DNA of 64,000 bases from assembly GCA_963778555.1 (NCBI GenBank), contig CAVZUR010000004.1, forward strand, positions 101,112 through 165,111, in the 5' to 3' direction. Positions 1 to 64,000 of the stretch are shown in pieces (positions within the stretch are counted from its first letter, which is position 1; the number at the start of each line of letters is the position of its first letter). The notes under the pieces were generated by a model. It searched no databases. It had not been told where the DNA came from and was given only the letters and a program-made list of their open reading frames with translations. The stretch is from Candidatus Moraniibacteriota bacterium (GTDB taxonomy: Bacteria; Patescibacteriota; Minisyncoccia; Moranbacterales; UBA1568). The translations under genes and the position numbers were made by a program.

Positions 1-58
1 CCACCACCACCGATTATCGCTACCTGATACTCCTCGATTGAGCCATTCCATAGGATTA

Positions 59-87
59 TTGACACTTGGATGCGAAATCGCTATACT
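59..87 (+). promoter_or_regulatory. sigma70-type promoter candidate upstream of rpmA (TTGACA-17 nt-TATACT)
   Basis: TTGACA at 59-64, 17-nt spacer, TATACT at 82-87, about 48 nt upstream of the rpmA ATG. Confidence 0.4.
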
Positions 88-134
88 GCTCCCGTATCTC
101 TTTTGAAGGCCTATTGTAGGCCACAACCATAAAT

Positions 135-419
135 ATGGCAACTAGAAAAGCTGGCGGATCAACCGCCCTCGGCCGCGATTCCATCTCCAAACGACTCGGT
201 GTGAAGATTTATGGTGGCCAAACCGCTCATGAAGGAAACGTGCTCATCCGCCAGCGTGGCACCAAGTATCATGCCGGCAAAAACGTCGAGCGGGGTGCTG
301 ACGACACGCTCTTTGCTCTGACCAACGGCACGGTGGCGTTCGAAGAACGCAAAGTGAAAGCCTTTACCGGCAAGCTCGAAAAACGCATGTTCGTCCATAT
401 CGTTCCAGCAAAAGTCTGA
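135..419 (+). CDS. rpmA: 50S ribosomal protein L27
   Basis: Intact 94-aa ORF with L27 signature GGSTxxGRDSxSKRLGVK...[15 protein letters not shown]. Confidence 0.95.
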
Positions 420-433
420 AGTTTTCTCTCGAA

Positions 434-464
434 GAAAAAACCTCACTGCACGTGAGGTTTTTTT
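434..464. terminator. bidirectional intrinsic terminator between convergent rpmA and pyrG
   Basis: A-run 434-440, stem cctcac(441-446)/gtgagg(452-457), T-run 458-464. Confidence 0.6.
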
Positions 465-484
465 AATGCCATTGCTCAGAGATT

Positions 485-2137
485 CTATTTCCGTCGCTTG
501 ATGGCCGCTTTAATGAAGGCATTGAAAATCGGATGCGGTTTGAGAATCGATGATTGGAATTCAGGATGAAACTGCACTCCCACGAAAAAGGGATGGACAC
601 GCCTTGGCAATTCCGCAATCTCCATAAGGATTCCGTCCGGAGAAGTTCCGGAAAAAACCAGTCCCGCCTCTCGAAGCCGAGCCACATACTCGGGACTCAC
701 TTCATAGCGGTGACGGTGACGCTCGATGATCTTTTTCGCCCCATATGCCTGTTCAGCCAGTGTACCTTTTTTGAGTACAGCGGCGTACTCCCCGAGGCGC
801 ATGGTACCGCCGTAATCCTTCTGGGCGAGTTTCGCTTTCTGTTCCGGCAAGATATCAATGACGGGATGCGGCGTTTTCGGATTGACTTCAACTGTATTCG
901 CAGACTTCAATTTGGCGACATGCCGAGCATACTCGATTACAGCGAGCTGCATGCCGTAACAGATGCCGAAAAACGGAATTGTTTTCTTTCGGCAATATTC
1001 GATCGCGAGGATTTTCCCTTCGACGCCTCGAGCACCGAAACCACCCGGGATGAGCACACCATCGAACCCCGAAAGCTCCCGCACCTTTTTCGCATCCTTT
1101 TCATACTCCGCCGCATCAATCCACGTGAGCTCGGGTCGGCGATGATTCACGTAGGCCGCGTGCTTGATTGATTCAATGACGCTGATATACGCGTCAGAAA
1201 GAACAAAATCGCCCGTTTTGAAGTATTTTCCGACTATCGCAACTTTCACAACACGTTTTAGGCGGCGGATATCGGACACTTTTTTCTTCCACGGAGATAG
1301 TGCCGACTTTCGTGATTTCAGATGGAAGCGCTCCAGAATAGCGTCTGAGAGTGCATCTTTCTCGAAATTAATCGGCACGTCATAGATGCTCTCGACGTCT
1401 GGAGCGCTGATAACGGACTGAGGCCGCATGCTGCACGAGACGGCAATCTTCTCTTTGCGGCGCTCGTCGAGCGGTCGCTCGGCCCGGGCAATAATGAAGT
1501 CCGCTTGGATACCGGCGCTATTCAAGGTCCGTGACGCATACTGAGTCGGCTTGGTTTTCATCTCGCCGATCTTGTTCGGAATCGGCAGATAGGAAACGAG
1601 CACGAAAAGCACGCTTTCAGGATCCTCATTCTTCATCATCCGAGCCGCCTCAAGAAAGAGGATATTCTGGTACTCGCCGATGGTTCCGCCGATCTCAATG
1701 ATGGTCACATCCGCCTTGGCCTTGTCTGCCGCGTGACGTATCGTCCCAATCACTTCGAGCGGAATATGCGGTACCACCTCAACACATTTTCCATGATACT
1801 CCAGGTTGCGCTCCCGACCGATGACGCGCTGATAGACCGATCCAGTCGTCATGTAATTGTCACGCGAGAGCTGAAGTCCCATGAAGCGCTCATAGTTCCC
1901 CATATCTTGATCCGTCTCGTATCCATCGGCCAGAACAAACACTTCGCCATGTTCCGTCGGGTTCATCGTCCCCGCGTCAACATTGATGTACGGATCAATT
2001 TTGATCGCCGTCACGGTAAGCCCTCGCGCCTGGAGAATTTTACCGATTGACGACGCTGCCACCCCTTTTCCCACCCCGCTCATCACGCCTCCAACGACAA
2101 AAATATACTTTCTGGACCGTTTTTGTTTCTCTTTCAT
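485..2137 (-). CDS. pyrG: CTP synthase
   Basis: Intact 550-aa ORF with N-terminal synthetase domain (VVGGVMSGVGKG) and C-terminal glutamine amidotransferase (GICYGMQ). Confidence 0.95.
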   Translation of the reverse strand: MKEKQKRSRKYIFVVGGVMSGVGKGVAASSIGKILQARGLTVTAIKIDPYINVDAGTMNPTEHGEVFVLADGYETDQDMGNYERFMGLQLSRDNYMTTGSVYQRVIGRERNLEYHGKCVEVVPHIPLEVIGTIRHAADKAKADVTIIEIGGTIGEYQNILFLEAARMMKNEDPESVLFVLVSYLPIPNKIGEMKTKPTQYASRTLNSAGIQADFIIARAERPLDERRKEKIAVSCSMRPQSVISAPDVESIYDVPINFEKDALSDAILERFHLKSRKSALSPWKKKVSDIRRLKRVVKVAIVGKYFKTGDFVLSDAYISVIESIKHAAYVNHRRPELTWIDAAEYEKDAKKVRELSGFDGVLIPGGFGARGVEGKILAIEYCRKKTIPFFGICYGMQLAVIEYARHVAKLKSANTVEVNPKTPHPVIDILPEQKAKLAQKDYGGTMRLGEYAAVLKKGTLAEQAYGAKKIIERHRHRYEVSPEYVARLREAGLVFSGTSPDGILMEIAELPRRVHPFFVGVQFHPEFQSSILKPHPIFNAFIKAAIKRRK

Positions 2138-2162
2138 AGGGTTAAGATTATTCGATTACAGA

Positions 2163-2200
2163 GAAAGAGCCGCCTTCGGTGCGAAGTTCGGCTCTTTTTA
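2163..2200 (-). terminator. hairpin downstream of rplI (possible terminator)
   Basis: 9-bp stem aaagagccg/cggctcttt with nested cttcg/cgaag; T-rich flank is better on the plus side, so the orientation is ambiguous. Confidence 0.35.
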
Positions 2201-2214
2201 AGGAATCATGGATA

Positions 2215-2652
2215 CTATTCAGCGACGACGGAAATCGTCACCGTTGCCTTCGCATCACCGGCCTCCAATTTCACCGCGTGTTCACCCACTGTTTTGATCG
2301 GATGCTTCAGTTTCACCATCTCATCCACGATTTCGACATCGCTCAATTTGGCTGCCATAACGATATCCTCAGCCGAAACCGAGCCGAAGAGTTTTCCGCC
2401 TTCAGCTTTGGCAGTGATTGTGAAAGTCATACCGTCGAGCCGCTTCATCGAAACCGCCAGCTCGGCGATTTTGGCGGACTTTTCAGCACTCCGTTTCGCG
2501 AGAGACTTTTCAATGGACTTCACCATACCCGCCGTCGCCAGCTCCGCTAAGCCTTCCGGCAAGAGATAGTTAAATGCAAAGCCACGCTTGACTTCTTTAA
2601 TGTCCCCCGCCTGACCGACGTTGGCAACATTCGATACGAGAATGACTTTCAT
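2215..2652 (-). CDS. rplI: 50S ribosomal protein L9
   Basis: MKVILVSNVANVGQAGDIKEVKRGFAFNYLLP... L9 signature; start taken at the internal Met of ORF 2215..2709. Confidence 0.9.
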   Translation of the reverse strand: MKVILVSNVANVGQAGDIKEVKRGFAFNYLLPEGLAELATAGMVKSIEKSLAKRSAEKSAKIAELAVSMKRLDGMTFTITAKAEGGKLFGSVSAEDIVMAAKLSDVEIVDEMVKLKHPIKTVGEHAVKLEAGDAKATVTISVVAE

Positions 2653-2728
2653 ATCTTCAGTAATACAAAACTTATGTTCTATCCTAGCCCTTTCTTGTGA
2701 TTTTGACAAGCGGTGTCACCCGCGGCAA

Positions 2729-2768
2729 TAAAAAAAGCCCGCTGAGCTCCATGGAGTAACAGCGGGCG
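2729..2768 (-). terminator. intrinsic terminator (minus-strand orientation)
   Basis: Stem gcccgctg(2737-2744)/cagcgggc(2760-2767), followed on the minus strand by T7ATT. Confidence 0.6.
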
Positions 2769-2783
2769 ATTGATGCCGGACCA

Positions 2784-3685
2784 CTAGCGCCAATCGACAA
2801 TGGCTTCGATGTTGAGGCCGTGCGGTAAATTCGTCTCAAGCGATCCGATGCGCGCAATGGTCGCGATACCGACATGGGCGCCGTTTGTCTGCGGACCGCG
2901 GAGAAAGTGGGTCTGACGGAGGATTTCCGGCCAGGACTCGGGCAATATCGTGGGCGTAACGTACAGGATGCGTTTTCCGGAGAAGAGGTGGCCCCGATCA
3001 TCGCTGGTGCGATGCAAACGGTATTCGGTCGCGGATCCCCGCTTCAGTCGATACAGCCTCCAGCAGACGATGCGGGACTTCTGAACCGTACTGCTCAGTC
3101 AACCCCTCCGTCAGCCTTGAAGCAAGGACGGCACCATATTCGCCGTAGCTCACAACGACATCGAAACGCTTTTCTTCAGCGGTCAGGCGACGGACGAGTT
3201 CCTGAACAAACATTCTCACTACGCTGCTGTGATCCAGAATGAAGCGCTGGAGAACGTTCCGAACATCGTAGACGGCTTGGTCATCACCGTCACGGCCAAC
3301 GATGAGCGATTGAACGACCGTGAGTCGTGCCAGTTCGAAGATCGAACGGCATTTCTTGCTTGATGGCAGTCACCATGGAATACCTCCCTTTTGGTCGCAC
3401 CACTCGAAGCGATGGCGTATCGGATTTCGGAACGTTCGGAACACTATCTCCTTTCGAACGATTAAAGCCCATAGCGAGTTGCCCCGCTGGCACGGTCGGA
3501 ACCGCTGTTGTTGGAGCGTACCGGTGTTGGTGGGAAGCTGAGTCGGCTTCCGTTTCAGACGCCCCCCAATGCATTTTTCGTAAGAAATTCCTCCCGGCGA
3601 CAAGTACCGAATGCGGAAAGAATTGACTCCCAATGGGTGTTTCCTCTCTGGTCGCCATGACCATTCTCCTCCATATATGAAACAC
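2784..3685 (-). pseudogene. unidentified gene split into three consecutive frame-shifted ORF fragments (2784-3017, 2998-3219, 3290-3685)
   Basis: Three minus-strand ORFs in different frames abut or overlap end to end with no intergenic space; the family was not recognised from sequence alone. Confidence 0.35.
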
Positions 3686-3765
3686 AGAAACGCTGTGCGC
3701 GCCTGGTTAGACGAAATTAAAGAACAAATGTCTGATTATTACATTTATACACCTTTTGTCAACAG

Positions 3766-4827
3766 TTAGAGACTACAGAATAACAGGCTGTCTCCGAACG
3801 AATAGAAGGCGAACTTCTCTTGAAGAGCGATCTGGTAGAGGTCCACAACCCCTTTCTTTGCAGTTTTGTCTTTGAGAAAAGCGTCGACGAGCAGCATCAG
3901 CGATGTCCGCGGAAGATGAAAATTCGTGAGCAAAACATCAACCGATCTGAAATGGTAAATGGCGGGATAGATAAACGTCTCAATCGATCCATGAAACGGC
4001 TGAAACAGGCCTTTCTGCAGCAATGGTTTCAAGTGTCCGAGCAACGGTCGTCCCCACCGCCACAATTTTATTTCCTGACTGCTTTGCAGCATTCAACCTG
4101 ATCGCTGTTCCTTCTGAAACCTCACGGACTCGCGATGCAGTTTTCTTGTTTCAAAGTTTTTTTCCGAAAGCGGAGCAAATGTCCCCAAGCCGACATCTAG
4201 CGTGATGACAGCACGCCCAATCCCTTTCGTCTCCAACGTGCTGAACACATCATCGGTAAAGTGGAGCGAAGCAGTCGGGGCCGCCACCGAAGCGCCCCTT
4301 GTCGCAAACACGGTCTGATAGCGCGCTCGAAGAACTGCTTCGTCCGGCACCCCATCGCCCTCGAGGTAATGCGGGATCGGGGTCCGACCGAACTGCCTCA
4401 AGCAATTCGAACAGCGTGCGGTCGCTGACAAGCCGAAAGTAGAATCTCTGTTCCTCTTGCTTTTCAGCGATCAGCCGGCTACTGTCAGGGAAACAGAGCG
4501 CGTCGCCGATATGAATCTTTCGATCGACCACAGCTGGGATGAGCCCTTCTCTATTCCATTCATTAACGAGGACTAAAACCTCAATTTTTCCGCCGGTCGG
4601 CTTCCGGAGCCAGAGACGCGCCGGCCAAACACGAGTATTATTGAGTACAATCACCGACCCGGCCGGTAGATAGGCAGCGACATTCCGAAAGGTATCGAAG
4701 TGCACGGAATCTGACACCGTGTCATAGACGAACAGCCGGGCGCTATCGCGCGGCTCAAGCGGCACTTTCCGGATGAGCTCGGGTGGGAGTTGATAGTCGT
4801 ACTGAGAGAGATCAGAAAAATGCATAT
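3766..4827 (-). CDS. queA: S-adenosylmethionine:tRNA ribosyltransferase-isomerase (QueA), frame interrupted at least 3 times
   Basis: N-terminal MHFSDLSQYDYQLPPELI, middle RYQTVFA..SVAAPTASLHFT..ITLDVGLGTF, then KIVAVGTTVARTLE (only in a third frame), then C-terminal LLTNFHLPRTSLMLLVDAF...YSFGDS; the pieces lie in three frames. Confidence 0.85.
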
Positions 4828-4908
4828 GTCCCACAGTATAGCAAAAAAGAAAAACGGGGCCCGTGGCGCATGGATTACATACGCCCGGTGCCCCATGAGA
4901 AGGATGAT

Positions 4909-5649
4909 TCAATCCTGAGAATGGGTTATGGCTAACCAATTCTCGTCCGTCGCTTTCGGTTTGATGGCTTCGGAGCCGATACGACAGAGTGGACACTCGT
5001 CCGCTGTCCAGTCCTGGATGCGCCGGCTCACGATCGAGAGCACGGGAAACTCGCCGTACCGTTTAACCGAAACCGCCTCCAAACCTCCGCGATTGATGAT
5101 GACCGGATTGATTCGGGTAATCTGCGCGGTTGGTGGACAAAACGACGATTCAAGGATAGCCGTGACGGCTTCAGCGAAGCCCGTTCCACGCGTGCAGAAA
5201 TCCTCGATGAGCAGCAGTTGAGATCGATCAGGAACTGGTTCCATGAGCCTGATCTTGCCGTCCACTTTCGCCAAGGTCAGGTGCGGTTTACCCAGGATTT
5301 CGGCTACCGCTCGACCCAATTGCGTCGCACCGTCCGGAATACCGGCGACATGGGTCGGTCGCTCGACATCCGCAATAACGAGTCGTTTCACCAACTGCTC
5401 GGCCAGGATCCGCCGGATGTTTTCAGCGGCGAGAAGGATGCGCGAAACAAAGAACCCGTCGCTGTGCAGGCCTGATTTGAGACTCGCGTGCAGACCAGGT
5501 TTGATCAAAGCGCGATCGTAATGGTACGTCCAAAATGCACCAAGGACGGTCGCCAAATGAAGAATTTCTTCCGGCCGTAAGCGCCGATCCACGTCAGTCG
5601 GCCTGAGTCCAAGAATACCGGCGCGGTCAAGGCGTAGGATATCGATCAT
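4909..5649 (-). CDS. pyrE: phosphoribosyltransferase, orotate PRTase-like (PRPP-binding motif LLLIEDFCTRGTG), with C-terminal CxxC tail
   Basis: PRTase type-I fold motifs and position immediately upstream of pyrF; identity as PyrE is inferred. Confidence 0.6.
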   Translation of the reverse strand: MIDILRLDRAGILGLRPTDVDRRLRPEEILHLATVLGAFWTYHYDRALIKPGLHASLKSGLHSDGFFVSRILLAAENIRRILAEQLVKRLVIADVERPTHVAGIPDGATQLGRAVAEILGKPHLTLAKVDGKIRLMEPVPDRSQLLLIEDFCTRGTGFAEAVTAILESSFCPPTAQITRINPVIINRGGLEAVSVKRYGEFPVLSIVSRRIQDWTADECPLCRIGSEAIKPKATDENWLAITHSQD

Positions 5650-5669
5650 AGTTTCCTCCTTCTACCTTT

Positions 5670-6569
5670 TCAGGCGTTGGCGTACTGACGAATACTCCCA
5701 TCGAGCGTTTGTGTTTCGGCGCGCGGGTCGGCGGCATAGATGATGCCACGAGACGAATTGATGATCATCCCTTGACCGTGTTGGTCGCGGCCATTCCGAA
5801 CCGTCGCTTCGATATCGCCGCCCTGGGCGCCAATGCCTGGGATGAGAAGCGGCAGATCACCGACGATTCGACGTACCTCACCGAGCTCCGCCGGATAGGT
5901 AGCGCCGACGACGAGCGCGCAATTGCCACGCTCATTCCAATGCCGGGCAACGCGGTAAGCGACGTGTTGGTACAGACTGGCAATTGCTTGCATCTGACCG
6001 CAGACATTCAGCATACCTCCGCCCGACTGCTCGAAGAATGCATGTTCAGCCGCATCGTCGATGAGAACCCGAGAATCCTGGAACTCGCCGGCGCCCTGAT
6101 TCGAGGTTCGGCAAAGCACGATGATGCCCTTGTCTTCCTGTGCGAGGAATGGAGCCAAGGCCTCGCGACCCAGGTAGGGATTGACAGTGATGGCATCCGC
6201 CCGGAGTAGCTCAAACGCGGCTTGAACCGAACCGAGATTCGTACTCCCGATATCGCCTCGCTTCGCGTCTAAGATGACGGGAATGTTCGGCGCCGCCTCA
6301 TGGATGAAGCGGATGATGTCCTCCAAGGCGCTCATGCCAGCCTGGCCATAGGCCTCGTAGAAGGCGACATTGGGCTTGTACGCGCACACAATATCAGCCG
6401 TCAGTTGGATAATCCGCTCCGCGAAATCGTACAGACGAATATCGGTATCCGCCTTGCGACGTCTCAAATACTCTGGGAATTGATCGAGATCGAGGTCAAG
6501 CCCGACACAGACGGCTTTGCCTTCGGCGAAACGCGCGTGCAAGAGCTCCATGAAATGACGCTTGGACAT
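5670..6569 (-). CDS. pyrF: orotidine 5'-phosphate decarboxylase (type 2, long form)
   Basis: 299 aa; KPNVAFYE and ILDAKRGDIGST motifs. Confidence 0.85.
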   Translation of the reverse strand: MSKRHFMELLHARFAEGKAVCVGLDLDLDQFPEYLRRRKADTDIRLYDFAERIIQLTADIVCAYKPNVAFYEAYGQAGMSALEDIIRFIHEAAPNIPVILDAKRGDIGSTNLGSVQAAFELLRADAITVNPYLGREALAPFLAQEDKGIIVLCRTSNQGAGEFQDSRVLIDDAAEHAFFEQSGGGMLNVCGQMQAIASLYQHVAYRVARHWNERGNCALVVGATYPAELGEVRRIVGDLPLLIPGIGAQGGDIEATVRNGRDQHGQGMIINSSRGIIYAADPRAETQTLDGSIRQYANA

Positions 6570-6708
6570 GGGGTGTCCTCCAGGTTGGGTGTTGATTGGG
6601 AATGTGCTATTCTAAGCCAAAAGTTGACTTGATTGGCAGAACCAGCGTAGCGGAAATCACGCTGGACTGTCAATTGTTCCAGCAGGCGATTCTTTCATTT
6701 TTTCTGAC

Positions 6709-9006
6709 ATGACATTGCTCCTCATATTCGGGTTCGGCTTTGCCACCATCGTACTTGCCACGTGGTTTCAACAGCATTTTCTCGTCTTGATCGATGAATG
6801 GCTCGCACTCAGTCTCCCACTCCTCTGCAGTGGTCTGCTCCTCGGATTTTTGATAACCATCGTCAAAAAGCGTATAACCATTCTCCGTTTCCGACGGATT
6901 GCCCCACTGTTTGGACTGTTTCTCCTCGCTCTCTTCATCTTCAATACCGAAGCGTTTCTCATCGGACTGCTGCCCGACCGCTCGCCCCTCATCCCTTTGA
7001 ACGCCTGGGCCAGTGCCAACGGAGCGTTCGCGCTCAGGCTCGGCGAGCTCCTGGCAAGCTTCCTCGTGTTGACTGGAGTCTGCTCGTCACTCGGTCAATT
7101 CTTCATGAAGCGTCCACACATCGAGGACCCGACCACCGACGGAGGCTTTCCTTTCCTCGTCAGTCTCGCGATTGGCCTCTGCGCCATGGCAATCATCCTC
7201 CATGCGCTCGGCCTCTTTGGTTGGTTGAATCCGACTGTGATCTGGGTAAGCGTTACAACGCTCAGCATTAAAGAGTGGCGTTCCCTCTACTCCCTCATTC
7301 GCTGGCTCTTTGGCAAGGCCGAATGGCGCTTGAAGCAAGACTACCCCATCCTCATCATTCTCTCGCTCGGCCTCTTTCTCGGTGCACTCAGTCTTGTCGA
7401 GACCGTCCGGCCCGATCCGACCGGTTACGATGACATGACGACCTACATGAATCGGGCGCATATCATGTCCGAACGGCAGGCATTAATGCCGCTTAGCTAT
7501 CCCTTCCCTTTCGAAATTCTCTCTGCTGCTCTCCGCATTGCCACCACAGACGAAACACTGATGTTCGCAATGGGCTTCGGCGTCTACGCCCTCCTCTTCG
7601 GTGTCATAATCATCTACGCCTTCGGTCGTGCTGTTTTTGATCAACGGATCGGACTCATCGCCGCGGTCATCACACTATCAGTTCCGATGGCCAGCGCGCT
7701 CGCCATCCGTGAGGTGAAGCCTGACGCCCTGCTGCTGCCGATCGCCACGCTGTTCATCTGGTCGCTGGTCCGATGGATCAAAGAGAGCGAAAACCGCTTT
7801 CTCTTCACAGCCCTGTTTCTCCTCGGCTTCGCCATGACGATCAAGCTCACGGCTCTGTTTCTCATCGCTCCACTCGCCTTCGGTCTCATCGTTCGGTTCC
7901 GGTTCCGCGGTCTCACCCGTCTTGGCTGGCCCACTTTTCGAAATTGTTTCTTAGCCGCATTCTTCTTTTTTCTCCCGATTCTTTCCTGGACATTGGCGTT
8001 CCCAACAATTCCAATGCGACCCGGTGAAGTTCCGTTCAGTCTCCCCACCCTCCCCGCAAAACTTCAGAAATTTCCAGCGGGTTACACCAGCTCTCTCAGC
8101 CAAGATATGAGCCTCCTCATTGATCTGACGGACTGCGCTGCGACCGGCAGTCTCGAGGACTTCGCCCGATTCGAAATCAAACGGGGGTCAATCGCGAGTG
8201 CCCTGTTCCTACCCTGGGACCTCACAATGAATCGCCAAATCGGTTCGTCCGCTACCGAATCCGGTCCCCTGTTCCTCGCACTGCTCCCGCTCGGGCTTGT
8301 CATCGGGTTTTCATTTTTCCGTTCTTTCCGTTTGTCATGGCGCGCACATCCGTCCGTCCTTGTCGTCGGTTTCGCCATCACCTATGGAGTGCTTTGGCTC
8401 TGGTTTGCCAAACGTGTACCCTGGTATGGCTATCCCGGCATTGCACTCCTCACGCTGCTCGTCGCGGTCACGGAACGAATGTTTATGGCTCGACCGTTCT
8501 GGCATCGGTTCTTCGTCGCGCTATTGATCATCGGACTCTCCGGCCACGCGCTTCTCTGGTTGAAATCTTCAGGGCAATCCGGCCAGATCCGTTACGCTGG
8601 CGGCCAGATCGATCGTTTGGACTATCTGGAATTCTCCCTTCCAGGCTACCGGACGGTGACCGACACATTGAACCGCCAGCCAGAAAGCCGCATTTATGTG
8701 ACCGGCTCACGACTCGTGTATGGCATTCACAACAATGACTGGCGAGCACTTCTTGATACCCGTTTGGATAGTTTCAATTGTCTTGCCCGGGAAGATGATC
8801 CCGAAAAAACCCTGGCGGCCCTGCGCCGTCTGCAGATCCGCTACGTCCTCTTCTCGCGCAGCCTCCTCCAAGAGCTCGCCCAAGACTACCCTTCGACGCT
8901 CCGAAACAAAGTCGTCCGTTTCACTGACTTTGCCGGAGAACACCTCCGTGTCGTCTGGGGCTCGCCCGACTATCTTATTTTTGAAGTGCCGGCAGAGTCA
9001 AAATGA
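6709..9006 (+). CDS. large polytopic membrane protein, putative GT-C fold glycosyltransferase (ArnT/PMT-like)
   Basis: Intact 765-aa ORF with more than 10 predicted TM helices and a DD motif in the first loop (PTGYDDMTTY), typical of the GT39/GT83 families. Confidence 0.5.
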   Translation: MTLLLIFGFGFATIVLATWFQQHFLVLIDEWLALSLPLLCSGLLLGFLITIVKKRITILRFRRIAPLFGLFLLALFIFNTEAFLIGLLPDRSPLIPLNAWASANGAFALRLGELLASFLVLTGVCSSLGQFFMKRPHIEDPTTDGGFPFLVSLAIGLCAMAIILHALGLFGWLNPTVIWVSVTTLSIKEWRSLYSLIRWLFGKAEWRLKQDYPILIILSLGLFLGALSLVETVRPDPTGYDDMTTYMNRAHIMSERQALMPLSYPFPFEILSAALRIATTDETLMFAMGFGVYALLFGVIIIYAFGRAVFDQRIGLIAAVITLSVPMASALAIREVKPDALLLPIATLFIWSLVRWIKESENRFLFTALFLLGFAMTIKLTALFLIAPLAFGLIVRFRFRGLTRLGWPTFRNCFLAAFFFFLPILSWTLAFPTIPMRPGEVPFSLPTLPAKLQKFPAGYTSSLSQDMSLLIDLTDCAATGSLEDFARFEIKRGSIASALFLPWDLTMNRQIGSSATESGPLFLALLPLGLVIGFSFFRSFRLSWRAHPSVLVVGFAITYGVLWLWFAKRVPWYGYPGIALLTLLVAVTERMFMARPFWHRFFVALLIIGLSGHALLWLKSSGQSGQIRYAGGQIDRLDYLEFSLPGYRTVTDTLNRQPESRIYVTGSRLVYGIHNNDWRALLDTRLDSFNCLAREDDPEKTLAALRRLQIRYVLFSRSLLQELAQDYPSTLRNKVVRFTDFAGEHLRVVWGSPDYLIFEVPAESK

Positions 9007-9060
9007 AAGAATGGTGTTTGATGAAAAAAAGATTATAATGAAGTCACAAGGAGCGCCCCT

Positions 9061-10578
9061 ATGGTACTGCCACTGCCCGTCCAGAATGCCAAGAAAACTA
9101 TCTACTACGACGGCAGCTGCCCGATGTGCACGAATTTTATCGCCCGAATCGATGCCTCTGAGGAAAAAGAACGATTCGCTCCCAAAGATATTAAGCGCGA
9201 GCCGCTGCCAAAGCTTTTCACACAGGAACAGGTGGAGAAGGAGATGCATGTCATCGATACAGACGGTCGCGTATACAAGAATGCGGACGCAATTCTCAAG
9301 ATTCTCGAGGAATACCCGCGTTGGAGGATACTCACCGTCATCGGTGGCTGGCCAATCATACGGCAGCTCCTCCCCTTCGGCTACAACTTCATCGCCGCTA
9401 ATCGTCATTTCCTCTTCGGTTCGGCCAGCCGGATATATTGGCTGAAAGTAGTCGTCGTTTCAGGTTTGATCGCTTCGCTCTTGCTTTCCGTCCGGCTCTG
9501 GACAGCCGGGAGATTTTTTCCGCACGTGCCGGTTTTCAAGAACCTACCTGCCATTCCCCCATCTCTTGAGACCGCTCTCTTCATACTCACCATCGGTCTC
9601 TTGACGCTGGTCCTCGTTTCCTCCCGTCCACGAAGATACATCTTTTGCGCGCTCACCCTCCTCGCCTTCTTTGCCCTCTTCGATCAGATGCGCTGGCAGC
9701 CGTGGTTCACGCTTTATTTTTGCTTGCTGATTCTGCTCGGTCTCTTCACTTGGCAGTTTAGGGATACAGAAAAACGGTTGGCTGTGCTCAACACCAGCCG
9801 ACTTGTTGTGGCGAGCGTCTATTTCTACAGCGGCTTACAGAAGGTGAATCTGGTTTTCATGAGCGTTGTCTTCCCCTGGATGGTCGAGCCGTTTGCAAAA
9901 TTCTTTCCTGGTCCACTCCACGTCCTCCCGATTCTACTTGGCGTCGCCATACCTTTTTTGGAGATGGGTATCGGTGTTGGACTCTTGACGAGACGATTCC
10001 GCTCTGCTGCAATGCTCTTGGCGATGGGAATGCTCGGTTTCGTTTTGCTTACGCTCGGACCATTCGGTCACAATTGGAACAGCGTCGTCTGGCCCTGGAA
10101 CATCGCGATGGCCTTATTCGTCATCATTCTCTTTTGGCGCACCGAAGATTTTTCTTTCCGCGATACGTTCGAAGTGAAGCATTTTCCCTTTCAAAAAGTA
10201 CTGTTCGTCTTTTTTGTCATCCTGCCGATGTTGAGCTTCTTCAATCTCTGGGATTCTTACCCTTCTTCGGAACTGTATTCCGAGGACAATAGCCAGAGCC
10301 CACTCTTCATCAGCGATGCGGTCCGACAGCAATTACCAGATACGGCGCAGCCGCACGTAATCCGAACCGGAACCGATAAATATGTCCTGGACTATTACCA
10401 TTGGTCGTTCAGCGAACTCAATGTTCCCATCTATCCCGAACCCCGGGTACTCAAAGGCATCGCGCGCGGCGTCTGCGCATATGCCAGCGATCCAGCCGAC
10501 GTCGTCCTCGTCGTCCAGGGGGAGCAGACCCCATTCAACCGAGACGCGTCCTCGACCTACCGCTGCTTCAATCTGTAA
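9061..10578 (+). CDS. DCC-family thiol-disulfide oxidoreductase (DUF393, YDGSCPMC) fused to a polytopic membrane domain (possibly HTTM-like)
   Basis: N-terminal IYYDGSCPMCTNFIARID motif followed by about 9 hydrophobic helices; intact 505 aa. Confidence 0.6.
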   Translation: MVLPLPVQNAKKTIYYDGSCPMCTNFIARIDASEEKERFAPKDIKREPLPKLFTQEQVEKEMHVIDTDGRVYKNADAILKILEEYPRWRILTVIGGWPIIRQLLPFGYNFIAANRHFLFGSASRIYWLKVVVVSGLIASLLLSVRLWTAGRFFPHVPVFKNLPAIPPSLETALFILTIGLLTLVLVSSRPRRYIFCALTLLAFFALFDQMRWQPWFTLYFCLLILLGLFTWQFRDTEKRLAVLNTSRLVVASVYFYSGLQKVNLVFMSVVFPWMVEPFAKFFPGPLHVLPILLGVAIPFLEMGIGVGLLTRRFRSAAMLLAMGMLGFVLLTLGPFGHNWNSVVWPWNIAMALFVIILFWRTEDFSFRDTFEVKHFPFQKVLFVFFVILPMLSFFNLWDSYPSSELYSEDNSQSPLFISDAVRQQLPDTAQPHVIRTGTDKYVLDYYHWSFSELNVPIYPEPRVLKGIARGVCAYASDPADVVLVVQGEQTPFNRDASSTYRCFNL

Positions 10579-10674
10579 ATTTATAACGCTTACGCTGTGG
10601 ACCTTGGGGGAAGCATCCTCACTTCGTGACGGAAACTCCTGACTCAGCAACCTTCACGCTAAAAAATCATTCTG

Positions 10675-10745
10675 TGGACCTGGGGAGAATCGAACTCCCG
10701 ACTCGGCAATGCGAATGCCGCGTAATACCACTTTACTACAGGCCC
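10675..10745 (-). tRNA. tRNA-Ala (anticodon CGC)
   Basis: Minus-strand read GGGCCTGTAGTAAAGTGGTATTACGCGGCATTCGCATTGCCGAGTCGGGAGTTCGATTCTCCCCAGGTCCA; G3:U70 Ala identity pair; anticodon loop TTCGCAT. Confidence 0.85.
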
Positions 10746-10823
10746 TTTCAGCTCAAAACTTAGCCAGTATACCGCCTTTTTTAATGAATGGGCAAGGCTG
10801 AGAAATGCTCTGATGCTGAGTAG

Positions 10824-11296
10824 TCACAAGCTTTCGACCGACCGGATATCCTGTTCCAGGACCGAGTCACCCTCACCGAAAAGAAACTTTGTTCGAAATT
10901 TTTTTCCATCCAGGAAAAGCGGTAGCCAATAGCGGTCATCCGGCCACATCTGGTCGTAATGGTATCGCGTCGACCGTGAAACCACTTTGGCTGCATCTCT
11001 TCCGTCTCTACTGGTTCCCCAGTGAAACTCGTGATGCGGAAGACATGCACCTCCAAAATCATGCCTCGCTCCTTTTCGAATTCGAATTCATGTATCCCCA
11101 CCGCTTCCATTCCTGTGATGGTGATGCCGCACTCTTCGGTCGTTTCGCGTTTCGCGGCGGATTCTACCGTCTCCCCGTCTTGGACTTTTCCACCGAAGCC
11201 GTTCCAGCGACCAGCGCCGAAACCGCGCTTCTTCATACCGAGCAGGATTTCGTCGTCACGAAGCGCTAGGGTGAGCGTCAGTAATTTCCTATTCAT
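10824..11296 (-). CDS. NUDIX hydrolase, MutT/NUDT1-like (8-oxo-dGTPase family), two frameshifts near the C-terminus
   Basis: Nudix box GGKVQDGETVESAAKRETTEECGI; C-terminal IPYDQMWPDDRYWLPLFLDGKKFRTKFLF is recovered only after two +1 shifts around 10960-10975. Confidence 0.8.
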
Positions 11297-11300
11297 AGCG

Positions 11301-12410
11301 CTAGTATATCATGACCGGCGTACCAATCGGCGCCCACTCGAACACGCGCCGCGCGGGACCCACGCCGAGCCGCATACAGCCGTGAGACACCGGCGTACCG
11401 AGATGATTCGCTCCCTCTTTGTAGCCGCCTGGCCATTCCGGCAGCTCATGGATGCCAAACTTCCCGTCCGGCGTAATGGCCTGCCAATAGGGCATGTACA
11501 GGCTGTACTGCTTGGACCAGGGACGTGCTGCTTTGTTGTGGATCGCAAAGTTTCCCTTGGGTGTTTCCATACCCCGCTTGCCGGACGAGATGATATAGGC
11601 ATCGACCGCCTGGCCATCCTCGAACAGTGTCATCACTTGGGTCGCGAGATTCACATCGATATATTTCCCCTCGCCTTGTTTGGCTTGCGTGAAACGCTTG
11701 GCTTCTTCGGCCCGAAGCGCAAGATTGCTGGCCGCCTGCGCCGGACGGGACGGCAGAGTGGTAAAGGCCACGGATCCGAGTGATTGATACTCCGCATCTT
11801 CATCGTTTCGGTAACGCGCCCGGATACTGAGTCGGTACGGCTTTCCGGGCTGGATAGCCTCCGACGGAAGAATCTCGAAAACGGTTTTTTCGGGATTGTT
11901 CTGGTAGACGACTGCAACCGACGGCTCAAATTGAAAGTCAATATAGAAATCCTTCACGGTACGGTCGAACGCCACTCGAATCGGATCCTCAACGCCGAGA
12001 ATCACGTCTTTCGCCTGATCGGACGGGAGTACTGAGACGAGTCGCGGCAGTTTCGGTCCGGCGAAGGCGAATGAAAATACCGGGGTACGGGCGAAGAGAC
12101 TGGTCCGCCCTTGCCCGATAACCGCTTGATATGTCGTATCCACCGTCCAGTTTCTCTCTGGCAGAATGACCAGCCGCTTCCCAAAATCGTGCCACTCGGT
12201 CCGAAACGGGATGGCTGGTGAGAGACTGATTTTTCCTGTCAAGCTCTGTTCCCGAATCGCTTTCGAGAAATCGATGACCAGCGCATCGCGCGGACCCGAC
12301 AATTCAGACGACTCCACCGCTGCCCTCACCGGCGCCTGCCGCCAATGCTCAAACGCTCCCCCGCCCAAAACAAACACCACGAGGACGAAAAAAAAGATGG
12401 ACCAGAACAA
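11301..12410 (-). CDS. L,D-transpeptidase (YkuD domain) with N-terminal TM anchor
   Basis: C-terminal catalytic motif PVSHGCMRL; intact 369 aa. Confidence 0.85.
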   Translation of the reverse strand: MFWSIFFFVLVVFVLGGGAFEHWRQAPVRAAVESSELSGPRDALVIDFSKAIREQSLTGKISLSPAIPFRTEWHDFGKRLVILPERNWTVDTTYQAVIGQGRTSLFARTPVFSFAFAGPKLPRLVSVLPSDQAKDVILGVEDPIRVAFDRTVKDFYIDFQFEPSVAVVYQNNPEKTVFEILPSEAIQPGKPYRLSIRARYRNDEDAEYQSLGSVAFTTLPSRPAQAASNLALRAEEAKRFTQAKQGEGKYIDVNLATQVMTLFEDGQAVDAYIISSGKRGMETPKGNFAIHNKAARPWSKQYSLYMPYWQAITPDGKFGIHELPEWPGGYKEGANHLGTPVSHGCMRLGVGPARRVFEWAPIGTPVMIY

Positions 12411-12436
12411 TACCGAGATTGAACGCGTGAGCGATC

Positions 12437-13021
12437 TTATACATGAAAAAGGGTTGTTTCGCGTTCTTTGAGCAAAGCGATCAGTTCATCAAAATAGGGT
12501 TGGATCTCAGGTGAGAGCGCGACCTTGTCTTTTTTATTCTCAAAGAGCATCTCAAGCGTTATGCCCTTCTCCTTCCAGGTCCGTCCGTTATCGAGATAGA
12601 TCTTCAGGATCGGCTCGATCTTGTCGAGCGCATACACGAAACGACTTTCCGCGTCAGCTTTCACTGTATAGGCCTGAATCGCCGCGTGCATATCGGGCAA
12701 TTCAGGAAATTCTTTTTGTAGCCGTTCAGCGGCCTGCCGTTCCCGCTCCGGCTTGCTCGCGAGTAACGCCGTATCCTTAGTATAGAGATAGGTATCGCCC
12801 GCGTACACTTCGACCAAATCATGCGCCAAGGCGTACCGCAGCACTTTTTCCCGCTCGAGCGAAAACTTCCCTACATCTAACACATACCAGGCCAGCATCG
12901 CCAGACTGTACGAATGCTCCACATCATTCTCCCATCGGTCTGAATTTTTCACCCTGATAACACGTTCCACTGCCTGCAGTTCAGCAAGCAATTTCGTAAA
13001 CGAAAGGAGTTTCTCCAGCAT
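12437..13021 (-). CDS. HD-domain phosphohydrolase (YfbR-like 5'-deoxynucleotidase family)
   Basis: H..DVEHS..LA and HDLVEVYAGD motifs. Confidence 0.8.
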   Translation of the reverse strand: MLEKLLSFTKLLAELQAVERVIRVKNSDRWENDVEHSYSLAMLAWYVLDVGKFSLEREKVLRYALAHDLVEVYAGDTYLYTKDTALLASKPERERQAAERLQKEFPELPDMHAAIQAYTVKADAESRFVYALDKIEPILKIYLDNGRTWKEKGITLEMLFENKKDKVALSPEIQPYFDELIALLKERETTLFHV

Positions 13022-13027
13022 AGAAAG

Positions 13028-13311
13028 CTACTCGATGGAAATAACCTGGATGCCGAGCCGATCGACCTCCTCTTTGGAATTGAAAGCGTAGATGTCTTCA
13101 AGTTTGAAGCGACTGACTTCGGTCACGCGCTTCTCAAGCTTTCTTCCGGTGTAGGTCTTCGCTTCCTTGTCCCATTCCCGGAGCAAGAGCGTATCGCCTT
13201 CGGCGATGTCAAAATCATTCAGTCGGAGCTCATACTTCTTCTTGCCCAACGCCACCCGGTCAAAATATTCTTTCCACAGTTTTTTCTCAACAACAGCCAT
13301 AGCATATAAAC

Positions 13312-13315
<4 letters not shown>
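13028..13315 (-). CDS. ASCH-like small protein (DUF3850 family)
   Basis: [49 protein letters not shown] resembles the DUF3850 consensus; the ATG overlaps the secA TGA (ATGA). Confidence 0.6.
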
Positions 13316-15966
<2,651 letters not shown>

Positions 15967-15974
15967 AGTCGAAA

Positions 15975-16006
15975 AATATGAAAAATGGCTTGAATAGAGC
16001 CATTTT
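15975..16006 (-). terminator. intrinsic terminator downstream of the hpf and small membrane gene pair
   Basis: Stem aaatggct/agccattt, followed on the minus strand by ttcatattttt. Confidence 0.5.
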
Positions 16007-16055
16007 ATCAGAGAGCCAGCCGAGCGTCAAAGGGCTTGGCTCCAATAATATTGGG

Positions 16056-16379
16056 TCAGCAACGTTGTCCAACAGTGTCGACCGGAAGGCTCCGCAGCCA
16101 CTGCTCTTCCATCGCGTGCAAGATACCACCGAGAAGGATGGCAACCATCAGGATGAGTCCGAAGCCATACGCTGCGAATCGAAACCGCCGGCGGAGCGAT
16201 TCAGACCGCATGAAGATTCGGAAAAGCTCGAGCGTCAGGGCGATAACCGCTGAAAAATAGACCGCCAGGTAGGCGCCCCGAACCGGGTAATCATACGGAT
16301 TCCACGGCGTACACGCCCAAGCGAATGATGGTGCAAGGATGAGAATCGAAACGCTCAGTGAACGGAGCGCGAATCGCAT
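16056..16379 (-). CDS. hypothetical small membrane protein (3 predicted TM helices)
   Basis: ORF with three hydrophobic segments; start trimmed to avoid overlap with hpf. Confidence 0.4.
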   Translation of the reverse strand: MRFALRSLSVSILILAPSFAWACTPWNPYDYPVRGAYLAVYFSAVIALTLELFRIFMRSESLRRRFRFAAYGFGLILMVAILLGGILHAMEEQWLRSLPVDTVGQRC

Positions 16380-16386
16380 ACGGGGG

Positions 16387-16734
16387 TTAAAATCGGGCGG
16401 CCTCATCGACGACGAGCTGTTTCTTGATGGACCGCAACCCGCGTCGCTTCAGGTCGCGGCTCTTTCCCCGGTTCTTCGCGAGCTGCGCTTCAAGCTCATC
16501 AATCGTGATGTCAACCGCGCCCTCGATGCTCTCCGACACTTCTTCGGCACGATACAGATTATGCGGCGTTCGGACCATCACCTCAACGCGGAATTTCCCT
16601 TTCTTGTCGCGGATGATTTCCACTTCGAACTGGGTCGCTGGATCGACGAGCTTCTCGATCCGCAACAAACGCTTCTCGATGTATTCGCTGGTCCGTGCAT
16701 CGATCTCGACCCCTTTTTGAAGAAACCGCGTCAT
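16387..16734 (-). CDS. hpf: ribosome hibernation promoting factor (HPF/RaiA, short form)
   Basis: MTRFLQKGVEIDARTSEYIEKRLLRIEKL...VEVMVRTPHNLYRAEE. Confidence 0.85.
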   Translation of the reverse strand: MTRFLQKGVEIDARTSEYIEKRLLRIEKLVDPATQFEVEIIRDKKGKFRVEVMVRTPHNLYRAEEVSESIEGAVDITIDELEAQLAKNRGKSRDLKRRGLRSIKKQLVVDEAARF

Positions 16735-16937
16735 AGGTTGAGGATTACGCATTACACTTCTATGCTATCACACCCCACAAGAAAGGCCTCACGACGTCTG
16801 AAAATTACCATCAAGTGTTCGTTTTTCCGTTTTAGCCTATTCCGACAGTCGGAGGAAGAAGTAGTGATTGGATATGATGTGAGTCACTTGGAAGTCGAAC
16901 TTCCAAGTTGGGGAATCGGCTGGCTAACATCTGGGAG

Positions 16938-19900
16938 CTAGCGGCCCTGGGCGTAGAGGGCTTTAATCTCGGCGGCGGTGAGGATGCGGCTGTAGAGCCG
17001 GACTTCGTCGATGGTGCCGTCGAAGAAGCGCGTCGAGGTCGAATAACTGATGGCGAAATTCTCGGCCACATCAGTCATCGCTGTTCCGACCGGTGTGGTC
17101 AGTTCCGTGATGGTTGGAGCGACAACGCCGTTGATATAGAAGACGGGGTCATTCGCTGCTGAGGAGTTGTTGTACGTGACACAGGCATGCGTCCAGGTGT
17201 TGAGCGGGGCAGTATTACTCGTTGCCAGCCAGTCCCCGTCCGTCGTGGAGAAATACCGAAGGAACTCAAGACGAATCCCTGGACCCGTACTGTTGTCGAT
17301 AAAGAACTCCCAACCATTCGTACTCGATGATTTCCGCATGATGTTATCGAAATCGGCAGCCGTCACTGTCTCGGGATAAATCCAGGCACAACTCGTGAGA
17401 TTGACGATATCATCCATATTGGTGCCTGAGCCAGCCAATATATGATCATTCGTCCCATCAAAATTCACCCCCTGTCCGAGCTTCCCTGGAACCTTGAGCG
17501 GGCCATTGGTGAGGGTGCCCGTGTTCCTCGCTCCACTTCTGTCATACGCTGTCGTCGTGCTGTACATATCCTGGGCATTGAAGGACCAGTAGCCTTCAAG
17601 CGATGTATCGACGCCGGTGGGGGTAGTGAGGCGATAGAGGTTGGCGATCTCTTCCTGGAGAGAGCGCGGTCATACACCCGCGCTTCATCGAGGGAGCCAG
17701 CGAAGGGCACACCGTTGTCGGCTTCAGCGCCGAGACGGAAAGCCACCGCATTGGCCAGGGTGCCGATGTTTCCGATGGTGCCGGTATCGGTGGCGCCATT
17801 GGGAGCGCCATTGATGTAAAGCTCGGTCCCAGTCGCGGAGTCTTGATCCCAAACGAAGGCGAAGTGATTCCAACCCGCAGCGGTGAAGGTAGAGGCTGAA
17901 GTGACGGAGTACTCATCGACCGCATCCGAGACTTCGCAGATGAGGGCGTCGGCGGCGGAGATGTAGCAGAGATAGCCGGTATCAGCGGCGGTGATGCCGT
18001 TTCGTTTGGCGATGATGGTATCGTCGGTGGTGAAGGTAGAGCGGTTGAACCAGCCCGTCAGGGTGAAGTCTTCAGTATCGGCGAAGTCAAGAGTGGCCGT
18101 ATCGGCCGTGGTGGCATAGTCATCGGTGCCGTCAAAGGTGATGCCTGAGCCAATCTGTCCGGTGGTCCAGGTGGGGCCATTGGTGAGGGTGAGGGAAGCG
18201 ATGGCGTTGGTGGAGGAGTCAGCGGCGGCGGTACCGGTGTTCTCGTCGAGGGTGAAGTAGGCGGTGAGGCCAGAGTCGAGACGGCCGGTGCCTTGGGATT
18301 GGGAGACAGAGGAGTTCACCTTGTCGGGAGCGCTCTGGTCATACAGGGATTTGATCTCGGCAGCAGAGAGAAAACGATTGTAGACGCGGACTTCGTCGAT
18401 TTCACCGTCAAAGAACTCTGCCGCGGCAGTTTCAATGGCGCCGATACGAAAGCTCGAGGAAGCATCGGCAGGCGAAGTACCGACCGGCGTACTGTGTTCC
18501 AGCACCGGTACGGAAACACCGTTAATGAAAAAGGTTGGGTCATTGGCGACGGATGAATCATTGTATTCCACACAGACATGCGACCAGGCATTCAGCGGGA
18601 CCGCGTCATCGGGTGCAGCCCAGCGGCCGATAGTCGTCCCGAAGCCGACCCATAATTGCAGCCGATTCGGGCTGACAGTATCGCTGAATTCGAAAGTCCC
18701 ACCCCGTCCCAGCATCATCCTTGGACATGATATTGGCGTACGTGGCCGGTATCGAATCCGGATGAATCCAGGCGCAGGCGGTCAAGTTGGCGATATCGTC
18801 GAGACTCGTCCCTGAGCCAGCATTCACATAGTCTGCCGTCCCATCGAAATCAAGTGCTTGGCCGAGTCTGCCCGGTACCTTGGGCGGAGCGCTGACCAGT
18901 GTCCCCGTATTCCTCGCTCCGCTTCTGTCATACGCCGTCGTCGTGCTGTACATATCCTGCGCATTGAAGGACCAGTAGCCTTTCAAGCGCCGTATCGACA
19001 CCCGTCGGGGTACGGAGGCGGTAGAGATTGGCGAACTTCTTCGGCCGAGAGGAGCGCGGTCATAGACTCGGGTTTCATCGAGCGGAGCCAGTCGAAGGCA
19101 AACGGTTGTCGGCTTCAGCGCCGAGAGGAAAGCCACGCATTGGAAGGGTTCAGCCGCATCAGTATCCGACGGTGCCGGTATCGGTGTGCGTGCATTCGGT
19201 CAAGCGCCATTGAGGTAAAGCATCGGTATACAGTCACCGGAGTCTTGATCCCAGACGAAGGCGAAGTGATTCGAACGCCACAGACATGGCTCCAGGTATT
19301 GAGGCTGAGGTGGCGCCGACGTACTCATCGAGCCGCCATCCGAGACTCGAAAAGATTTGAGAGCATCTCAGCTTGATTACTCGATAGCAGAGATAGCTGG
19401 TATTTAACGGCGATCATACTGTATCGGCTTTGGCAAGAATGATGGTCATCGTCGGCAGCGGTGAAGGTAGAGCGGATAGAACCAGGCACACGTCAGGGTG
19501 AAGTCGTCAGATTATCGCAAAGCAAGGTGGGCGTATCCGAAAGTGATGCATAGTCATCGGTCCCATCAAAGGTCATGCCGGAGCCAATCTGACCGGTCAT
19601 CCAGGTCGGGCCACGGTGAGGGTGAGGGAAGCGATGGCGTTGGTACTGGAGTCAGCCGCGGCGGTACCGGTGTTCTCGTCGAGGGCGAAGTAGGCGGTGA
19701 GGCCAGAGTCGAGACGGCCGGTGCCTTGGGATTGGGAGACAGAGGAGTTCACCTTGTCGGGAGCACTCGTGGTCATAGAGGGCTTTGATCTCGGCGGCGG
19801 AGAGGAGGCGATTATAAACACGGACTTCGTCGATGGAGCCGTCGAAGAATTCGCTGAGATAAGTGCGCCGATGACAAGATTGGCTGCAGCATCGACATGT

Positions 19901-21259
19901 TGCTGTCCCTACCGGCACGTAAATAGCTCCGTAAAACGATACAGACGACGCCATTCATATACAAAACCGGGTCGTTGGCCAGCCGAGGAATCATTGTAGG
20001 TGACGCAGACATGTTGACCAGGCATTGATGTGGTTATCCCCCAGTTGGCCGTGAGCCAATTCGCATTAGTTCGTGGTAAAACTTCAAAATAGTATCCAGA
20101 GCATTCCCGACTAGCCACATTGCCGTAATCTGAAATGACCAGCCACGCCGATCTTGAATTACTTGGCAGCAATTTGAGCCCGAGGTAATAGGAATTGACT
20201 GTCCGGATAGATCCAGGCGCAGAACGGATAGGTTCACTAGATCATCGATGATAGCGGCTGATCCCGCATTCACCATAATCAGCCGTTCCATCAAAATTAA
20301 GCGCTTGGCCAAGTTTGCCTGGCACTTTTGGCGGGCCGCTCGTCAAGCGTCCCCGTGTTCCTCGCTCCGCTTCTGTCATACGCCGTGGTCGTGCTGTACA
20401 TATCCTGGGCATTGAAGGACCAATAGCCTTTCAAGTCCCGTATCGACGCCGGTGGGGGTAGTGAGGCGATAGAGGTTGGCGATCTCTTCTCCTGAGAGAG
20501 CGCGGTCATACACCCGCGCTTCATCGAGGGAGCCAGCGAAGGGCACACCGTTGTCGGCTTCGGCGCCGAGACGGAAAGCCACCGCATTGGCCAGGGTGCC
20601 GATGTTTCCGATGGTGCCGGTATCGGTGGCGCCATTGGGAGCGCCATTGATGTAAAGCTCGGTCCCAGTCGCCGAGTCTTGATCCCAGACGAAGGCGAAG
20701 TGATTCCAACCCGCAGCGGTGAAGGTAGAGGCGGAAGTGACGGAGTACTCATCGTGGCATCCGAGACTTCGCAGATGAGGGCGTCGGCGGCGGAGATGTA
20801 GCAGAGATAGCCGGTATCAGCGGCGGTGATGCCGTTTCGTTTGGCGATGATGGTATCGTCGGTGGTGAAGGTAGAGCGGTTGAACCAGCCGGTCAGGGTG
20901 AAGTCTTCAGTATCAGCGAAGTCAAGGGTGGCCGTATCGGCCGTGGTGGCATAGTCATCGGTGCCGTCAAAGGTGATACCTGAGCCAATCTGTCCGGTGG
21001 TCCAGGTGGGGCCATTGGTGAGGGTGAGGGAAGCGATGGCGTTGGTGGAGGAGTCAGCGGCGGCGGTACCGGTGTTCTCGTCGAGGGTGAAGTAGCCGGT
21101 GAGGCCAGAGTCGAGACGGCCGGTGCCTTGGGGGGTGGCAATGGAGGTATTGGTTTGCTGTCCGGCCCGAGCGGAGAAATACCAATAGCCAGCCCCCAAC
21201 CCTAGGAGAATGGCGATAATCCCTAGCCACTGCCATGTACGGCCGCTAGTATATGTCAT
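16938..21259 (-). CDS. giant surface protein with N-terminal TM anchor and tandem LamG_3 / concanavalin-like lectin domains; reading frame broken many times, middle repeat degenerate
   Basis: N-terminus MTYTSGRTWQWLGIIAILLGLGAGYWYF; recurring FDG(S/E)IDEVRVYNRALSAAEIKALY LamG_3 signature at the end of each repeat; ORF fragments 20297-21373, 17465-18718, 16938-17567 plus many short ones. Confidence 0.6.
17470..21130. repeat. tandem direct repeat, period about 1.4 kb, about 2.6 copies (copy 1 about 17470-18860, copy 2 about 18860-20300, copy 3 about 20300-21130); copies 1 and 3 are near-identical over about 760 bp (17540-18297 vs 20375-21130), copy 2 is highly divergent
   Basis: Landmark ...gtcatacgc(t/c)gtcgtcgtgctgtacatatcctgggcattgaaggacca... 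recurs near 17541, 18926 and 20375; a long identical stretch accgttgtcggcttcagcgccgagacggaaagccaccgcattggccagggtgccgatgtttccgatggtgccgg occurs at about 17700 and about 20536. Confidence 0.8.
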
Positions 21260-21525
21260 AGAGCTAGACCCGTTAGAGACAGGAAGCGTTTCAATCGATT
21301 CTTTAGGTAGCGTTTTCCCATACCAGTCTTTAGGTACTTTTCTCGAGTGAAAGCATCGTGCACATCGATACAAGCTTCATAATAAATGATAGCAAATGGA
21401 CCTCGGCCGTTGGTAGATGATACTTTTCCAGCAGCATGCTCATTGAAACGCTTCCGCATGTCTTCGGTACAGCCGGTATACCATTTTCCATCCTTTTTGC
21501 TTTTGAGCACGTAGGTGTAAAACAT
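21256..21525 (-). CDS. GIY-YIG nuclease family protein
   Basis: MFYTYVLKSKKDGKWYTGCTEDMRKRFNEHAAGK GIY-YIG motif; the stop overlaps the ATG of the giant surface protein (ATGA). Confidence 0.75.
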   Translation of the reverse strand: MFYTYVLKSKKDGKWYTGCTEDMRKRFNEHAAGKVSSTNGRGPFAIIYYEACIDVHDAFTREKYLKTGMGKRYLKNRLKRFLSLTGLAL

Positions 21526-21831
21526 AGCTGTCTCTAACGGGGCGAGGCGATGGCGAGGGCGCCTAAGATGAGGCCGATGTATTGGTAGGTACGATACCGA
21601 GTGAGGGACATGTGAGGTGAGGGATGAGGGACTAGGGGTGGAGAACAAGAGAAACAGGTTCCCAAGCGAGGGAGTGTGTTGGTTCTAGTTTATCATCTTA
21701 TCGAGAACGCCACATCCTCCCCACCCCTCACTTTCCACTGTTTCGACGTATTCCCACGGTCGTAGGAATAATAGAGATTACATTTTGTATGAGTATGATG
21801 AAAAACTCAGAGCCCGGTCAAAAAAATCTAC

Positions 21832-22077
21832 CTAGAGCTGGCCACTGTAAACACTCGAGAGGCCGGACAAGCTGGAGAGAATAAACGGCACCGCGAACAT
21901 GAGTACGACCAGGGGCAAGAGGACAACGGCGAGCTGCATGATGAAGCTCCAGAGCATGTACTTGCGCGTCTTCTCCACAGCCGCGTGAATGAGCTCAAGT
22001 TTTTCGTCCTGCGCTTTGATGGCAGACAGGAGAGCGGATTCATCCATAAGGATAGATAGCGCAATAGACTTACTCAC
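21832..22077 (-). CDS. small membrane protein (81 aa, C-terminal TM)
   Basis: ORF with hydrophobic C-terminal segment; its start overlaps the end of the upstream gene by 8 nt (translational coupling). Confidence 0.45.
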   Translation of the reverse strand: MSKSIALSILMDESALLSAIKAQDEKLELIHAAVEKTRKYMLWSFIMQLAVVLLPLVVLMFAVPFILSSLSGLSSVYSGQL

Positions 22078-22912
22078 TTATTGTAGCAGCATCGAGCGCA
22101 GCCGATGGCAGATTCGATTCACCCCCTCCCAAGCTGGGTTCAATTGGCGTAATTTCTGGCAATGGAATATTCAGCGGTTCGATCGGGAGCGCGTCGGGGC
22201 CAGCCGGCGGATCAATGGGCGGCGGTAGCAAATCTAGTGGGAGTACCAAAAGTAGCGGCTCAGTACCATCGGACGGACCCGGCCCGCTGGCATCCGGAAT
22301 CGTCTCCGCTGACTTCACAGCCGGTGCGCCGCCAATTGTCAGGGTCAGGTCTGGGAGCGCCGCCTCATCATCCCAGCCCGGATCCGTAGCTTCATACGGT
22401 GCTTGCCAAGCCAAGAAGGTGAAATGGACAATGCAGGATACACCAGTATCGAAAGACGCTTCCGCTGGCAGAGAAAAGATGAACTGCCACAGTTCGTCGC
22501 TACTCGGTGAGAGCAGGCTTCCGTTCACTACTCCAATACCCGCCACACTGCCGGCATACGCGGTCGAGCCAGCACGCAACGCCGAAATTTGGAGCGCCGC
22601 GCAAACACCCGCATCGCCCGTAGTTGAGACAATCGAATGGTACCGGAAGGTATTCGCGCCCTGATTCTCGACCGTGCCGCCATACTCGACGCTGCCGCCA
22701 GCAATGATTTCTGCCGGTGCGACAGGATTGCCAACCGCCCCGATCGCTGAAAGATCGATACTCCCGCCATTGATCGCGTTCATACCGGACAACGCCGAAG
22801 CCGTGTAGAGTGACCACGTATCATGCACCACCATGACCAACACAAACAACCCGACAATGCCCAGGGAAACGGTGCCAAGCGGGCGATGAATTGTATGTTT
22901 GTTTTCGGGCAT
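22070..22912 (-). CDS. membrane-anchored secreted protein with Pro-rich C-terminus (candidate anchoring or accessory protein of the SipW locus)
   Basis: N-terminal TM LGIVGLFVLVMVV, Gly/Ala-rich globular region, PPPIDPPAGPDALPIEPLNIPLPEITPIEP tail; role inferred from position only. Confidence 0.55.
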   Translation of the reverse strand: MPENKHTIHRPLGTVSLGIVGLFVLVMVVHDTWSLYTASALSGMNAINGGSIDLSAIGAVGNPVAPAEIIAGGSVEYGGTVENQGANTFRYHSIVSTTGDAGVCAALQISALRAGSTAYAGSVAGIGVVNGSLLSPSSDELWQFIFSLPAEASFDTGVSCIVHFTFLAWQAPYEATDPGWDDEAALPDLTLTIGGAPAVKSAETIPDASGPGPSDGTEPLLLVLPLDLLPPPIDPPAGPDALPIEPLNIPLPEITPIEPSLGGGESNLPSAALDAATISE

Positions 22913-22927
22913 AACGATTTCGGACGA

Positions 22928-23575
22928 CTAGACGATTTTCCGCCGCCGAATCGGGGCGGGTGGCGGGGTGACAGTCGGGCGAGGCGGCGCGACCGATCCA
23001 GCATAGACGGTTTGGGAGAAATTCACGTTTTTGACCTCGGCAACGGTTTCAGCGGCGATCGGCTGGCGGCGCTGTCGCAAGAGCCGCCTGGCTTCAGCGG
23101 CGATGGAAATGAATTCGCTCAGGATAATGAGTGCCGCCGGCACCACGATCAGCCAGATGAAGCCCGTCTTGGTCTGGGCATAGGCCACGGGATAGCCGAG
23201 GTATGGAATCGCGAGCAGCGTTTTGCCGACGATGTCTTGACGCGCCACGGTGACAGGATCCGGATCCTCATTGGCATCGCCTTGAGTGAGGAACGTCTGA
23301 CCGGTCGCCGTGTCGCGCCGCTCGATGATGCGGTGGGTGACCGACTGCTTGTCGCTCGTCGCGACGGTCACGATATCTCCGACCGCGTAGGCGGGCCGCG
23401 CCGAGACGAAGATGAGACTTCCCGTCCGAATCGCCGGCTCCATCGATCCGGACCGGACCGTGAAAAGCTTGATCGTGTTCGGTAATGGCAAGAGCGACGA
23501 GGCCATCACCAAGACGAAGCCGATGACGATGACCGCCATGAGTCCTTGCACGATGGAACCGAGGCGCTTCAGCAT
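22928..23575 (-). CDS. sipW: signal peptidase I, SipW type (S26B, archaeal/ER-like)
   Basis: VRSGSMEPAIRTGSLIFV catalytic Ser box, N-terminal TM, C-terminal TM; 215 aa. Confidence 0.85.
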   Translation of the reverse strand: MLKRLGSIVQGLMAVIVIGFVLVMASSLLPLPNTIKLFTVRSGSMEPAIRTGSLIFVSARPAYAVGDIVTVATSDKQSVTHRIIERRDTATGQTFLTQGDANEDPDPVTVARQDIVGKTLLAIPYLGYPVAYAQTKTGFIWLIVVPAALIILSEFISIAAEARRLLRQRRQPIAAETVAEVKNVNFSQTVYAGSVAPPRPTVTPPPAPIRRRKIV

Positions 23576-23590
23576 AGGCGACGGAAAACG

Positions 23591-25037
23591 TTATGGCGCG
23601 AAGGGTGTCGGGTTATTGCGATGTTGTTCGACTTCGAATTTGATATCGGCTTCGAAGATGTCGGTCTGCGCCTCATTCCCGGTCGCGATGGGCAGATTCC
23701 AGCCGATACCGAAGTAGTACGTCGTCGATGCGGCCATGCGGCCGTCTTGAGCGAGGCCATTACAGAGCGTGTAATTCGTGTGTCCATCTGGGATCGTGCA
23801 GCCATGCGCCACGTAGGCTGCCGCCAAACCCTGCCAGATATTATGCGTTTCGCTCGGAGTATCCACCGCGCCTGGAGCAACCAGTACCATCTCATCACCC
23901 TGTTGGATATTGTCACCCTCGCCGAGGTCGGTGCCCTTGCCTTGGAACCCGGGCGTGGCACCCTCGTCCAGCCAGATCGAGAAATTCAGGTTCTGGCGCA
24001 ATTCTCCGAGTCCGACGCCAGGGTACCGCGCAGTTGCCACTTTCCGCCACCTGCTCGGAACTGGTGCAGGTATTGTCATCATCGGCGGTCACGTTGACCA
24101 CCATCCGTCCCCACGCATCATTGTTGTAGACATGGAGCGACACGGTATCCTCGCCCACATCCCCTGGTTTCACATCATCGAAGTTGAAGAATTTATGCAC
24201 ACCGTTCTGGAGGTCGGTCAGATCCCACGTCCCGTCGCAGGGCTGGCCCACTAATTCGCCGCTCACCGACGTCGGGCATTCGAGCAGATGGACATCAACG
24301 GCATCGAGAAATGTCCCGAGTGAATTCTCGGTCCCGAGATCCGCAAACGAGATCTCGGTCGAGGCGCCGGTCGCGAAGAAATCATAGGTATGCAGACTCC
24401 AGTCGATTGATCCGCCGCCCGCGCTCGACAATGTGTCGAGCAGCAAGCCGTTTGCCTTCACCTCGAGTTCATTCTCCGTCGCGGCGGTATTGGGCCGCGG
24501 CGCAAACTGGAAGGAGAGACGGTATTTCTTGCCCGCGACAGTCGGGATGGACTGCGCGATGCGAATGGAGGCTGGTTCACCACTCAAGGGATCGCTCGGA
24601 CCACCCCAATCAGAATCAAGTTCCGTATACTGGTCGCCTTCGAACGCGGCGCCCAAGACGCCTTCATGGTATTCGATCGTCGCGACTGCCGGCTTGCCGC
24701 TCGGATCCACCCACTGCACGTCCCATACCAGGCCGCTCGCACCGTCAGGAAACACCTCCCACTGGTTCGGGTCGGTCACTTCCGGATTCTCAAAACCGCC
24801 GTTGACGATGAGATTACTGCCGACGGCATGACAAGGCGCGCCTTCGAGCGCCCAGACACCGCCGGTACAGACCAGCCCATTATAGTGCGACTCGCTGTCG
24901 ACTTTCAGATCAAGCGCTCCCGCGGTGAAGAGATTGCCCGTCGAAGTCTCGGTATCCGAGAAAAACGCATAGGTTCCCCCGCCGACCGCGGCCGCCGCGG
25001 CCAAGATGATGAATGAGCTTTTGGCTATTTTCCACAT
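23591..25037 (-). CDS. TasA/camelysin-like secreted protein paralogue 1 with SipW-cognate signal peptide and an inserted carbohydrate-binding-like jelly-roll domain; one frameshift near 23913-24082
   Basis: MWKIAKSSFIILAAAAAVGGGTYAFFSDTETSTGNLFTAGALDL; insert starting NGGFENPEV; shared core FFNFDDVKPGDVGEDTVSLH and a C-terminal VEQHRNNP motif. Confidence 0.75.
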
Positions 25038-25086
25038 ACGCTTTCGATTTAGGATTATTCCCTCCGGCCCCGCAACCACGTCCGCG

Positions 25087-26421
25087 CTACGGTGATACGC
25101 CTGTCACACTCACTCCATCGATATACGCATGATTGGTCCCGTTCGTCCCGACGAGGACAAAGCGGACTTTGACACTTGGCTTATTGTCAGCCGCAGGCGA
25201 GAGTGAGAACGTCTTGGTCGTCCAGCCCGACTCGCCGATGACGGTCTCGAGCGTGGTCCACGACGTTCCGCCATTGACCGAATACTCAACCGTCAGCGTT
25301 TGGGGATCGACGGCACCGCCCGTATCGTCTGTCTTACGGTCATACTTGAGCACGATAGTGTGATAGCCGAGCGTGCTGAAGCCCGGGGTCACGAGCGACT
25401 CGGTGTGGCCGTTCGAACTCGAGGCATCGAGATCGGCATTCTTGGTACACTCCCGCTTCTCTTCATCTTTGTCATCGTCATACCCGCCTCGATTGGTCCA
25501 CTTTTTGTGCCACGAACGTTCGTACTCCTTGTCTTTGGATTTCACGCACTGGTTGAAGTCCTCAGAGAAGAGGGTCGAAGTCGTCGTTTCCGGCGGCTCC
25601 TCGCCGCTGCCACCGCTGCACAGGAATGAATTGTTGCGCGACTGCGCTACCGTAAAGGACACATCCGCCGTGATACCATCGCTTTGAACATGATTGCCGA
25701 CGGGCGCGCCATCACAGGTGAAGCCTGTTCCACGGACCAATGGGCCGTTGGTGCTCCCCGCCAATTTTCCTTTGCCATCTTGCGCTTTCGGCGCCCCGGC
25801 CAAAATGCCGAAACACCAGGCCTTGCCGATATACTTTGTCACCTCTGGCGCCAAGGGCCCCGATCCGCCCCAAACATTGTGTGTAGAATCCGCCAGTGGC
25901 CACAAGGCACCGTCAAAGATATCTTTCGCCAAACCTTCCTTGAAAATCGTTTCTCCGCTCTCATACACATTGTCGCCATCGTCCGCCCAGAAAGAGAAGT
26001 ACAGATGGTTCTGCAATTCGCCGTCATTGGCGCCAGTGGTCGGATCGACGGACACTTCCGGTTCGGGCTGACCATTCTCCGGCGTCGATTGGAAATCAAT
26101 CGCCATGCAGCTCCAGGCCTTGTTATTCAAAACATGCAAGGAAATCGTATCCTCGCCGATATCCCCCGGCTTCACGTCGAGAAAATTGAAGAAGAGTTTG
26201 CCCGCGAGCTTGCCGAGTTGCCACGATGTCGCCGGACTGGCAACGAGTTTGCCGTCATCATTCGTGACATAGGATTCATTATCGACTTTCAGCTCGATCA
26301 CGCCCGAGGCAAAGGTATTGCCGACAGACGTCTCTTGGTCGACGAAGAAGGAGTACGTCCCCGCCCCGGCGGCGGTCGCGACCAGGAGTACCGTGAAGAG
26401 TCCTTTCGTTATCTTCCACAT
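25087..26421 (-). CDS. TasA/camelysin-like secreted protein paralogue 2 (intact, 444 aa) with C-terminal beta-sandwich-like extension
   Basis: MWKITKGLFTVLLVATAAGAGTYSFFVDQETSVGNTFASGVIEL; core FFNFLDVKPGDIGEDTISLH ... AQSRNNSFLC; about 150-aa extra C-terminal domain. Confidence 0.8.
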   Translation of the reverse strand: MWKITKGLFTVLLVATAAGAGTYSFFVDQETSVGNTFASGVIELKVDNESYVTNDDGKLVASPATSWQLGKLAGKLFFNFLDVKPGDIGEDTISLHVLNNKAWSCMAIDFQSTPENGQPEPEVSVDPTTGANDGELQNHLYFSFWADDGDNVYESGETIFKEGLAKDIFDGALWPLADSTHNVWGGSGPLAPEVTKYIGKAWCFGILAGAPKAQDGKGKLAGSTNGPLVRGTGFTCDGAPVGNHVQSDGITADVSFTVAQSRNNSFLCSGGSGEEPPETTTSTLFSEDFNQCVKSKDKEYERSWHKKWTNRGGYDDDKDEEKRECTKNADLDASSSNGHTESLVTPGFSTLGYHTIVLKYDRKTDDTGGAVDPQTLTVEYSVNGGTSWTTLETVIGESGWTTKTFSLSPAADNKPSVKVRFVLVGTNGTNHAYIDGVSVTGVSP

Positions 26422-26507
26422 ACGCTACCGTTACAGTTTATTTCGGTTTCCCCCGTGCCACCGCCGGGATTGTTCCGGCGGATGGCATGAGGCAAAGATC
26501 ATTCAGA

Positions 26508-27984
26508 TTAGTTCTCGAAGTCGGTCGTTTCGCCGTTGAATTCGACCCAGTCCACGAAGCTGTTTTCACCAATCGGACCAGGGTGGCCCACCCGCACGCC
26601 GAGGAAGGAGTCGGTTGAGCGCGTTTCCGCGCCAGGATAATCGGCTAGGATCTGATTCCAGGTTTTCGGTGTCGTACCAGGCTGCACGTTCGGAGCCGGC
26701 CAATTGGCGCCGGAGTAGGTCCACAGGGCCGTGCCACCGTTGATAGCATCCACGGTCGTCCACGTGTTGACGACTACGCCGGTCGGCACCATCACGAGAC
26801 GGCGCTGAAACGTGTCGCTATTGTTGAAGTCGATATTGAAGTGGAGGAAGGGCGTCTCGGCGGAAGCTGAGGCGTCATAAATCCGATACTTCAAAGAATT
26901 AATATTAGCGAGCTTCACATCCTTGTACTTGTAGGTCGCGATGTTGTAGCGCGGATTGATACCAGTATCTAGGGTCATCTGTGCCGCGCCAACCGCTTCC
27001 GGACCAGCGACGATGTTATTCACGCCGCCGGTTCCGCTGAATTGGTTGAGCGTCATGACTGTGTCGTTGGTGTCATTGTAGAAGAGCCACTTGTTCACAT
27101 TGCCGATAACATCGCCAAAGCTCTGGGCCAGATCGACCCGAGCGAACTTCCACGATGCCGCTTTGGCCGACAAAGGTCGGGAGCGAAGAACAAAGAAAGC
27201 CGGGATTATTGCGAGTCTGCACGGCATAGAACGAGACATCCGCGAGGATACCGTCGGTCTGCGCGATGTTATTGTTGCCCGAGCCGTTGCAGGCATAGCC
27301 AGTACCGCGGACAAGCGGTCCATTACTCCCGGTCTTGCCCAGCCCGTCTTGATTGATTGGCACACCGATCAGGGTCCCAAAGCACCAGGCCTTGCCGACA
27401 TAGCGCGTCGAGTTGCCGAGTATCGGCGTCCCGTTCAAGGAATCCGCGACCGGCACCCAGACGCCATTCAAGAGATTGCTCGCGGTCCCGACCCACTGCG
27501 TGATCTGGGACTCATCCGCCTCATAGACATTGTCCCCGTCGTCGTTCCAGAACGCGAAGTTGAGGAAATTCTGCAATTCTCCACCCTGTGCACCATCCGT
27601 CACGTCGCCCGCGTCGCCTTCCGGTTCATTGATGCCGTTATCCGGCTTGGCCGTGATGGCTGCGGTCATGCAGGCGTAGGCGTCATTCGTGCCCGGATGA
27701 AGCGAGATAGTGTCCTCGCCGATGTCGCCAGGCTTCAGGTCGCTGAAACTGAAGAACAGTTGATTGGTCACATCCGACAAAGCCCACGAGTTCGTCGGGC
27801 TCGCCACCAAGACACCCGCGTTATTCGTCACATAGCTCTCATTGTCGATCGTCAAATCGATGTCTCCGGCCGTGAAAGTGTTACCGGTCGACGTTTCACT
27901 GTCCGAAAAGAACGAATATGTCGCTCCGCCCACCGTAATCGCTACCGCCAGTACGACGAGACTGCTTTTCAGGATTTTACCCAT
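26508..27984 (-). CDS. TasA/camelysin-like secreted protein paralogue 3; the C-terminal extension domain is probably joined through a frameshift near 27130-27190
   Basis: MGKILKSSLVVLAVAITVGGATYSFFSDSETSTGNTFTAGDIDL; core FFSFSDLKPGDIGEDTISLH ... VQTRNNPGFLC; downstream overlapping ORF 26508-27365 encodes a further domain. Confidence 0.7.
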
Positions 27985-28446
27985 ATGCGCGCTTACGGAT
28001 TATGAACCTCTGATCCCGCGCCACTCCGGGACGATCCCGGAATGACGCAAGGTGAGAAGCGGCTTCTCCCCTCCCAGAAGAAACTCTCAGAAAACCTAGA
28101 CTCGGCTGCCAAGAGAACTACAACTGCTGGATGTACAAAGTTCGTAATTCGCACGTGACGTTTCACCGGCTAGACATTATTGTTGCGGTACCGTATCGCC
28201 GACTTCCGGCGTCGCATTCCGCTGAACGTGCATAGACAGGTTAGGATTTCCCGCCAGGATCACTCAGAATAGACCTCGGACAACGTATAGACACCAGTGG
28301 TAAGTAGCCATGTGACGTCGCATTACCTGTCAATACCACAGATGAGCGCCTGGGCCCATCAGCTGTAAGTGTGAAGTCAGCGTCAACGCCTACGATTTCT
28401 GGCTGGAAGTAACAATCTTATCAAGGTCACTCGTACGCTGTTTCGT

Positions 28447-29377
28447 CTACACCCGCGGAGTGCAGAGGAAGTTCGGGTTGTTGCGGAACTGCTCGACCCG
28501 GAAGGCCACGGTCGCTTCGAACATGTCCGTCTGGACGATATTCCCCAAGGTGGAACCATCACAGGTGATGGTGTTGAGTGGGAGACTCACTACCTGTGTC
28601 CCCGCACACCAGGCGAGACCGATGTAGTTCGTCACACCGCCGTCGATCGGACCGACCGCCGGGAAGGTGCTGGAATCGGCCAGGGTATAGGTCTTGCCAC
28701 CGAGCACATCGCTCGCGGGACCTGACTGGTTCGAGAAGAGGAGCGGTTCCACTTCCTCACCCTGCCACACATTGTCACCTTCACTCGCGTCATTGTTCCC
28801 TTGATCTGCTCCGAATTCTGCCAACCGGGGTCGATTACCCTGATCGAGCCAGGCCGCGAATTTGACGTTTTGCGCCAATTCGCCGTCCAAGAGGTCCGCA
28901 TCTGGCTCAGCCGACCGTATCGAGCTCCGCCACTTCGGCGTCTTCCGGCTCCGTGACCGTCACATCGTCGTTCTTCGTCAGCGTCACATCGATACAAGCC
29001 CAGGCTGGGTTGTTGTTGATGTGGAGCGAGATGGTGTTCTCTCCCTGGTCTCCCGGCTTGATGTCGGAAAAGTTAAAGAACTTTTGGGCGCCCAAATCGG
29101 TCGCCGCCCAAGTACCGTCACAGACGGTCCCCGCCGCAGGATAATGCCCGGCTGCCGGTGTAAATCCGACTTCTGGCTGCCACCAGTAATTCCCAATGGC
29201 TTCGTCGGGATTCTCCACGCAGACCATGTTGTTATAGTGCTGCTCGCTATCGACCGTCAGGTCGATCGCCCCGGCGGTGAAGGTGTTGCCGGTCGAAGTC
29301 TCGGTGTCCGAGAAGAATGAGTAGGTCGCTCCGCCGACGGCCACCGCGACCGCGAGAACCACAATCCGCTTTTCCAA
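28447..29377 (-). CDS. TasA/camelysin-like secreted protein paralogue 4; one frameshift near 28890-28907
   Basis: MEKRIVVLAVAVAVGGATYSFFSDTETSTGNTFTAGAIDL; core FFNFSDIKPGDQGENTISLH ... VEQFRNNPNFLC. Confidence 0.7.
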
Positions 29378-29883
29378 ATCTTTTGCATATGGTTTTACTA
29401 TTTGTTTACGACGTTCTTCTCTCAGCCTGACCCCGGCCGCACATCGACCTGTCCGCTGCTCTGAATGTTTGAGTCAGAGCCAACGGATCCACGCAGTTCT
29501 CCCGCCTCGCTTCTTGAGAATCCGTTCAACTGAAACAGGGAACGGGTTCCGATAGAATCGGATCGAGAGAAAGGGGTATCGGTTTGAGAGGAACGTTTTC
29601 TGTCTGTCTCTTTGTTTTCGCTTTCTCGCACTCGACCGGTGCATTTCTATTGCGGATATAAGAAGTCACAAGCGCCCTCCTTGCTCTTGTTGACTTTGAT
29701 TTTTATGTTTCTTCTCCCTCGATGATTTTTTCGAGCTGAGAAGTATTGTTTGCCCTCCAACAAACGGCTATCGCTTACAGAATAGAACGAACTGAAAATA
29801 AGTCAACACGGAAAAAATATTTCTGACGCCTTCAGCCTCGCGGCAGAATACAAAAATAGTACGCAATGAAAAAAACTGGACGT

Positions 29884-30814
29884 TCAAAACCCGACGAGCT
29901 GTACTTCCTCGCGTAACTGGACACCTGAATCGGTTCGGACCCGTTGTTTCACCAGACTCGCCAGCATGATGACGTCTTCGGTCGTAGCGGTGCCCGTATT
30001 CACGAGATAGTTCGGATGGCGCGGACTGATCTGGGCGCCGCCGACTTTCTCGCCGCGCAGCCCCGCGCGATCGATGAGCCAACCGGCCGGGAGTTTGCCG
30101 TCTTTCGCCGCCATTCCGGTATCCTGGGCGAATTCCGTCCGAAGTGTCTCGTCCACGACCGTCGGATTCATGAAGAATGATCCGGCACACAACGCCTTCT
30201 GCGGATGTTTGGCTTCGCGCTTGGCCAATGTCTCCTCTGAAATGCGATGCAATTCCGATGCGTCGCCCTCCGCGAGACGCAGCTGCGCTGAGAGGATGAC
30301 GAATTCCGGATGCGTTTTGAAAAAGCTGGTCCGATACTGAAAGTCGCATTCCGACTGGGAAAACTCTTTCAATGCTCTCGATTTGCGATCATAGGTTTTC
30401 ACGTTGACCACCCGATTGCCGATCTCCATCCCGAAAGCCCCAGCATTGCCCGCGCAGTGCGCCGCCCACAGACCCCGGGATGCCGGCGAGCCGCTCCAAA
30501 CCGGCGAGACCATGACTATTGACCAGCTCGACGAGCGCAAGCAGATTCGCCCCCGCATCAGTGTAGATGTCCTGACCCGCGATCCGCGACGCGGCATTTG
30601 CGACCCGGATCACAAGCCCCCGGAAACCACGGTCAGCGATGAGGAGATTGCTCCCGCCAGAAAAGACGAAAGTCTTCAGTCCATTGTGCTCCGCGTATTC
30701 CAGCGCTTCGATGAGCTCCGGTGCCGTCGTCACGGAAACGAAAAAATCGGCCGCCCCGCCGAGGCGGAAGGTAGTAAACGGCGCCAACGGGACCTCTCGT
30801 TCGATGGATAGCAT
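29884..30814 (-). CDS. murB: UDP-N-acetylenolpyruvoylglucosamine reductase (MurB), one frameshift near 30390-30600
   Basis: N-terminal PLAPFTTFRLGGAADFF...SGGSNLL and C-terminal MurB domain in the adjacent frame. Confidence 0.85.
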
Positions 30815-30833
30815 TCAAAATTCGGAAAACGGT

Positions 30834-32232
30834 TTATTTCTGCAGGATGGCGGCGGCGATTTGCCAGACATCGCCTGCGCCCATGGTGATGATAACATCC
30901 CCGGCCCGCATCTCGCGAACAATTTTTTCAACAAGCGCCGCGCGGTCCGGCGCATATTCGGCTTTCCCGGGCACGTATTGATTGATACGGTCGACCAGAT
31001 CCAGTCGCACTGACGCCGCCATGCTGCTCGCGGGCACTGCCATAGATGTCGAGGATCGCGACGCTCTCCGCCCGCTCAAAACTGGACGCGAATTCCTCCA
31101 GGAGCGCTTTTGTCCGCGTGAACGTATGCGGATGAAAGACGACCAGAAGACGATTGTCCGGATACAAGTCATGAAAGGCGGCCAGGGTCGCCTGAATCTC
31201 GGCCGGATGATGGGCGTAATCGTCGTAAACCAAAGCACCTTTTTTCTCGCCGAGGTATTCGAAGCGTCGTTTGGTACCAGAAAAGGCGGCGATCCCTTTC
31301 CGGACTGCCGTGCTGTCGAGTTTGAGGTGAAGTGCAACAGCGATCACTGCGAGTGCGTTTTCAACATTGTGCCGACCGGCGAGCTGAAGACGGAACGGGC
31401 CGAGCCGTCCGCCCGCATATTCGACCGAGAACTCCTGGAGCGCACTGTGCTGCCGCTCTGCTTCCGGAAGAATTCGGTAATCCACGGCGCGAACACTATT
31501 TCCCTCAAGAAAACCATAGGTGTACCGCGGCGCTGACGCCGACCGCGAAAGAAATTCCGCCCGGGCATGGTCGCCGCACACGACGAGAAATCCATGCTTC
31601 GGCACCCGCGCAATGAAAGCTGAAAAGACCTTTTCATACGCATCGACTGTGGGGAAAAAATCCGGGTGATCCCAATCGACGCTCGTAACGATGGCACCGA
31701 ACGGATGATAAAGCGCAAGCTTGTTCTGGTACTCATCTGCCTCAATCACGAACAGCGGGCCGCGGCCAGACAACGCGCTTCCGCCCCAGGAGCGGATCTC
31801 ACTTCCGATGATCGCCGACGGATCAGTCCCTGCGGTACGGAGGACATCGGCCAAGAGCGCGGAGGTCGTCGTTTTACCGTGCGAACCGCAGACCGCGATG
31901 GTCATCCGTTCCCGGGTCAGCGCTCCCACGGCTTCCGGATAGGAATAGAGGGGCTTCCCGCTCGCTTGCGCGGCCGCGAGTTCAGGATTATTTTCCGCCG
32001 TATACGCGGTCGAATAGACAAACACGTCGACTGTCTTCGGCAGATTCGCGGGATCAAACGGCGTTTTGACCAGAATCTTGAGCCGCTTCAAAATGGCATC
32101 CGTATAAAAGACTTCCGCCGTATCCGAGCCGGTGACTGTTTTTCCGAGACCCGAGAGCAGCTCGGACAACGCCGCCATACCCGCTCCCTTGATTCCGATG
32201 AGGTGCCAGCGGCGATACTCGAGAAAGGCCAT
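30834..32232 (-). CDS. murC: UDP-N-acetylmuramate--L-alanine ligase (MurC), C-terminal frameshift
   Basis: HLIGIKGAGMAALSELL Mur ligase N-terminus; C-terminal DVIITMGAGDVWQIAAAIL lies in the frame of ORF 30834-31337. Confidence 0.85.
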
Positions 32233-32238
32233 AGTCGA

Positions 32239-33351
32239 TCAATAGAGCGAGATGAGTCCGCGCGCGATCATCGTTGCCGCATCCGGATGATAGTAGAGTT
32301 TGCGGAAGGTCTCGCCCATCGCTTGGGCTTTTTCAGGATGTTTCACAGTATCCGCGAGTACTTCCATCAGGATATGGCCGCCCAGATTCGCTTCCTCGAT
32401 AACCACCGCGCCACCGCGCCTGGATATCTCATAGGCATTTTGCCGCTGCTCATCATTCGCCGCTGTCGGAAGCGGTACAAAAATCGAAGGTTTCGCCCAC
32501 GCCGCGAGCTCGGCGATCGTCCCGGCACCGGCGCGCGAAATGACGATCGTCGCCAGCGCATACGCGTCCGCGAGCTCATTGCCCGGAAGGAACGGGAGTG
32601 CAATATAGCCGGATCCCGGCTTCACGCCGAGCGTCACAGCCTCCTCTTGGACGGTCGCCAAGTGCTGCTCCCCAGTCAGATGTACGACCTGATAGCCCAG
32701 CGCCAGGAGTTCCGGCATCATCCGGACTACGCTCTGATTCAGCCGACCCGCTCCGAGACTACCGCCGATGACAAGAATTACCGGCCGATCCGCCGTAAAA
32801 CCGAAGCTTTCGCGTCCCCGCGCCGCATCGCCCGCAAGAATCTCGGCGCGAACGGGATTGCCGGTCAGGGCGAGCTTGTTCGCTGGAAAGTAAAGCCGCG
32901 TCCGTTCATAGGCGATAGCGATACGCTTCGCGAAGCGCGCGACAAAGCGATTGGCACGACCCGCAACGGCATCCGAATCGTGGAGAAGAATCGGGATACG
33001 GTACAGGGTCGCCGCCAGAGCAATGGGCACCGATGCCGCGCCCCCTTTGGAGAACACCGCATCCGGCATGTACCACAGGAGATGCCACAGCGCCTGGACA
33101 AAGGCGATCGGCAACTTGATCAGATCGATGAAATTCCAGACCGAAAAATACCGCCGCCATTTGGCAGTCAGGATGAACTTGCACGGGATGCCCGCATCGC
33201 GCATCGCGGTCACTTCAAAAGGTCCGCGGCTGCCGATGAAGAGAAACTCGACATCACCCTTCATCTCTTTTTCGAGCGCCCGCGCGACCGCAATCAGCGG
33301 GAAGGTGTGGCCCCCCGAAAGACCGCCTGTGAGTACAACTCGTTTCGCCAT
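32239..33351 (-). CDS. murG: undecaprenyldiphospho-muramoylpentapeptide beta-N-acetylglucosaminyltransferase (MurG)
   Basis: LTGGLSGGHTFPLIAVARAL GT28 N-terminal motif; intact 370 aa. Confidence 0.9.
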   Translation of the reverse strand: MAKRVVLTGGLSGGHTFPLIAVARALEKEMKGDVEFLFIGSRGPFEVTAMRDAGIPCKFILTAKWRRYFSVWNFIDLIKLPIAFVQALWHLLWYMPDAVFSKGGAASVPIALAATLYRIPILLHDSDAVAGRANRFVARFAKRIAIAYERTRLYFPANKLALTGNPVRAEILAGDAARGRESFGFTADRPVILVIGGSLGAGRLNQSVVRMMPELLALGYQVVHLTGEQHLATVQEEAVTLGVKPGSGYIALPFLPGNELADAYALATIVISRAGAGTIAELAAWAKPSIFVPLPTAANDEQRQNAYEISRRGGAVVIEEANLGGHILMEVLADTVKHPEKAQAMGETFRKLYYHPDAATMIARGLISLY

Positions 33352-33355
33352 ACGT

Positions 33356-34492
33356 TTATCTTTTCAGTGTAGAGTGCCGGGATATATTGAGCAAGACGCC
33401 GACCGCTGCCATCAGAACGGCCAGTGAAGTACCACCGAAACTGATGAATGGCAGAGGAATCCCCGTCAGCGGGACAAGGCCGGTGATCGCCGCGATATTG
33501 ATGAACGCCTGACAGACGACCCACGCAACGATACCGATTGCCAAAAGTTCGCCGAACTTGTCCGGCGCGCGCTGAGCCACCCGGATACCGCGCCAGAGGA
33601 AAAAGAGGAAGAGCGTGACGACGACCGCTCCCCCGAAAAGGCCGGTCTCTTCGGCCAGAACCGCAAAGATGGAGTCCGTCACCGGCTCGGGCAGATAGTT
33701 GAACTTCTGTCGACTGTAGCCGAGTCCCACCCCGAACAGTCCGCCGGTCCCAATCGCGAGCAAAGCCTGCGTCATCTGATAGCCGGCACCCAAAGGATCA
33801 TGCTCCGGATTGAGAAAGACGAGGAAACGCTGCATGCGATAGGGCGCTATCTTGATGAGCACGATCAAGGCCGCCAACCCGAGCGCGATGAGACCGAAGA
33901 TATGTTTCAGATTGGCTCCAGATGCGAAGAAGATGGAAAGTGAGATGCAGAAAATCAGCCCGAGCGTCCCCGTGTCAGGCTGTTTGATGATCAGGAAACT
34001 GACGAGCGAGAGAACTGTGAGGAACGGTACGAAGCCTTCGTAAAAGTCATGCGCCGTATTCGAGCCGCGGCGCGAGAGCCAGGCCGCGAGATAAAAGATA
34101 ATGGCAATCTTCATGATTTCCGATGGCTGGAAAGAAAATGGACCGAGATCGACCCACCGGGCAGCGCCATAGACCGTCGTGCCGAAGCCGGGGATAAAGA
34201 CAAGAACAAGCAGGAGCAGTGCCAGAACGAAAAGCGGGACAACGAAGCGGCGCCAAAGCGGATACGGGATCCGCTCAGCCAAAAGGAGCAGCACTGTCCC
34301 AACACCGAGTCCGAGAAGCTGCTCTTTGAAAAAGTAGTACGGATCGCCGAAACGGACATTGCCATAGGAAACGCCGGCTGACGCAATCATGATGAGACCG
34401 ATGCCAATCAGCGCGAACACGGAAAGTTTCAGCCAGCGATCGCTCGGGCCGCCGCTATTCCGGAAGAGTGAGGGTTTCGTCTGCTTGGTCAT
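33356..34492 (-). CDS. ftsW: FtsW/RodA/SpoVE family peptidoglycan glycosyltransferase (SEDS)
   Basis: About 10 TM helices and SEDS core; start placed at MTKQTKPS to limit overlap with trmD. Confidence 0.85.
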   Translation of the reverse strand: MTKQTKPSLFRNSGGPSDRWLKLSVFALIGIGLIMIASAGVSYGNVRFGDPYYFFKEQLLGLGVGTVLLLLAERIPYPLWRRFVVPLFVLALLLLVLVFIPGFGTTVYGAARWVDLGPFSFQPSEIMKIAIIFYLAAWLSRRGSNTAHDFYEGFVPFLTVLSLVSFLIIKQPDTGTLGLIFCISLSIFFASGANLKHIFGLIALGLAALIVLIKIAPYRMQRFLVFLNPEHDPLGAGYQMTQALLAIGTGGLFGVGLGYSRQKFNYLPEPVTDSIFAVLAEETGLFGGAVVVTLFLFFLWRGIRVAQRAPDKFGELLAIGIVAWVVCQAFINIAAITGLVPLTGIPLPFISFGGTSLAVLMAAVGVLLNISRHSTLKR

Positions 34493-35156
34493 GGAATTTT
34501 TGGGTATTTTTTTCAGCTTGACTCGCTCTCCACGCCGCGATCTCCGCATGGTGGCCGGAAAGAAGGACAGCCGGAACGTCCCAACCTTTGTAACTCTCTG
34601 GTTTCGTGTACTGTGGAAACTCCACCATCTCGCCATCTGTATACGACTCGGTGACGGCACTCGCGGCGTTCCCGAGCACGCCCGGAATGAGCCGCGTCAC
34701 CGCATCAACTACTAGCATTGCTGGGAGCTCACCACCCGTCAAGACAAACGGGCCGATTGAAAGCTCTTCATCAACTAAGCGCTCGGCCACACGCTCATCC
34801 ACACCCTCATATCGCCCGCACAACAGCACAATATGCTCGAACCGACTGAGGCGACGAGCCGCCGCCTGATTGAAGGGTCGACCTTTGGCTGATAAGAGAA
34901 TGATACGCGTTCCAGCTGTCCCACGCTTCGCTCCGAGCGACTCGAGCGCCCGATCAAACGGCTCAACCGCCATGACCATGCCCGCCCCGCCGCCATATGG
35001 CGTATCGTCGACTTTCTGATGCCGGTCAACCGTAAAATCACGGACGTCATGCGTGCGAACTGTGACCAGACCGGCCTCTTGCGCCCGGCGCAAGATAGAA
35101 ACCTGGAAATAGCTCGTAAAACTTTCGGGAAAAATGGTGAGAATATCGAAGTGCAT
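34455..35156 (-). CDS. trmD: tRNA (guanine37-N1)-methyltransferase
   Basis: MHFDILTIFPESF...PYGGGAGMVM SPOUT knot motifs. Confidence 0.9.
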   Translation of the reverse strand: MHFDILTIFPESFTSYFQVSILRRAQEAGLVTVRTHDVRDFTVDRHQKVDDTPYGGGAGMVMAVEPFDRALESLGAKRGTAGTRIILLSAKGRPFNQAAARRLSRFEHIVLLCGRYEGVDERVAERLVDEELSIGPFVLTGGELPAMLVVDAVTRLIPGVLGNAASAVTESYTDGEMVEFPQYTKPESYKGWDVPAVLLSGHHAEIAAWRASQAEKNTQKFHDQADETLTLPE

Positions 35157-35282
35157 ACTAAAACTGGACACTTAGGGAAAACCACGTGCCTCCTTATAAT
35201 ATCACGACCACTTTCTCGACAAAAAGAAAGCCGGAGCGCACAGATTGATGTGGGCTCCGGCAGGAATGTCGACGTCATTGAT

Positions 35283-36083
35283 TCAGTTCATGACAACACG
35301 CGATTCAAGGTCGTCGTATCCAGGATCAGGCAGCTGTCTTCGAGCGACCAGTTGGACTCCGATCAGCCGGCCATCTATGGGACGGCCAGCCGGTTGATAG
35401 AAGAATCGAGCCGTGGAGGCTGATTGCAGCAAGCCGAGATAGGCGACGTCCGTTTCGTACGAGACGAAGAGGCGGATACCAGGGTCCATCATGCCCGACT
35501 TGAGGATACGGGAAACCGTAATGATGCGGCCTCGACTCAGGAAGTCTTCACCACGCTCGGCGACATTCCCATCGAACCAGCAGTTGTCGCCAGCCGTCAG
35601 AGCCATGTACTCATCGAAGTTCGCTTGGTACATCGGGACCAGCCGCTGCTGTATCCGTGAACTGACGAAGTAGATTGCAAAGGCGAGCGGGACGGCGACA
35701 ATGTGCACCCAATGGTACAGGCCTCGCCAGTACAGCCCGAGGAGAAAGATTCCAATCAGAACGACAGGCAGCAGGGTCCAGCCCAACGCGATGAGCAGGC
35801 TTTCCCCGTGGCGGACAAGCAAGGGCCGATGCGCTTTCTGGCCGAGAGCGGTCTTTCGGCGCTCTTCATAGTCGATCTGGCGCTGGAGCCAACCGTCGAA
35901 ACCGAAACCAAAGTATCGAAGCTTTAGGAAACCGAACGCAAGCGAGAAAACGATGAGGCAAACAGTTGCCGCGAGCGGCACCAGTGGATATTCAGTAGAC
36001 ATGAGCTGACCTTTCAGAATTGCGCCGAGGCGCAGGGTTGAATTGGGAATGAGCGATGAAACTACTGCTGAGTCAGCAGTCAA
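35283..36083 (-). CDS. hypothetical membrane protein (3 TM helices plus a C-terminal soluble domain)
   Basis: Intact 266-aa ORF; no family recognised; a GDN motif is present but the order does not fit S26 peptidases. Confidence 0.55.
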   Translation of the reverse strand: MTADSAVVSSLIPNSTLRLGAILKGQLMSTEYPLVPLAATVCLIVFSLAFGFLKLRYFGFGFDGWLQRQIDYEERRKTALGQKAHRPLLVRHGESLLIALGWTLLPVVLIGIFLLGLYWRGLYHWVHIVAVPLAFAIYFVSSRIQQRLVPMYQANFDEYMALTAGDNCWFDGNVAERGEDFLSRGRIITVSRILKSGMMDPGIRLFVSYETDVAYLGLLQSASTARFFYQPAGRPIDGRLIGVQLVARRQLPDPGYDDLESRVVMN

Positions 36084-36118
36084 AAAGGGATATGGGGCAC
36101 AGGCATATCCCTTTTTGA
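36080..36118. terminator. 14-bp perfect inverted repeat (bidirectional terminator) downstream of the DUF4012 gene
   Basis: caaaaagggatatg(36081-36094)/catatccctttttg(36104-36117); a second hairpin gaagcctc/gaggcttc follows. Confidence 0.5.
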
Positions 36119-36167
36119 CTGCCTAGAAGCCTCACTTTGCAGCAGAGGCTTCCGAGCATTGCGACCA

Positions 36168-37526
36168 TCATTCAAGCGTACTCCAGACGGCGGGTCGATT
36201 GAGAATGAAACTCTTTTCGTTCGACTGACCGTCTACACCGATGATGGTCACGGTCACCGGGACATCATTCAGGCCAGCCTGCTTCTCGATGAGGAGGTCA
36301 TACGCATCGGACTCGAAGTCTTTCGGCAAGCGATACGTCCACGTCACAGTCTTCGTCGTTCCGAGGGGCACATGGACAATCGCGCCAAAGTACTTCTTGC
36401 CGAGCTCACTCCCGAACACCGCGGGTTTGGCGTTCCCTGAGACCGATTCGAGCCAGCTCCCTTCGGGTACATAGACCCGGGAGAACGACTGATAGTCTTT
36501 GGTCATAAAATCCTTCTCCTTGGCGGTATGCTCGTAGGTGACAGCGAGCGTGGCTTGTGGTGCTTCACCGCCCAGATCAAGTGTATAGGCCATCGACCGA
36601 CGCAGGCGATAGTCCGTTTTGAAAGAATTCAGATTGGAATCGACGGCTAAAAGATAATCTCCCGTCCATGTTCGGTCCAATTCGCCGCTCCAACCCGCAG
36701 TCCGTACAATTGCCTGCAAGGATTCATCTTTCAGGAAAATCTGGATATCTTTTTTGTGCAAGTCGTCGAGCACTGCCTTGAAAAGCGCGTACTTACCGGT
36801 TACCGGGAGTGCTTTGGCTTTCCCGAGAATGATATCGCCCAAGAGATTCATAATGCTTTTGCGCTCACCCCGAGCGATCCCCTGCTGCAAGAACGCCTGC
36901 TCCACTTGGTATTCGAGATCGAGTACGGCATTGTCCGCACCATACGTACCCGGATAACCTGGTACCTCGACCGGACCAGTCACTGAGAGGAAGGAGCTCA
37001 AGACATTTGTCGTGATACCAATCACACCGTCAAGCGTTTCAGTGCCTTGTCCCATCTTATAAAAATCCTCGGCCGCCTTGGCGTTCACTGCCCAATCCGG
37101 CGAGACATTGGAATCACGGAGCTTCAGGCTTTTCACTCCCAATGTCTCCGGCAAAGGATACGGTGCGGGCACGGTGTCTGGAATCCGGCCATCGAAGTTC
37201 ACCACATCGTGCGAGGTGAAATCGATTACTTGGCCGTCTTTCACTCGAACGATGCCGAAAGATCCGATAAAACCGCCGCCGGGGCGCAACTCCATGTTGT
37301 TCTGGAACAATACTAGGAAGATTTTTTCTCGACCGCCGGTATTCATGAATGATCCAGCCAATTTCGCCAAGGTCGCAAAATCACCTGTGAGCTCGTTGGA
37401 AAAAAATGATCGGCCAGAGGTCGCCGCACCGTAGCGGGTAGTCCAATAGTAGCCTCCGGCGAGAAGGATAAGACTGCCCACAAAAAAAGCGGCGATGAAC
37501 TTTTTCATAGATCGAGAGGATGACAC
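36168..37526 (-). CDS. DUF4012 domain-containing envelope protein
   Basis: ELRPGGGFIGSFGIV motif typical of DUF4012; N-terminal TM; intact 452 aa. Confidence 0.8.
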   Translation of the reverse strand: MSSSRSMKKFIAAFFVGSLILLAGGYYWTTRYGAATSGRSFFSNELTGDFATLAKLAGSFMNTGGREKIFLVLFQNNMELRPGGGFIGSFGIVRVKDGQVIDFTSHDVVNFDGRIPDTVPAPYPLPETLGVKSLKLRDSNVSPDWAVNAKAAEDFYKMGQGTETLDGVIGITTNVLSSFLSVTGPVEVPGYPGTYGADNAVLDLEYQVEQAFLQQGIARGERKSIMNLLGDIILGKAKALPVTGKYALFKAVLDDLHKKDIQIFLKDESLQAIVRTAGWSGELDRTWTGDYLLAVDSNLNSFKTDYRLRRSMAYTLDLGGEAPQATLAVTYEHTAKEKDFMTKDYQSFSRVYVPEGSWLESVSGNAKPAVFGSELGKKYFGAIVHVPLGTTKTVTWTYRLPKDFESDAYDLLIEKQAGLNDVPVTVTIIGVDGQSNEKSFILNRPAVWSTLE

Positions 37527-37528
37527 AC

Positions 37529-38704
37529 TTACATCTTACCAGAGAGCAGCTCATTCAGGCGGCGCTTGTAGTCTTCGGGCGTCGGTTCATGCGTTTCTGG
37601 CTGCGGCTCGGTTCTGATTTCATCCATCCCGATTGTGACTTCGTCGTCTCGGGTATCGATAGGCTCCGAGTCAGCGGCCGGAACGCTATCCACTGCTCTC
37701 TCATGTCCCGGTATTCCCTGGAACAGCCTAATGGGGTGATCGACAATCGGAAGATTATCTGGGGCCGCCGCATGCGCCGCATACCCACGATATGTGACAT
37801 CTATAATCTCGCGGTCCGGCAGCTCATGCATGAGACGCGTATCAACGAGATTCTCCTCCGACGCAGTGCTATCGAACATCTCACGACCCGACTCGGGTAA
37901 CGTACGTGTACGCACATCAACTTCAGACGCTTCTTCGTCGAACGGTTCAGTCCGCGACATTGTGTCATAGGAAGGTGCCGATTCAGAAACGGGTTCCGGG
38001 TGCACAGTGCTGTCGAGCGCTCCGTTTTCGGGCGCACGAGAGCTGTCCTCTCGCCCCCAATAGGCCGGCACGCGCGGTTTAAACGTATCGGGTGAGATCA
38101 TATATTCGCTGTTCTGCGACGATGCCAGGCGAGTATTGGGAAAGACGCGTTCCATGAGACTGTCAATCGCAAAAAACAGCACGCTAAAAAAGAGGGCGGT
38201 GCCGATGGTAAAGAGAAGGAATTTCGGCCAAGCGGTAAGTTTCGGAGAGACTGTTGGCTCTTCGACGATACGGATATCGAGATCGGTCTTTTGGTTATAG
38301 AAACGGCTGCTCGTCCGAACCAGCTCGAGAATAACGCCCCGTGCCAACCGAAGGGACGCGTCGGAATCATCTGCGGTGGCCGTAATTCGGATGAGGTCAC
38401 TTCCCTTGACTGTCTCCACGCTCACCATCCGGCGCCACAGCGACTGCCGTTCAGCCGGCGTCAGACCAACGAGCGGACTCTCGAGCGCATCATCGGCGGT
38501 ATTTACGGCGGTGGCGAAGGGAACCGTCTGAGCGAGCGCCACGAGATTTTTCGCCGCCCCATTCGCAGACGGCGACTGTGCGAGCGCGAGCAACGACGCT
38601 TCGCTCTGATAGCCGCGTAATTCATTCAGCCAGAACAAGCCCGCTACGAGCAGCAGCGGAATGAAGACAGCCCAGAACGATTGTCGGAATACGTTACGCC
38701 ACAT
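37529..38704 (-). CDS. polysaccharide chain-length determinant-like protein (Wzz/GumC-like N-terminal domain, second TM, long low-complexity tail)
   Basis: TM - LIRITATADDSDASLRLARGVILELV - TM architecture; start trimmed to Met 48 to avoid a 150-nt overlap with the upstream GT4 gene. Confidence 0.5.
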   Translation of the reverse strand: MWRNVFRQSFWAVFIPLLLVAGLFWLNELRGYQSEASLLALAQSPSANGAAKNLVALAQTVPFATAVNTADDALESPLVGLTPAERQSLWRRMVSVETVKGSDLIRITATADDSDASLRLARGVILELVRTSSRFYNQKTDLDIRIVEEPTVSPKLTAWPKFLLFTIGTALFFSVLFFAIDSLMERVFPNTRLASSQNSEYMISPDTFKPRVPAYWGREDSSRAPENGALDSTVHPEPVSESAPSYDTMSRTEPFDEEASEVDVRTRTLPESGREMFDSTASEENLVDTRLMHELPDREIIDVTYRGYAAHAAAPDNLPIVDHPIRLFQGIPGHERAVDSVPAADSEPIDTRDDEVTIGMDEIRTEPQPETHEPTPEDYKRRLNELLSGKM

Positions 38705-39863
38705 GCTTGGTAGTCCACTGGTATTGATGTGCCCTTTCAGTAATTGTTTCCTGATAGACCTCAGCGGTCTGACGCGCGATTGCATCCCAGCTGAATGAGT
38801 TTTCAATCCGCTCTTTCGCCAACGCTCCGAGCCGCTTTGCGTCATCGGGCCGATTGATATAATGGGCCATGGACTGTTTCAGCGCATTGACATCCTTGAC
38901 CGGAAAAACCACTCCGTATCCGCCGCGCACGACTTCAAGATTCGGCGCGATATCCGAAACAATGACTGGGAGGCCGTAGGCCATCGCTTCGAGCAGAGCC
39001 ATCGACATGCCCTCGTTCTCCGATGGCTGAACAAAGAGACCGGCATGCGTGAAGAGCGCAGCCAAGCTCTTTCCCTGTTGCTCGCCGAGGAACAGAATGT
39101 TCACCCGGCCAGCCGCCATGGCATGCAGGTACTTCTCATAGTCCGGGGTATTGGCCGGTGCACCGACAATAACCAGCTTGTAGTTGTTCGGCAGCCGATT
39201 GGTATCCTCGAGCTCCATGAAGGCCTTGATGAGATACTGGATGCCCTTATGGCCCACGAGGCGAGAAACTGACAGGGTGTAGCGATTGGCGCGCAGCCCC
39301 CATTGGTTGAGAATCTCCGCCGATGTTTCCATCTCGATTTCAGCCCCATTCGGGATATAGACTGCATCACATTGATAGAAATCTTTCGCGTACCGCGCCA
39401 AGTCCTGGCTCACGGTGATCGTCCGTTCCGGTACATTGCAGGTGAAAAATTCAGCAGCTTTGAGAAAATTCTTGGCGACGAGACCCCATTTCTTGTGAAA
39501 GTAGTCGCGACTATGGAATGTCGAAATAACGCGAGCCTTCGGCTTCAAGATGCGCGGAATAAATGAGAGAACCGACGGGCCGATGGATTGATAATGGATA
39601 ACGTCGTAGTCCTGAAAAAGCGCATGCAGCGTCGCCATGAGGGTATGGGAAATCGTATCCCAATGCTTGGTCGGAATCGACGGCAACGAGACGAGACGAA
39701 CACCGCGGAACGAGGTCATCGTCCGGGGCGTATAGTGTGGCCGTGTATAGACCGTCACATCGTGCCCGAGCTGTACCAATCGGCCGGAGAGTTTTTCGAC
39801 ATGCTTTTCGACGCCACCCGAATGGGTCGGGATACCTTTCTGACCGATGAAAGCGATTTTCAT
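38694..39863 (-). CDS. glycosyltransferase family 4
   Basis: MKIAFIGQKGIPTHSGGVEKHVEKLS GT4 N-terminus and C-terminal GT1/4 fold; intact. Confidence 0.85.
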   Translation of the reverse strand: MKIAFIGQKGIPTHSGGVEKHVEKLSGRLVQLGHDVTVYTRPHYTPRTMTSFRGVRLVSLPSIPTKHWDTISHTLMATLHALFQDYDVIHYQSIGPSVLSFIPRILKPKARVISTFHSRDYFHKKWGLVAKNFLKAAEFFTCNVPERTITVSQDLARYAKDFYQCDAVYIPNGAEIEMETSAEILNQWGLRANRYTLSVSRLVGHKGIQYLIKAFMELEDTNRLPNNYKLVIVGAPANTPDYEKYLHAMAAGRVNILFLGEQQGKSLAALFTHAGLFVQPSENEGMSMALLEAMAYGLPVIVSDIAPNLEVVRGGYGVVFPVKDVNALKQSMAHYINRPDDAKRLGALAKERIENSFSWDAIARQTAEVYQETITERAHQYQWTTKHVA

Positions 39864-39997
39864 AGCCGTGCTGGATACCGATGAATTAACGTCGAATAGT
39901 AGCAAAGAAATCAGTTTCTGTCAATAGCGTAATCTGGCTTAGACAAGCAAAAACCCACCCCCAGCTGAGGGTGGGTAATTTCGCCTGTTTGTCGGCT

Positions 39998-40930
39998 TTA
40001 CCAAAGGCGCAAAATAGCGGATAGGCCCCCGAGGCGATTCCCCTCCATTCGATTGTTATCGAGAACCAAGCCCTGGAAGTTGCCCTCAGCTGCACGCACA
40101 ACTCGCGCCACGCCATAGCGGCCATTGTCGATGAGCGCCGCTTTCTTGAAGCCGACCGCCCCGGCCGCGCCATACGAGTTCACCTCCACGCCCTCGCGGC
40201 CATTACGTCGGATAGAATTGTTCTTGCTCCAGAAGGACGACCCGTCCAAGACCAACTTGAAACCGCTAGCGCGATTTTCCAGAATCCGGTTATCAGCAAA
40301 CCACCCCTTGACTCCAGCCACGAGATCAACGCCATCCGCATTCCCGATAATATCCGTGTCTGTGACGATTACGCTGCGTTTCTCGGAGAAAATTCCCGCC
40401 ATCCGGCTCCCCTTGATGACTGACCGGTCGATGAGCACCTGTTCTTTCTTGTCGCGTGAACCTTTATCGATGTGTACGCCATCGCGCGAACTATTCTTGA
40501 TAACCGAGCGGACAATTTTTGCTTCTGCATGCTCCAGCACGCGTACACCATGGCGACCACCGACGACCGTAATCTTATTAATCTCGGTATCATCCTTCAT
40601 GACGATGGTTGGTTGATTCGGATTATCGGCCTTGATGACGACATCGTCGACATTCTTCCCGCCGATAAGTTTCACATCTTTGGGCAGAGTAATGTTTTCC
40701 TTGTACGTCCCTTTACCGACATAAACGACTGTGGAACCTTTGGCATGTTTCAGGGCCTTCGAAATTGTCTGATACGGATGATCATGCGATCCGTCCTGGG
40801 TGCCCTTATTATCCTTATCGACATACAAGCTCTTGGAGCCGCCGAAAACGACGATTGGTCCGAGAACCGCCACGAAAAATGCAGCCATCAGAAGACTGCG
40901 CTTCCACTTCAAAACAGGTGTGCTATTCAT
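39998..40930 (-). CDS. right-handed parallel beta-helix repeat protein (DUF1565/pectate-lyase-like) with signal anchor
   Basis: MNSTPVLKWKRSLLMAAFFVAVLG signal; HDHPYQTISKALKHAKGSTVVYVGKGTY beta-helix start. Confidence 0.7.
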   Translation of the reverse strand: MNSTPVLKWKRSLLMAAFFVAVLGPIVVFGGSKSLYVDKDNKGTQDGSHDHPYQTISKALKHAKGSTVVYVGKGTYKENITLPKDVKLIGGKNVDDVVIKADNPNQPTIVMKDDTEINKITVVGGRHGVRVLEHAEAKIVRSVIKNSSRDGVHIDKGSRDKKEQVLIDRSVIKGSRMAGIFSEKRSVIVTDTDIIGNADGVDLVAGVKGWFADNRILENRASGFKLVLDGSSFWSKNNSIRRNGREGVEVNSYGAAGAVGFKKAALIDNGRYGVARVVRAAEGNFQGLVLDNNRMEGNRLGGLSAILRLW

Positions 40931-41038
40931 ACGGGTAGACGACAACAAATTGAGCGAACGGATAACAGTACCAGGGGTCGGTGATTTTGTCAATTCCTGA
41001 CCAGTCGGGTAGTATGATAGAGAACCTGAGAAACAAAC

Positions 41039-43165
41039 ATGTCCCTCCATAGCCTCTTTGCTCCCCGATCGATAGCTGTGATCGGCGCCTCCACGACCGT
41101 CGGCAGTGTGGGAAACGATGTCGCGAAAAATCTCATTGAGAGCGACTATTCCGGCGCCATCCATCTCATCAATCCGAAAACTGACACCTTATTCGGTCGT
41201 CCGTGTTATCCGTCGCTGGATGCCGTCCCCGGGTCAGTCGACCTTGCCATCATCATTGTTCCAGCATCAATCGTTCCAGCCGTACTCCGGGAAGCCGGCG
41301 AGCGCTTGGTCCGCGCGGCCGTCATAATCAGTGCCGGTTTTAAGGAAAGTGGTGCGGCAGGCCAAGCGCTCGAAGCAGAGGTTGTCATGATTGCTAAAGA
41401 ATTCGACATCTCCGTCCTGGGCCCCAACTGTCTCGGCTATATCAACCCCCGCCAATTTCTGAACGCATCCTTCGCGTCATCCATTCCCACCGCCGGATCA
41501 ATCGCCTTTTTCTCCCAGAGCGGCGCCCTGACCAGCGCGTTTCTCGATCTGACCAAAGGCACGCTGGGTTTTTCACTCTTCGCATCGATTGGCAACAAAG
41601 CGGTCATTGATGAGAAAATTCTGCTCGAACACCTTTTCAAAGACGAAGGAACTCGGACAATCGGCATGTACACTGAAAATCTCACCGATGCCCACCGACT
41701 CATCGAACTGGGACGGACGAATCTCGGATCAAAGAATCCGAAGCCGGTTGTCGCATTGAAGTCCGGGACCACAGCTGCCGGGACCACAGCTTCAAGCTCG
41801 CACACCGGCGCAGTAGCGGGAAGTGATGCCGCGTACACAGCCCTCTTGCGACAAGCCAGGATACTTCGGGCGGAAAACTTTGAGGAACTCATGGGCCTGC
41901 TCGCAATCTTTGACCAGAATCCGATTCCCCGCGGCAAACGGCTCGCCATCGTCACCAATGCGGGCGGTCTTGGCGTTCTGGCGACGGATGCCGCCATCAA
42001 GAACGGCCTCTCCCTGGCGACACTCAGCCCCGAAACTGTCAGCCAATTGAAGGCCACATTGCCACCGGCAGCCAATACGCATAATCCCATTGATGTCCTC
42101 GGCGACGCGCTTGCCGACCGGTATCGCGAAAGCTCTCGATCTGGTCGCGACCGATGAACATGTGGATCTCATCCTCGTCATCCTTACGCCGCAGACCATG
42201 ACAGAGGCAGAGAAACCGGCGAGTTGCTATTGTGGCGCTCCGGAAAAAATTTCCGGCACTCGGAATCGCAACGGTTTTTTCTGGGGCCGCACTGGTCCAC
42301 GCCAGCCACAAAGTTGCTCCATGCAGGGAGAGATACCGCAAGTTCCTCTACCCCGAATCGGGCGCCCGGGTCCTCGGCGCGCTCGCGCATTTCGGTGACT
42401 GGCAACGAACCCTACGTGTGCGAAATTCCGTCCGAGCGAAAAATAGACACGGCCGCAGCAGCCGCAATTTTGCGCAGAAGCGAAAAAGACTGGGAAACTG
42501 CAGCTCAGCGAACACGCCGCCTCAGCGTTCCTCTCAACGCTCGGATTTCCTTTTCTTGAAAGCGCGCTCGCCGCCTACCGTGACGAGGAGCAACGGTTTG
42601 CACAGTCCATCGACAAACCGATCGTACTCAAGATCGCCTCGCCGGATATCATTCATAAATCCGATGTCGGCGGCGTAATACTGAAGGTAAAGCCGGAAGA
42701 AGCGGATGTCGCATTCGAAAGGCTGATCGCAAAGGTGAGCATTCACGCCCCCCACGCGGCCATCGAAGGCGTACTCATCGTCGAAATGGTAGCCCCGGCG
42801 GACGTGAAATTATCCTCGGCCTCAAACAAGAACCTGGCCTCGGAACACTCGTCCTTTCGGGTCTCGGCGGCATCTATGTCGAGACATTCAAGGACGTCGC
42901 CATGCGTTTTGCTCCGCTTCTGCGCTTCCGATATCGACGAGATGCTCGATGAGCTCCGGACGCTCCCGCTCTTGCTCGGCAGCCGTGGCGAAGCAGGTAT
43001 CGATCTCGGGAAACTGAAGGATGCATCGGCGGCTCCTGTCCAAATCGCGATCGATTTCCCGGAAATAGTCGGAACTCGATATCAATCCCGCTCCTCGCTT
43101 TTCCGGCGGCGAAGCCTTCCGCGTGCTCGATTCCCGCATTCGACTGCGACGCCGATAGACTGGTA
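41039..43165 (+). CDS. ADP-forming acyl-CoA synthetase (fused alpha+beta, NDP-forming acetyl-CoA synthetase family), at least 5 frameshifts in the C-terminal half
   Basis: N-terminal SIAVIGAST..VG; middle NPIDVLGDALADRY; beta-domain pieces VILKVKPEEADVAFERL, GVLIVEMVAPADV, DIDEMLDELRTLPLLLGSRGEAGID scattered over 3 frames at 42090-43165. Confidence 0.75.
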
Positions 43166-43191
43166 ACCAGAGCTACCTGAAAGCAAACGAC

Positions 43192-44403
43192 TTATTTTAT
43201 TTCACGCTGATAGACTGAGAAGCGTTTGATAATAGCTTCTGGTCGGGCATCAGCGACACTCGCATAGCGCCTGGGCAAGCTGGCTGGCTCAGGGTACAGC
43301 ATCAGGTTCCGGATCGCTCCGAACGAGGTCGGTGCGTCCCCTGGCTGGAAGAGAAAGCCGTTTTCACCTTCCCGGATACGTTCTGACAAACCGCCAATAT
43401 CGTGCCGCAATCACCGGTTCCCGCGTGAGAGCACTTTCAGAAGCACATAGGGCAAATTCTCATACCAAATCGACGGCACGATGATCGCCTTCGCTCGCTG
43501 CAACGCAGATTCCCACGCCGACCCGGTCTGAGTAGCCAAGGAACTCGATCGCATGGAATACTTTTCGCTTGTTCCCGGAGCATCGGATTCTTCGGGCCCG
43601 GCTCCCGATAATCCGCAACGTCACATCTCCCGGCATCAGTACCAACGGCCTCGATTAGCGTCGCGACGCCTTTTTCTCGGAGAAGCGGCCGAAAAAAAGA
43701 AACGTGGCTTTTTCCCGTACGACTGTCTTTGTTGGCTTCAGAGAGGCGCAGGCGGATTTGGCAGAGATGACGAATCGGGTAGGGAAAACCGGCATCGCCT
43801 TGAACCTTTCGATGAAAAAGCGGCTCGGCGCGATGAAGAGAGTCGACTTTTCCGATAACTCCCAAAAACATGATGTAACCAGCCTTCAGCGCGCACACGA
43901 CGGCTTTTTCAACGAGAGAATCCTTAACGCAGCGATCGAAGATACAGCGAGGCCGGTCGTATGTTCCCATATCTTCCCGCGCACAAACAGGTTATAATTG
44001 GGAGAGACGAGCTTGTAGTCGTGCAGCGTCATCACGATCGGGATGCCGCGTTTTTTCAGAGGCCAGAAAATAGAGGGTGATAGCTGATGATAGATATTGT
44101 GAAATGCGCGATGTCCGGCTGGAAGTCATCGAATGAGCTTCTCCAGTTTCTTCTTGGCGTCGAAATTAAGAAGATACGTATCCTGCGAGAGCGAAATCTT
44201 TGCCCAAGTCGATAGATCATATCCTGATACTCGATATTTGCGATAAAATATTTTTCCCAAGGAGTCTCCGGATTCTCCGGATGCCGCATCGAGAAAAAAG
44301 CGACCCGTGGCCATGTTCCGCGAGCATCCGTGCCATATCGAAATAAGCGCGTTCCGCTCCACCTTTCAGAAAATGGATATTTGTTGATGAGAAGAATTTT
44401 CAT
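43192..44403 (-). pseudogene. glycosyltransferase family 4 gene fragmented by many frameshifts
   Basis: N-terminal MKILLINKYPF (44403), internal pieces in ORFs 44126-44362 and 43437-43970, C-terminal GGLSERIREGENGFLFQPGD (43192-43410); at least 6 frame changes. Confidence 0.6.
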
Positions 44404-45127
44404 TGACTTTCATTCATAACCTGTGGCATTATAATATACATCGACTTTTCCGCATATACACCCCTATACCATCCTGTCGATATGCTCGCGTATACATCTC
44501 TGAAGAAAGCCGCGAGAAAAAATATGCGCAATTCCTCGCGCTCATGACACCCGGCAAACGATACCACCATCCTCGATGTCGGTGTGAACACGAAGAATAT
44601 TCAGCGATCCGATAATTACCTCGAACAACAATACCCGCATCCGAAAAACATCACCGCCGTCGCTACGGGACGATCTCGACTGCCTTCAAGCGCCGCTATC
44701 CCGGACGGAGCATCCAGGCCACGGGCGACGGCATCGGCTGCCTTTCGAAGACTGAAGCTTCGACATCGCCTATTCCAATGCCGTCATCGAGCATGTCGGC
44801 GAGAACGACGAGACAGCAGCACTTCCTCAAGGAGCTCTTTCGGGTCGGGAGCCGGGGCTATCTCACGACCCCCAACCGCCTGTTCCCGATCGAAGTCCAT
44901 ACCCGCATCCCCTTCCTCCATCTCATCTTTCTCCAAGTCAGGTTTCGACCGCATTGGTGACGGCTATCGGAAAGGGTTGGGCTGCCGGCGATTATATGCA
45001 CCTGTTCTCGGCTAAAGATCTCCGCTCGCTCGCTACATGCGGCCGGCATCGGAGCTTTCAGCTGCTCAAGAATCGCTTCCTCGGCTTCCCCATGACATTC
45101 ACTCTCATATGGAACAAACAGGACTAA
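44403..45127 (+). CDS. class I SAM-dependent methyltransferase, frameshifted
   Basis: ILDVGVNTKN...ITAVATG and ...SNAVIEHVGENDE..QHFLKELFRVGSRGYLTTPNRLFPIEVHTRIPFLH in different frames; TTG or ATG start uncertain. Confidence 0.5.
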
Positions 45128-46508
45128 ATCCTGACTGCCCCAAGGCCGGCATTCTGGTCTACACCCAGAACTTCATCATCCTGGGAGCGGTTTTTTTCAG
45201 CCTGATGCTCATCGGACAGTTCTTGGGTATTTCTCTGCTCTTGCCCATCGCCCTCCTCGTCGGCGTCCTGGCACTCGTACTCTTGTTTCACAATCCCCTC
45301 CTCCTCCTTGCCTGCTTATCATTGTCCGGATGTCGCTCGATTACCCCGCGCAATTCATCACACTGACAGTTTTTGAACGGACTGTGTCGCTCTCGCAGCT
45401 CATGGGGGCAGCCATCGCTCTCCTCGGTGCTGGTTTCCTCATCTTTCATCGTCACGTGTTCGTCCGCTATCCCCTCGCACTCCCCTATGGGCTTCTGCTC
45501 GTCTGGGGTCTTGGGACCGTCGCCTACTCTATCGCTCCCCTTGCAACGGTCCAAGAAGCCCTGCGGATTTTTGATCTTCTCGTGGTCGGTTTCATCGCCT
45601 ATGCAGCTGTGGAGCGGTATCGGGATTATCGTCTTCTCCTGATGGCCATCTTTGCTTCGAGCGTCCTTCCTATTCTCTTCGGACTTGCCCAGTTCCTACT
45701 CGGTATCGGTCTCACGGATGAGAACGTCTCTGCAATCCGTATTTTCGGCACATTCAGCCATCCCAATGTCTTCAGCCTCTACCTCTTCACGGTGGCTGCC
45801 ATCGCGAGTATCTATACCATCGTCTACGCGCGGAAAGACAATGCTCGGCTCTTAATGGGCGGCTACCTCGCCATTGTGCTCCTGACCCTTCTCCTCACCT
45901 ATGCCCGTATTGCATGGATCGCACTCTTCATCTTCGCTTTGCTCGTCGCAGTGTGGCGCTATCGCTTTCTCCTTGTGCCGCTGATTCTCTTCCCAGTCGT
46001 CCTTGCGACTTTTGTTCCAGCCGTCAATGAGCGCCTCAGCGAAGCCTTTCATCCGACGCCGGACAGCTCCATCGTCTGGCGACAGAATCTGTGGCACGAT
46101 ATGATCCTGAAAACGGCCTTCGAAGATCGGAAATTCTTGGGCAGCGGTTTGGATACCTTCCGTCTATCCGCTGAACAGCTCCGCGGCGATCGCTTTGGTT
46201 CCAATGAGTCGCATAATGATTTCGTGAAGTTCTATGTCGACGGTGGCGCGGTCGGTCTGGTCGTCCTCGTCCTCTACCTCATCACCTTTACGTTCCCCAT
46301 CCTGAAAGTCCGTCGATTGACGCCGAGCCACAGCCTGAAAAACATGGCAACCTTGCTCGCACTCCTCGTGCTCACGCTCACGATCGCGAGCCTCTCCGAC
46401 AATGTCTTCAAGAACACTCCCGTCCAGTGGCTCTTGGCTGTCGTCACCGGCGGCTTTCTTGCGCTCTATCACGCCTCGCTTCCAGGCGAATGGCGCGATC
46501 ACCTCTAG
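45108..46508 (+). CDS. O-antigen ligase / Wzy_C family polytopic membrane protein; N-terminal frameshift near 45330
   Basis: TFSHPNVFSLYLF...TYARIAWIALFIFALLV Wzy_C core; about 12 TM helices. Confidence 0.75.
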
Positions 46509-46522
46509 TTTTTTCAGCAAAA

Positions 46523-46582
46523 AAAAGCGGGTCTCGTCGGAATGTTTGAACATTCGTCAGAGACCCGTTGTTGTCGAGAGCG
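46523..46582. terminator. bidirectional terminator between convergent genes
   Basis: A8-cgggtctc...gagacccg-TTGTTGT with a nested palindrome gacgaatgttcaaacattcgtc. Confidence 0.6.
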
Positions 46583-46586
46583 GGCG

Positions 46587-47427
46587 CTATTGCGACCCGT
46601 TCGGCGCGCGGAAGGTTTTCCACTGGCCGCCCGTGTCACCAACCCAGCTGCCAATCCAGCTTTCGCAGTTGTTAGCTGGTTGACCCGCTTTCTTTTTGGC
46701 GCTGTCTGGCTTGTGGCACTCTGCGTCCCAGCCGGCATAGTCAGCCGATTGATCGCGCCACCAGTCGACGCCGAGCTGCAGCCGCGCGGTGCCCATCACC
46801 CGGGCTTCTGACTTCCAGGACATAGCGCATGCCTTTCGTTGCCGTAGTCCGAGGTTGGAGCCAGCCATGAAAGTTCCGCCGTGGCATTGACTGACATCGA
46901 CGACATAGGCCTGGCCATTCACACTGGCGGTGTTCGCTTCGTCGGTCCCAGTGGTCTCGCCGAACCATTGCGAGAGACATTGGTTCGGATGGCCGGTCGA
47001 GTCCTTCGCACAGCGAGGAAACAGGTTGCTGCCGAGGCTGCCGCCATTGCCATCGAAAGTAAGCTGCGACACGATACGTTCTTGCCCTCGTGCGTCTTGT
47101 TCGATGACTTTGAACGAACGAATTTCGACCGTCGCGGGAGTCTTTGTTGCACAGGGCAAGCCGTCGCGACATTGATCCAGCCGATGAGGGCTGATATTCC
47201 GGCACCACAGTGGCGCGATCAGGATGCTGATGTTCGGGCTTCCAGATGGCACCCTGAGGCACGAGCGTCAGAATGCCTCGACCGTCTCCAGCGCCGTGCA
47301 GGGACGACTAAGTGGGTTGGCCAAAGCCAGACTCGACACAAGCCAGAGCACCGCGCCGACCAAAAACGTCACAGAAGACGTAATCCATCGCGACGATTCC
47401 GGAAAGAGTGAACTTGGGATTGCATGG
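46587..47427 (-). CDS. hypothetical secreted protein (signal peptide), at least 2 frameshifts near the N-terminus
   Basis: RBS aagaaggagga then ATG; MQSQVHSFRNRRDGLRLL then, in another frame, VTFLVGAVLWLVSSLALANP; C-terminal 221-aa ORF 46587-47252. Confidence 0.5.
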
Positions 47428-47610
47428 CAATCCTCCTTCTTAAAATATGTTAAGGGGCAGGGGAAAATTGCCTTTCCTAGGTGTTGATTCCCAGAATTGA
47501 CTCCACAGTCTACTACAAAATCACTGTTTCGTCAATAGATAAATTGAAATATATATTGCTTTAATAAAGCCACGATTCAGGCAAATATAGACTAGATTGG
47601 ATACAAGAAA

Positions 47611-47655
47611 AGAAAAAAAGGCCTCCGCTGAACGTTTGAAGTTCTTGGGAGGCCC
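47611..47655 (-). terminator. intrinsic terminator
   Basis: On the minus strand, ggcctcc...ggaggcc followed by TTTTTTTCTTTTC. Confidence 0.65.
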
Positions 47656-47673
47656 GGGGCGAAATGGACTGGT

Positions 47674-48371
47674 TCAGTCCTGTTGCGCCCGCGCGGTTGC
47701 TTCGGTCGCACCAGCCGGTGGCTGGATGGTCTTGGCCAGCTCGGCCCGCAATTCGGGCGTCAGCGGCACGATTTTGCCCGTGGCGTTATAGCAGACGACA
47801 GTTGCCGGGAAGCGGCGATCGTTGTTGGCGAGGACCAGGTGGTCCCCGATGCCTGGCGCCGTGTTCGACGCCTTGTAGCCACCATGCCCGAGCCAGGCGC
47901 GTTTGCCGTCGGCTTTCACCAACAGGTATGTCAATGGTTGGCAGGCCGGCTGGCTTCCCCCTTTTTCGCTTGGGAAGGTCAGCGTGACTGATTGTCGCCG
48001 ATGAGACCTTCGGCGAGAATGCCCGACGCTCGGCGTTCAAGTCGACTTGCGGCTGCCGTCCGACCGCCATGCCAGTCTTTGCCAAGCCGGAGCGCATAGA
48101 CCTTGCCGCCTTTGAAGTAGTCGGGATTGCTCCCGTAGACAGCTTGCTGCTTGCCGCTGCCGTCGGAATTGGCCAGCGCTTCGCCGTAGGCGAAGAGATT
48201 GGCCAAGGTCATGGTGGTCTGCTTGCCGTCGGAACTGACGGTTAGACGCGTGTCGCCGCCCGATTGCTTGGCGACATCAGCGTAGCCTTTGACGATGACG
48301 GCTTGTGGGAATGCGAATCCCGGCAGGATGGTAAGGGCGACGATTGCCCAGAAGTTCTTGAAGAGTTTCAT
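47674..48371 (-). CDS. hypothetical secreted protein, one frameshift near 47940-47990
   Basis: MKLFKNFWAIVALTILPGFAFPQA signal peptide; ORFs 47979-48428 and 47674-47934 join head to tail. Confidence 0.5.
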
Positions 48372-48561
48372 GGTATGGCCCCTCCTTTGAGGCCGATGGT
48401 GGGAAATTGTGAAAGAAAGGTTCGCCATTTCCCATCGGGAATGGATACCCGACAGAAAGATGACTCCACATAATATATGAAAACTGGATTTTTGTCAACC
48501 CCTATAACGGTTATTTGTAGTGGCTTATGTAAGCCATAAAAGTACTCAATTTCAGACAAAT

Positions 48562-48599
48562 AAAAAGGGCGGCATCGAATGATTTCGACACGCGCCCTT
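48562..48599 (-). terminator. intrinsic terminator
   Basis: On the minus strand, agggcg...cgccct followed by TTTTATTTG. Confidence 0.5.
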
Positions 48600-48625
48600 G
48601 CGAGGGAGTTCCCTCGGCTTTGGTC

Positions 48626-50566
48626 TTACTGCTTGGCTGGTCCCACCAAGAGCGGTTCGCCGAAGCGAATCACTTGGATGTAGCCATCCTTTTCCTCGAC
48701 CGTGATGCCACGGCTCGCAGCGTCCGTGATGACTTGGTGCCGACGATACTCGGAACGGGCCACTTGGACACCCTTCACGATATCGCACCACCACCCCCAG
48801 GCGAGGGCATCGCCACCACGTTTCAAGTCATGATCGACGCCGATACCAATGCCGCAAATGCGAGCTGGATCAGCGATGCCCAAGCGGGCACTCATCGATT
48901 CTGACGATGGGGTTTCGAGGAAGTAGCCCAGCTGCGCGTAGGGCAGTACGACGGAGTCGTCCGTCTCGTACAGCCACTGGCGGACTCCCAGATTGACCAG
49001 GGAGCCGAACCGAGAAAGTTCCTCGGTATCAGCGATTGCTTGACCATCCCAGCGGTGCTTGGCGGTACCAGAGAGTGGCTTGGCCCATGACCCGAAGACT
49101 TGTGTCTCAGGGAACCACGCTTCACCGCTGAGGCGGCGGGAGTAGTTGTTGTAGCCGGCCGACAGACCGATCAGGCTGAAGTTCCGCTCGGAAGCGTACT
49201 TGTCCTGGCTGAACCGCTCGCGCAGCTTACCGAGCATGGGGGCGGAAATTTCCGCATCCCAGCCTTCATCCGAGATGAACTCGTAGGCCGGACCCACCAT
49301 GTAGGTGTAGCCCTGGTACTTGCCGGCGCCTTGATTGACGCGACCGCTCCACTCGGAAGCTGTCGCTTTCAGGCCGATACCGTGGGTACCTGTGTCTGAC
49401 TCAGTGCGCCATGCGCAATACAGTGCTGCGGCGAAGAAGTTCGAGTCTGCCCGATTACCGCCGTCATGCTTCGGCTCATACTCCTGACCGATGACCGCAT
49501 GCGGATCGATCCGATCGCAGAATCCCTTCGGCGCTTCGACCACGGGGGTCGGAGGCGTCGACTCAGCAGGCGGCACAGCCGGAGGCTGAGGAGGTGTCGG
49601 TGTGGCAGGTGGAGCGGGAGGTACGGGTGGCACGACTACTGGTGGCGGGATGTCCGCGACTGGGGGCTCCTCCTTGATGGGAGGAGGCGGTACAAAGACC
49701 GTCTTCTCCTCGGGGAGGATGACCCAGTTGAAGCAATTCCGCATCCAGACGAGCACCTTGCCCGACGGGAGTACGAACCGCTCACCATAGATTGCTGCAT
49801 CAGTATCCCACGCAGTGCGCATGGGGCCGACGGCGATCACTTTGCCAGCGCGGCAAAACGTGACCACCTCGAGGCGGACGCCGGTTGCGATCTGCACCCG
49901 GTCATCACTGTTGAGACGCGGCTCTTGCCCCGCATGCTGGCGGAGATAGTCCACATCTTCAGCCTCAAGTCCCAGCACCTGCCAGGCTTCCTCGTTGATC
50001 GTGGCCACATCTTTCTTGCCACAATCACGCAGTGGAGCCCGGCCGACGATGCGATACAGGATTTCTCCGGCAGCATTCGTCTTCGACTCGGCAGCAGCAC
50101 GCGGGGCAGGCTCTGTGGCCGGCGCCTGGCGGTCCCGGGGCAGAATGCCTTCGGGGAGCTGCAGGATCTGGTCCGCATAGATGCGGTTGCAGTTGTCTTT
50201 CAGGAGCTCACGGTTGAGCTCACAGACCGCTTGCCAATCGGCCGGGAAGAGCTTGGAGAGCCAGTCACCGCTTTGCACGGTGTAGGTCTTGGGCTCTTCA
50301 GCGGCTGGTTGGGTCGGAGCAGCGGGAGCTGCAGGAGCGGGATCGGCTGATGCCGAGGCTGCCGGTGCCGGAGCACTGGCAGCGATTACAGGAACGCTCA
50401 CGACCTGAGTCGGAGCAACAGGCTTGCTCACCGAACGCGTGTTCCATCCGTAGATGACCACTGCGAGCACGATGAGCGCGGCCAGCACCCAGTGCCAGAC
50501 TCGCGTCCGACGCTTGGGTTCGGCGGCATCCACAGTGGGAGTGCCGCTCGTTGGGATATTTGTCAT
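48626..50566 (-). CDS. large membrane-anchored envelope protein: N-terminal TM, Ala/Pro-rich linker, LysM-like segment, Pro-rich spacer, about 320-aa C-terminal domain
   Basis: Intact 646 aa; WHWVLAALIVLAVVIY TM; YTVQSGDWLSKLF LysM-like; PPPIKEEPPVADIPPPVVVPPVPPAPPATPTPPQPPAVPP. Confidence 0.7.
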   Translation of the reverse strand: MTNIPTSGTPTVDAAEPKRRTRVWHWVLAALIVLAVVIYGWNTRSVSKPVAPTQVVSVPVIAASAPAPAASASADPAPAAPAAPTQPAAEEPKTYTVQSGDWLSKLFPADWQAVCELNRELLKDNCNRIYADQILQLPEGILPRDRQAPATEPAPRAAAESKTNAAGEILYRIVGRAPLRDCGKKDVATINEEAWQVLGLEAEDVDYLRQHAGQEPRLNSDDRVQIATGVRLEVVTFCRAGKVIAVGPMRTAWDTDAAIYGERFVLPSGKVLVWMRNCFNWVILPEEKTVFVPPPPIKEEPPVADIPPPVVVPPVPPAPPATPTPPQPPAVPPAESTPPTPVVEAPKGFCDRIDPHAVIGQEYEPKHDGGNRADSNFFAAALYCAWRTESDTGTHGIGLKATASEWSGRVNQGAGKYQGYTYMVGPAYEFISDEGWDAEISAPMLGKLRERFSQDKYASERNFSLIGLSAGYNNYSRRLSGEAWFPETQVFGSWAKPLSGTAKHRWDGQAIADTEELSRFGSLVNLGVRQWLYETDDSVVLPYAQLGYFLETPSSESMSARLGIADPARICGIGIGVDHDLKRGGDALAWGWWCDIVKGVQVARSEYRRHQVITDAASRGITVEEKDGYIQVIRFGEPLLVGPAKQ

Positions 50567-50693
50567 TTTCGGCCTCCTTCGCCGTTGAATTCATTGATTG
50601 AACTCAGAAACCAAGGTGGGTCGATTGGAGCGACCCACACCTTGGCTCTGAGCCTGGATGTGTGAGTCGCCACGTCCATGACGATTTCCTTTC

Positions 50694-51537
50694 CTATTTG
50701 AGACAGTCTGCTTTGACCAGCGCGCTTACAGCTTGGACGCTGTAGAATGCGCCGACGATCGGTGCGGCCATCACTGAGCCGGGCCCGAGTTTGAGGCTCG
50801 TGCACGAAATCAGACGATCGGCCGTGCCCTCGAGCGAAGTGAATTCGCTGAGGACGTTGACGACATCGGGTTTCCCCAGATAATCGCCATCTTTGCCGCG
50901 GAGCGAGAACCGAAGCGGAAAGCTCCGAACCACGCTATCGAGTGCCAGGCGAGCATGTTCGTTGCTCGACGGGATCCAAACGGATCACTTGCGCCACGGT
51001 GGACGGGTGAGCCGTGAAAAATCCGGCCGGGAGCCGATCGGGAGCGAACCCCCTTTCGAACTCCACGAGTACCCCGTGAACCGTCATTCCCCAATTCCCG
51101 TCCGAAGACAGGATGAGGAGCGACTGGCCCCGGACGCTCTCGGCCTCATTGAGCGGCACAAAGACACTGAAGCCTCGTACCTCGCGATCAACGACCGCGT
51201 CATAGGTCCGGGTTTCCCCAACACCCACAAACGCAATCGCTCGGAACACTTCCCGGACCAGCGGTTTCCGGACTTTCCGCGGACCGTCCGACACCTGATA
51301 GGTGCGGGCACTATCCACGAATTCCTTCTTCCACTTTTCCGGAAGCGGCTGTGGCAACTTGACGTAGACCACAGCCACACCCGCCGGCGAGAACGGCGCG
51401 AGATGAATCGCTCGGTTCTGCCACGGCTCCTGCCGTTCTGTCGCCTGGACCGATCGTACCTCGTACCCGCTTTCGCGAGGGAGGGATGAACAGCCGACGA
51501 GGAACGCGAGACTTGCGGCAAGCAAGACTTTTCGCAT
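50694..51537 (-). CDS. hypothetical lipoprotein, C-terminal frameshift near 50935-50990
   Basis: MRKVLLAASLAFLVGCSS lipobox; ORF 50694-50933 continues in another frame. Confidence 0.5.
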
Positions 51538-51675
51538 GACGAACTCCTTCCGATGTTTGCTAAGCAGTAAGATGTAAAAGACCTTATTCGAAACTTTCCT
51601 CTGGAAAGTCACGGAGTCCCGGAAGTGTGGACTCGGAAACTTTCCAGAGGAGGCTTGCACCTCCCCTGCTCGGCT

Positions 51676-52323
51676 TTAGCGCCCCACGAAAGACATCGCT
51701 TTCGCACTACCCTGCATATCAGGTTTCAAAGTAAGCCATGCCGCCCGGACGAATGCACCCGCGAGAAATCCGAGAACCGAGAGTGTCAGGAGTTCTTTGG
51801 GTGTCGGATTGCGATCCGTGATCGGACCGGAAAGAATACGGATCTCCACCGACTTCTCATCGCCGCCACGGAATTCCTTATTCCGATTGATGAGAACTTC
51901 TGTCAGTGCCTCCATCGTTTTTCCCGCCTCGCGTTCGGTGTCCGCTTTCACGCTCACCGACAGCATGCCGAGTTCAATATTCTTATCCACGCTCACCATC
52001 GAACGCCAGCGGTTGAGTCGGTCGCGCTTGTCGGTCGGGAGAAATCCCTGTGCGCTCACTTTGCCAGTCTCGATGACCGCGTTGATAAAGCGCTCGCTGT
52101 ACATCGATTCCGAAAGTACTTTACTCAGATATTCCGATGACTTGAACAGCGTATAGAAGTCCTGCGAACTCGAGGTCTGAACCACCATGAAGTCCGTCCG
52201 AACAGCATAGCGGGCGGAAACAGCTGTCTCGACAAAAAAGACGGTGGCCGCCACAAAGACGCCGAAGAGAAAGATGCTTCCCTTCTTTTCGCTGAGGAGA
52301 GCCAAAATATTGGTCATTGGCAT
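51676..52323 (-). CDS. Wzz/CapA-like chain-length-regulator family membrane protein (TM at both ends)
   Basis: N-terminal IFLFGVFVAATVFFV and C-terminal LLTLSVLGFLAGAFV helices flanking a polar domain. Confidence 0.5.
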   Translation of the reverse strand: MPMTNILALLSEKKGSIFLFGVFVAATVFFVETAVSARYAVRTDFMVVQTSSSQDFYTLFKSSEYLSKVLSESMYSERFINAVIETGKVSAQGFLPTDKRDRLNRWRSMVSVDKNIELGMLSVSVKADTEREAGKTMEALTEVLINRNKEFRGGDEKSVEIRILSGPITDRNPTPKELLTLSVLGFLAGAFVRAAWLTLKPDMQGSAKAMSFVGR

Positions 52324-52407
52324 AGCCTTGAGAAATAATGAAGTAACGTGAGATAGTAGCAAAAAATGAGGTTTTTGTCAATAGGACTCCTGTATATGTT
52401 ATTTGAC

Positions 52408-52860
52408 TCATGCCATTAAAAAAATGTGAAACACATTGTCAGGGTCAAACTGCGTTGAATATCCCCTCCCTGTCCGTACGTAACAAAAAAAGTAACCGCT
52501 GGACAATACCATACGGTTAAGACGAGCCCGCTTCCGAGGTCTTGCGAATCCACTCTTGTTAATATCAACCCTGCGGCCGAGTTCGAATCCCTTTATGGGA
52601 AACAATTGGGACATCTCGTGCCTCCGGTGGGGTATGTCAAACTGATACACGGTGGCCCACCGATTACTTCCGAATAGTGGGTTGCCCTGCATCTCGTTAC
52701 ATACACCCAGCTCTTCGATCCCCCTGGTGATTCGCCCAATTCAACAGCTGCAATCACGCATACCGGGAATGAGCCCTCCTCTGTACCAGGAGCTGACCAC
52801 AAGTAGTTACCCTGCTCGACCCAGGTAGTCCCATCTTCGAGTGACATGCTGACACTCCCT
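52408..52860 (-). CDS. possible small hypothetical protein split over two frames (very uncertain)
   Basis: ORFs 52593-52847 and 52408-52692 overlap head to tail; no family recognised. Confidence 0.2.
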
Positions 52861-53004
52861 TCAACACGTTAAGTAACATCTACCAATCCGGTAGCAGGAA
52901 TTGCCATGGTGCTGGCAATGTCGAACTCTGAACACACTCCTTCTCGGTCCGAAAAGGAATGAATCTACCCACCTTTCATTTCTAAATTTTCAAGGAAACA
53001 AATG

Positions 53005-54149
53005 CTAGCCTGAAAAACGGCTCCAGAATTCCAAGCGAAGAATATCATTCAGGGTAACGAGTACCATGAGTAAGATGAGGAGAATGAAGCCGACCTGATG
53101 CACATACCCCTCGACATTCGGACTGACCGGCGAGCCTTTAAGCTTTTCAATCAGAACGAAGAGGATACGGCCGCCATCCAAAGCGGGGATCGGCAGGATG
53201 TTGATGATACCGAGGTTGATCGAGAGGATCGCAGCGAAATAGAGGAGGTACGCGATGCCCAGTTCCGACATCTGCTTTGTCAGCGTAACGATACCGACTG
53301 GTCCGGCGATATCAACCTCAGTCTTCGCGCCGGTAACGAGGCTCGCCACCATACCGCCGAGCGCACCGAGAATCTCGCGCGTCTTCACATAGGTCTGCTC
53401 AAGTCCGAGCTGAATTGCCTGATACCACGGATAGCTGACCAACGCAGTTTCCGAGAAGCTGATGCCGAGGGCGCCTTCGCCCTCCGGTGCCGAGAGCCGG
53501 GGCGTACCGACAAGCTGCAACCTTTCTCCCCCGCGGTTTATCGTAACCGTAATCTCTGTTCCGCGGCGTTCTCGAATGTACGCCGAAACGGATTCCACGG
53601 ACGTGACCTCCGTCGTATCCAGCGACAGTATGAGGTCGCCCGCCTTCAGGCCAATTTCGTCGGCAGGCGTGCCCGGCTGCACCTGGAGAATCTGGATGTC
53701 GGTTTTTCCGTACTCATTCCGATGCGCCGGATCAATCTGCTCAGGAAAGCCGAGCATGAGTACGATCGAAAAAAGCACCCAGGCCAAGAGAAAATTCATG
53801 ACCACGCCGGCACCCAATACTTTGATCCGAGTCCAAGCCCCCCGGCCTGCGAAGCTATCGCGTTCTTCCAGGTGACTCCCCGATCTTCGCCTTTGATTTT
53901 CACGAAACCGCCGAGTGGTATCCAATTGATGGAGTAGACCGTATGCGGACTCGAAACCGAGACATTCCCCCAGACCAATCGGTACCGTCCAGTCGCATCG
54001 TCTTTCACGATACCGGCGAGCCGCGGCGGGAACCCAAAGCCGAACTCGTCGGCCTTGATGCCATTCATCCGAGCGACCATAAAATGGCCGAGTTCATGCA
54101 CAAAAACCAGAACACCGAGAACCAGGACGAAAATAAGAATCGTAAGCAT
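53005..54149 (-). CDS. rseP: RseP-like site-2 protease (M50 zinc metalloprotease with PDZ domain), one frameshift near 53880-53925
   Basis: HELGHF zinc motif in ORF 53796-54149; PDZ plus C-terminal TM half in 53005-53925. Confidence 0.85.
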
Positions 54150-54167
54150 AAGAGCAGCGAGTGCGGA

Positions 54168-54725
54168 TTAGACGGTCATGACTTCCTTTTCTTTCTTCTC
54201 CCGCACCGCTTCAAGTCGCCTATTGTAGTCATCGATGACTTTCTGAAGATCTTCTTTACCGCGGAATTTATCATCCTCCCCGATAAGACCCTCTTTCTCA
54301 GCCTCCTGGATTTCTTTCCACGCATCCTCTCGGGCGTTGCGGATAGAGATGCGCGCCTCCTCAGCCCGGCTATTGAGTGTTTTCACGAGTTCGTGCCGCC
54401 GCTCCTCGGTCAGCGCCGGCAGCATAATCCGAACAACCGAGCCATCATTCACTGGATTGAGGCCGAGATCAGATTCGCGGATTGCCGCTTCGATCTGCGT
54501 CAGCGACCCTTTATCCCACGGAGAGATCACGATCTGCCGCGGTTCAGGAACAGAAATACTCGATATCTGCTTCAACGGAGTCTGCGCGTTGTAATATTCG
54601 ACGAGAAGATTCTCAACGATGCCCGGATTGGCCCGGCCGGTTCGGAGCGTCCCCGCTTCTTCCGTGAAGTGGCTCAGCGCCTTATCGAACGCAGCTTTGC
54701 GGCCCTCAATGATGTCTTTGACCAT
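54168..54725 (-). CDS. frr: ribosome recycling factor
   Basis: MVKDIIEGRKAAFDKALSHFTEEAGTLRTGRANPGIVENLLVEYY...; 185 aa from the internal Met. Confidence 0.9.
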   Translation of the reverse strand: MVKDIIEGRKAAFDKALSHFTEEAGTLRTGRANPGIVENLLVEYYNAQTPLKQISSISVPEPRQIVISPWDKGSLTQIEAAIRESDLGLNPVNDGSVVRIMLPALTEERRHELVKTLNSRAEEARISIRNAREDAWKEIQEAEKEGLIGEDDKFRGKEDLQKVIDDYNRRLEAVREKKEKEVMTV

Positions 54726-54735
54726 ACAACAAGGA

Positions 54736-55926
54736 TTATTTCGATTTACGGAGACCAAGGTAGAGCACATCAGGATAGACCGGATCATAGGCCACGACCG
54801 AGACTTCACGATCAACATTGAGCGTATTCACCGACCACGTATCCCCGGCATTCAGCGACTTATAGAGCGTCTGACCGGCTACGAACACAATCTCGTTAGA
54901 ATTTTTCGGATTGATGGCGAAGGAGCGCAACGTGAATTTTTCAGCACTCTCGATGATATTCACTTTCTCAAAACTCTTGCCGAAGTCCCGACTGCGGTAC
55001 AATCCGGTCTTGGCGCCGGCGTAGAGGGTCCCCGAGATGTAGGGATCAGCGACGAGCGAGGCAGGAATTTGGGGAACAGTAGTCAGCGCTCCGATAGGAG
55101 CCGTCGGATTCTTCTGACGCTCTTCAGCCCGGACTTTTTCCCAATCGTCCCAGATTTCTCCGGCATCGTGCGAAACATAAATCTTGGAATTGAAAGCCAG
55201 CAGATACATGATGTTTTTGTCCTGGGCGTCAAAAACGATGGCAGTCACCGGACCATTCACTTTGGCACCGACATTCTTCCACGTGTCACCACCATCAAGA
55301 CTCTTCACGACCGTCCCAGTACTCGTCCCCGCAAAGAGGAGATTGACATCAGTCGGATGCTCCGCGAGAGAAACCAGTGTCGTCTTGGGACCAGGCTCAC
55401 TGTAGACATCCTGCCAGCTGGCACCACCGTCCACCGTCCGAAAGATCTTCCCCCGCTCGCCCACCACACCAGTCGCATACATGCGATTAGGGCTGCGACG
55501 CGATGCAATGAAGCTATAGACTTTGCTTGGCGGAAAAATAACCGGCTCCCACGTCTCGGCGCCATCGCTCGTTTTGAAGATCTGATCCTCTATCGTTCCA
55601 ACATAGACGTCCGGCGTCCGGCCGAGCTCTTCCGCCCTCGTCCGATCATCATCGCGCAGCAGAAACGATATCTCAAGCACGTCGGCCTTGGTGACTTTCC
55701 GTTTTTCATCGACATAAACTTTCGGGGCAAAGGTCTTGCCACCGTCATCCGATCGCCAGAGGCTGCCCGGCTGAGCTTTCGTATCAAAAGCCGAGGATGG
55801 GGTCGTCCCGCTGTTCCCGAGTTTGGGAGGCGTCACACTGCAGCCCGAAAGCGTCACCATGGCGAGCGAGAGCGCACTTAACCGCAGAATGTTCTTGAGC
55901 ATAAGGATCAGTCTCTTTCGCCTCAT
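54736..55926 (-). CDS. lipoprotein with BNR/Ycf48-like beta-propeller repeats
   Basis: MRRKRLILMLKNILRLSALSLAMVTLSGCS lipobox; repeated DGG(K/A/D)TW motifs. Confidence 0.75.
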   Translation of the reverse strand: MRRKRLILMLKNILRLSALSLAMVTLSGCSVTPPKLGNSGTTPSSAFDTKAQPGSLWRSDDGGKTFAPKVYVDEKRKVTKADVLEISFLLRDDDRTRAEELGRTPDVYVGTIEDQIFKTSDGAETWEPVIFPPSKVYSFIASRRSPNRMYATGVVGERGKIFRTVDGGASWQDVYSEPGPKTTLVSLAEHPTDVNLLFAGTSTGTVVKSLDGGDTWKNVGAKVNGPVTAIVFDAQDKNIMYLLAFNSKIYVSHDAGEIWDDWEKVRAEERQKNPTAPIGALTTVPQIPASLVADPYISGTLYAGAKTGLYRSRDFGKSFEKVNIIESAEKFTLRSFAINPKNSNEIVFVAGQTLYKSLNAGDTWSVNTLNVDREVSVVAYDPVYPDVLYLGLRKSK

Positions 55927-56189
55927 TATACCATGGCGTAAAAAAGCGAAAACCCACTCCCAAGCAGGAAGCTTTCCAGACTTAGCGCAGGCTTGATTGG
56001 GTGGGTGCGGGGGGAATCGGTCACCTCTTTTACGCGCCGTCGCGCGTTCATTCCTCGACCCCAGTATTTTGGTTTTTTCGGTTGAAAAAACATCAAAATA
56101 CTTTTCGACTCCCCACGTACGCAAAGTAGTTTGCGTACTCCGCACCAAAATGAAAAAATCCACACTGAGGTGCGAATTTTTTCATTTGG

Positions 56190-56262
56190 TGGGTGCGGGG
56201 GGAATCGAACCCTCGACCGTTGGCTTAAAAGGCCACTGCTCTACCGACTGAGCTACGCACCC
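56190..56262 (-). tRNA. tRNA-Lys (anticodon TTT)
   Basis: GGGTGCGTAGCTCAGTCGGTAGAGCAGTGGCCTTTTAAGCCAACGGTCGAGGGTTCGATTCCCCCCGCACCCA; one A-C mismatch in the T-stem. Confidence 0.85.
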
Positions 56263-56319
56263 AAATTTCTCACTAAAACACAGGCATTGTACCAGAGCCG
56301 CCGGCCTGGTCAATGCCCA

Positions 56320-57645
56320 CTAGGCTTTCTTCCGGATGATATCCACCCCCACAAATGGTCGCAAGACTTCAGGTACCCGGATACTGCCATCCGCTGCCTG
56401 AAAATTCTCAAGTATCGCAATCAGGATGCGTGGCGTCGGCAACGCAGTGTTATTCAGCATATACACATAGTGTTTTTCTCCCGTGGTAACATCCCGGTAT
56501 TTTACGTTGAGCCGCCGGGATTGCCAGTCGAGAAAATTCGACGCCGAGCCCGTCTCGCCATACCGGTTCAAACCGGGCATCCAGGCCTCCAAATCAAATG
56601 CACGGTATTTTCCAGCGCTCATATCACCGGTACAGATCTGGAGCTTACGATACGGCAGCCCGAGTTCTTCATGCATTTCTTGTGATAACCCGATCATCTC
56701 TTCTTGGAGCGCGTCGGCCAGATCCCGGTCTGCCGGAGCAATGATGACTTGTTCGACCTTCATGAACTCATGGACGCGATAGAGACCCTTTGTCTCTTTG
56801 CCATACGATCCTATCTCGCTCCGGTAACACTGGCTGAAACCAGAGAGGCGGAGGGGAAGATCTTTTCCCTCTAACACTTCCCCACTGTAATAAGCCAAAA
56901 GCGACGGCTCAGAAGTTCCGACAAGAAATTTTTTCTCTCGGCTGAGACTGCCATCGCTTTCCTTGTCAGCCGATGCGACTTCATAGACTTCATCCACCAA
57001 TCCGTCGTACTCGAGGCCCTTGAAGTATCCTGATCCGAACAGTGGGTAGCCCTTCACGAGCGTCGGCGGAATCATCGGTTGGTATCCCTTGGCCGCCAGT
57101 TTCTGGGTGGCATAGAGCATCAGACCCATGACGAGGAGTACGCCTTCGTTTTTCACATAGTAGCCGCGATAGCCACCGACTTTCGCACCCCGCTCAAGAT
57201 CGAGAATGCCTAAGTCCTGACCCAGTTCGATATGTGTTTTCGGAGCGAAAGCAAAGTTCGGTTTCTCGCCCCAGGTATAGAGCTCCTTGTTCCCGGCGTC
57301 ACTCGTTCCTATCGGCGTATCTGGCGAGACAACATTGGGAACTGCCGCCATGAGCGCATCAAATTCCGCCTTGACTGATTTCCATTCCGGCTCAGTCACA
57401 TCAAGTGCAGTTTTAATCTCTTTTCCCTTCGCAATTACTTCCGTCCGTTCTTCGGGTGAGGCGGCTGATTGGATGAGGGTATTGATATCGTTTTTCAACG
57501 ACTTCAGTTCTTCCAATTTTTGGAGCAGTACGCGCCGCTTCGCATCGACGTCCAGCAAACGATCAATATCAAGCGTGAGATTCTTATTCTGAATCGCCTC
57601 CCGGAGTGTAGACACATTGTCCCGAATGAATCCTATATCGAGCAT
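56320..57645 (-). CDS. serS: seryl-tRNA synthetase
   Basis: Intact 441 aa, N-terminal coiled coil plus class II core. Confidence 0.95.
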   Translation of the reverse strand: MLDIGFIRDNVSTLREAIQNKNLTLDIDRLLDVDAKRRVLLQKLEELKSLKNDINTLIQSAASPEERTEVIAKGKEIKTALDVTEPEWKSVKAEFDALMAAVPNVVSPDTPIGTSDAGNKELYTWGEKPNFAFAPKTHIELGQDLGILDLERGAKVGGYRGYYVKNEGVLLVMGLMLYATQKLAAKGYQPMIPPTLVKGYPLFGSGYFKGLEYDGLVDEVYEVASADKESDGSLSREKKFLVGTSEPSLLAYYSGEVLEGKDLPLRLSGFSQCYRSEIGSYGKETKGLYRVHEFMKVEQVIIAPADRDLADALQEEMIGLSQEMHEELGLPYRKLQICTGDMSAGKYRAFDLEAWMPGLNRYGETGSASNFLDWQSRRLNVKYRDVTTGEKHYVYMLNNTALPTPRILIAILENFQAADGSIRVPEVLRPFVGVDIIRKKA

Positions 57646-57687
57646 ACGCAGCGGGCGAAAAGTTTAGGGGGGCGAAAAAGTGATACC

Positions 57688-58053
57688 TTAGCTATTATAC
57701 CAGCTTTTCAATTCAGTGAGATCCACCTCAGCACTCAGGTAAAAGATGGGGATATGCCGACGCGTGGCCGAATCAATCTCAACTTTCGTGCCCGCGGAAT
57801 TCTCCCACCCTGGCATTACGGCCAACGCATCTGCTCTCTCCGCAAGCACCCACTCACTGAACACCTTCAGTGTCCGTCGGACCGTTTCGCTCGAAAGTTT
57901 TTCGTACGTAATATCATGCAGATTGGGAGTATAGGCGGCAATGCCGGCCTCAGCCAGCGCAATCTGGAATCGCTTTGCCTGTTCGACATGCCGCCCGATC
58001 GTTTCCGGCTGCATGTCTCCCCGATATGGTCCTGCGACAAAAACAATTTTCAT
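57688..58053 (-). CDS. DUF4406 / nucleoside 2-deoxyribosyltransferase-like protein
   Basis: MKIVFVAGPYRGD ... ADALAVMPGWENSAGTKVEI pattern. Confidence 0.6.
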   Translation of the reverse strand: MKIVFVAGPYRGDMQPETIGRHVEQAKRFQIALAEAGIAAYTPNLHDITYEKLSSETVRRTLKVFSEWVLAERADALAVMPGWENSAGTKVEIDSATRRHIPIFYLSAEVDLTELKSWYNS

Positions 58054-58055
58054 AC

Positions 58056-58256
58056 GGCGGTCGCTAGTGGATTCGAACCACCGACCCCTGTATATTCACC
58101 CGTTAGACCTTTGTGGTCGCACCTGGACTCGAACCAGGGACCCTTGCAATGTGAATGCAATGCTCTAACCAACTGAGCTATGCGACCATCCTCTCAGGTC
58201 AGTCTAACGGGGTGAAAATGCAGTGCTCTAACCAAATGAGCGAAGCGACCAAACTC
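58056..58256 (-). other. split tRNA-like gene whose 5' half (58201-58250) and 3' half (58056-58110) flank the tRNA-Val gene and pair into a perfect 7-bp acceptor stem
   Basis: 5' half GGTCGCTTCGCTCATTTGGTTAGAGCACTGCATTTTCAC+CCCGTTAGAC; 3' half GTCTAACGGG+TGAATATACAGGGGTCGGTGGTTCGAATCCACTAGCGACCG; junction helix CCCGTTAGAC/GTCTAACGGG. Confidence 0.4.
58114..58187 (-). tRNA. tRNA-Val (anticodon CAC)
   Basis: GGTCGCATAGCTCAGTTGGTTAGAGCATTGCATTCACATTGCAAGGGTCCCTGGTTCGAGTCCAGGTGCGACCA. Confidence 0.85.
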
Positions 58257-58296
58257 AATCCACAATCTACCGTTTTCACGGCCCATTGTCCATCCC

Positions 58297-59781
58297 CTAT
58301 TCAGTTTTCGTCTTCATCGGCGGGAAGATGACCGTCTCGCGTACCGACTTGTCCATGAGGATGGCGAAGAACCGCTCGCTCATGCCGAAACCGAAGGCCG
58401 GCGGCATCCCGTACTCGAGCGCCTGGAGGAAATCCTCGTCAAGCATCTGCGCCTCGGTATCCCCCGCCGCGCGCAGCTTCATCTGCACTTCAAAACGCGC
58501 CCGCTGATCGATCGGGTCGTTGAGCTCAGAAAAACCGTTGCCGAGCTCACTCCGAGCGGCCACGGGTTGCATCCGGAGAGTACGACGCGGATTCTTGGCG
58601 TCCAGTTTCGCCAAGGGTGACACCTCAACCGGATGGCCGACCAGAATACACGGCTGAACGAGTTTCTGGCGCACAGTCTTCTTGTAAATCGTATCGATGA
58701 GCCGCCCTTTACCCGCTGACGGATCGTAAGCGATGTGAAGCGCAGCGGCCTTGGCACGGAGGGTTTCGACGGAAACATCATCGGACAAATCAATACCAGT
58801 TTCTCGTTGAAATTCAGTAAAGTAATCGACGCGTGGGAAGGGCACGCTCCAATCAATCACGACTCCCTCATGCGTGGTATGGAGCGATTCACCCGCTACG
58901 GCTCGAACGATTGATCGATAGAGTTCTTCCACCATTGCGCACCCGGCCTCGAAATCCATATACGCACCATAGCACTCCATATGGTCGAATTCCTGAAGGT
59001 GCTCGCGATCAATCCCTTCATTACGAAACACGCGACCGATTTCGAAGACCCGTTCATAACCGCCAACAAGGAGGCGTTTCAACGGGAGTTCCAATGAGAT
59101 GCGGAGGAAAAAATCCTGGTCCAGTGCGTGATGATGGGTGACGAATGGTTCGGCTTCGGCACCACCCGGCACATGCTCCAGGACCGGAGTTTGCACTTCC
59201 AAATACTTTTTCTCCGTCAAAAACTGTCGAATCGTCTGCCAAAACACGTTTTTTTTCACAAATAGGTCGCGCGTCGCCTGATTCATCATGAGATCGAGGT
59301 AGCGTTTGCGGAGCAGCTGCTCTTCATCTTTCAAGCCGTAGAATTCCGCAGGAATCGGCAGGAGCGATTTCGAAAGCATCTGCCAGCTCTCGACGCGGAC
59401 GCTCTGTTCGTTTTGTTTCGTGAGAAAAACCGTTCCCGTCATTGATAGGAAGTCGCCAATCTCAACCGTCTCTTTGAATAAGAGAAACGGTTTCGTCTCT
59501 CCAGACGCATCAACCGGGGCGCGCATCTCTTCTGAAAAAAATCCTTGTATCTTTCCGGTACCGTCCTCGATATGGCAAAAGGCGATCTTGCCCATGCTGC
59601 GCAGTGAACGGACGCGGCCGACGACCGACACCAGCGTATCCGTACCGTTCAATTCATCAAAACGATCAAGGACGTCTTGGTTCCGATGTGTCCTCAGGGC
59701 TTTTTCTGGATACGCCGAACCCAGTGTCGCAACGAGTGTCGCGAGTTTTTCATGTTTTACGGAGAGAATATCTTCGCGCAT
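58297..59781 (-). CDS. lysS: lysyl-tRNA synthetase (class II)
   Basis: Intact 494 aa, OB-fold anticodon-binding domain plus class II core. Confidence 0.95.
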   Translation of the reverse strand: MREDILSVKHEKLATLVATLGSAYPEKALRTHRNQDVLDRFDELNGTDTLVSVVGRVRSLRSMGKIAFCHIEDGTGKIQGFFSEEMRAPVDASGETKPFLLFKETVEIGDFLSMTGTVFLTKQNEQSVRVESWQMLSKSLLPIPAEFYGLKDEEQLLRKRYLDLMMNQATRDLFVKKNVFWQTIRQFLTEKKYLEVQTPVLEHVPGGAEAEPFVTHHHALDQDFFLRISLELPLKRLLVGGYERVFEIGRVFRNEGIDREHLQEFDHMECYGAYMDFEAGCAMVEELYRSIVRAVAGESLHTTHEGVVIDWSVPFPRVDYFTEFQRETGIDLSDDVSVETLRAKAAALHIAYDPSAGKGRLIDTIYKKTVRQKLVQPCILVGHPVEVSPLAKLDAKNPRRTLRMQPVAARSELGNGFSELNDPIDQRARFEVQMKLRAAGDTEAQMLDEDFLQALEYGMPPAFGFGMSERFFAILMDKSVRETVIFPPMKTKTE

Positions 59782-59860
59782 ATATGTCCACTCTATCGGT
59801 TTTCAGAGCTCCGAGCAAGAAAAACCCGCTCATGCAGGGCGGGAGAGAAATCAGGTTTTC

Positions 59861-60316
59861 CTATTTCACCGAGAGAATCTCGTACTTGATCTGTCCGACC
59901 GGAGCAGCCACCGTCACACTTTCACCCTTCTCTTTTCCCATGAATTCCTTTCCGAGTGGCGACTCGCTTGAAATTTTCCCCTGTGTGGGATCGACTTCGT
60001 TTGCGCCGACGATTTCGAAATCCATTTCCTTGCCATGGAGTTTCACCGTCAGTTTCGATCCGACTTGGACCTTCGATGACTTTTTGTGCGGTGCGGCGAT
60101 CACCGATTCCTTCAAGAGCGCTTCGATTTCAGCGATGCGCGTCTCATTTTCGTTCTGATGACGCTTGGCTTCGGTGTATTCAGCATTTTCCGAAAGATCT
60201 CCCTGCTCCTTGGCCTCTTTGATCGAGTGTGCGATCTCCTGTCGGACGCGCGACTTGCGATCCTCAAGCTCAGCTTCTAGTTTCTTTAGTCCTTCTTCGG
60301 TGAAAATTCTTGACAT
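59861..60316 (-). CDS. greA: transcription elongation factor GreA
   Basis: FTEEGLKKLEAELEDRK...DLSENAEY...; 151 aa. Confidence 0.9.
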   Translation of the reverse strand: MSRIFTEEGLKKLEAELEDRKSRVRQEIAHSIKEAKEQGDLSENAEYTEAKRHQNENETRIAEIEALLKESVIAAPHKKSSKVQVGSKLTVKLHGKEMDFEIVGANEVDPTQGKISSESPLGKEFMGKEKGESVTVAAPVGQIKYEILSVK

Positions 60317-60426
60317 AGGTTATGAGCGATATGCACTAAATAATATTTGTGTCTCTCGATAGAGCACGATGCCACCCATCCTAACCCATGGGCTTCGCGT
60401 TGTCAACCGTGGATTTCAGGGCTTGA

Positions 60427-62280
60427 TTAAGGCTTCTTTTGTGCTTTGAAATACCATTCGTAGACCGCTTTCGTGATCGGAACCGCGTGATAGGTGCTCG
60501 TTTCCGATTGGCCTTCGACGAGCACGATCATGACGAGCTCCGGCTTTTCATACGGCGCAAAGGAAACGAACCAGCCATGCGTTTTGTCTTCGTTCCCGTA
60601 CTGTGCCGTCCCGGTCTTGCCCGCGACGGTAACCGGCAGTGTCTGCAAGGTCTGGGCCGTACCGCCGGTTACCGTTTCACGCATTCCCTCCCTGACCACA
60701 CGTAGAATCTCAGGCGCCACCGATACCGGCTTCGAGACCGTTGTGAAATCCGCCGCTACATGGGGGGTGTAGAGCGTCCCGCCGTTCGCAATGGCGGCGA
60801 CCGCGTTCACGATCTGAAGCGGCGTCGCCGTGATAAATCCCTGCCCGATCGCGGCGTGGTAATCATCGCCGATATACCAGCGCTCTCCGATTTTTCTTTC
60901 CTTCCACACCGGGTCCGGCAGAAAACCGTCCGCCTCTCCCGGCAAATCAATGCCCGTTTTCTGGCCGTAGCCGAACGCTTCCTCATACTGTTTCATGCGC
61001 TCCATCCCGAGCCCTCCGATGCCGCCATAGCCGCCTCCGAGTGTATAAAAATAGACATCGCTCGAAACCGCAATCGCTCGGCGGAGATCCGTGAATCCAT
61101 GTGCCTTCCAGTCGCCGAAAAAGAACTTGCCGACGCTGATGCCTCCCCGGCTTTCGATCTTTGTTTCAGGCGTAATCAAATGTTCGGCTAAGGCAGCCGC
61201 GGCGATCACTGGCTTCAGCGTCGACCCCGGCGGATACTCGCCCGCAATCGCCCGATTGAAGAGTGGTTTTTCTGGATTATCGATGAGTGTGGCATAATCC
61301 TTCTCCGGAATCCCGCCTGAGAAAAGGTTGTTGTCATAGCTGGGGTAGGAAACCAGTGCCCGGATCGCTCCCGAAGACGGATCGAGCGCAATCGCGGCAC
61401 CAGCCGAAAGACCATGTGCGATGAACCACTCTGATAGCGTGGTGTACAGCTTTTCTGTCAGTCCTTTATCAATTGTGAGAGTGATGTCCCGACCCAGCTT
61501 GGGCGGGACGATGCCGAGCTCTTGTTGCACTCGGCCGAGCGAATCCACTTCGACAACCTCGCGGCCGTGGACGCCGCGAAGGGCGGCTTCATAGGATTTT
61601 TCGACTCCCTGTTTTCCGATTGAATCAGTGAAAAAGTAGTTCGGGAATTCCTCCAGCTCTTCCTTTTTGATCTTTCCCTCATAGCCGATCACATGAGAAA
61701 AAATCGGACCGTTGATATACTCGCGCCGCGCAGATTTCTGGAGACTGATGCCCGGCAGTTTATTTGCTTGGCTGTAATACATAATGGTCTCTTCTTGCGA
61801 GAGATCTTCACGGAGCATGACCGCTTCATTAGGACGGTAAGCCTGGGACTCCAGCGTAGATTGCCAGGCAGGAAAATCGGGATGGAAGACGGAATCGACC
61901 CAATCCAACACGCGCTTCCGTTCTTCAGGATTTTTCGGCAATGCATTGGGAATCACGATTCCATCAAGGCTTGGCGTATTGCGAACCAGCGGCTCACCCG
62001 TGCGATCCGTAATGATGCCGCGGGGAGCGGCGAGAAGAATGGAGCGCAGGCTGTTATTGCGCGCGATAGCTTCGTAATGCCTGCCCTCCCAGATGTTGAG
62101 GTAAACCAGCCGGCTCGCGAGTATGAGCAGGGCCAGCGCAGCGATGAAAAAGAAATACCGAGACGGTTTCCGATCGAGTGTCCCCTCAATCCGAGCCGCT
62201 TCCGGTGCAGTGAGCATGAGAACCGCATCGTCGATCTCGTTCTTTTCAAATTGTGGGGACCGGCCCCTGAGCAATGACAT
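60427..62280 (-). CDS. mrdA: penicillin-binding protein 2 (elongasome transpeptidase)
   Basis: Start at MSLLRGRSPQFEK (Met 206 of ORF 60427-62895; the upstream part is read-through across mreD); transpeptidase SxxK/SxN/KTG present. Confidence 0.85.
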   Translation of the reverse strand: MSLLRGRSPQFEKNEIDDAVLMLTAPEAARIEGTLDRKPSRYFFFIAALALLILASRLVYLNIWEGRHYEAIARNNSLRSILLAAPRGIITDRTGEPLVRNTPSLDGIVIPNALPKNPEERKRVLDWVDSVFHPDFPAWQSTLESQAYRPNEAVMLREDLSQEETIMYYSQANKLPGISLQKSARREYINGPIFSHVIGYEGKIKKEELEEFPNYFFTDSIGKQGVEKSYEAALRGVHGREVVEVDSLGRVQQELGIVPPKLGRDITLTIDKGLTEKLYTTLSEWFIAHGLSAGAAIALDPSSGAIRALVSYPSYDNNLFSGGIPEKDYATLIDNPEKPLFNRAIAGEYPPGSTLKPVIAAAALAEHLITPETKIESRGGISVGKFFFGDWKAHGFTDLRRAIAVSSDVYFYTLGGGYGGIGGLGMERMKQYEEAFGYGQKTGIDLPGEADGFLPDPVWKERKIGERWYIGDDYHAAIGQGFITATPLQIVNAVAAIANGGTLYTPHVAADFTTVSKPVSVAPEILRVVREGMRETVTGGTAQTLQTLPVTVAGKTGTAQYGNEDKTHGWFVSFAPYEKPELVMIVLVEGQSETSTYHAVPITKAVYEWYFKAQKKP

Positions 62281-62285
62281 AGGGT

Positions 62286-62789
62286 CTAAACTCGTACGCC
62301 ACGGAATTCCGACATCAGTCCGTACTGAATCCTCCGCTCCCACCAACGGAGCAACGGGAAGAGCAGAAGGAAGAGCAGGAAGGTTTCGAAAAAATTCTCC
62401 ACGAATCGTCCGACAAAAAGGGTCTCCGCCTGAAACAACGCTAAGCCAACAGCATAGGCAACAGCGAAGCCTCCCGCGACTGATGCCAGTATGAGATAGC
62501 TCCGGACATGTGCCTCCAGGACGATGCGCCGGGAAAGAAAGCTCGTCGCATACGCGATCGCTACCGCATACACCGGAAAGAGCGTCGGCGGTCCGAGCAG
62601 CGCGTAGATGGCAACACCAAGCAACGACCAAGCGAGACCCCGTTCGAAACCGAAGAGGAACACGAGTGAGATGACCAGCGCGATGATCGCAGCGGGAGCG
62701 ACGAGCACTGGCCAAAGGATATCTAAGAATGAGCGCTGGATAACCGCGATGATAAGAAATACGGCGAAGCGCTGCAAGACGATGCTCAT
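62286..62789 (-). CDS. mreD: rod shape-determining protein MreD
   Basis: 167-aa polytopic membrane protein between mreC and mrdA. Confidence 0.75.
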   Translation of the reverse strand: MSIVLQRFAVFLIIAVIQRSFLDILWPVLVAPAAIIALVISLVFLFGFERGLAWSLLGVAIYALLGPPTLFPVYAVAIAYATSFLSRRIVLEAHVRSYLILASVAGGFAVAYAVGLALFQAETLFVGRFVENFFETFLLFLLLFPLLRWWERRIQYGLMSEFRGVRV

Positions 62790-63604
62790 AGTGTCGGGGT
62801 GAGAAGAATGAAAACAAACCGGATATCATCAAAAGCGATAGGAATTGTGATGGTCGCCTGTTGGAAAAGACGATCGAGAGATGGACGCACTTCATCGATG
62901 TGGCCGATCAAGAGCTCTTTGGGAAGACTGTCTCCAAGCCCGGAAGTGACCAGTGCGGCACCTGGTTCGAGTTTCACACCCGAGAGCGCCATGTCGAAAA
63001 CGAGTCCGAGACTGTGGTCTCCGCGAACAATCCCCTGCACCGACGCACCAGCAACCCGAGCGGCGACGGTGCTTTCAGGATGTGACAGCAAGCGCACCTC
63101 AGCGCTGGTGAGATACGCCTCTGCTACGCGGCCGACCAGATTCCCGCTGACGACGACCGGTTGACCAGAGTGGACACCATCGGTCGTACCCCGATTCACG
63201 GCGAATCCGACCGAACCGCCGTTCATATCCCGGCTGATCACCTCAGCTGAGAGCATATCAGGTAGATTCACTGCCGGCAGCTTGAGCGCCTCACGGAGCA
63301 GCCGATTTTCTTCTCGCGCCTCCTTCAGCCCAGCCACTTCATGTAACAGGGATGAACGCTCCCGCTCCAGTTGTTCATTATCCCGCTTCAAATCACTGAT
63401 TGAAGAGAATAAATGAAGCGCATCGCCTGTCTCGAAAGCCGCCCAAGAAAAGAATCCTTGAAAGGGGGCTGCCACCGGAGCTAGAACAGCGCGCAACGGA
63501 GCAAAAAAAGTTTCCGGCAAGAGAACGACGACAGCCCACACGAGAACGCCGAGTGCCAGGGCACGCACGCTTTTTTTTCGGAAAAAGGTCCTTTCTTGGT
63601 TCAT
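62786..63604 (-). CDS. mreC: rod shape-determining protein MreC
   Basis: N-terminal TM, coiled coil, and C-terminal beta domain GQPVVVSGNLVGRV; ATGA overlap with mreD. Confidence 0.9.
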   Translation of the reverse strand: MNQERTFFRKKSVRALALGVLVWAVVVLLPETFFAPLRAVLAPVAAPFQGFFSWAAFETGDALHLFSSISDLKRDNEQLERERSSLLHEVAGLKEAREENRLLREALKLPAVNLPDMLSAEVISRDMNGGSVGFAVNRGTTDGVHSGQPVVVSGNLVGRVAEAYLTSAEVRLLSHPESTVAARVAGASVQGIVRGDHSLGLVFDMALSGVKLEPGAALVTSGLGDSLPKELLIGHIDEVRPSLDRLFQQATITIPIAFDDIRFVFILLTPTL

Positions 63605-63615
63605 GAGTGCATACG

Positions 63616-64000
63616 TTAACTCAACGGTCCGCTGCGCTCATCCTCGATCAGTACTTCTTTGAGCGTTTCCATATCGTCGAGTACGATGCCCGTACCACGC
63701 ACCACGGCCGTCAATGGGTCTTCCACACGATTCACCGGGATGCCCGTCTGGCTCGCGATGAGCCGATCGAGACCGCGGGTGAGGCTGCCGCCGCCGGACA
63801 GGGCGATGCCGCGCTGCATGATATCCGAGATGAGTTCGGGCGGCGTCTCTTCGATGAGCGTTTTGATATTGTTCACGATGATCCGGATCGAACGCGACAG
63901 CGCTTCGCGGACATGCTCGTCGGTGATGACCACTTCTTTCGGCAAACCCGAGACGAGATCGCGGCCGCGAATCGAATACTGGAGCCGTTCTTTCAGCGGG
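63616..64000 (-). CDS. mreB: rod shape-determining protein MreB (C-terminal part; gene continues beyond the window end)
   Basis: IALSGGGSLTRGLDRLIASQTGIPV actin-fold C-terminus. Confidence 0.9.
   Translation of the reverse strand, partial: PLKERLQYSIRGRDLVSGLPKEVVITDEHVREALSRSIRIIVNNIKTLIEETPPELISDIMQRGIALSGGGSLTRGLDRLIASQTGIPVNRVEDPLTAVVRGTGIVLDDMETLKEVLIEDERSGPLS

Follow-up and report, generated by a model that had tools for sequence, protein, structure and literature searches.

The broken reading frames and seemingly degenerate middle copy of a large repeat gene in the window (the whole 64,000-nucleotide stretch of Candidatus Moraniibacteriota DNA analysed here) very likely reflect an error-prone assembly with a low-quality patch at this point, the gene itself being an ordinary six-domain LamG gene. 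Reading-frame breaks occur throughout the window, cluster in the LamG gene, are dominated by indels in its second domain, B1, and are not seen in the cleaner rendition that two protein records (P0121 and P0122) give of the same gene. The locus is a genuine and probably intact gene. Its product is an N-terminally membrane-anchored extracellular protein whose three tandem A+B units together comprise six concanavalin-A-like/LamG (PF13385) beta-sandwich domains, and the fold family, together with the literature, makes a role in binding glycans or the surfaces of host or partner cells likely.

The coordinates of the gene and its parts are given in the table. It lies between genes for S30AE (16.4 kb) and GIY-YIG (21.6 kb). 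Corrected for frame, the gene encodes about 1416 aa, in which six Laminin_G_3 domains, 3 x (A+B), come after an N-terminal TM anchor. The initial annotation had correctly placed the TM anchor at 21259 (start MTYTSGRTWQWLGIIAILLGLGAGYWYF), where the ATG and the stop that ends the upstream GIY-YIG gene overlap as ATGA; the stop codon of the LamG gene itself lies at 16938-16940. The N-terminal segment is 100% identical to that of P0121, and its anchor motif ...GGYWYF.. is conserved also in the homologs P0005, P0006 and P0012. Three tandem units of about 1.4 kb had been proposed, and these were borne out, with direct repeats within the gene spaced 1386-1448 nt and 2835 nt apart. Tandem Repeats Finder returned zero rows for the array because the longest period that it handles, 500 nt, is shorter than the repeat period.

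Table. Features of the LamG gene, with the lesions assigned to each and the approaches used to define them
Feature	Coordinates	Strand	Details
Whole LamG gene	16938..21259	-	three-frame reading; frameshift-aware alignment to composite template; Pfam
Unit U1	21127-19726	-	1402 nt
Unit U2	19725-18293	-	1433 nt
Unit U3	18292-16938	-	1355 nt
N-terminal segment	21128..21259	-	44 aa: short cytoplasmic stub, TM anchor WQWLGIIAILLGLGAGYWYF, linker
Domain A1 (Laminin_G_3)	20426..21127	-	2 isolated frameshifts, about 20755 and 20435
Domain B1 (Laminin_G_3)	19726..20425	-	16-17 frameshifts; net +25 nt
Domain A2 (Laminin_G_3, degraded)	18978..19725	-	12 frameshifts, 4 in-frame stops, net +45 nt
Domain B2 (Laminin_G_3)	18293..18977	-	1 internal frameshift, about 18695
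Domain A3 (Laminin_G_3)	17592..18292	-	1 frameshift, about 17662, at ALS|(G/Q)EEIANLY
Domain B3 (Laminin_G_3)	16938..17591	-	intact; C-terminal end ...AAEIKALYAQGR*
Probable low-quality patch	18981..20436		1456 nt, about one repeat period, B1+A2; frameshift-aware alignment; codon-usage HMM; binomial test

The identification as a LamG_3 surface protein was correct: each unit carries two full-length Laminin_G_3 (PF13385) domains, which on frame-corrected translations score above the gathering cut-off of 27.6 bits. In single scans of five domains against the model of 151 positions, A1 (95.7 bits), clean B1 (86.2), the frame-corrected A2 of the window (54.6), B2 (93.3) and B3 (89.4) each span positions 1-151 or 2-151. 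A3 within its ORF covers 1-147, and B3 matches in the raw ORF. The other five domains all score higher than A2, at 86-96 bits. The motif FDG(S/E/T)IDEV(R) had been described as the end of these domains generally, which is true of the B halves, terminating in FFDG(S/E/T)IDEVR(V/L)Y.R.L.AAEIK(A/S)LY, but not of the A halves, which terminate in DEARVYDRALSGEEIANLY. Similarly, the near-identity reported for copies 1 and 3 applies to the A halves only, A1 and A3 being 97.6% identical with 3 one-nt gaps and the sub-blocks of the A halves 98-99% identical, whereas the B halves share 64-68% identity in pairwise comparison. Pfam finds Laminin_G_3 only in the N-terminal 277 aa, without the class III signal or N_methyl motif (PF07963) expected of a type IV pilin-like LamG protein, and this reading is rejected; PF07963 was seen just in distant matches such as P0194, P0228 and P0243. 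The nearest solved chain by sequence, an S-layer domain-containing protein (4qvs_A), is a weak match (E=7e-7).

Frameshift-aware alignment of the whole gene gave 32 frameshifts and about 5 in-frame stops, so that the earlier estimate of more than ten breaks was an understatement. Nearly all of the frameshifts (29/32) fall within the patch, that is, in 1456 of 4322 nt (binomial P=3e-11), at a density of 19.9/kb compared to 1.05/kb in the remainder of the gene. A codon-usage HMM, used in place of a longest-open-frame map that is too insensitive at 55% GC, found no consistent frame across the patch. The net gain there is 70 nt, and the lesions are therefore insertion-biased. This damaged stretch had been noticed before and described as a degenerate copy 2; it does exist, but it is out of register with the units, consisting of the B half of unit 1 and the A half of unit 2. 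Within B1 the many frameshifts are accompanied by no more than about 4-10 isolated amino acid changes. Between the breaks its amino acid sequence hardly departs from that of the intact B1 in P0122, and the differences from the cleaner version are almost only small insertions. Outside the patch there are 3 frameshifts, and of the 759 residues for which P0121/P0122 allow a comparison, 756 are identical; A1, its two frameshifts apart, shows 99.6% amino acid identity to P0121, and B2 is 100% identical to P0122.

A decaying adhesin had been put forward as one account of these breaks. As a real pseudogene, the gene would have an intact paralog, the P0121/P0122 locus elsewhere on the contig, and would itself be the duplicate in decay, its B1-A2 core degenerating and its outer parts held identical by gene conversion. 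P0121/P0122 are assigned to a contig as long as that of the window's own ORFs (402,909 bp), as a second locus would allow, and A2 carries in-frame stops as well as 164 substitutions relative to A1 with a mild GC-to-AT excess (70 vs 42). At the 75 columns where the A2 of the window departs from A1, the residue of A1 has a family frequency of 0.50 and that of A2 one of 0.075 (chance, 0.05), a chance-level match to the family that we count in favour of the consensus artefact; changes that are random relative to family conservation in this way would also be expected of neutral decay. However, the excess of frameshifts over substitutions in B1 is the reverse of the natural mutation spectrum, and decay would be expected to spread over the gene after the first frameshift, yet the lesions are confined to 1.46 kb and just 3/759 checkable residues outside it differ. 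A pseudogene should have lesions gene-wide with more substitutions than indels, or breaks specific to the LamG gene with essential genes intact, and we found neither. We consider pseudogenisation very unlikely.

Comparable lesions are found elsewhere in the window in SecA, MurB and QueA, which cannot be pseudogenes. Compared with six CPR SecA references, SecA has about 5 breaks and runs through frames -2/-3/(garbled 13790-13940)/-1/-2; the FAD_binding_4 and MurB_C domains of MurB sit in different frames; and QueA has at least 3 breaks, its parts being spread over 3 frames in at least 4 ORFs. A single-copy GT4 glycosyltransferase at 43.2-44.4 kb lies in at least 8 pieces according to Pfam and ORF reading, on which its fragmentation rests as no usable local templates were found. 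The density of frame switches peaks at kb 13, 19-21, 42-44 and 47, with 0-3 per kb elsewhere in the window. MurC, MurG, FtsW and TrmD are intact within the window, and therefore the error process is patchy. SecA assigns the host to Patescibacteria at 62-68% identity, and a scan of genome contigs with SecA returned relatives at 68% identity or below and no conspecific genome for comparison. None of 80 loci scanned has a LamG homolog adjoining SecA.

Two short Logan contigs (run ERR11593397), both mapping outside the LamG gene, provided for comparison an independent assembly from the same population. The first (L083) is 99.1% identical to window positions 13347-10855, and over these 2493 nt the window contains three 1-nt insertions, all frame-breaking; the second (L082) matches 33695-31652 at 99.76% without gaps. 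Lesions of the window are thus confirmed as insertions against an independent assembly, which is a further argument against pseudogenisation, and for the LamG gene itself the indels of B1 are likewise absent from P0122, where B1 is intact. With essential single-copy genes broken, three insertions relative to the independent assembly and a cleaner rendition of the same gene, the poorly polished repeat consensus that the initial annotation had also entertained is the account that is supported.

In the cleaner rendition, P0121 (328 aa) and P0122 (899 aa) jointly give the order TM-A1-(1 frameshift)-B1-A2-B2-A3-(1 frameshift), and A2 is identical to A1/A3. Identical outer copies around a degraded inner one had seemed odd for concerted evolution, an oddity that dissolves because all three A copies are essentially identical in this version. 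Nor is a collapsed repeat, also raised earlier, indicated, because both renditions show three units. The A2 of the cleaner rendition could itself have been over-homogenised through polishing with A1/A3 reads.

A structural mis-assembly, in which the middle period (B1+A2) is an artefactual or chimeric extra unit derived from one or a few noisy reads or from a co-occurring strain and the true copy number or order differs, is unlikely. In its favour, the length of the damaged zone is close to one repeat period, both of its borders coincide with the homologous L(E/K)|GYWSFN junction, A copies as similar as these invite mis-joins, and members of the family usually have only 2-3 LamG domains. However, with a frameshift every ~50 nt in the zone the coincidence of its borders with this motif is weak evidence, and a segment from a foreign strain should resemble a functional domain, which A2 does not. 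The cleaner rendition independently gives TM-A1-B1-A2-B2-A3-B3 with the same distinctive B1, and therefore the three units and the unique B1 are real.

P0121/P0122 may represent a second locus, and the window copy could then be a separate damaged paralog. No variant twin of the SecA N-terminal fragment or of the flanking genes was found in their clusters. We think it very improbable that the copy in the window represents a genuine second paralog whose B1-A2 cassette is under localised indel-rich mutation, or which has an old decayed core between gene-converted flanks; such a copy would amount to a pseudogene 'rescued' in part, or to a reservoir cassette that supplies variation to the surface proteins of a CPR bacterium.

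A2 is the most divergent part of the patch. It is 76.6% identical to A1 at the nucleotide level, with 16 gaps, and its substitution rate of 23% is far above that of B1 and beyond normal polished consensus error. Thirteen of the gaps are non-triplet, compared to 1 between B2 and B3, which are intact and truly diverged (64% nucleotide identity). When the window-specific A2 was used as a query among 5.8 billion proteins, no independent supporting sequence was found, and a query with clean B1 returned no independent fragment spanning the damaged zone. The surface proteins of CPR bacteria are often targeted by diversification systems, which would favour programmed or targeted variation, be it frameshifting by phase variation, an alternative genetic code or targeting by a diversity-generating retroelement (DGR). 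We give this almost no credence. From A1 to A2 every one of the four bases is substituted (C 65, G 42, A 36, T 21), with no adenine specificity, and DGRs do not produce indels, yet gaps are frequent; lacking an adenine-restricted, indel-free pattern, A2 is rejected as a DGR target. Only a few breaks can be inspected in the DNA itself (three from the comparison with L083 and those between A1 and A3), and most of them lie outside simple repeats or homopolymers. The lesions in SecA, MurB and QueA speak against programmed variation as well, and an alternative genetic code is rejected as TAA, TAG and TGA each end confident genes.

As to how a low-quality patch could have arisen, the contig is an error-prone consensus, probably derived from long reads. 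Small indels, mostly insertions, form a background of roughly 1 per kb, to which several far worse patches are added. One of these covers about one repeat period in the middle of the array (B1+A2), where we infer that reads were not reliably placed or used for polishing, because the gene contains near-identical A copies and a second near-identical rendition is on record. The consensus there would have been left near raw-read quality, in keeping with the observation that repeat regions keep most residual errors after polishing (PMC8812927). To account for the divergence of A2, the consensus would additionally have to be garbled or drawn from a segment of very poor reads.

The main value of these results is in quality control, as an error-dense patch of this kind can be misread as a gene turning into a pseudogene or as a repeat evolving in an unusual way. 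The public record lists LamG fragments (P0003, P0027, P0128 and others) as separate proteins. With SecA, MurB and QueA broken in this assembly too, inferences of pseudogenes or gene loss from this genome need checking at the read level. Once corrected, the gene is an enlarged member of the CPR LamG surface-protein family and a reasonable candidate for attachment to host or partner cells because of its six-domain expansion, homogenised A domains and divergent B cores.

The gene belongs to the large 'LamG domain-containing protein' family of Patescibacteria/CPR, with full-length homology that includes the anchor and linkers. Searches gave 428 matches at E<=1e-3, many spanning 99-100% of the A+B unit, with E-values reaching 1e-172. 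The closest non-self relative is P0001, from a JGI metagenome (73% identity), and NCBI-named examples from Moraniibacteriota/Moranbacteria MAGs include P0005, P0105 and P0026. Common to the family and the window gene are the N-terminal anchor ...GGYWYF.., the A-type signature GWFNR.TFTTDDTIIAKRNG ... GAE(A/S)D.G.PF.G.LDE.R.Y.RALS, the linker LYRLT.PTGVDT.L.GYW.F and the B-type end FDG.IDEVR.YNR.LSA.EIK.LY. The top matches are 480-780 aa long with 2-3 LamG domains, whereas the window gene has tandemly triplicated its A+B unit, with the A halves homogenised and the B cores divergent. Its domains match the Laminin_G_3 (PF13385) concanavalin A-like lectin/glucanase superfamily, a match which alone gives no catalytic or ligand specificity; LamG/concanavalin proteins count among the cell-surface attachment factors of CPR bacteria (PMC11310336). 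Residual indels and frameshifted genes, concentrated in repeats, are described for long-read genome and metagenome assemblies (PMC8812927, PMC9262707, bioRxiv 10.1101/2021.08.23.457338). The window differs from typical cases in its insertion bias, in the 23% substitutions of A2 and in that most of the DNA-readable sites are not changes of homopolymer length. It resembles them in having small indels that fragment genes, essential ones included, in a patchy manner that is worst in a repeat and absent from an independent assembly.

The repeats of the LamG gene, a minus-strand gene of Laminin_G_3 domains, are spaced about 1.39–1.45 kb and 2.84 kb apart, and motif anchors (GTGRLDSGL, GYWSFN and AAEIK.LY) delimit three minus-strand units of 1402, 1433 and 1355 nt, each containing two complete Laminin_G_3 domains, one of A type and one of B type. 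The direct-repeat spacings, the anchors and Pfam all bear out the tandem units of about 1.4 kb with LamG_3 domains described in the initial annotation; Tandem Repeats Finder returned no rows at the gene only because the unit period exceeds its 500-nt limit. The near-identity reported for the outer copies holds for the A halves (97.6% identity between A1 and A3 across 700 nt, interrupted by three gaps of 1 nt), whereas B1, B2 and B3 share only 64–68% nucleotide identity with one another. By rough estimate, segments of some 950 nt, running from the end of B through the linker and A into the start of B, are homogenised and alternate with divergent B cores of some 450 nt, and this contrast suggests either gene conversion confined to A or diversification of B.

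Frame breaks were located by frameshift-aware protein-to-DNA alignment, using as a first template a hand-corrected unit 3 and as a second a full-length template from cleaner public sequences. The gene holds 32 frameshifts and about five in-frame stops, in keeping with the more than ten breaks noticed earlier. All but three of the frameshifts (29 of 32, or 19.9 per kb) fall within the 1456 nt of 18981–20436, which span B1 and A2, compared to 1.05 per kb in the remaining 2866 nt (binomial P = 3e-11). Independently, 18985–20436 was labelled as lacking a consistent frame by a codon-usage HMM whose training set was the window's confident genes. In length this damaged zone roughly equals one repeat period, and the homologous L(E/K)/GYWSFN junction marks both its ends, but the coincidence is weak evidence, since within the zone there is a break every 50 nt or so; that the array is structurally mis-assembled seems to us very unlikely.

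B1 carries 16–17 frameshifts against only about 4–10 isolated amino-acid changes, and B1 and A2 exceed their expected lengths by 25 and 45 nt. Alignment of A2 to A1 requires 13 non-triplet gaps, compared to a single one between B2 and B3, an intact and truly diverged control pair (64% identity). Natural decay leaves changes along the whole of a pseudogene, with substitutions in the majority. The excess of indels over substitutions, the insertion bias and the sharp boundary are, unlike such decay, the marks of consensus error. That the gene is a real decaying paralog is very unlikely given the B1 indels and the 756 of 759 residues outside the zone (anchor, A1, B2, A3 and B3 to residue 20, where the independent template ends) that are identical to that template.

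Frame breaks are not peculiar to the LamG gene. SecA, MurB, QueA and a single-copy glycosyltransferase are also broken (see table), SecA being read first in frames −2 and −3 and then, past garbled sequence around 13790–13940, in −1 and −2; at least its N-terminal 274-aa fragment is annotated as a separate protein (P0123) in the public record. In most of the window there are 0–3 frame switches per kb, with peaks of 9 (kb 13), 13, 7 and 8 (kb 19–21), 9, 9 and 13 (kb 42–44) and 9 (kb 47). Kb 42–45 form a second dense-error patch, with 31 switches in 3 kb of non-repetitive DNA, and near the glycosyltransferase the plus strand carries what may be a methyltransferase fragment. MurC, MurG, FtsW, TrmD and another GT4 gene are unbroken, so the damage is patchy; in the minus-strand division and cell-wall cluster at 29.9–35.2 kb (MurB-MurC-MurG-FtsW, then TrmD) only MurB is damaged. 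A variant genetic code was rejected, as all three stop codons end confident genes.

Features of the window discussed in the text
Feature	Position	Strand	Remarks
QueA	3766-4996	minus	at least 4 ORFs across three frames
SecA	13318-15972	minus	about five disruptions relative to six CPR SecA references
LamG gene, TM anchor-A1-B1-A2-B2-A3-B3	21259 to 16938	minus	frame reading and Pfam
GIY-YIG nuclease-family gene, small	21256-21648	minus	directly upstream of LamG gene
280-aa ORF without Pfam match	22070-22912	minus	
SipW-like signal peptidase-sized ORF	22928-23575	minus	
ORF overlapping same-strand neighbour	26508-27365	minus	may reflect another frameshift
Camelysin/Peptidase_M73-like ORF	27073-27984	minus	
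MurB	29884-30814	minus	FAD_binding_4 and MurB_C in different frames
GT4 glycosyltransferase, single-copy	43192-44403	minus	at least 8 pieces

For calibration we used two short contigs of an independent Logan assembly (run ERR11593397) that encode window proteins. One matches 33695–31652, covering part of MurC, the whole of MurG and part of FtsW, at 99.76% identity and free of gaps. The other matches 13347–10855 at 99.1% identity, and relative to it the window carries three insertions of 1 nt each (near 12437, 10979 and 10957). One deprives a YkuD-domain gene (window ORF 11301–12410) of its start, and both others lie in the gene that follows downstream (about 10.8–11.3 kb). Small and insertion-biased, these lesions resemble those of the LamG gene in kind.

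A cleaner rendition of the gene is found among public proteins. The window's own broken ORFs (P0003, P0027 and P0128) lie on a 402,909-bp NCBI/ENA contig; P0121 (328 aa) and P0122 (899 aa) share a 90% cluster with P0003, and their contig is likewise reported as 402,909 bp. P0121 comprises the TM anchor and A1, in frame until AYDR, and by our back-translation its out-of-frame tail overlaps the TTG start of P0122, which runs B1-A2-B2-A3 and ends at a second frameshift in B3. The two thus look like adjoining ORFs of one locus with a single frameshift between them. Both frameshifts, in B1 and B3, sit at the same AYDRS/GARNTG motif. In this rendition B1 is unbroken, the protein sequence of A2 is the one that A1 and A3 have, and the three B cores keep 64–68% nucleotide identity; its A2 may be over-homogenised. 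The 402,909-bp contig may hold two copies of the gene; in the window all tblastn matches of P0121 and P0122 lie within 16.9–21.3 kb, and no variant twins of the flanking genes were seen in their clusters.

The A2 half differs from A1 by 164 substitutions and 16 gaps (76.6% identity). In an alignment with 38 close A domains of the family, over the 75 columns of difference, the mean family frequency is 0.50 for the A1 residue and 0.075 for that of A2, against 0.05 by chance; 41 columns trade a family-majority residue for a rare one, and 3 do the reverse. With residues so near chance, A2 is a randomised A1-like sequence, and we rejected it as a functional diverged paralog. Its Pfam score is 54.6 bits (86–96 for the other domains tested), and as a query the window-specific A2 found no independent support in the protein search. 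The substitutions arise from all four bases, which excludes the DGR signature. Programmed variation is extremely unlikely. As the cause of the excess of substitutions over B1 we lean towards either a garbled consensus or a read segment of very poor quality.

Most likely this is an ordinary LamG surface-protein gene, probably intact, whose broken appearance stems from an error-prone consensus left locally unpolished. The unpolished patch would cover B1 and A2; platform and exact cause are what we infer. Frameshifted genes are a recognised problem of long-read assemblies (PMC9262707; bioRxiv 10.1101/2021.08.23.457338), and most errors left after polishing stay in repeat regions (PMC8812927). Where a decaying adhesin or a poorly polished repeat had been proposed, the clustering, the broken SecA, MurB and QueA and the cleaner P0121/P0122 speak for the second and against the first.

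The stop of the GIY-YIG gene and the start codon of the LamG gene overlap (ATGA, 21259–21256); the codon-usage HMM called this upstream stretch non-coding, so that in composition it may depart from what is typical of the window. A minus-strand cluster of secretion or surface genes (22070–28000) adjoins the LamG gene. The window SecA is 62–68% identical to that of MAGs labelled Uhrbacteria, Peribacteria and similar, placing the host among Patescibacteria. The repeat unit has hundreds of homologs (E down to 1e-172), mostly in Patescibacteria MAGs and called "LamG domain-containing protein" where the source gives a name. The nearest non-self relative (P0001; 73% identity) is encoded intact on a JGI contig, ahead of an exonuclease VII gene; among solved structures even the best match by sequence, 4qvs_A (S-layer domain-containing protein, E=7e-7), is weak. 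Since concanavalin/LamG proteins are listed among CPR cell-surface attachment factors (PMC11310336), a putative adhesive, glycan-binding role is reasonable. The one real peculiarity of the gene is its six-domain expansion: the top matches in the CPR LamG family typically measure 480–780 aa, and in them the same conserved N-terminal anchor is followed by two or three LamG domains.

What the first reader, a model, noticed from the sequence alone, without database searches (positions are those of the whole stretch)
21832..29377. SipW-type signal peptidase locus with four TasA/camelysin-like paralogues: candidate fibre or pilus-like assembly system
Seen in sequence: 22928-23575 encodes an S26B signal peptidase with the SipW Ser box VRSGSMEP. 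Upstream of it on the same strand lie four co-directional genes. Each begins with M-K-x-hydrophobic stretch-GG(A/G)TY(S/A)FF(S/V)D(T/S/Q)ETS(T/V)GN(T/L)F(T/A)(A/S)G.(I/L)(D/E)L. This is the SipW-cognate class signal peptide and TasA N-terminus. All four share internal motifs FFNFxDxKPGDxGE(D/N)T(I/V)SLH and (R/H)NNPxFLC. Downstream lie a Pro-rich membrane-anchored protein and an 81-aa membrane protein, and these two genes overlap by 8 nt, consistent with translational coupling. Established knowledge: the Bacillus tapA-sipW-tasA operon and camelysin use this peptidase and substrate pairing to build extracellular fibres. Inference: a four-paralogue array with two accessory membrane proteins suggests a heteropolymeric surface fibre with a distinct anchor. 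This is not a described system for this type of genome.
Basis: partly seen in the sequence, partly recalled or inferred. Interest (0 to 1): 0.85.

Follow-up and report, generated by a model that had tools for sequence, protein, structure and literature searches.

The report
TasA-like fibre operon in CPR bacterium
This ultra-small (CPR/Patescibacteria) bacterium carries an operon of four TasA-like secreted proteins, a dedicated SipW-type signal peptidase and a TapA-like partner. The operon recurs across CPR genomes, probably builds an adhesive surface fibre, and has not been studied experimentally there.

Summary
On the minus strand, 29388 to 22070, lie four TasA-superfamily paralogues (A-D), an S26B SipW-type signal peptidase and a 280-aa partner, X.

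Main findings:
- **Peptidase and substrates.** HMMs confirm the SipW-cognate signal peptides and the peptidase.
- **Frameshifts.** A, B and D are broken by 1-nt frameshifts at short G/C runs. SecA, MurB and MurC in the same window are also split, so these are most likely assembly errors. Intact orthologues of B and D exist elsewhere.
- **Partner X.** X carries the same N-terminal motif followed by an unrelated domain and a disordered tail, as TapA does. In 12 of 67 related loci the peptidase gene continues into a membrane helix and this motif; 5 of the 12 carry a recognisable X domain.
- **81-aa ORF.** It is not a conserved part of the locus.
- **Distribution.** The order T(2-4)-SipW-(X) recurs in 77 CPR species genomes. 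The family has about 760 clusters at 50% identity.

Most likely this is a donor-strand-exchange fibre decorated with lectin-like modules. Polymerisation is inferred, not shown. The literature only notes PF12389 hits in Patescibacteria. I rate it a new variant of a known kind, of moderate interest.

The parts
28447..29388 (-). Paralogue A: TasA-like core only, about 313 aa after repair. It is the first gene, separated from B by a 462-nt gap.
   Evidence: TIGR04088 29.4 bits and PF12389 39.5 bits. The ATG at 29388 and the first 9 codons are conserved at nucleotide level with L001/L003. One G is probably missing near 29361, and one base is extra at about 28909.
29389..29630 (-). Conserved non-coding leader or promoter region, about 240 nt, upstream of gene A
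   Evidence: It aligns with the region upstream of the first T gene in L001/L003, with long identical blocks. There is no Rfam match. Its function is unknown.
26508..27984 (-). Paralogue B: TasA-like core plus a 210-aa C-terminal domain of unknown family. It is 491 aa after removing one G of GGG at 27137-27139.
   Evidence: TIGR04088 29.4 bits. An intact 495-aa orthologue in L038 matches both halves (66% and 75% identity) across the frame change.
25087..26421 (-). Paralogue C: intact, 444 aa. TasA-like core plus a C-terminal CBM/reelin-subrepeat-like jelly roll.
   Evidence: PF12389 22.6 bits. AF2 models have pLDDT 77-79. The core's top fold hit is the TasA fibre 8AUR. The C-terminal domain hits reelin, CBM22 and the Eph ligand-binding domain. 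An identical protein is in the public collection, and the locus's peptidase and X trace to the same 402,909-bp NCBI contig.
23591..25037 (-). Paralogue D: TasA-like core with a DUF642/choice-of-anchor-C-like insertion after the N-terminal strand. It is 481 aa after removing one C of CCC at 24021-24023.
   Evidence: TIGR04088 30.9 bits. TIGR04362 E 7e-18 (below cutoff) and DUF642 E 6e-6. An intact 489-aa orthologue in L001 spans the frame change.
22928..23575 (-). SipW-type (S26B, ER/archaeal-type) signal peptidase I, 215 aa, starting 15 nt after D
   Evidence: TIGR02228 98.3 bits (cutoff 51.85). NF046067 (Bacillus SipW) 102.6 bits, below its cutoff of 190. Across 68 sequences S42-G-S44-M-x-P47, H81-R82, G99-D-A-N102 and D106 are invariant or nearly so. 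Two hydrophobic helices lie at 11-29 and 140-158.
22070..22912 (-). X: 280-aa TapA-like partner. It has an N-terminal membrane helix, a degenerate SipW-type/donor-strand-like motif, a domain of about 140 aa with two invariant Cys, and a Pro-rich disordered tail.
   Evidence: X follows SipW in at least 39 related loci. Alignment A3. hhalign against the paralogue profile gives 94% probability over the N-terminal 49 columns only. Fused to SipW in 5 loci; 7 further long SipW ORFs carry the motif without a recognisable X domain. No Pfam, NCBIfam or PDB sequence match.
21832..22077 (-). 81-aa small membrane protein ORF, adjacent but probably not part of the system
   Evidence: Only one homologue was found in 81 related loci. 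It lies about 6 kb from the T genes in L050. That homologue supports a start at ATG 22044.

Best explanation
This is a CPR-lineage version of the TasA/SipW/TapA extracellular fibre system.

Shown:
- Four paralogous secreted proteins (A-D) carry SipW-dependent-type signal peptides.
- Their core domain is a distant homologue of TasA.
- A dedicated S26B signal peptidase is encoded 15 nt downstream of D.
- Protein X shares only the N-terminal signal and strand motif with the paralogues.
- The gene order T(2-4)-SipW-(X) is conserved across Parcubacteria and Microgenomates.

Inferred:
- After Sec export, the peptidase cleaves roughly after GGATYS. This exposes the conserved FFSDTETSTGNTF... segment, which aligns with the TasA donor strand (residues 28-38).
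- That strand inserts into the groove of the next subunit (donor-strand exchange) to build a fibre.
- B, C and D carry lectin/CBM-like extra domains, so the fibre would display binding modules. These would suit attachment of an episymbiotic cell to a host or a matrix.
- X has a donor-like strand but no TasA-type core. It would prime or anchor the first subunit, as proposed for TapA. Recurrent SipW fusions to a downstream membrane helix and this motif (12 of 67 loci, 5 with a recognisable X domain) suggest this happens at the peptidase.
- The frameshifts in A, B and D are assembly errors, not gene decay.
For: Substrate signals and peptidase:
- TIGR04088 and PF12389 hits above cutoff.
- Peptidase above the TIGR02228 cutoff, with invariant Ser, His and Asp boxes.

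Homology to TasA:
- hhalign of the family profile against B. subtilis TasA gives E 4.9e-5 over TasA residues 5-106. The aligned region spans the signal peptide, the donor strand and the KPGD strand. The TasA sequence was verified against PDB 8AUR.
- AF2 core model has pLDDT 77 and pTM 0.74.
- Foldseek against PDB: the only hit with E<=1e-3 is 8aur_A, the TasA fibre (E 4e-4, probability 1.0).
- The putative donor strand (residues 28-40) is the low-confidence, unpacked part of the monomer model. Its sequence is nevertheless among the most conserved in the family.

Partner X:
- X shares only this N-terminal segment with the paralogues. This parallels the TapA-TasA relationship described in PMC9674648.

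Synteny:
- 67 of 81 loci carry SipW and at least 39 carry X. All genes are co-directional.
- No other conserved neighbour was found.
- 12 SipW-substrate-motif fusions.

Gene integrity:
- Intact orthologues of B and D exist.
- Essential genes SecA, MurB and MurC are also split in this window.
Against: - Polymerisation was not tested. Only monomer predictions were possible.
- hhalign probability is only 68%, and the PF12389 match covers only profile positions about 5-53 of 196.
- The family profile finds nothing in PDB by sequence.
- Large extra domains on most subunits have no counterpart in TasA and might hinder packing.
- X has no detectable similarity to TapA beyond its organisation.
- X in this window has a degenerate motif.
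- No expression or localisation data exist for any CPR member.
Confidence: 0.6

Rival explanations
1. The proteins are non-polymerising secreted or surface lectin-like proteins. A-D would use the SipW-type signal only for export and processing, then act as monomeric adhesins or carbohydrate-binding proteins. X would be one more such substrate.
For: - Extra domains resemble CBMs and lectins: reelin/CBM22-like and DUF642/choice-of-anchor C.
- In the close relatives L001-L004 the locus is followed by GH81 and GT2 genes.
- No oligomer evidence exists.
Against: - About 20 residues after the predicted cleavage site are conserved in all paralogues and in X. This is more than a cleavage site needs, and the segment aligns with the TasA donor strand.
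- The TasA fibre is the top hit in both fold searches.
- Every experimentally characterised family cited here polymerises (TasA, BsaA, tafi, AbpA, AbpX).
Confidence: 0.2
2. The proteins form a surface lattice or sheath rather than a pilus-like fibre. The subunits would assemble, possibly in a calcium-dependent way, into a para-crystalline layer or matrix around the cell, as AbpX does.
For: - An invariant acidic motif W-x-D-D-G-D-N-x-x-E-x-x-E and the motif KPGDxGEDT suggest cation binding.
- AbpX-type TasA-superfamily proteins form calcium-dependent lattices (bioRxiv 10.64898/2026.01.04.697558).
Against: - Calcium binding was not tested.
- An AbpX lattice is itself built from donor-strand fibrils, so this is a variant of the best explanation rather than an exclusive rival.
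- The dedicated peptidases of AbpX loci have ten membrane helices. This one has two.
Confidence: 0.1
3. The locus is decaying in this organism. The frameshifts in A, B and D would be real and the genes would be pseudogenes.
For: Three of four paralogues are interrupted.
Against: - Essential genes in the same window show the same defect. SecA is split over at least two ORFs, MurB over two ORFs, and MurC has its C-terminus in another frame.
- All the shifts are 1-nt length errors at short G/C runs.
- There are no other disabling mutations, and identity to intact orthologues is high on both sides of each shift.
Confidence: 0.05
4. The proteins are camelysin-type metalloproteases, as the Pfam name Peptidase_M73 suggests.
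For: The Pfam family name, and invariant His96, Glu90 and Asp91 in the core.
Against: - The match to PF12389 covers only the signal and N-terminal strand.
- There is no HExxH-type motif.
- The characterised family members cited here are structural fibre subunits.
Confidence: 0.03

Closest known systems
Bacillus subtilis tapA-sipW-tasA operon (TasA fibre, PDB 8AUR)
   Same: - A dedicated S26B signal peptidase sits in the operon.
- The substrates carry the SipW-cognate signal.
- The conserved post-cleavage N-terminal segment aligns with the TasA donor strand.
- The KPGD strand is shared.
- The core is a jelly roll whose best structural match is the TasA fibre.
- An accessory protein shares only the N-terminal strand motif and has a separate domain plus a disordered tail.
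   Different: - There are 2-4 paralogues instead of one major subunit.
- The core is about 15% identical to TasA and has an insertion of about 30 aa, four invariant Cys and an acidic DDGDN motif.
- Most subunits carry extra lectin/CBM-like domains.
- The gene order is T...T-SipW-X.
- X has no detectable sequence similarity to TapA.
- The peptidase fails the Bacillus SipW equivalog cutoff.
- The host is a CPR bacterium.
Clostridium perfringens sipW-bsaA-bsaB-bsaC (PMC11580942)
   Same: - SipW is paired with more than one TasA-like paralogue and a further secreted protein with a different domain.
- A donor strand at residues 28-38 carries an Asn at position 35 in an xVxNxF context, as in paralogue C here.
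- The authors already propose heteropolymers for multi-paralogue operons.
   Different: - The BsaA lock uses an N35-E56-K74 isopeptide triad. Whether the CPR family has equivalent Glu and Lys residues was not established.
- BsaC is a VWA protein, not X-like.
- The peptidase gene comes first in that operon.
Haloarchaeal Tat-fimbriae, 'tafi' (TafA/TafC/TafE; PMC11821415, PMC12337348)
   Same: A TasA-superfamily strand-donation filament built from several different subunits. Tafi loci commonly include a predicted tip adhesin and a membrane anchor.
   Different: Export is Tat-dependent, the hosts are archaea, and the accessory genes are unrelated. Here the signal peptides look Sec/SipW-type.
Archaeal bundling pili AbpA/AbpB and the calcium-responsive AbpX clade
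   Same: Jelly-roll subunits that polymerise by donor-strand complementation. AbpB is proposed as a TapA-like initiator. Acidic residues act in assembly.
   Different: - These families are much more divergent in sequence.
- AbpA has no dedicated peptidase.
- AbpX loci have a peptidase with ten membrane helices.
- The published superfamily map does not include Patescibacteria.

Membership tests
TasA/camelysin superfamily (PF12389; TasA fibre subunit) | SipW-dependent-type signal peptide and N-terminal motif (TIGR04088) | tested here: met
   A 29.4, B 29.4 and D 30.9 bits against a cutoff of 19. C misses TIGR04088 but passes PF12389 at 22.6 against 22.5.
TasA/camelysin superfamily (PF12389; TasA fibre subunit) | Match to the whole Pfam domain (196 positions) | tested here: not met
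   Only profile positions about 5-53 align in all four paralogues. The family profile finds no PDB sequence.
TasA/camelysin superfamily (PF12389; TasA fibre subunit) | Sequence homology of the mature domain to TasA | tested here: inconclusive
   hhalign gives probability 68%, E 4.9e-5 and 32% identity over 96 columns (TasA 5-106). This reaches the KPGD strand and the two strands after it, but not the rest of the domain.
TasA/camelysin superfamily (PF12389; TasA fibre subunit) | TasA-type jelly-roll fold | tested here: met
TasA/camelysin superfamily (PF12389; TasA fibre subunit) | Polymerisation by N-terminal donor-strand exchange | not testable with these tools
   No multimer prediction was available. 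The indirect evidence is the conserved N-terminal strand, which is unpacked and low-confidence in the monomer model.
Biofilm matrix protein TasA, Bacillus equivalog (NF046066) | Score above the equivalog cutoff | tested here: not met
   The best score is 15.7 bits (D) against a cutoff of 450.
S26B ER/archaeal-type signal peptidase I (TIGR02228), SipW-like | Family HMM above cutoff | tested here: met
   98.3 bits against 51.85.
S26B ER/archaeal-type signal peptidase I (TIGR02228), SipW-like | Ser, His and Asp catalytic boxes, with His in place of the LepB-type Lys | tested here: met
   SGS44MEP, TH81R and GD100AN...D106 are invariant or nearly so in 68 aligned sequences. The assignment of catalytic roles rests on prior knowledge of SipW and SEC11.
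Bacillus SipW equivalog (NF046067) | Score above the equivalog cutoff | tested here: not met
   102.6 bits against a cutoff of 190. It is SipW-like, not an orthologue by NCBI's criterion.
TapA (TasA anchoring/assembly protein) | N-terminal segment similar to the donor strand of the major subunit | tested here: met
   hhalign of X against the T profile gives 94% probability and E 1.2e-7, over the N-terminal 49 columns only. Four of 16 X members hit TIGR04088.
TapA (TasA anchoring/assembly protein) | Sequence membership in a TapA family model or similarity to the TapA structure | tested here: not met
   No NCBIfam or Pfam hit and no PDB sequence hit. X works like TapA at best; it is not a member.
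TapA (TasA anchoring/assembly protein) | Encoded in the same operon as the peptidase and the fibre subunit | tested here: met
   X starts 15 nt after SipW here. It follows SipW in at least 39 loci and is fused to it in 5, with 7 further motif-bearing fusions.

The most novel reading that the evidence does not exclude
CPR/Patescibacteria, whose only recognised appendages are type IV pili, may widely build a second, TasA-type fibre. It would assemble by donor-strand exchange and be heteropolymeric, with subunits carrying interchangeable lectin-like modules. A nucleator often fused to its own signal peptidase would prime it. An isopeptide involving the invariant donor-strand Asn35 might lock it covalently. 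The fibre would serve as the host-attachment organelle of these episymbionts.
Probability: 0.3. Interest if true: 0.75.

Novelty: new variant of a known kind. Interest (0 to 1): 0.55.

Why it matters
CPR bacteria make up a large share of bacterial diversity and live attached to other cells, yet their attachment machinery is poorly known beyond type IV pili. A compact operon conserved across the radiation gives a concrete, testable candidate for a surface fibre or adhesin system. It consists of a dedicated peptidase, 2-4 TasA-like subunits with shuffled binding modules, and a TapA-like primer.

The recurrent fusion of a signal peptidase to a substrate-like protein is unusual. It could show how such fibres are nucleated at the membrane. 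The clade is also absent from the published TasA-superfamily map read here, so adding it would fill a gap in the evolutionary picture linking bacterial and archaeal donor-strand filaments.

Tried and rejected
- **Exact-protein look-ups.** Look-ups for the window's SipW and paralogue C returned no contig. The source organism is therefore known only as a CPR genome with a 402,909-bp NCBI contig.
- **PDB sequence search with the family profile.** It found nothing.
- **Fold search with the two-domain model of C.** The C-terminal jelly roll dominated the results. A core-only model was needed.
- **Iterating a profile from full-length X.** It ran away into the paralogues and into low-complexity tails. 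I solved this by iterating on the X domain alone.
- **Large-database search with the X alignment.** It gave only 5 hits and no informative domains.
- **Positional orthology of the four paralogue types.** Best-hit typing across loci gave no stable order. I reject the idea of four universal specialised subunits.
- **Phase variation as the cause of the frameshifts.** The tracts are only 2-3 nt long and housekeeping genes are affected too, so I reject it.
- **Programmed +1 frameshifting at the in-frame TGA of A.** The other shifts have no stop codon and essential genes are also hit, so I reject it.
- **Rfam.** No structured RNA in 21000-30500.
- **Promoter and terminator scans.** They gave nothing convincing.
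- **Mapping the BsaA isopeptide triad onto this family.** I had no BsaA sequence, so this stays a lead.

Full report
**Observation**

From 5' to 3' on the minus strand:
- A: 29388-28447
- B: 27984-26508
- C: 26421-25087
- D: 25037-23591
- a signal peptidase: 23575-22928
- a 280-aa protein, here called X: 22912-22070
- an 81-aa ORF: 22077-21832

Intergenic distances are 462 nt (A-B), 86 nt (B-C), 49 nt (C-D), 15 nt (D-peptidase) and 15 nt (peptidase-X).

HMM scans confirm the annotation.
- The peptidase scores 98.3 bits on TIGR02228, the ER/archaeal-type signal peptidase I (cutoff 51.85). It scores 102.6 bits on the Bacillus SipW equivalog, below that model's cutoff of 190.
- A, B and D pass TIGR04088, the SipW-dependent-type signal peptide. 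All four pass PF12389, with C borderline.
- Across 68 aligned peptidases the Ser box SGSMxP, the His box HR and the Asp box GDAN...D are invariant or nearly so. Two hydrophobic helices flank the catalytic domain.

**Frameshifts**

Three paralogues are not single ORFs.
- D changes frame at a CCC run (24021-24023). An intact 489-aa orthologue in L001 (78% and 72% identity) aligns across the break.
- B changes frame at a GGG run (27137-27139). This joins its core to a 210-aa C-terminal domain. An intact 495-aa orthologue in L038 aligns to both halves.
- A changes frame at about 28909, next to an in-frame TGA. It has also probably lost a G near 29361. The upstream ATG at 29388 and its first nine codons are conserved at nucleotide level with relatives.

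Repaired lengths are A 313, B 491, C 444 and D 481 aa.

The same window has SecA split over at least two ORFs, MurB split into an FAD-domain ORF and a C-domain ORF, and the end of MurC in another frame. Its LamG genes are fragmented as well. Essential genes share the defect and all the shifts are 1-nt errors at short G/C runs. I therefore attribute them to the assembly, not to biology.

**What the paralogues are**

Paralogue C has more than 1,200 relatives in the large protein collection. Every source name shown is CPR (Parcubacteria, Minisyncoccia, Nomurabacteria, Taylorbacteria) apart from one NCBI label, 'Acetobacteraceae bacterium', which NR gives as a Candidatus lineage. An exhaustive profile search finds 760 clusters at 50% identity with E<=1e-30. 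Their lengths range from 208 to 992 aa, and the conserved core is almost always at the N-terminus.

Invariant positions include:
- the N-terminal T-x(9)-S-x-G-N-T-x(3)-G
- KPGDxGEDTxSxH
- WxDDGDNxxExxE
- four Cys

Pfam recognises only the first 50 or so residues. A profile-sequence alignment (hhalign of the family profile against the single TasA sequence) extends further, over TasA residues 5-106 (E 4.9e-5, probability 68%). That region covers the signal peptide, the donor strand (TasA 28-38) and the KPGD strand. I checked my TasA sequence against PDB 8AUR and 5OF1 first.

An AlphaFold model of the core (pLDDT 77, pTM 0.74) has the TasA fibre chain 8aur_A as its best hit in both searches.
- Foldseek: the only hit at E<=1e-3.

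The segment that aligns with the TasA donor strand is the low-confidence, unpacked part of the monomer model.

The extra domains look like lectins or CBMs.
- C's C-terminal domain matches reelin subrepeat B, CBM22 and Eph ligand-binding domains.
- D has a DUF642/choice-of-anchor-C-like insertion.
- B's C-terminal domain has no family assignment.

**The partner X**

X has no Pfam, NCBIfam or PDB sequence match. A domain-restricted iterative search finds it directly after the peptidase in 39 related loci. The alignment shows, in order:
- a basic N-terminal leader
- a membrane helix
- a motif SVGGTxSYFxDxExSxGNxLxA
- a domain of about 140 aa with two invariant Cys
- an acidic, Pro-rich tail

hhalign against the paralogue profile gives 94% probability, but only over the N-terminal 49 columns. 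Four of 16 X members hit TIGR04088.

This is the relationship reported between TapA and TasA. There, similarity is confined to the donor strand, and TapA is proposed to donate the first strand (PMC9674648; PMC10151520).

In 12 of 67 related loci the peptidase ORF continues into a third membrane helix followed by this motif. Five of these have a recognisable X domain. That amounts to an enzyme fused to a substrate-like protein.

In this window X's motif is degenerate (HDTWSLYTASALSGMNAINGGSIDL), so X may stay membrane-tethered.

**Context and conservation**

A scan of one genome per species found 77 loci. The informatively named records are CPR (Kaiser-, Taylor-, Vogel-, Zambryski-, Lloyd-, Moran-, Portnoy-, Woese- and Levybacteria, among others). 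Six machine-named 'TPA_asm' records carry proteobacterial labels (Gammaproteobacteria, Pseudomonadales, Desulfobacterales). I regard those labels as unreliable but did not check them.

Gene order is uniformly T(2-4), then SipW, then X where detectable, all on one strand. No other gene family recurs near the locus. Typing the paralogues by best hit shows no stable set of four types. Extra domains are shuffled between loci. This points to lineage-specific duplication and module exchange, as is common for adhesins.

The 81-aa ORF has a single homologue. It lies about 6 kb from the T genes in a Kaiserbacteria contig and supports the ATG at 22044. The ORF is real but not part of the system, and the 8-nt overlap is doubtful.

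**Mechanism**

The peptidase-substrate pairing, the homology to TasA and the conserved operon are shown. The following steps are inferred:
1. The peptidase cleaves about where TasA is cleaved (GGATYS | FFSD...).
2. The N-terminal strand is donated to the next subunit.
3. The resulting fibre displays lectin-like modules.
4. X primes or anchors it.

The rivals are monomeric secreted lectins, an AbpX-like lattice, real gene decay and a camelysin-type protease. They are weighed in the structured fields.

**Comparison and novelty**

The closest systems are:
- B. subtilis tapA-sipW-tasA
- C. perfringens sipW-bsaA-bsaB-bsaC, whose authors already suggest heteropolymers for multi-paralogue operons (PMC11580942)
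- haloarchaeal tafi
- archaeal AbpA/AbpB and AbpX

For CPR I found only one sentence noting PF12389 homologues in Patescibacteria (PMC9245690). The 2026 superfamily map does not mention them. Searches combining TasA or SipW with CPR terms found nothing further.

The locus is therefore a new variant of a known kind. It is a distinct clade found across the CPR loci sampled, with modular subunits and peptidase-primer fusions, and it has not been characterised experimentally. The principle is established, the heteropolymer idea has been published, and the key step, polymerisation, is untested here.

Noticed in passing
window 13929-15966 (secA), 29884-30814 (murB), 30834-32232 (murC): Essential genes are split by frameshifts into overlapping ORFs in different frames. 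SecA_DEAD, P-loop and wing domains fall in separate ORFs. The MurB FAD and C domains are separated. The end of MurC is in another frame. The assembly appears error-prone at short homopolymers.
   Followed up: partly
window 16938-21373, minus strand: A cluster of Laminin_G_3 (concanavalin A-like lectin) surface-protein genes lies just downstream of the locus. It contains repeated segments (for example GYWSFNAQDMYSTTTAYDRSGARNTGTL occurs twice) and several frame breaks. This may be a second set of adhesin-like genes.
   Followed up: partly
window 29389-29630, minus strand; L001 about 2000-2260; L003 about 150-405: A non-coding region of about 240 nt upstream of the first paralogue is conserved in blocks between this genome and relatives. 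There is no Rfam match. It could be a long 5' leader or a regulatory element.
   Followed up: partly
L016, L017, L018, L023, L036, L052, L067, L035, L050, L051, L007, L022 (SipW ORFs): In these loci the signal peptidase ORF runs on into a further membrane helix and a SipW-cognate motif (GGTxSYFxDxExSxxN). This is an apparent fusion of the enzyme to a substrate-like protein.
   Followed up: partly
window 21832-22077; L050 1568-1774: The small membrane protein of 68-81 aa has a conserved EKTRKY motif. It has a homologue in a Kaiserbacteria contig in an unrelated position. Its function is unknown.
   Followed up: partly
L001-L004, downstream of the X gene, and L001-L002, upstream of the first paralogue: In the closest relatives (79% identity) the locus is followed by GH81 (beta-1,3-glucanase-like) and GT2 cellulose-synthase-like genes. 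In L001 and L002 it is preceded by an AbiEii gene (with AbiEi in L001). In this window the flanks are instead the mur/ftsW cluster and a GIY-YIG gene (21256-21648).
   Followed up: no
paralogue family alignment A1/A2 (positions of paralogue C): Invariant Asn35 sits in the donor-strand context xVxNxF, at the same numbered position as the isopeptide-forming Asn35 of C. perfringens BsaA. Lys84, Glu90 and Asp91 are also invariant. Whether they form a lock was not tested.
   Followed up: no
L036 12902-15097; P0275: Some long X or SipW-X proteins carry a lamin-tail domain (PF00932) after the X domain. This is another example of module accretion in the system.
   Followed up: no

Follow-up and report, generated by a model that had tools for sequence, protein, structure and literature searches.

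The interruption of tRNA genes, including the debate on early or late introns and on the origin of split tRNAs, is a long-standing question that has so far been argued almost wholly from archaeal and algal cases. In Archaea and red algae, disrupted tRNA genes include canonical, non-canonical and multiple introns of the bulge-helix-bulge (BHB) type as well as split, tri-split and permuted genes (PMC4033280, PMC4090602, PMC3978253), and transposition of tRNA introns in the Thermoproteales is mentioned elsewhere (PMC10714607). tRNA genes are also targets of integrative elements, such as prophages, islands and plasmids of the pNOB8/SSV type, which carry a partial tRNA copy and thereby regenerate an intact gene, as considered in a model of archaeal tRNA gene disruption (Sugahara et al. 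2012, PMC3293823). Additionally, group I introns that are missed by standard tRNA finders have been reported from tRNA anticodon loops in the same phylum as the genome studied here (2026, PMC13011429), in a study that reports no tRNA-Val, tRNA-Ala or nested tRNAs. Nested bacterial tRNAs have no published description in the literature that we searched. Among bacterial RNA genes, the intervening sequences (IVS) of 23S rRNA are extended stem-loops that replace the tip of a helix, occur sporadically and are cut by RNase III without religation.

Here, we present the analysis of a nested tRNA locus in the genome of a Candidatus Moranbacteria (CPR) bacterium, located in a window of 64,000 nt, that is, the whole stretch of DNA that was analysed. 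The Russian-doll layout of this locus recurs across dozens of uncultured CPR bacteria. Our main reading, to which we assign a probability of roughly 0.6, is that a hairpin-armed cassette carrying a replacement tRNA was inserted in a resident tRNA gene, which is now a relic, and that such cassettes form a recurrent family in CPR bacteria.

Anatomy of the nested locus

The nested layout is real. On the minus strand, a tRNA-Val-like cloverleaf at 58250-58058 has its anticodon swapped for a 122-nt insert, which consists of a 14/15-nt inverted repeat (TTCACCCCGTTAGAC / GTCTAACGGG(G)TGAA) around a complete tRNA-Val(CAC). The locus has the following features:

58264-58292, minus strand: promoter-like site TGGACA-17-TAGATT, immediately 5' of the outer 5' half (consensus match)
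58217-58250, minus strand: 5' half of the outer tRNA-Val-like gene, GGTCGCTTCGCTCATTTGGTTAGAGCACTGCATT, with positions 1-33 and one extra D-loop base
58202-58216, minus strand: left arm of the insert, TTCACCCCGTTAGAC, with the family core TTCACCCCGTTA (repeat finder and sequence)
58188-58201, minus strand: 14-nt spacer between the left arm and the inner tRNA, TGACCTGAGAGGAT
58114-58187, minus strand: inner intact tRNA-Val(CAC) (ARAGORN; Rfam RF00005, 70.9 bits, full model)
58109-58113, minus strand: 5-nt spacer CAAAG, 3' of the inner tRNA
58095-58108, minus strand: right arm of the insert, GTCTAACGGGTGAA, base-paired to the left arm in the MFE structure
58058-58094, minus strand: 3' part of the outer tRNA-Val-like gene, with TA at 58094-58093 followed by the 3' half at 58092-58058
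57688-58053, minus strand: DUF7768/DUF1937-family ORF, with its start codon 4 nt past the discriminator of the outer tRNA

The outer 5' half contains the acceptor strand GGTCGCT, the D arm, the 5' strand of the anticodon stem and U32 U33, and the outer 3' part contains the TA junction, the anticodon-stem strand TACAG, the variable loop, the T arm, AGCGACC and a discriminator G. An earlier, sequence-only reading of the locus had described a tRNA-like gene in two halves around a structured insert, the latter bearing a functional-looking tRNA-Val, and this description is upheld. It had also pointed to a perfect 7-bp acceptor stem with canonical D and T arms, which agrees with our result that the outer acceptor stem is paired at 7/7 positions (GGTCGCT/AGCGACC) and that both arms are canonical; the outer anticodon stem has one C-A mismatch, which comes from the TACAG strand. 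The complementary 10-nt segments noted at the inner boundaries were recovered by the repeat finder as an inverted repeat that is perfect over 10 nt and followed by an extension, the latter being imperfect. Two of the earlier measurements had to be corrected: the spacers are 14 and 5 nt long rather than 13 and 3 nt, and the break, which had been placed near position 38, falls after U33, with positions 34-37/38 absent.

The inner tRNA-Val(CAC) gene does not encode CCA and is presumed to be the working gene of the locus. Identity between the outer and inner genes is 85% for the 5' halves (over 40 nt) and 78% for the 3' halves. The MFE fold of 191 nt (58249-58059, the unit less one base per end) is a nested double cloverleaf of -70.2 kcal/mol (z = -3.3), and shuffled sequences were as stable in 0 of 200 cases. 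The promoter-like site is the sole match within 57600-58500, its TAGATT box is also kept 5' of the tRNA-Val locus in the relatives L001, L003, L004 and L034, and a scan of the same region (57600-58500) found no terminators in the nested locus. This site probably drives a single transcript comprising the outer half, the inner tRNA and the downstream genes. The DUF7768/DUF1937 ORF lies 3-4 nt after an intact tRNA-Val in L002 and L027, and the outer gene of the window is the copy originally joined to this ORF.

Two tRNA-Val(CAC) backbones are combined in the window (inner type A, outer type D), and other Moranbacteria have one or the other as their sole intact gene. L003 and L034 have a single tRNA-Val(CAC) downstream of lysS, to which the inner gene of the window is identical; the outer gene differs from the inner type at 13 positions and from the L021 type at only 6. 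Five outer substitutions (A9C, G15U, G40A, A49G and A73G) are absent from both intact type D genes. Of these, G40A produces the C-A mismatch in the anticodon stem, and A49G is probably a lineage variant, because L006, L012 and L013 have it too, in their type D 3' remnants. In E. coli, A73 matters for tRNA-Val identity. Further, the right junction of the window, TGAATATACAG, is mutated, lying 3 positions off the expected TGAAG-T-TGCAG, an expectation put together from the arm end of the D-loop type, GGGGTGAAG (L013, L014), from U38 and from the stem TGCAG, as it is in intact type D genes. The outer gene of the window is thus best read as a disabled resident tRNA-Val(CAC), a probable relic with damaging substitutions.

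The family of nests and its arms

The same architecture was found in 31 distinct nests with the arm core CCCCGTTA/TAACGGGG, originating from other genomes and from metagenomes of many studies, and this recurrence is far beyond chance. Comparison with relatives had been proposed in the sequence-only reading, and it gave the same layout in a second assembly of the species as well as in these nests. The inner gene is a tRNA-Val(CAC) in 14/31 and a tRNA-Ala(CGC) in 17/31 nests, counts for which the metagenome search pattern demanded ...GCATT ahead of the arm and thus favours tRNAs whose anticodon stem fits it. Inner and outer genes always agree in kind, and the ...GCATT pattern guaranteed every match at least a stub of an outer gene. 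A GGTTAGAGC-like context filter left 6 loci, and a re-parse by arm complementarity 36 matches.

Nesting is reciprocal, as type A lies within type D in the window and type D within type A in L004, and two Ala backbones are likewise nested in both orders. One nest (L172) has three complete levels, and another multi-level nest (L144) has an array of five orphan 5' halves without matching 3' halves on the contig. Outer copies span from intact to truncated. For 18 of the 31 nests, exchanging the element for the four missing bases (anticodon and A37) gives a canonical tRNA called by ARAGORN (two bases rather than four suffice in the ...CAAGCAT junction variants among them), which means that the element stands in for positions 34-37 and leaves the outer gene without an anticodon. 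No such rebuilding was possible for the other 13 outer genes, of which seven are truncated on the 5' or the 3' side and four contain additional hairpin inserts; in another one the junction is mutated, and the last (L134) is cut by the contig end.

The insert sites are tRNA loops (anticodon, D and T), and the D-loop nest shared by L001, L209 and L214 has been kept across several species-level lineages, which counts against the cassette reading. In L013, the outer gene is a chimera of a type C 5' half and a type D 3' half, and the outer gene of L214 differs from that of L001 in its 3' part; judging from their sequences, these chimeric outer genes are products of recombination between tRNA alleles. 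The outer gene of L004 bears a donor-type 5' anticodon stem, and some replacements have left fragments without arms (L218, L011, L006-L012). Outer halves can exceed the inner gene in conservation between related loci (L143 vs L171; L106 vs L141), and this, together with the 18 perfectly formed outer genes, could mean that outer structure is under selection.

With all loci pooled, there are 41 distinct arm pairs; a 12-nt arm core is common to these pairs from other loci and has remained invariant while the surrounding tRNAs diverged strongly. In the arm helix, 93.5% of the cells pair and nine pairs have changed on both sides, which was matched by 0 of 500 shuffles, and a U-G wobble on the sense strand is kept in 22 of 24 arm sequences. 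The junctions are precise and identical across very different tRNA backbones and two isoacceptor families, with U33 directly followed by TTCACCCC on the left and GGGG-YRRG directly followed by U38 on the right, around the element core TTCACCCCGTTA ... TAACGGGG + YRRG. The consensus junction comprises a 2x1 loop, 2 bp, a 2x2 loop and at least 8 bp. Spacers in the other family members are 3-18 nt long and unconserved. Arm hairpins without a tRNA, also outside tRNA genes, are found in L014, L131, L138, L151 and L203, at times several per contig, and some of these tRNA-less copies have unrelated internal sequence; two copies of the element lie on one contig in L138, L172 and L203. The left-arm TTCAC was also considered as a piece of the Val anticodon loop, an origin that was rejected since the TTCAC arm is also present in tRNA-Ala(CGC) nests. 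The arm motif TTSRCCCYGTTA / TAACRGGG represents a conserved and simple searchable marker for such relics.

Proposed processing and insertion, and rival explanations

Several results bear on whether the outer gene could be an intron-containing or split tRNA gene. ARAGORN did not call the outer gene, neither in the intron modes suggested by the sequence-only reading nor at lowered thresholds, and none of 792 in-silico joins of the window halves gave a tRNA-Val(CAC), the calls that appear having arbitrary anticodons. Removal of the insert leaves a loop of 3 to 5 nt without an anticodon, and family-wide it never gives a 7-nt Val or Ala anticodon loop. Group I introns have a catalytic core (P3-P9) and a length of about 200 nt or more. 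The insert has 122 nt, of which 74 nt are tRNA and about 48 nt are not, and Rfam scans of 57900-58400, at the gathering threshold and at E <= 10, returned the inner tRNA only, with no group I core, ribozyme or intron; RF00028 (group I) had no match at the window locus. A BHB motif is formed by two 3-nt bulges on opposite strands with a 4-bp helix between them. No such 3-4-3 arrangement is present in the MFE folds of the window and seven other nests, in which the junctions form an almost unbroken helix, disturbed by single mismatches, small internal loops or a 1-nt bulge. A split or permuted tRNA was rejected, as the halves are co-linear and 122 nt apart and the anticodon lies in neither of them.

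These results also sort the interpretations that had been offered at the outset. The statement that the insert is not a group I intron agrees with the lack of a group I core in the Rfam scans. Of four candidate readings, a tRNA-targeted micro-insertion is the one that the evidence backs. An undescribed intron, if taken as a spliced one, is unsupported in view of the missing group I core and BHB and of the missing anticodon after removal, a permuted tRNA is not applicable to halves in normal order, and a local duplication is rejected since inner and outer genes have different backbones, each intact elsewhere, and since L004 is the reciprocal case.

The locus was also compared with known classes of mobile DNA. 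The insert of the window has no ORFs, and clustering of the ORFs within +-3.5 kb around 32 nested loci revealed no recurrent transposase, integrase or homing nuclease. A UPF0102/YraN neighbour was seen at 4/32 nested loci, which may be plain synteny. Classical integrase integration was rejected: its expected products are chimeric tRNAs in tandem or att direct repeats, and the locus is a nest with inverted-repeat ends and no linked recombinase. Terminal inverted repeats, as expected for MITEs, are present at both ends of the element in the 41 arm pairs (12-nt core and covarying extension). A DDE-type MITE was rejected because there is no target-site duplication: the element is flanked by ...GCAUU and U-UGC..., with two or four target bases missing and none duplicated. 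The neighbourhoods of the 32 nested loci contained no autonomous partner element. An integron attC site was considered since GTTAGAC/GTCTAAC fit GTTRRRY/RYYYAAC, and rejected since the arm order is inverted: on either strand, GTTA belongs to the 5' arm and TAAC to the 3' arm, the opposite of attC; many family arms also break the attC consensus (e.g. GTTAGAA and GTTACAA vs GTTRRRY). A scan of viral contigs for the arm-tRNA-arm arrangement found tRNA-less arm hairpins in L203/L204 and chance matches, and no tRNA-bearing cassette.

The cassette reading takes as its base what is directly observed, namely the anatomy, its recurrence and reciprocity, the arm covariation, the unrestorable outer anticodon and the range of decay states. 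On this reading, the cassette is probably a small insertion element that disrupts a gene and at the same time supplies a spare copy of it. A resident tRNA-Val(CAC) with the 'GGTCGCT' backbone would have had its anticodon and position 37 replaced by a cassette made of a conserved inverted-repeat hairpin with a tRNA-Val(CAC) of a different backbone in the hairpin loop. Such cassettes would repeatedly enter tRNA genes of their own isoacceptor, at the anticodon loop and sometimes at the D-loop. An insertion would be free of cost to the cell, since a replacement gene comes with it, and it could recur inside the new copy; repeated insertion inside new copies would build up the Russian-doll nests, while the outer halves would later be lost through point mutation, truncation and more hairpin insertions.

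For expression, we infer one transcript from a promoter 5' of the outer 5' half, in which the arms and the outer anticodon stem would form a rod of about 21 bp. The inner tRNA may be released by RNase P and 3'-end processing, possibly with RNase III cutting the rod, and the outer halves would be by-products of this processing. As for spread, we favour, as a guess, a first step that is specific to a structure or site and supplied in trans, after which tRNA alleles would undergo homologous recombination; such a scheme would account for the chimeric outer genes. The mobility of the cassette is deduced from its distribution, as there is no target-site duplication and no empty allele was found in a near-identical genome. 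A near-isogenic empty site was searched for and not found: the LysRS and DUF7768 proteins of the window occur in one other assembly only, which has the same nest, and the next-nearest LysRS relative has 83% identity. That these elements represent a new bacterial class, a tiny protein-less hairpin-armed cassette that homes to the anticodon loop (or D-loop) of a specific tRNA gene and, by bringing a complete copy of that tRNA, restores its own target and can nest repeatedly, is a tentative proposal that we regard as possible rather than probable. Loop insertion and the U-G pairs on the sense strand are compatible with an RNA-level or single-strand structure-guided mechanism, and also with a processing of the outer tRNA-like rods to stable RNAs that would have their own function.

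An explanation that competes with the relic status of the outer gene is that this gene is functional, the hairpin and inner tRNA being a new bacterial tRNA intron or the outer gene a two-piece tRNA. RNase P and RNase Z would excise the inner tRNA, the arm helix would hold the halves together and a ligase, e.g. RtcB, would be optional; the product would be a tRNA with a loop from retained arm bases (e.g. UUCAAGU) or a non-decoding tRNA-like RNA, which for the Ala type could still be charged via G3-U70. Retaining the last four arm bases does give a 7-nt loop with U33 and G37, yet no excision at the element ends gives a Val or Ala anticodon, and the product would duplicate the inner isoacceptor. 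Inserts in anticodon, D and T loops, like those of archaeal introns, and the RNA-level pairing suggested by the arm covariation and by the sense-strand U-G in 22/24 arms are in line with function; set against them are the lack of a BHB motif, a group I core or another Rfam ribozyme. In 18/31 outer genes the acceptor, D, anticodon and T stems are perfect, and outer halves are sometimes more conserved than inner genes between related loci, but 13/31 outer genes are truncated, further interrupted or (one) cut by the contig end, and in the window copy there is a C-A mismatch, G15 is lost and A73 is changed to G73. Intact-looking stems are in themselves no evidence of function, because the orphan halves of L144 look as 'healthy' as complete outer genes. 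We consider a functional outer gene unlikely.

We would give somewhat more credit, while still doubting it, to an origin without a dedicated mobile element, in which the arms would be a leader-trailer stem for the processing or expression of certain tRNA genes and the nests would arise from foreign DNA taken up by CPR bacteria, through homologous or homology-facilitated illegitimate recombination with the tRNA halves as homology arms. The chimeric outer genes (L013, L214 vs L001), the donor-type 5' anticodon stem in the outer gene of L004, the armless fragments (L218, L011, L006-L012) and the lack of a recombinase gene linked to the nests all fit such an origin, and homology-driven exchange predicts that inner and outer genes are always of the same isoacceptor, as is the case. 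However, random illegitimate joins are unlikely to reproduce identical precise junctions across backbones and two isoacceptor families, the 12-nt arm core is invariant amid strongly diverged tRNAs, arm hairpins are also found without tRNAs and outside tRNA genes, and the first insertion would still need a mechanism. Finally, the nest could be an artefact or a trivial event, that is, a mis-assembly of two adjacent tRNA genes, whose similarity (85% and 78% over the halves) can confuse assemblers, or a local duplication that arose recently and then decayed. The same nest is present in L201, an independent Logan assembly from a different sample that is 99.84% identical over 4937 nt, with one difference inside the locus, GGGG for GGG in the right arm (GTCTAACGGGGTGAA), so that the arms there form a perfect 15-bp inverted repeat. 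The same nest in a second, independent assembly of the species excludes a mis-assembly, as is also indicated by the 31 distinct loci from many studies. A tandem duplication cannot yield a nest with inverted-repeat arms, and the inner and outer backbones differ and are each intact elsewhere, which makes an explanation of this kind hardly credible.

Significance and comparison with known systems

The dataset provides dozens of bacterial snapshots of one process, including an intact target, a fresh nest, a multi-level nest, a chimeric outer gene, a truncated relic and orphan halves. With a precise junction and a conserved arm motif that can be searched for, the mechanism is directly testable. Standard tRNA finders see the inner gene only, and tRNA-like relics and arrays of halves therefore go unannotated in CPR genomes. 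Should the outer rods prove to be processed, or the cassette to be a homing element that compensates for its own insertion and has no protein gene linked to it, this would represent a new principle for mobile DNA and tRNA biology.

With the disrupted tRNA genes of Archaea and algae, the family shares structured inserts in anticodon, D and T loops and related inserts in different tRNA genes, but it differs in its bacterial host, in having no BHB, in an excision that leaves no anticodon and in an insert that is a complete tRNA of the same isoacceptor. The flanking helix resembles the leader helices of split tRNAs, and L144 has one 3' half after several 5' halves, although the orphan halves of L144 do not pair with the available 3' half. 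As in the 23S rRNA IVS, the tip of a conserved helix has given way to a long hairpin and the occurrence is patchy, and the rod of ~21 bp is a plausible RNase III substrate; in contrast, rRNA with an IVS is functional as fragments whereas the anticodon is lost here, the IVS comes without a replacement gene, and RNase III cleavage is for the present family a putative step. The group I tRNA introns (PMC13011429) occur in the same phylum, have the same anticodon-loop target and are missed by standard finders, but the cassette has no catalytic core, contains ~48 nt of non-tRNA sequence, and splicing at its ends would not rebuild the loop.

Like MITEs and REP/BIME-like repeats, the elements are short and non-coding, have conserved terminal inverted repeats and varied interiors, and reach several copies on some contigs. 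Unlike MITEs, they are associated with the loss of 2-4 target bases without duplication, their target is highly specific, namely the loops of cognate tRNA genes, they carry a functional-looking tRNA cargo that is always co-oriented with the target, and no partner transposase was found. Compared with tRNA-targeting integrative elements, the cassette is only ~120 nt long, lacks an integrase or other protein gene and carries a whole tRNA rather than a 3' segment, and it forms a nest rather than attL/attR around kilobases, with inverted rather than direct repeats and no recombinase nearby. What it shares with these elements is a tRNA target, often the anticodon loop, an incoming tRNA sequence that compensates for the disruption, and displaced fragments that can accumulate in series.

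Structure and setting of the nested unit

The window is bacterial chromosome, and LysRS-syntenic loci of species-representative genomes place the host in Candidatus Moranbacteria/Moraniibacteriota (CPR/Patescibacteria). On the minus strand, the gene order is MreC, PBP2, GreA, LysRS, tRNA locus, DUF7768 ORF, SerRS and tRNA-Lys. The tRNA locus holds a nest, i.e. a complete inner tRNA gene lying within a split outer tRNA gene, with an inverted repeat (the arms) around the inner gene.

Components of the nest in the window
58250-58058, minus strand: nested unit, 193 nt in full
First part of 58250-58058, minus strand: outer 5' half, 34 nt
3' of the outer 5' half, minus strand: left arm, TTCACCCCGTTAGAC
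Between left arm and inner tRNA, minus strand: spacer, 14 nt
58187-58114, minus strand: inner complete tRNA-Val(CAC) (ARAGORN, Rfam)
Between inner tRNA and right arm, minus strand: spacer CAAAG
Minus strand: right arm, GTCTAACGGGTGAA, then TA
Last part of 58250-58058, after TA, minus strand: outer 3' half, 35 nt

The inner gene is the sole call at the locus by ARAGORN and Rfam, and ARAGORN did not call the outer gene, including in the intron modes that had been proposed as a check. The outer gene has an acceptor stem paired 7/7, canonical D and T arms and one C-A mismatch in the anticodon stem. The minimum free energy (MFE) fold of 58249-58059 (191 nt) is a nested double cloverleaf (z = -3.3), in which the arms continue the outer anticodon stem to form a long rod, and the full 193-nt unit folds identically. 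A repeat finder also recovered the inverted repeat and gave 85% and 78% similarity between the outer halves and their inner counterparts. Fold and repeat finder thus confirm the split tRNA-like gene that the sequence-only reading had described. Additionally, window 58257-58272 (directly 5' of the outer 5' half, with an overlap to the putative -10 box) shows, over 16 nt, 81% complementarity to 58058-58073 at the 3' end of the outer T-arm/acceptor, which may be chance.

The same reading had left room for mis-assembly, and this was ruled out by an independent Logan assembly of the same species (L201, run ERR11593397), which matches the window at 99.84% identity over 4.9 kb and shows the nest in the same layout. 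Inside the locus, the single difference is one extra G in L201; with this base, the two arms form a perfect inverted repeat of 15 bp. The nested arrangement is real and reproducible.

A promoter-like site matching consensus (TGGACA-17-TAGATT, putative) lies directly 5' of the outer 5' half and no terminator was found within the tRNA locus, so the inner gene is probably transcribed from the outer gene's putative promoter; such sharing would also explain why inner and outer genes are always co-oriented. The DUF7768 ORF (57688-58053; 57688-58057 with the gap to the tRNA) begins 4 nt past the outer 3' end, as it follows intact tRNA-Val by 3-4 nt in two other loci (L002, L027), and this marks the outer gene as the older resident copy. 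The closeness of the DUF7768 start to the tRNA 3' end suggests an mRNA that either lacks a leader or is coupled to processing.

Between tRNA-Val and serS, relatives carry different genes (DUF7768, NUDIX, PNPOx + DUF7768; L002, L027, L012/L013, L209, L212) and a PnuC-like ORF lies between lysS and the tRNA in L209/L214, which points to a hotspot for small cargo as well. Three consecutive plus-strand ORFs of 279, 292 and 420 aa (53098-55881), for which no Pfam match was found, adjoin tRNA-Lys (56187-56262, minus strand) and run in the opposite direction to the housekeeping genes around them.

Variation of the tRNA-Val locus among relatives

The order lysS, tRNA-Val(CAC), (serS) is retained in close relatives, and the state of the tRNA locus is very variable.

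States of the tRNA-Val locus in close relatives
L003, L005, L034, L211, L212, L217: one intact gene, with one of several backbones
L004: anticodon-loop nest as in the window, backbones swapped
L013, L008, L001/L209/L214: D-loop nests, arms in opposite order
L014: D-loop arm hairpin without tRNA
L006, L007, L010, L012, L019: intact gene, then 3' fragments
L008, L218: 5' fragments, then intact gene
L013, and L214 compared with L001: chimeric outer genes, halves from different backbones

Together, these states characterize what appears to be a hotspot of tRNA-Val replacement. In the window, the inner backbone is GGTCGCA (type A) and the outer GGTCGCT (type D), while L004 has GGTCGCT inside and GGTCGCA outside. 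No base differs between the window's inner gene and the only gene of L003 and of L034, and the window's outer halves are nearest to type D (L021 and the L004 inner gene), with 6-7 differences compared to 13 from the inner type. As inner and outer genes are of different backbones, the local duplication offered by the sequence-only reading was ruled out.

Five outer-gene differences are absent from both intact type D genes (A9C, G15U, G40A, A49G, A73G). G40A is the source of the C-A mismatch, and A49G is probably a lineage variant, since L006, L012 and L013 share it in their type D 3' remnants. The right junction, TGAATATACAG, is 3 positions off the expected TGAAG-U-UGCAG, a composite of the arm end found in the D-loop type (GGGGTGAAG), U38 and the anticodon stem of type D. 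In the window, the outer copy is most plausibly a relic in decay that encloses a functional replacement gene.

A wider family of arms, nests and loop inserts

Metagenome contigs were scanned for the left junction GCATTTTCACCCYGTTA and hits were re-parsed by arm complementarity, giving, together with the lysS loci, 41 distinct arm pairs, 31 of them nested tRNAs. Of these 31 nests, 14 have tRNA-Val(CAC) and 17 have tRNA-Ala(CGC) as the inner gene, a restriction that may not be real given the bias of the search pattern (…GCATT), and the outer halves match the inner gene's kind in all 31. In the Ala family, too, two backbones are nested reciprocally. The consensus consists of outer positions 1-33, TTCACCCCGTTA with 3-6 variable nt, spacer and tRNA on the left, and of spacer, the complementary 3-6 nt with TAACGGGG and YRRG, U38 and outer positions 39-76 on the right. 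Junctions of a second type (stem-UUCA/arm) occur with other anticodon stems in L144 and L172, the latter a complete three-level nest.

Swapping the element for the four missing bases (anticodon and A37) yields a canonical tRNA called by ARAGORN in 18/31 nests, including ...CAAGCAT variants for which two bases suffice. The remaining 13 outer genes are not rebuildable (seven truncated, four with extra hairpin inserts, one with a mutated junction and one cut by a contig end). Five different 5' halves were seen on L144 and on three near-identical contigs; an arm comes after each of them, and the series closes with one intact gene and one 3' half that fits the last 5' half only. No matching 3' halves for the others were found elsewhere on those contigs. 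In L143, the T-loop of the inner tRNA-Val (1041-1113, minus strand) is atypical, with UCCGAUU in place of UUCGAUU, and G1 is paired with U72, while the outer gene is pristine, so either copy, or neither, may be the functional one there.

In an alignment of 24 fixed-register constructs, the 8-bp core CCCCGTTA/TAACGGGG is nearly invariant apart from a compensated change of one C-G pair to U-A, and the five pairs beyond it covary. Of all alignment cells, 93.5% are paired, with both sides changed in 9 pairs; these values were reached by 0/500 shuffles, and slid registers all collapse. This supports selection on the arms as a hairpin, as does a U-G wobble at the helix base, retained in 22/24, which pairs on the tRNA-sense strand only and weakly favours pairing in RNA or sense-strand single-stranded DNA.

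Eight arm pairs lack a tRNA, and some lie outside tRNA genes or two per contig. L070 (7666-7810) and L078 (7348-7490) have arm hairpins without a tRNA in which the right arm TAACAGGGTAA lies directly 5' of the start codon of serS; it looks like a Shine-Dalgarno sequence and pairs with an anti-SD-like left arm. In the IMG/VR contigs L203 (2590-2770) and L204, an intergenic region contains two nested arm hairpins together with GC hairpins. A tRNA-like gene at L070:7220-7560, not called by ARAGORN, has the acceptor CAGTCCG/CGGATTG, normal D and T arms and a ~60-nt insert replacing the anticodon loop, with repeated 3'-end fragments and terminator-like hairpins downstream.

Short GC-rich hairpins (e.g. 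CCCGCCCGAACG...CGTTCGGGCGGG, UCCGCCCAAGGCGGA, CCUGCCCGCCUUGGGAGGG) occupy exact loop positions, after U17, A21 or C56 or in the variable region, with no tRNA bases lost, in copies of tRNA-Val, tRNA-Ala and tRNA-Lys that are mostly already fragments. They make up another family of inserts specific to loops, separate from the arm hairpin.

Loci with GC-rich hairpins
L001:5480-5780, L006:5600-5740, L007:5575-5625, L010:1640-1700
L011:5470-5720, L012:5590-5680, L019:5565-5615, L013:8360-8400
L090, L110, L114, L174, L144 (5' half #1)

Origin of the nests and comparison with known systems

Most likely, judging from these comparisons, a conserved hairpin-armed cassette with a complete tRNA took the place of the anticodon in resident genes of its own isoacceptor on many occasions, with either backbone serving as host or as insert and with repeated rounds at a single locus, and the outer copies decayed afterwards. 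Such a cassette would be tolerated because the replacement gene comes along, and could be hit again because the target is regenerated. Homologous recombination between tRNA alleles would afterwards shuffle outer halves and inner genes (L013, L214 versus L001, L004). The unit would be a single transcript, with the inner tRNA released by RNase P and 3' processing and the ~21-bp rod possibly cut by RNase III.

ORF clustering within +-3.5 kb of 32 nested loci revealed no linked recombinase or other gene that could catalyse primary insertion, and a search for a near-isogenic empty site found none. A UPF0102/YraN-family ORF (predicted PD-(D/E)XK nuclease) lies beside four nests of both kinds (L102, L111, L162, L193), directly downstream of two Ala-type and within ~1 kb of two Val-type nests, which may reflect nothing more than synteny or may point to a factor acting in trans.

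Several known identities were rejected. For a group I intron, already dismissed on size in the sequence-only reading, the core is lacking, the insert is too small and its ends fail to rebuild the loop. The MFE folds rule out a BHB intron, and the permuted arrangement that had also been suggested was rejected for the nest, as was a split gene. The arm order is inverted relative to an integron attC site, classical integrase insertion is countered by the lack of linked recombinase and att direct repeats, and a DDE-type MITE by target bases that are lost, not duplicated.

The outer gene could instead be functional, whether as an intron of a new type, as a tRNA in two pieces or as a tRNA-like signal for processing of the downstream ORF that abuts it. 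This explanation stays alive because over half of the outer genes have stayed perfect, some related loci differ less in their outer halves than in their inner genes (L143 versus L171; L106 versus L141), and the D-loop nest of L001, L209 and L214 persists in several lineages. However, the orphan halves of L144 look just as pristine, and stem integrity by itself therefore does not demonstrate function.

We found no description of this architecture in full-text literature on nested, tRNA-in-tRNA or CPR disrupted tRNA. The window's nest is one visible case of a phenomenon that is widespread and, it appears, undescribed. It can be classed as an insertion into a tRNA gene that compensates for itself, and there is a substantial chance that its mechanism is new. 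The closest concepts include tRNA-targeting integrative elements that restore their target, among them the archaeal model of tRNA gene disruption by such elements (PMC3293823), as well as archaeal disrupted tRNA genes and intron transposition, rRNA intervening sequences and MITEs.
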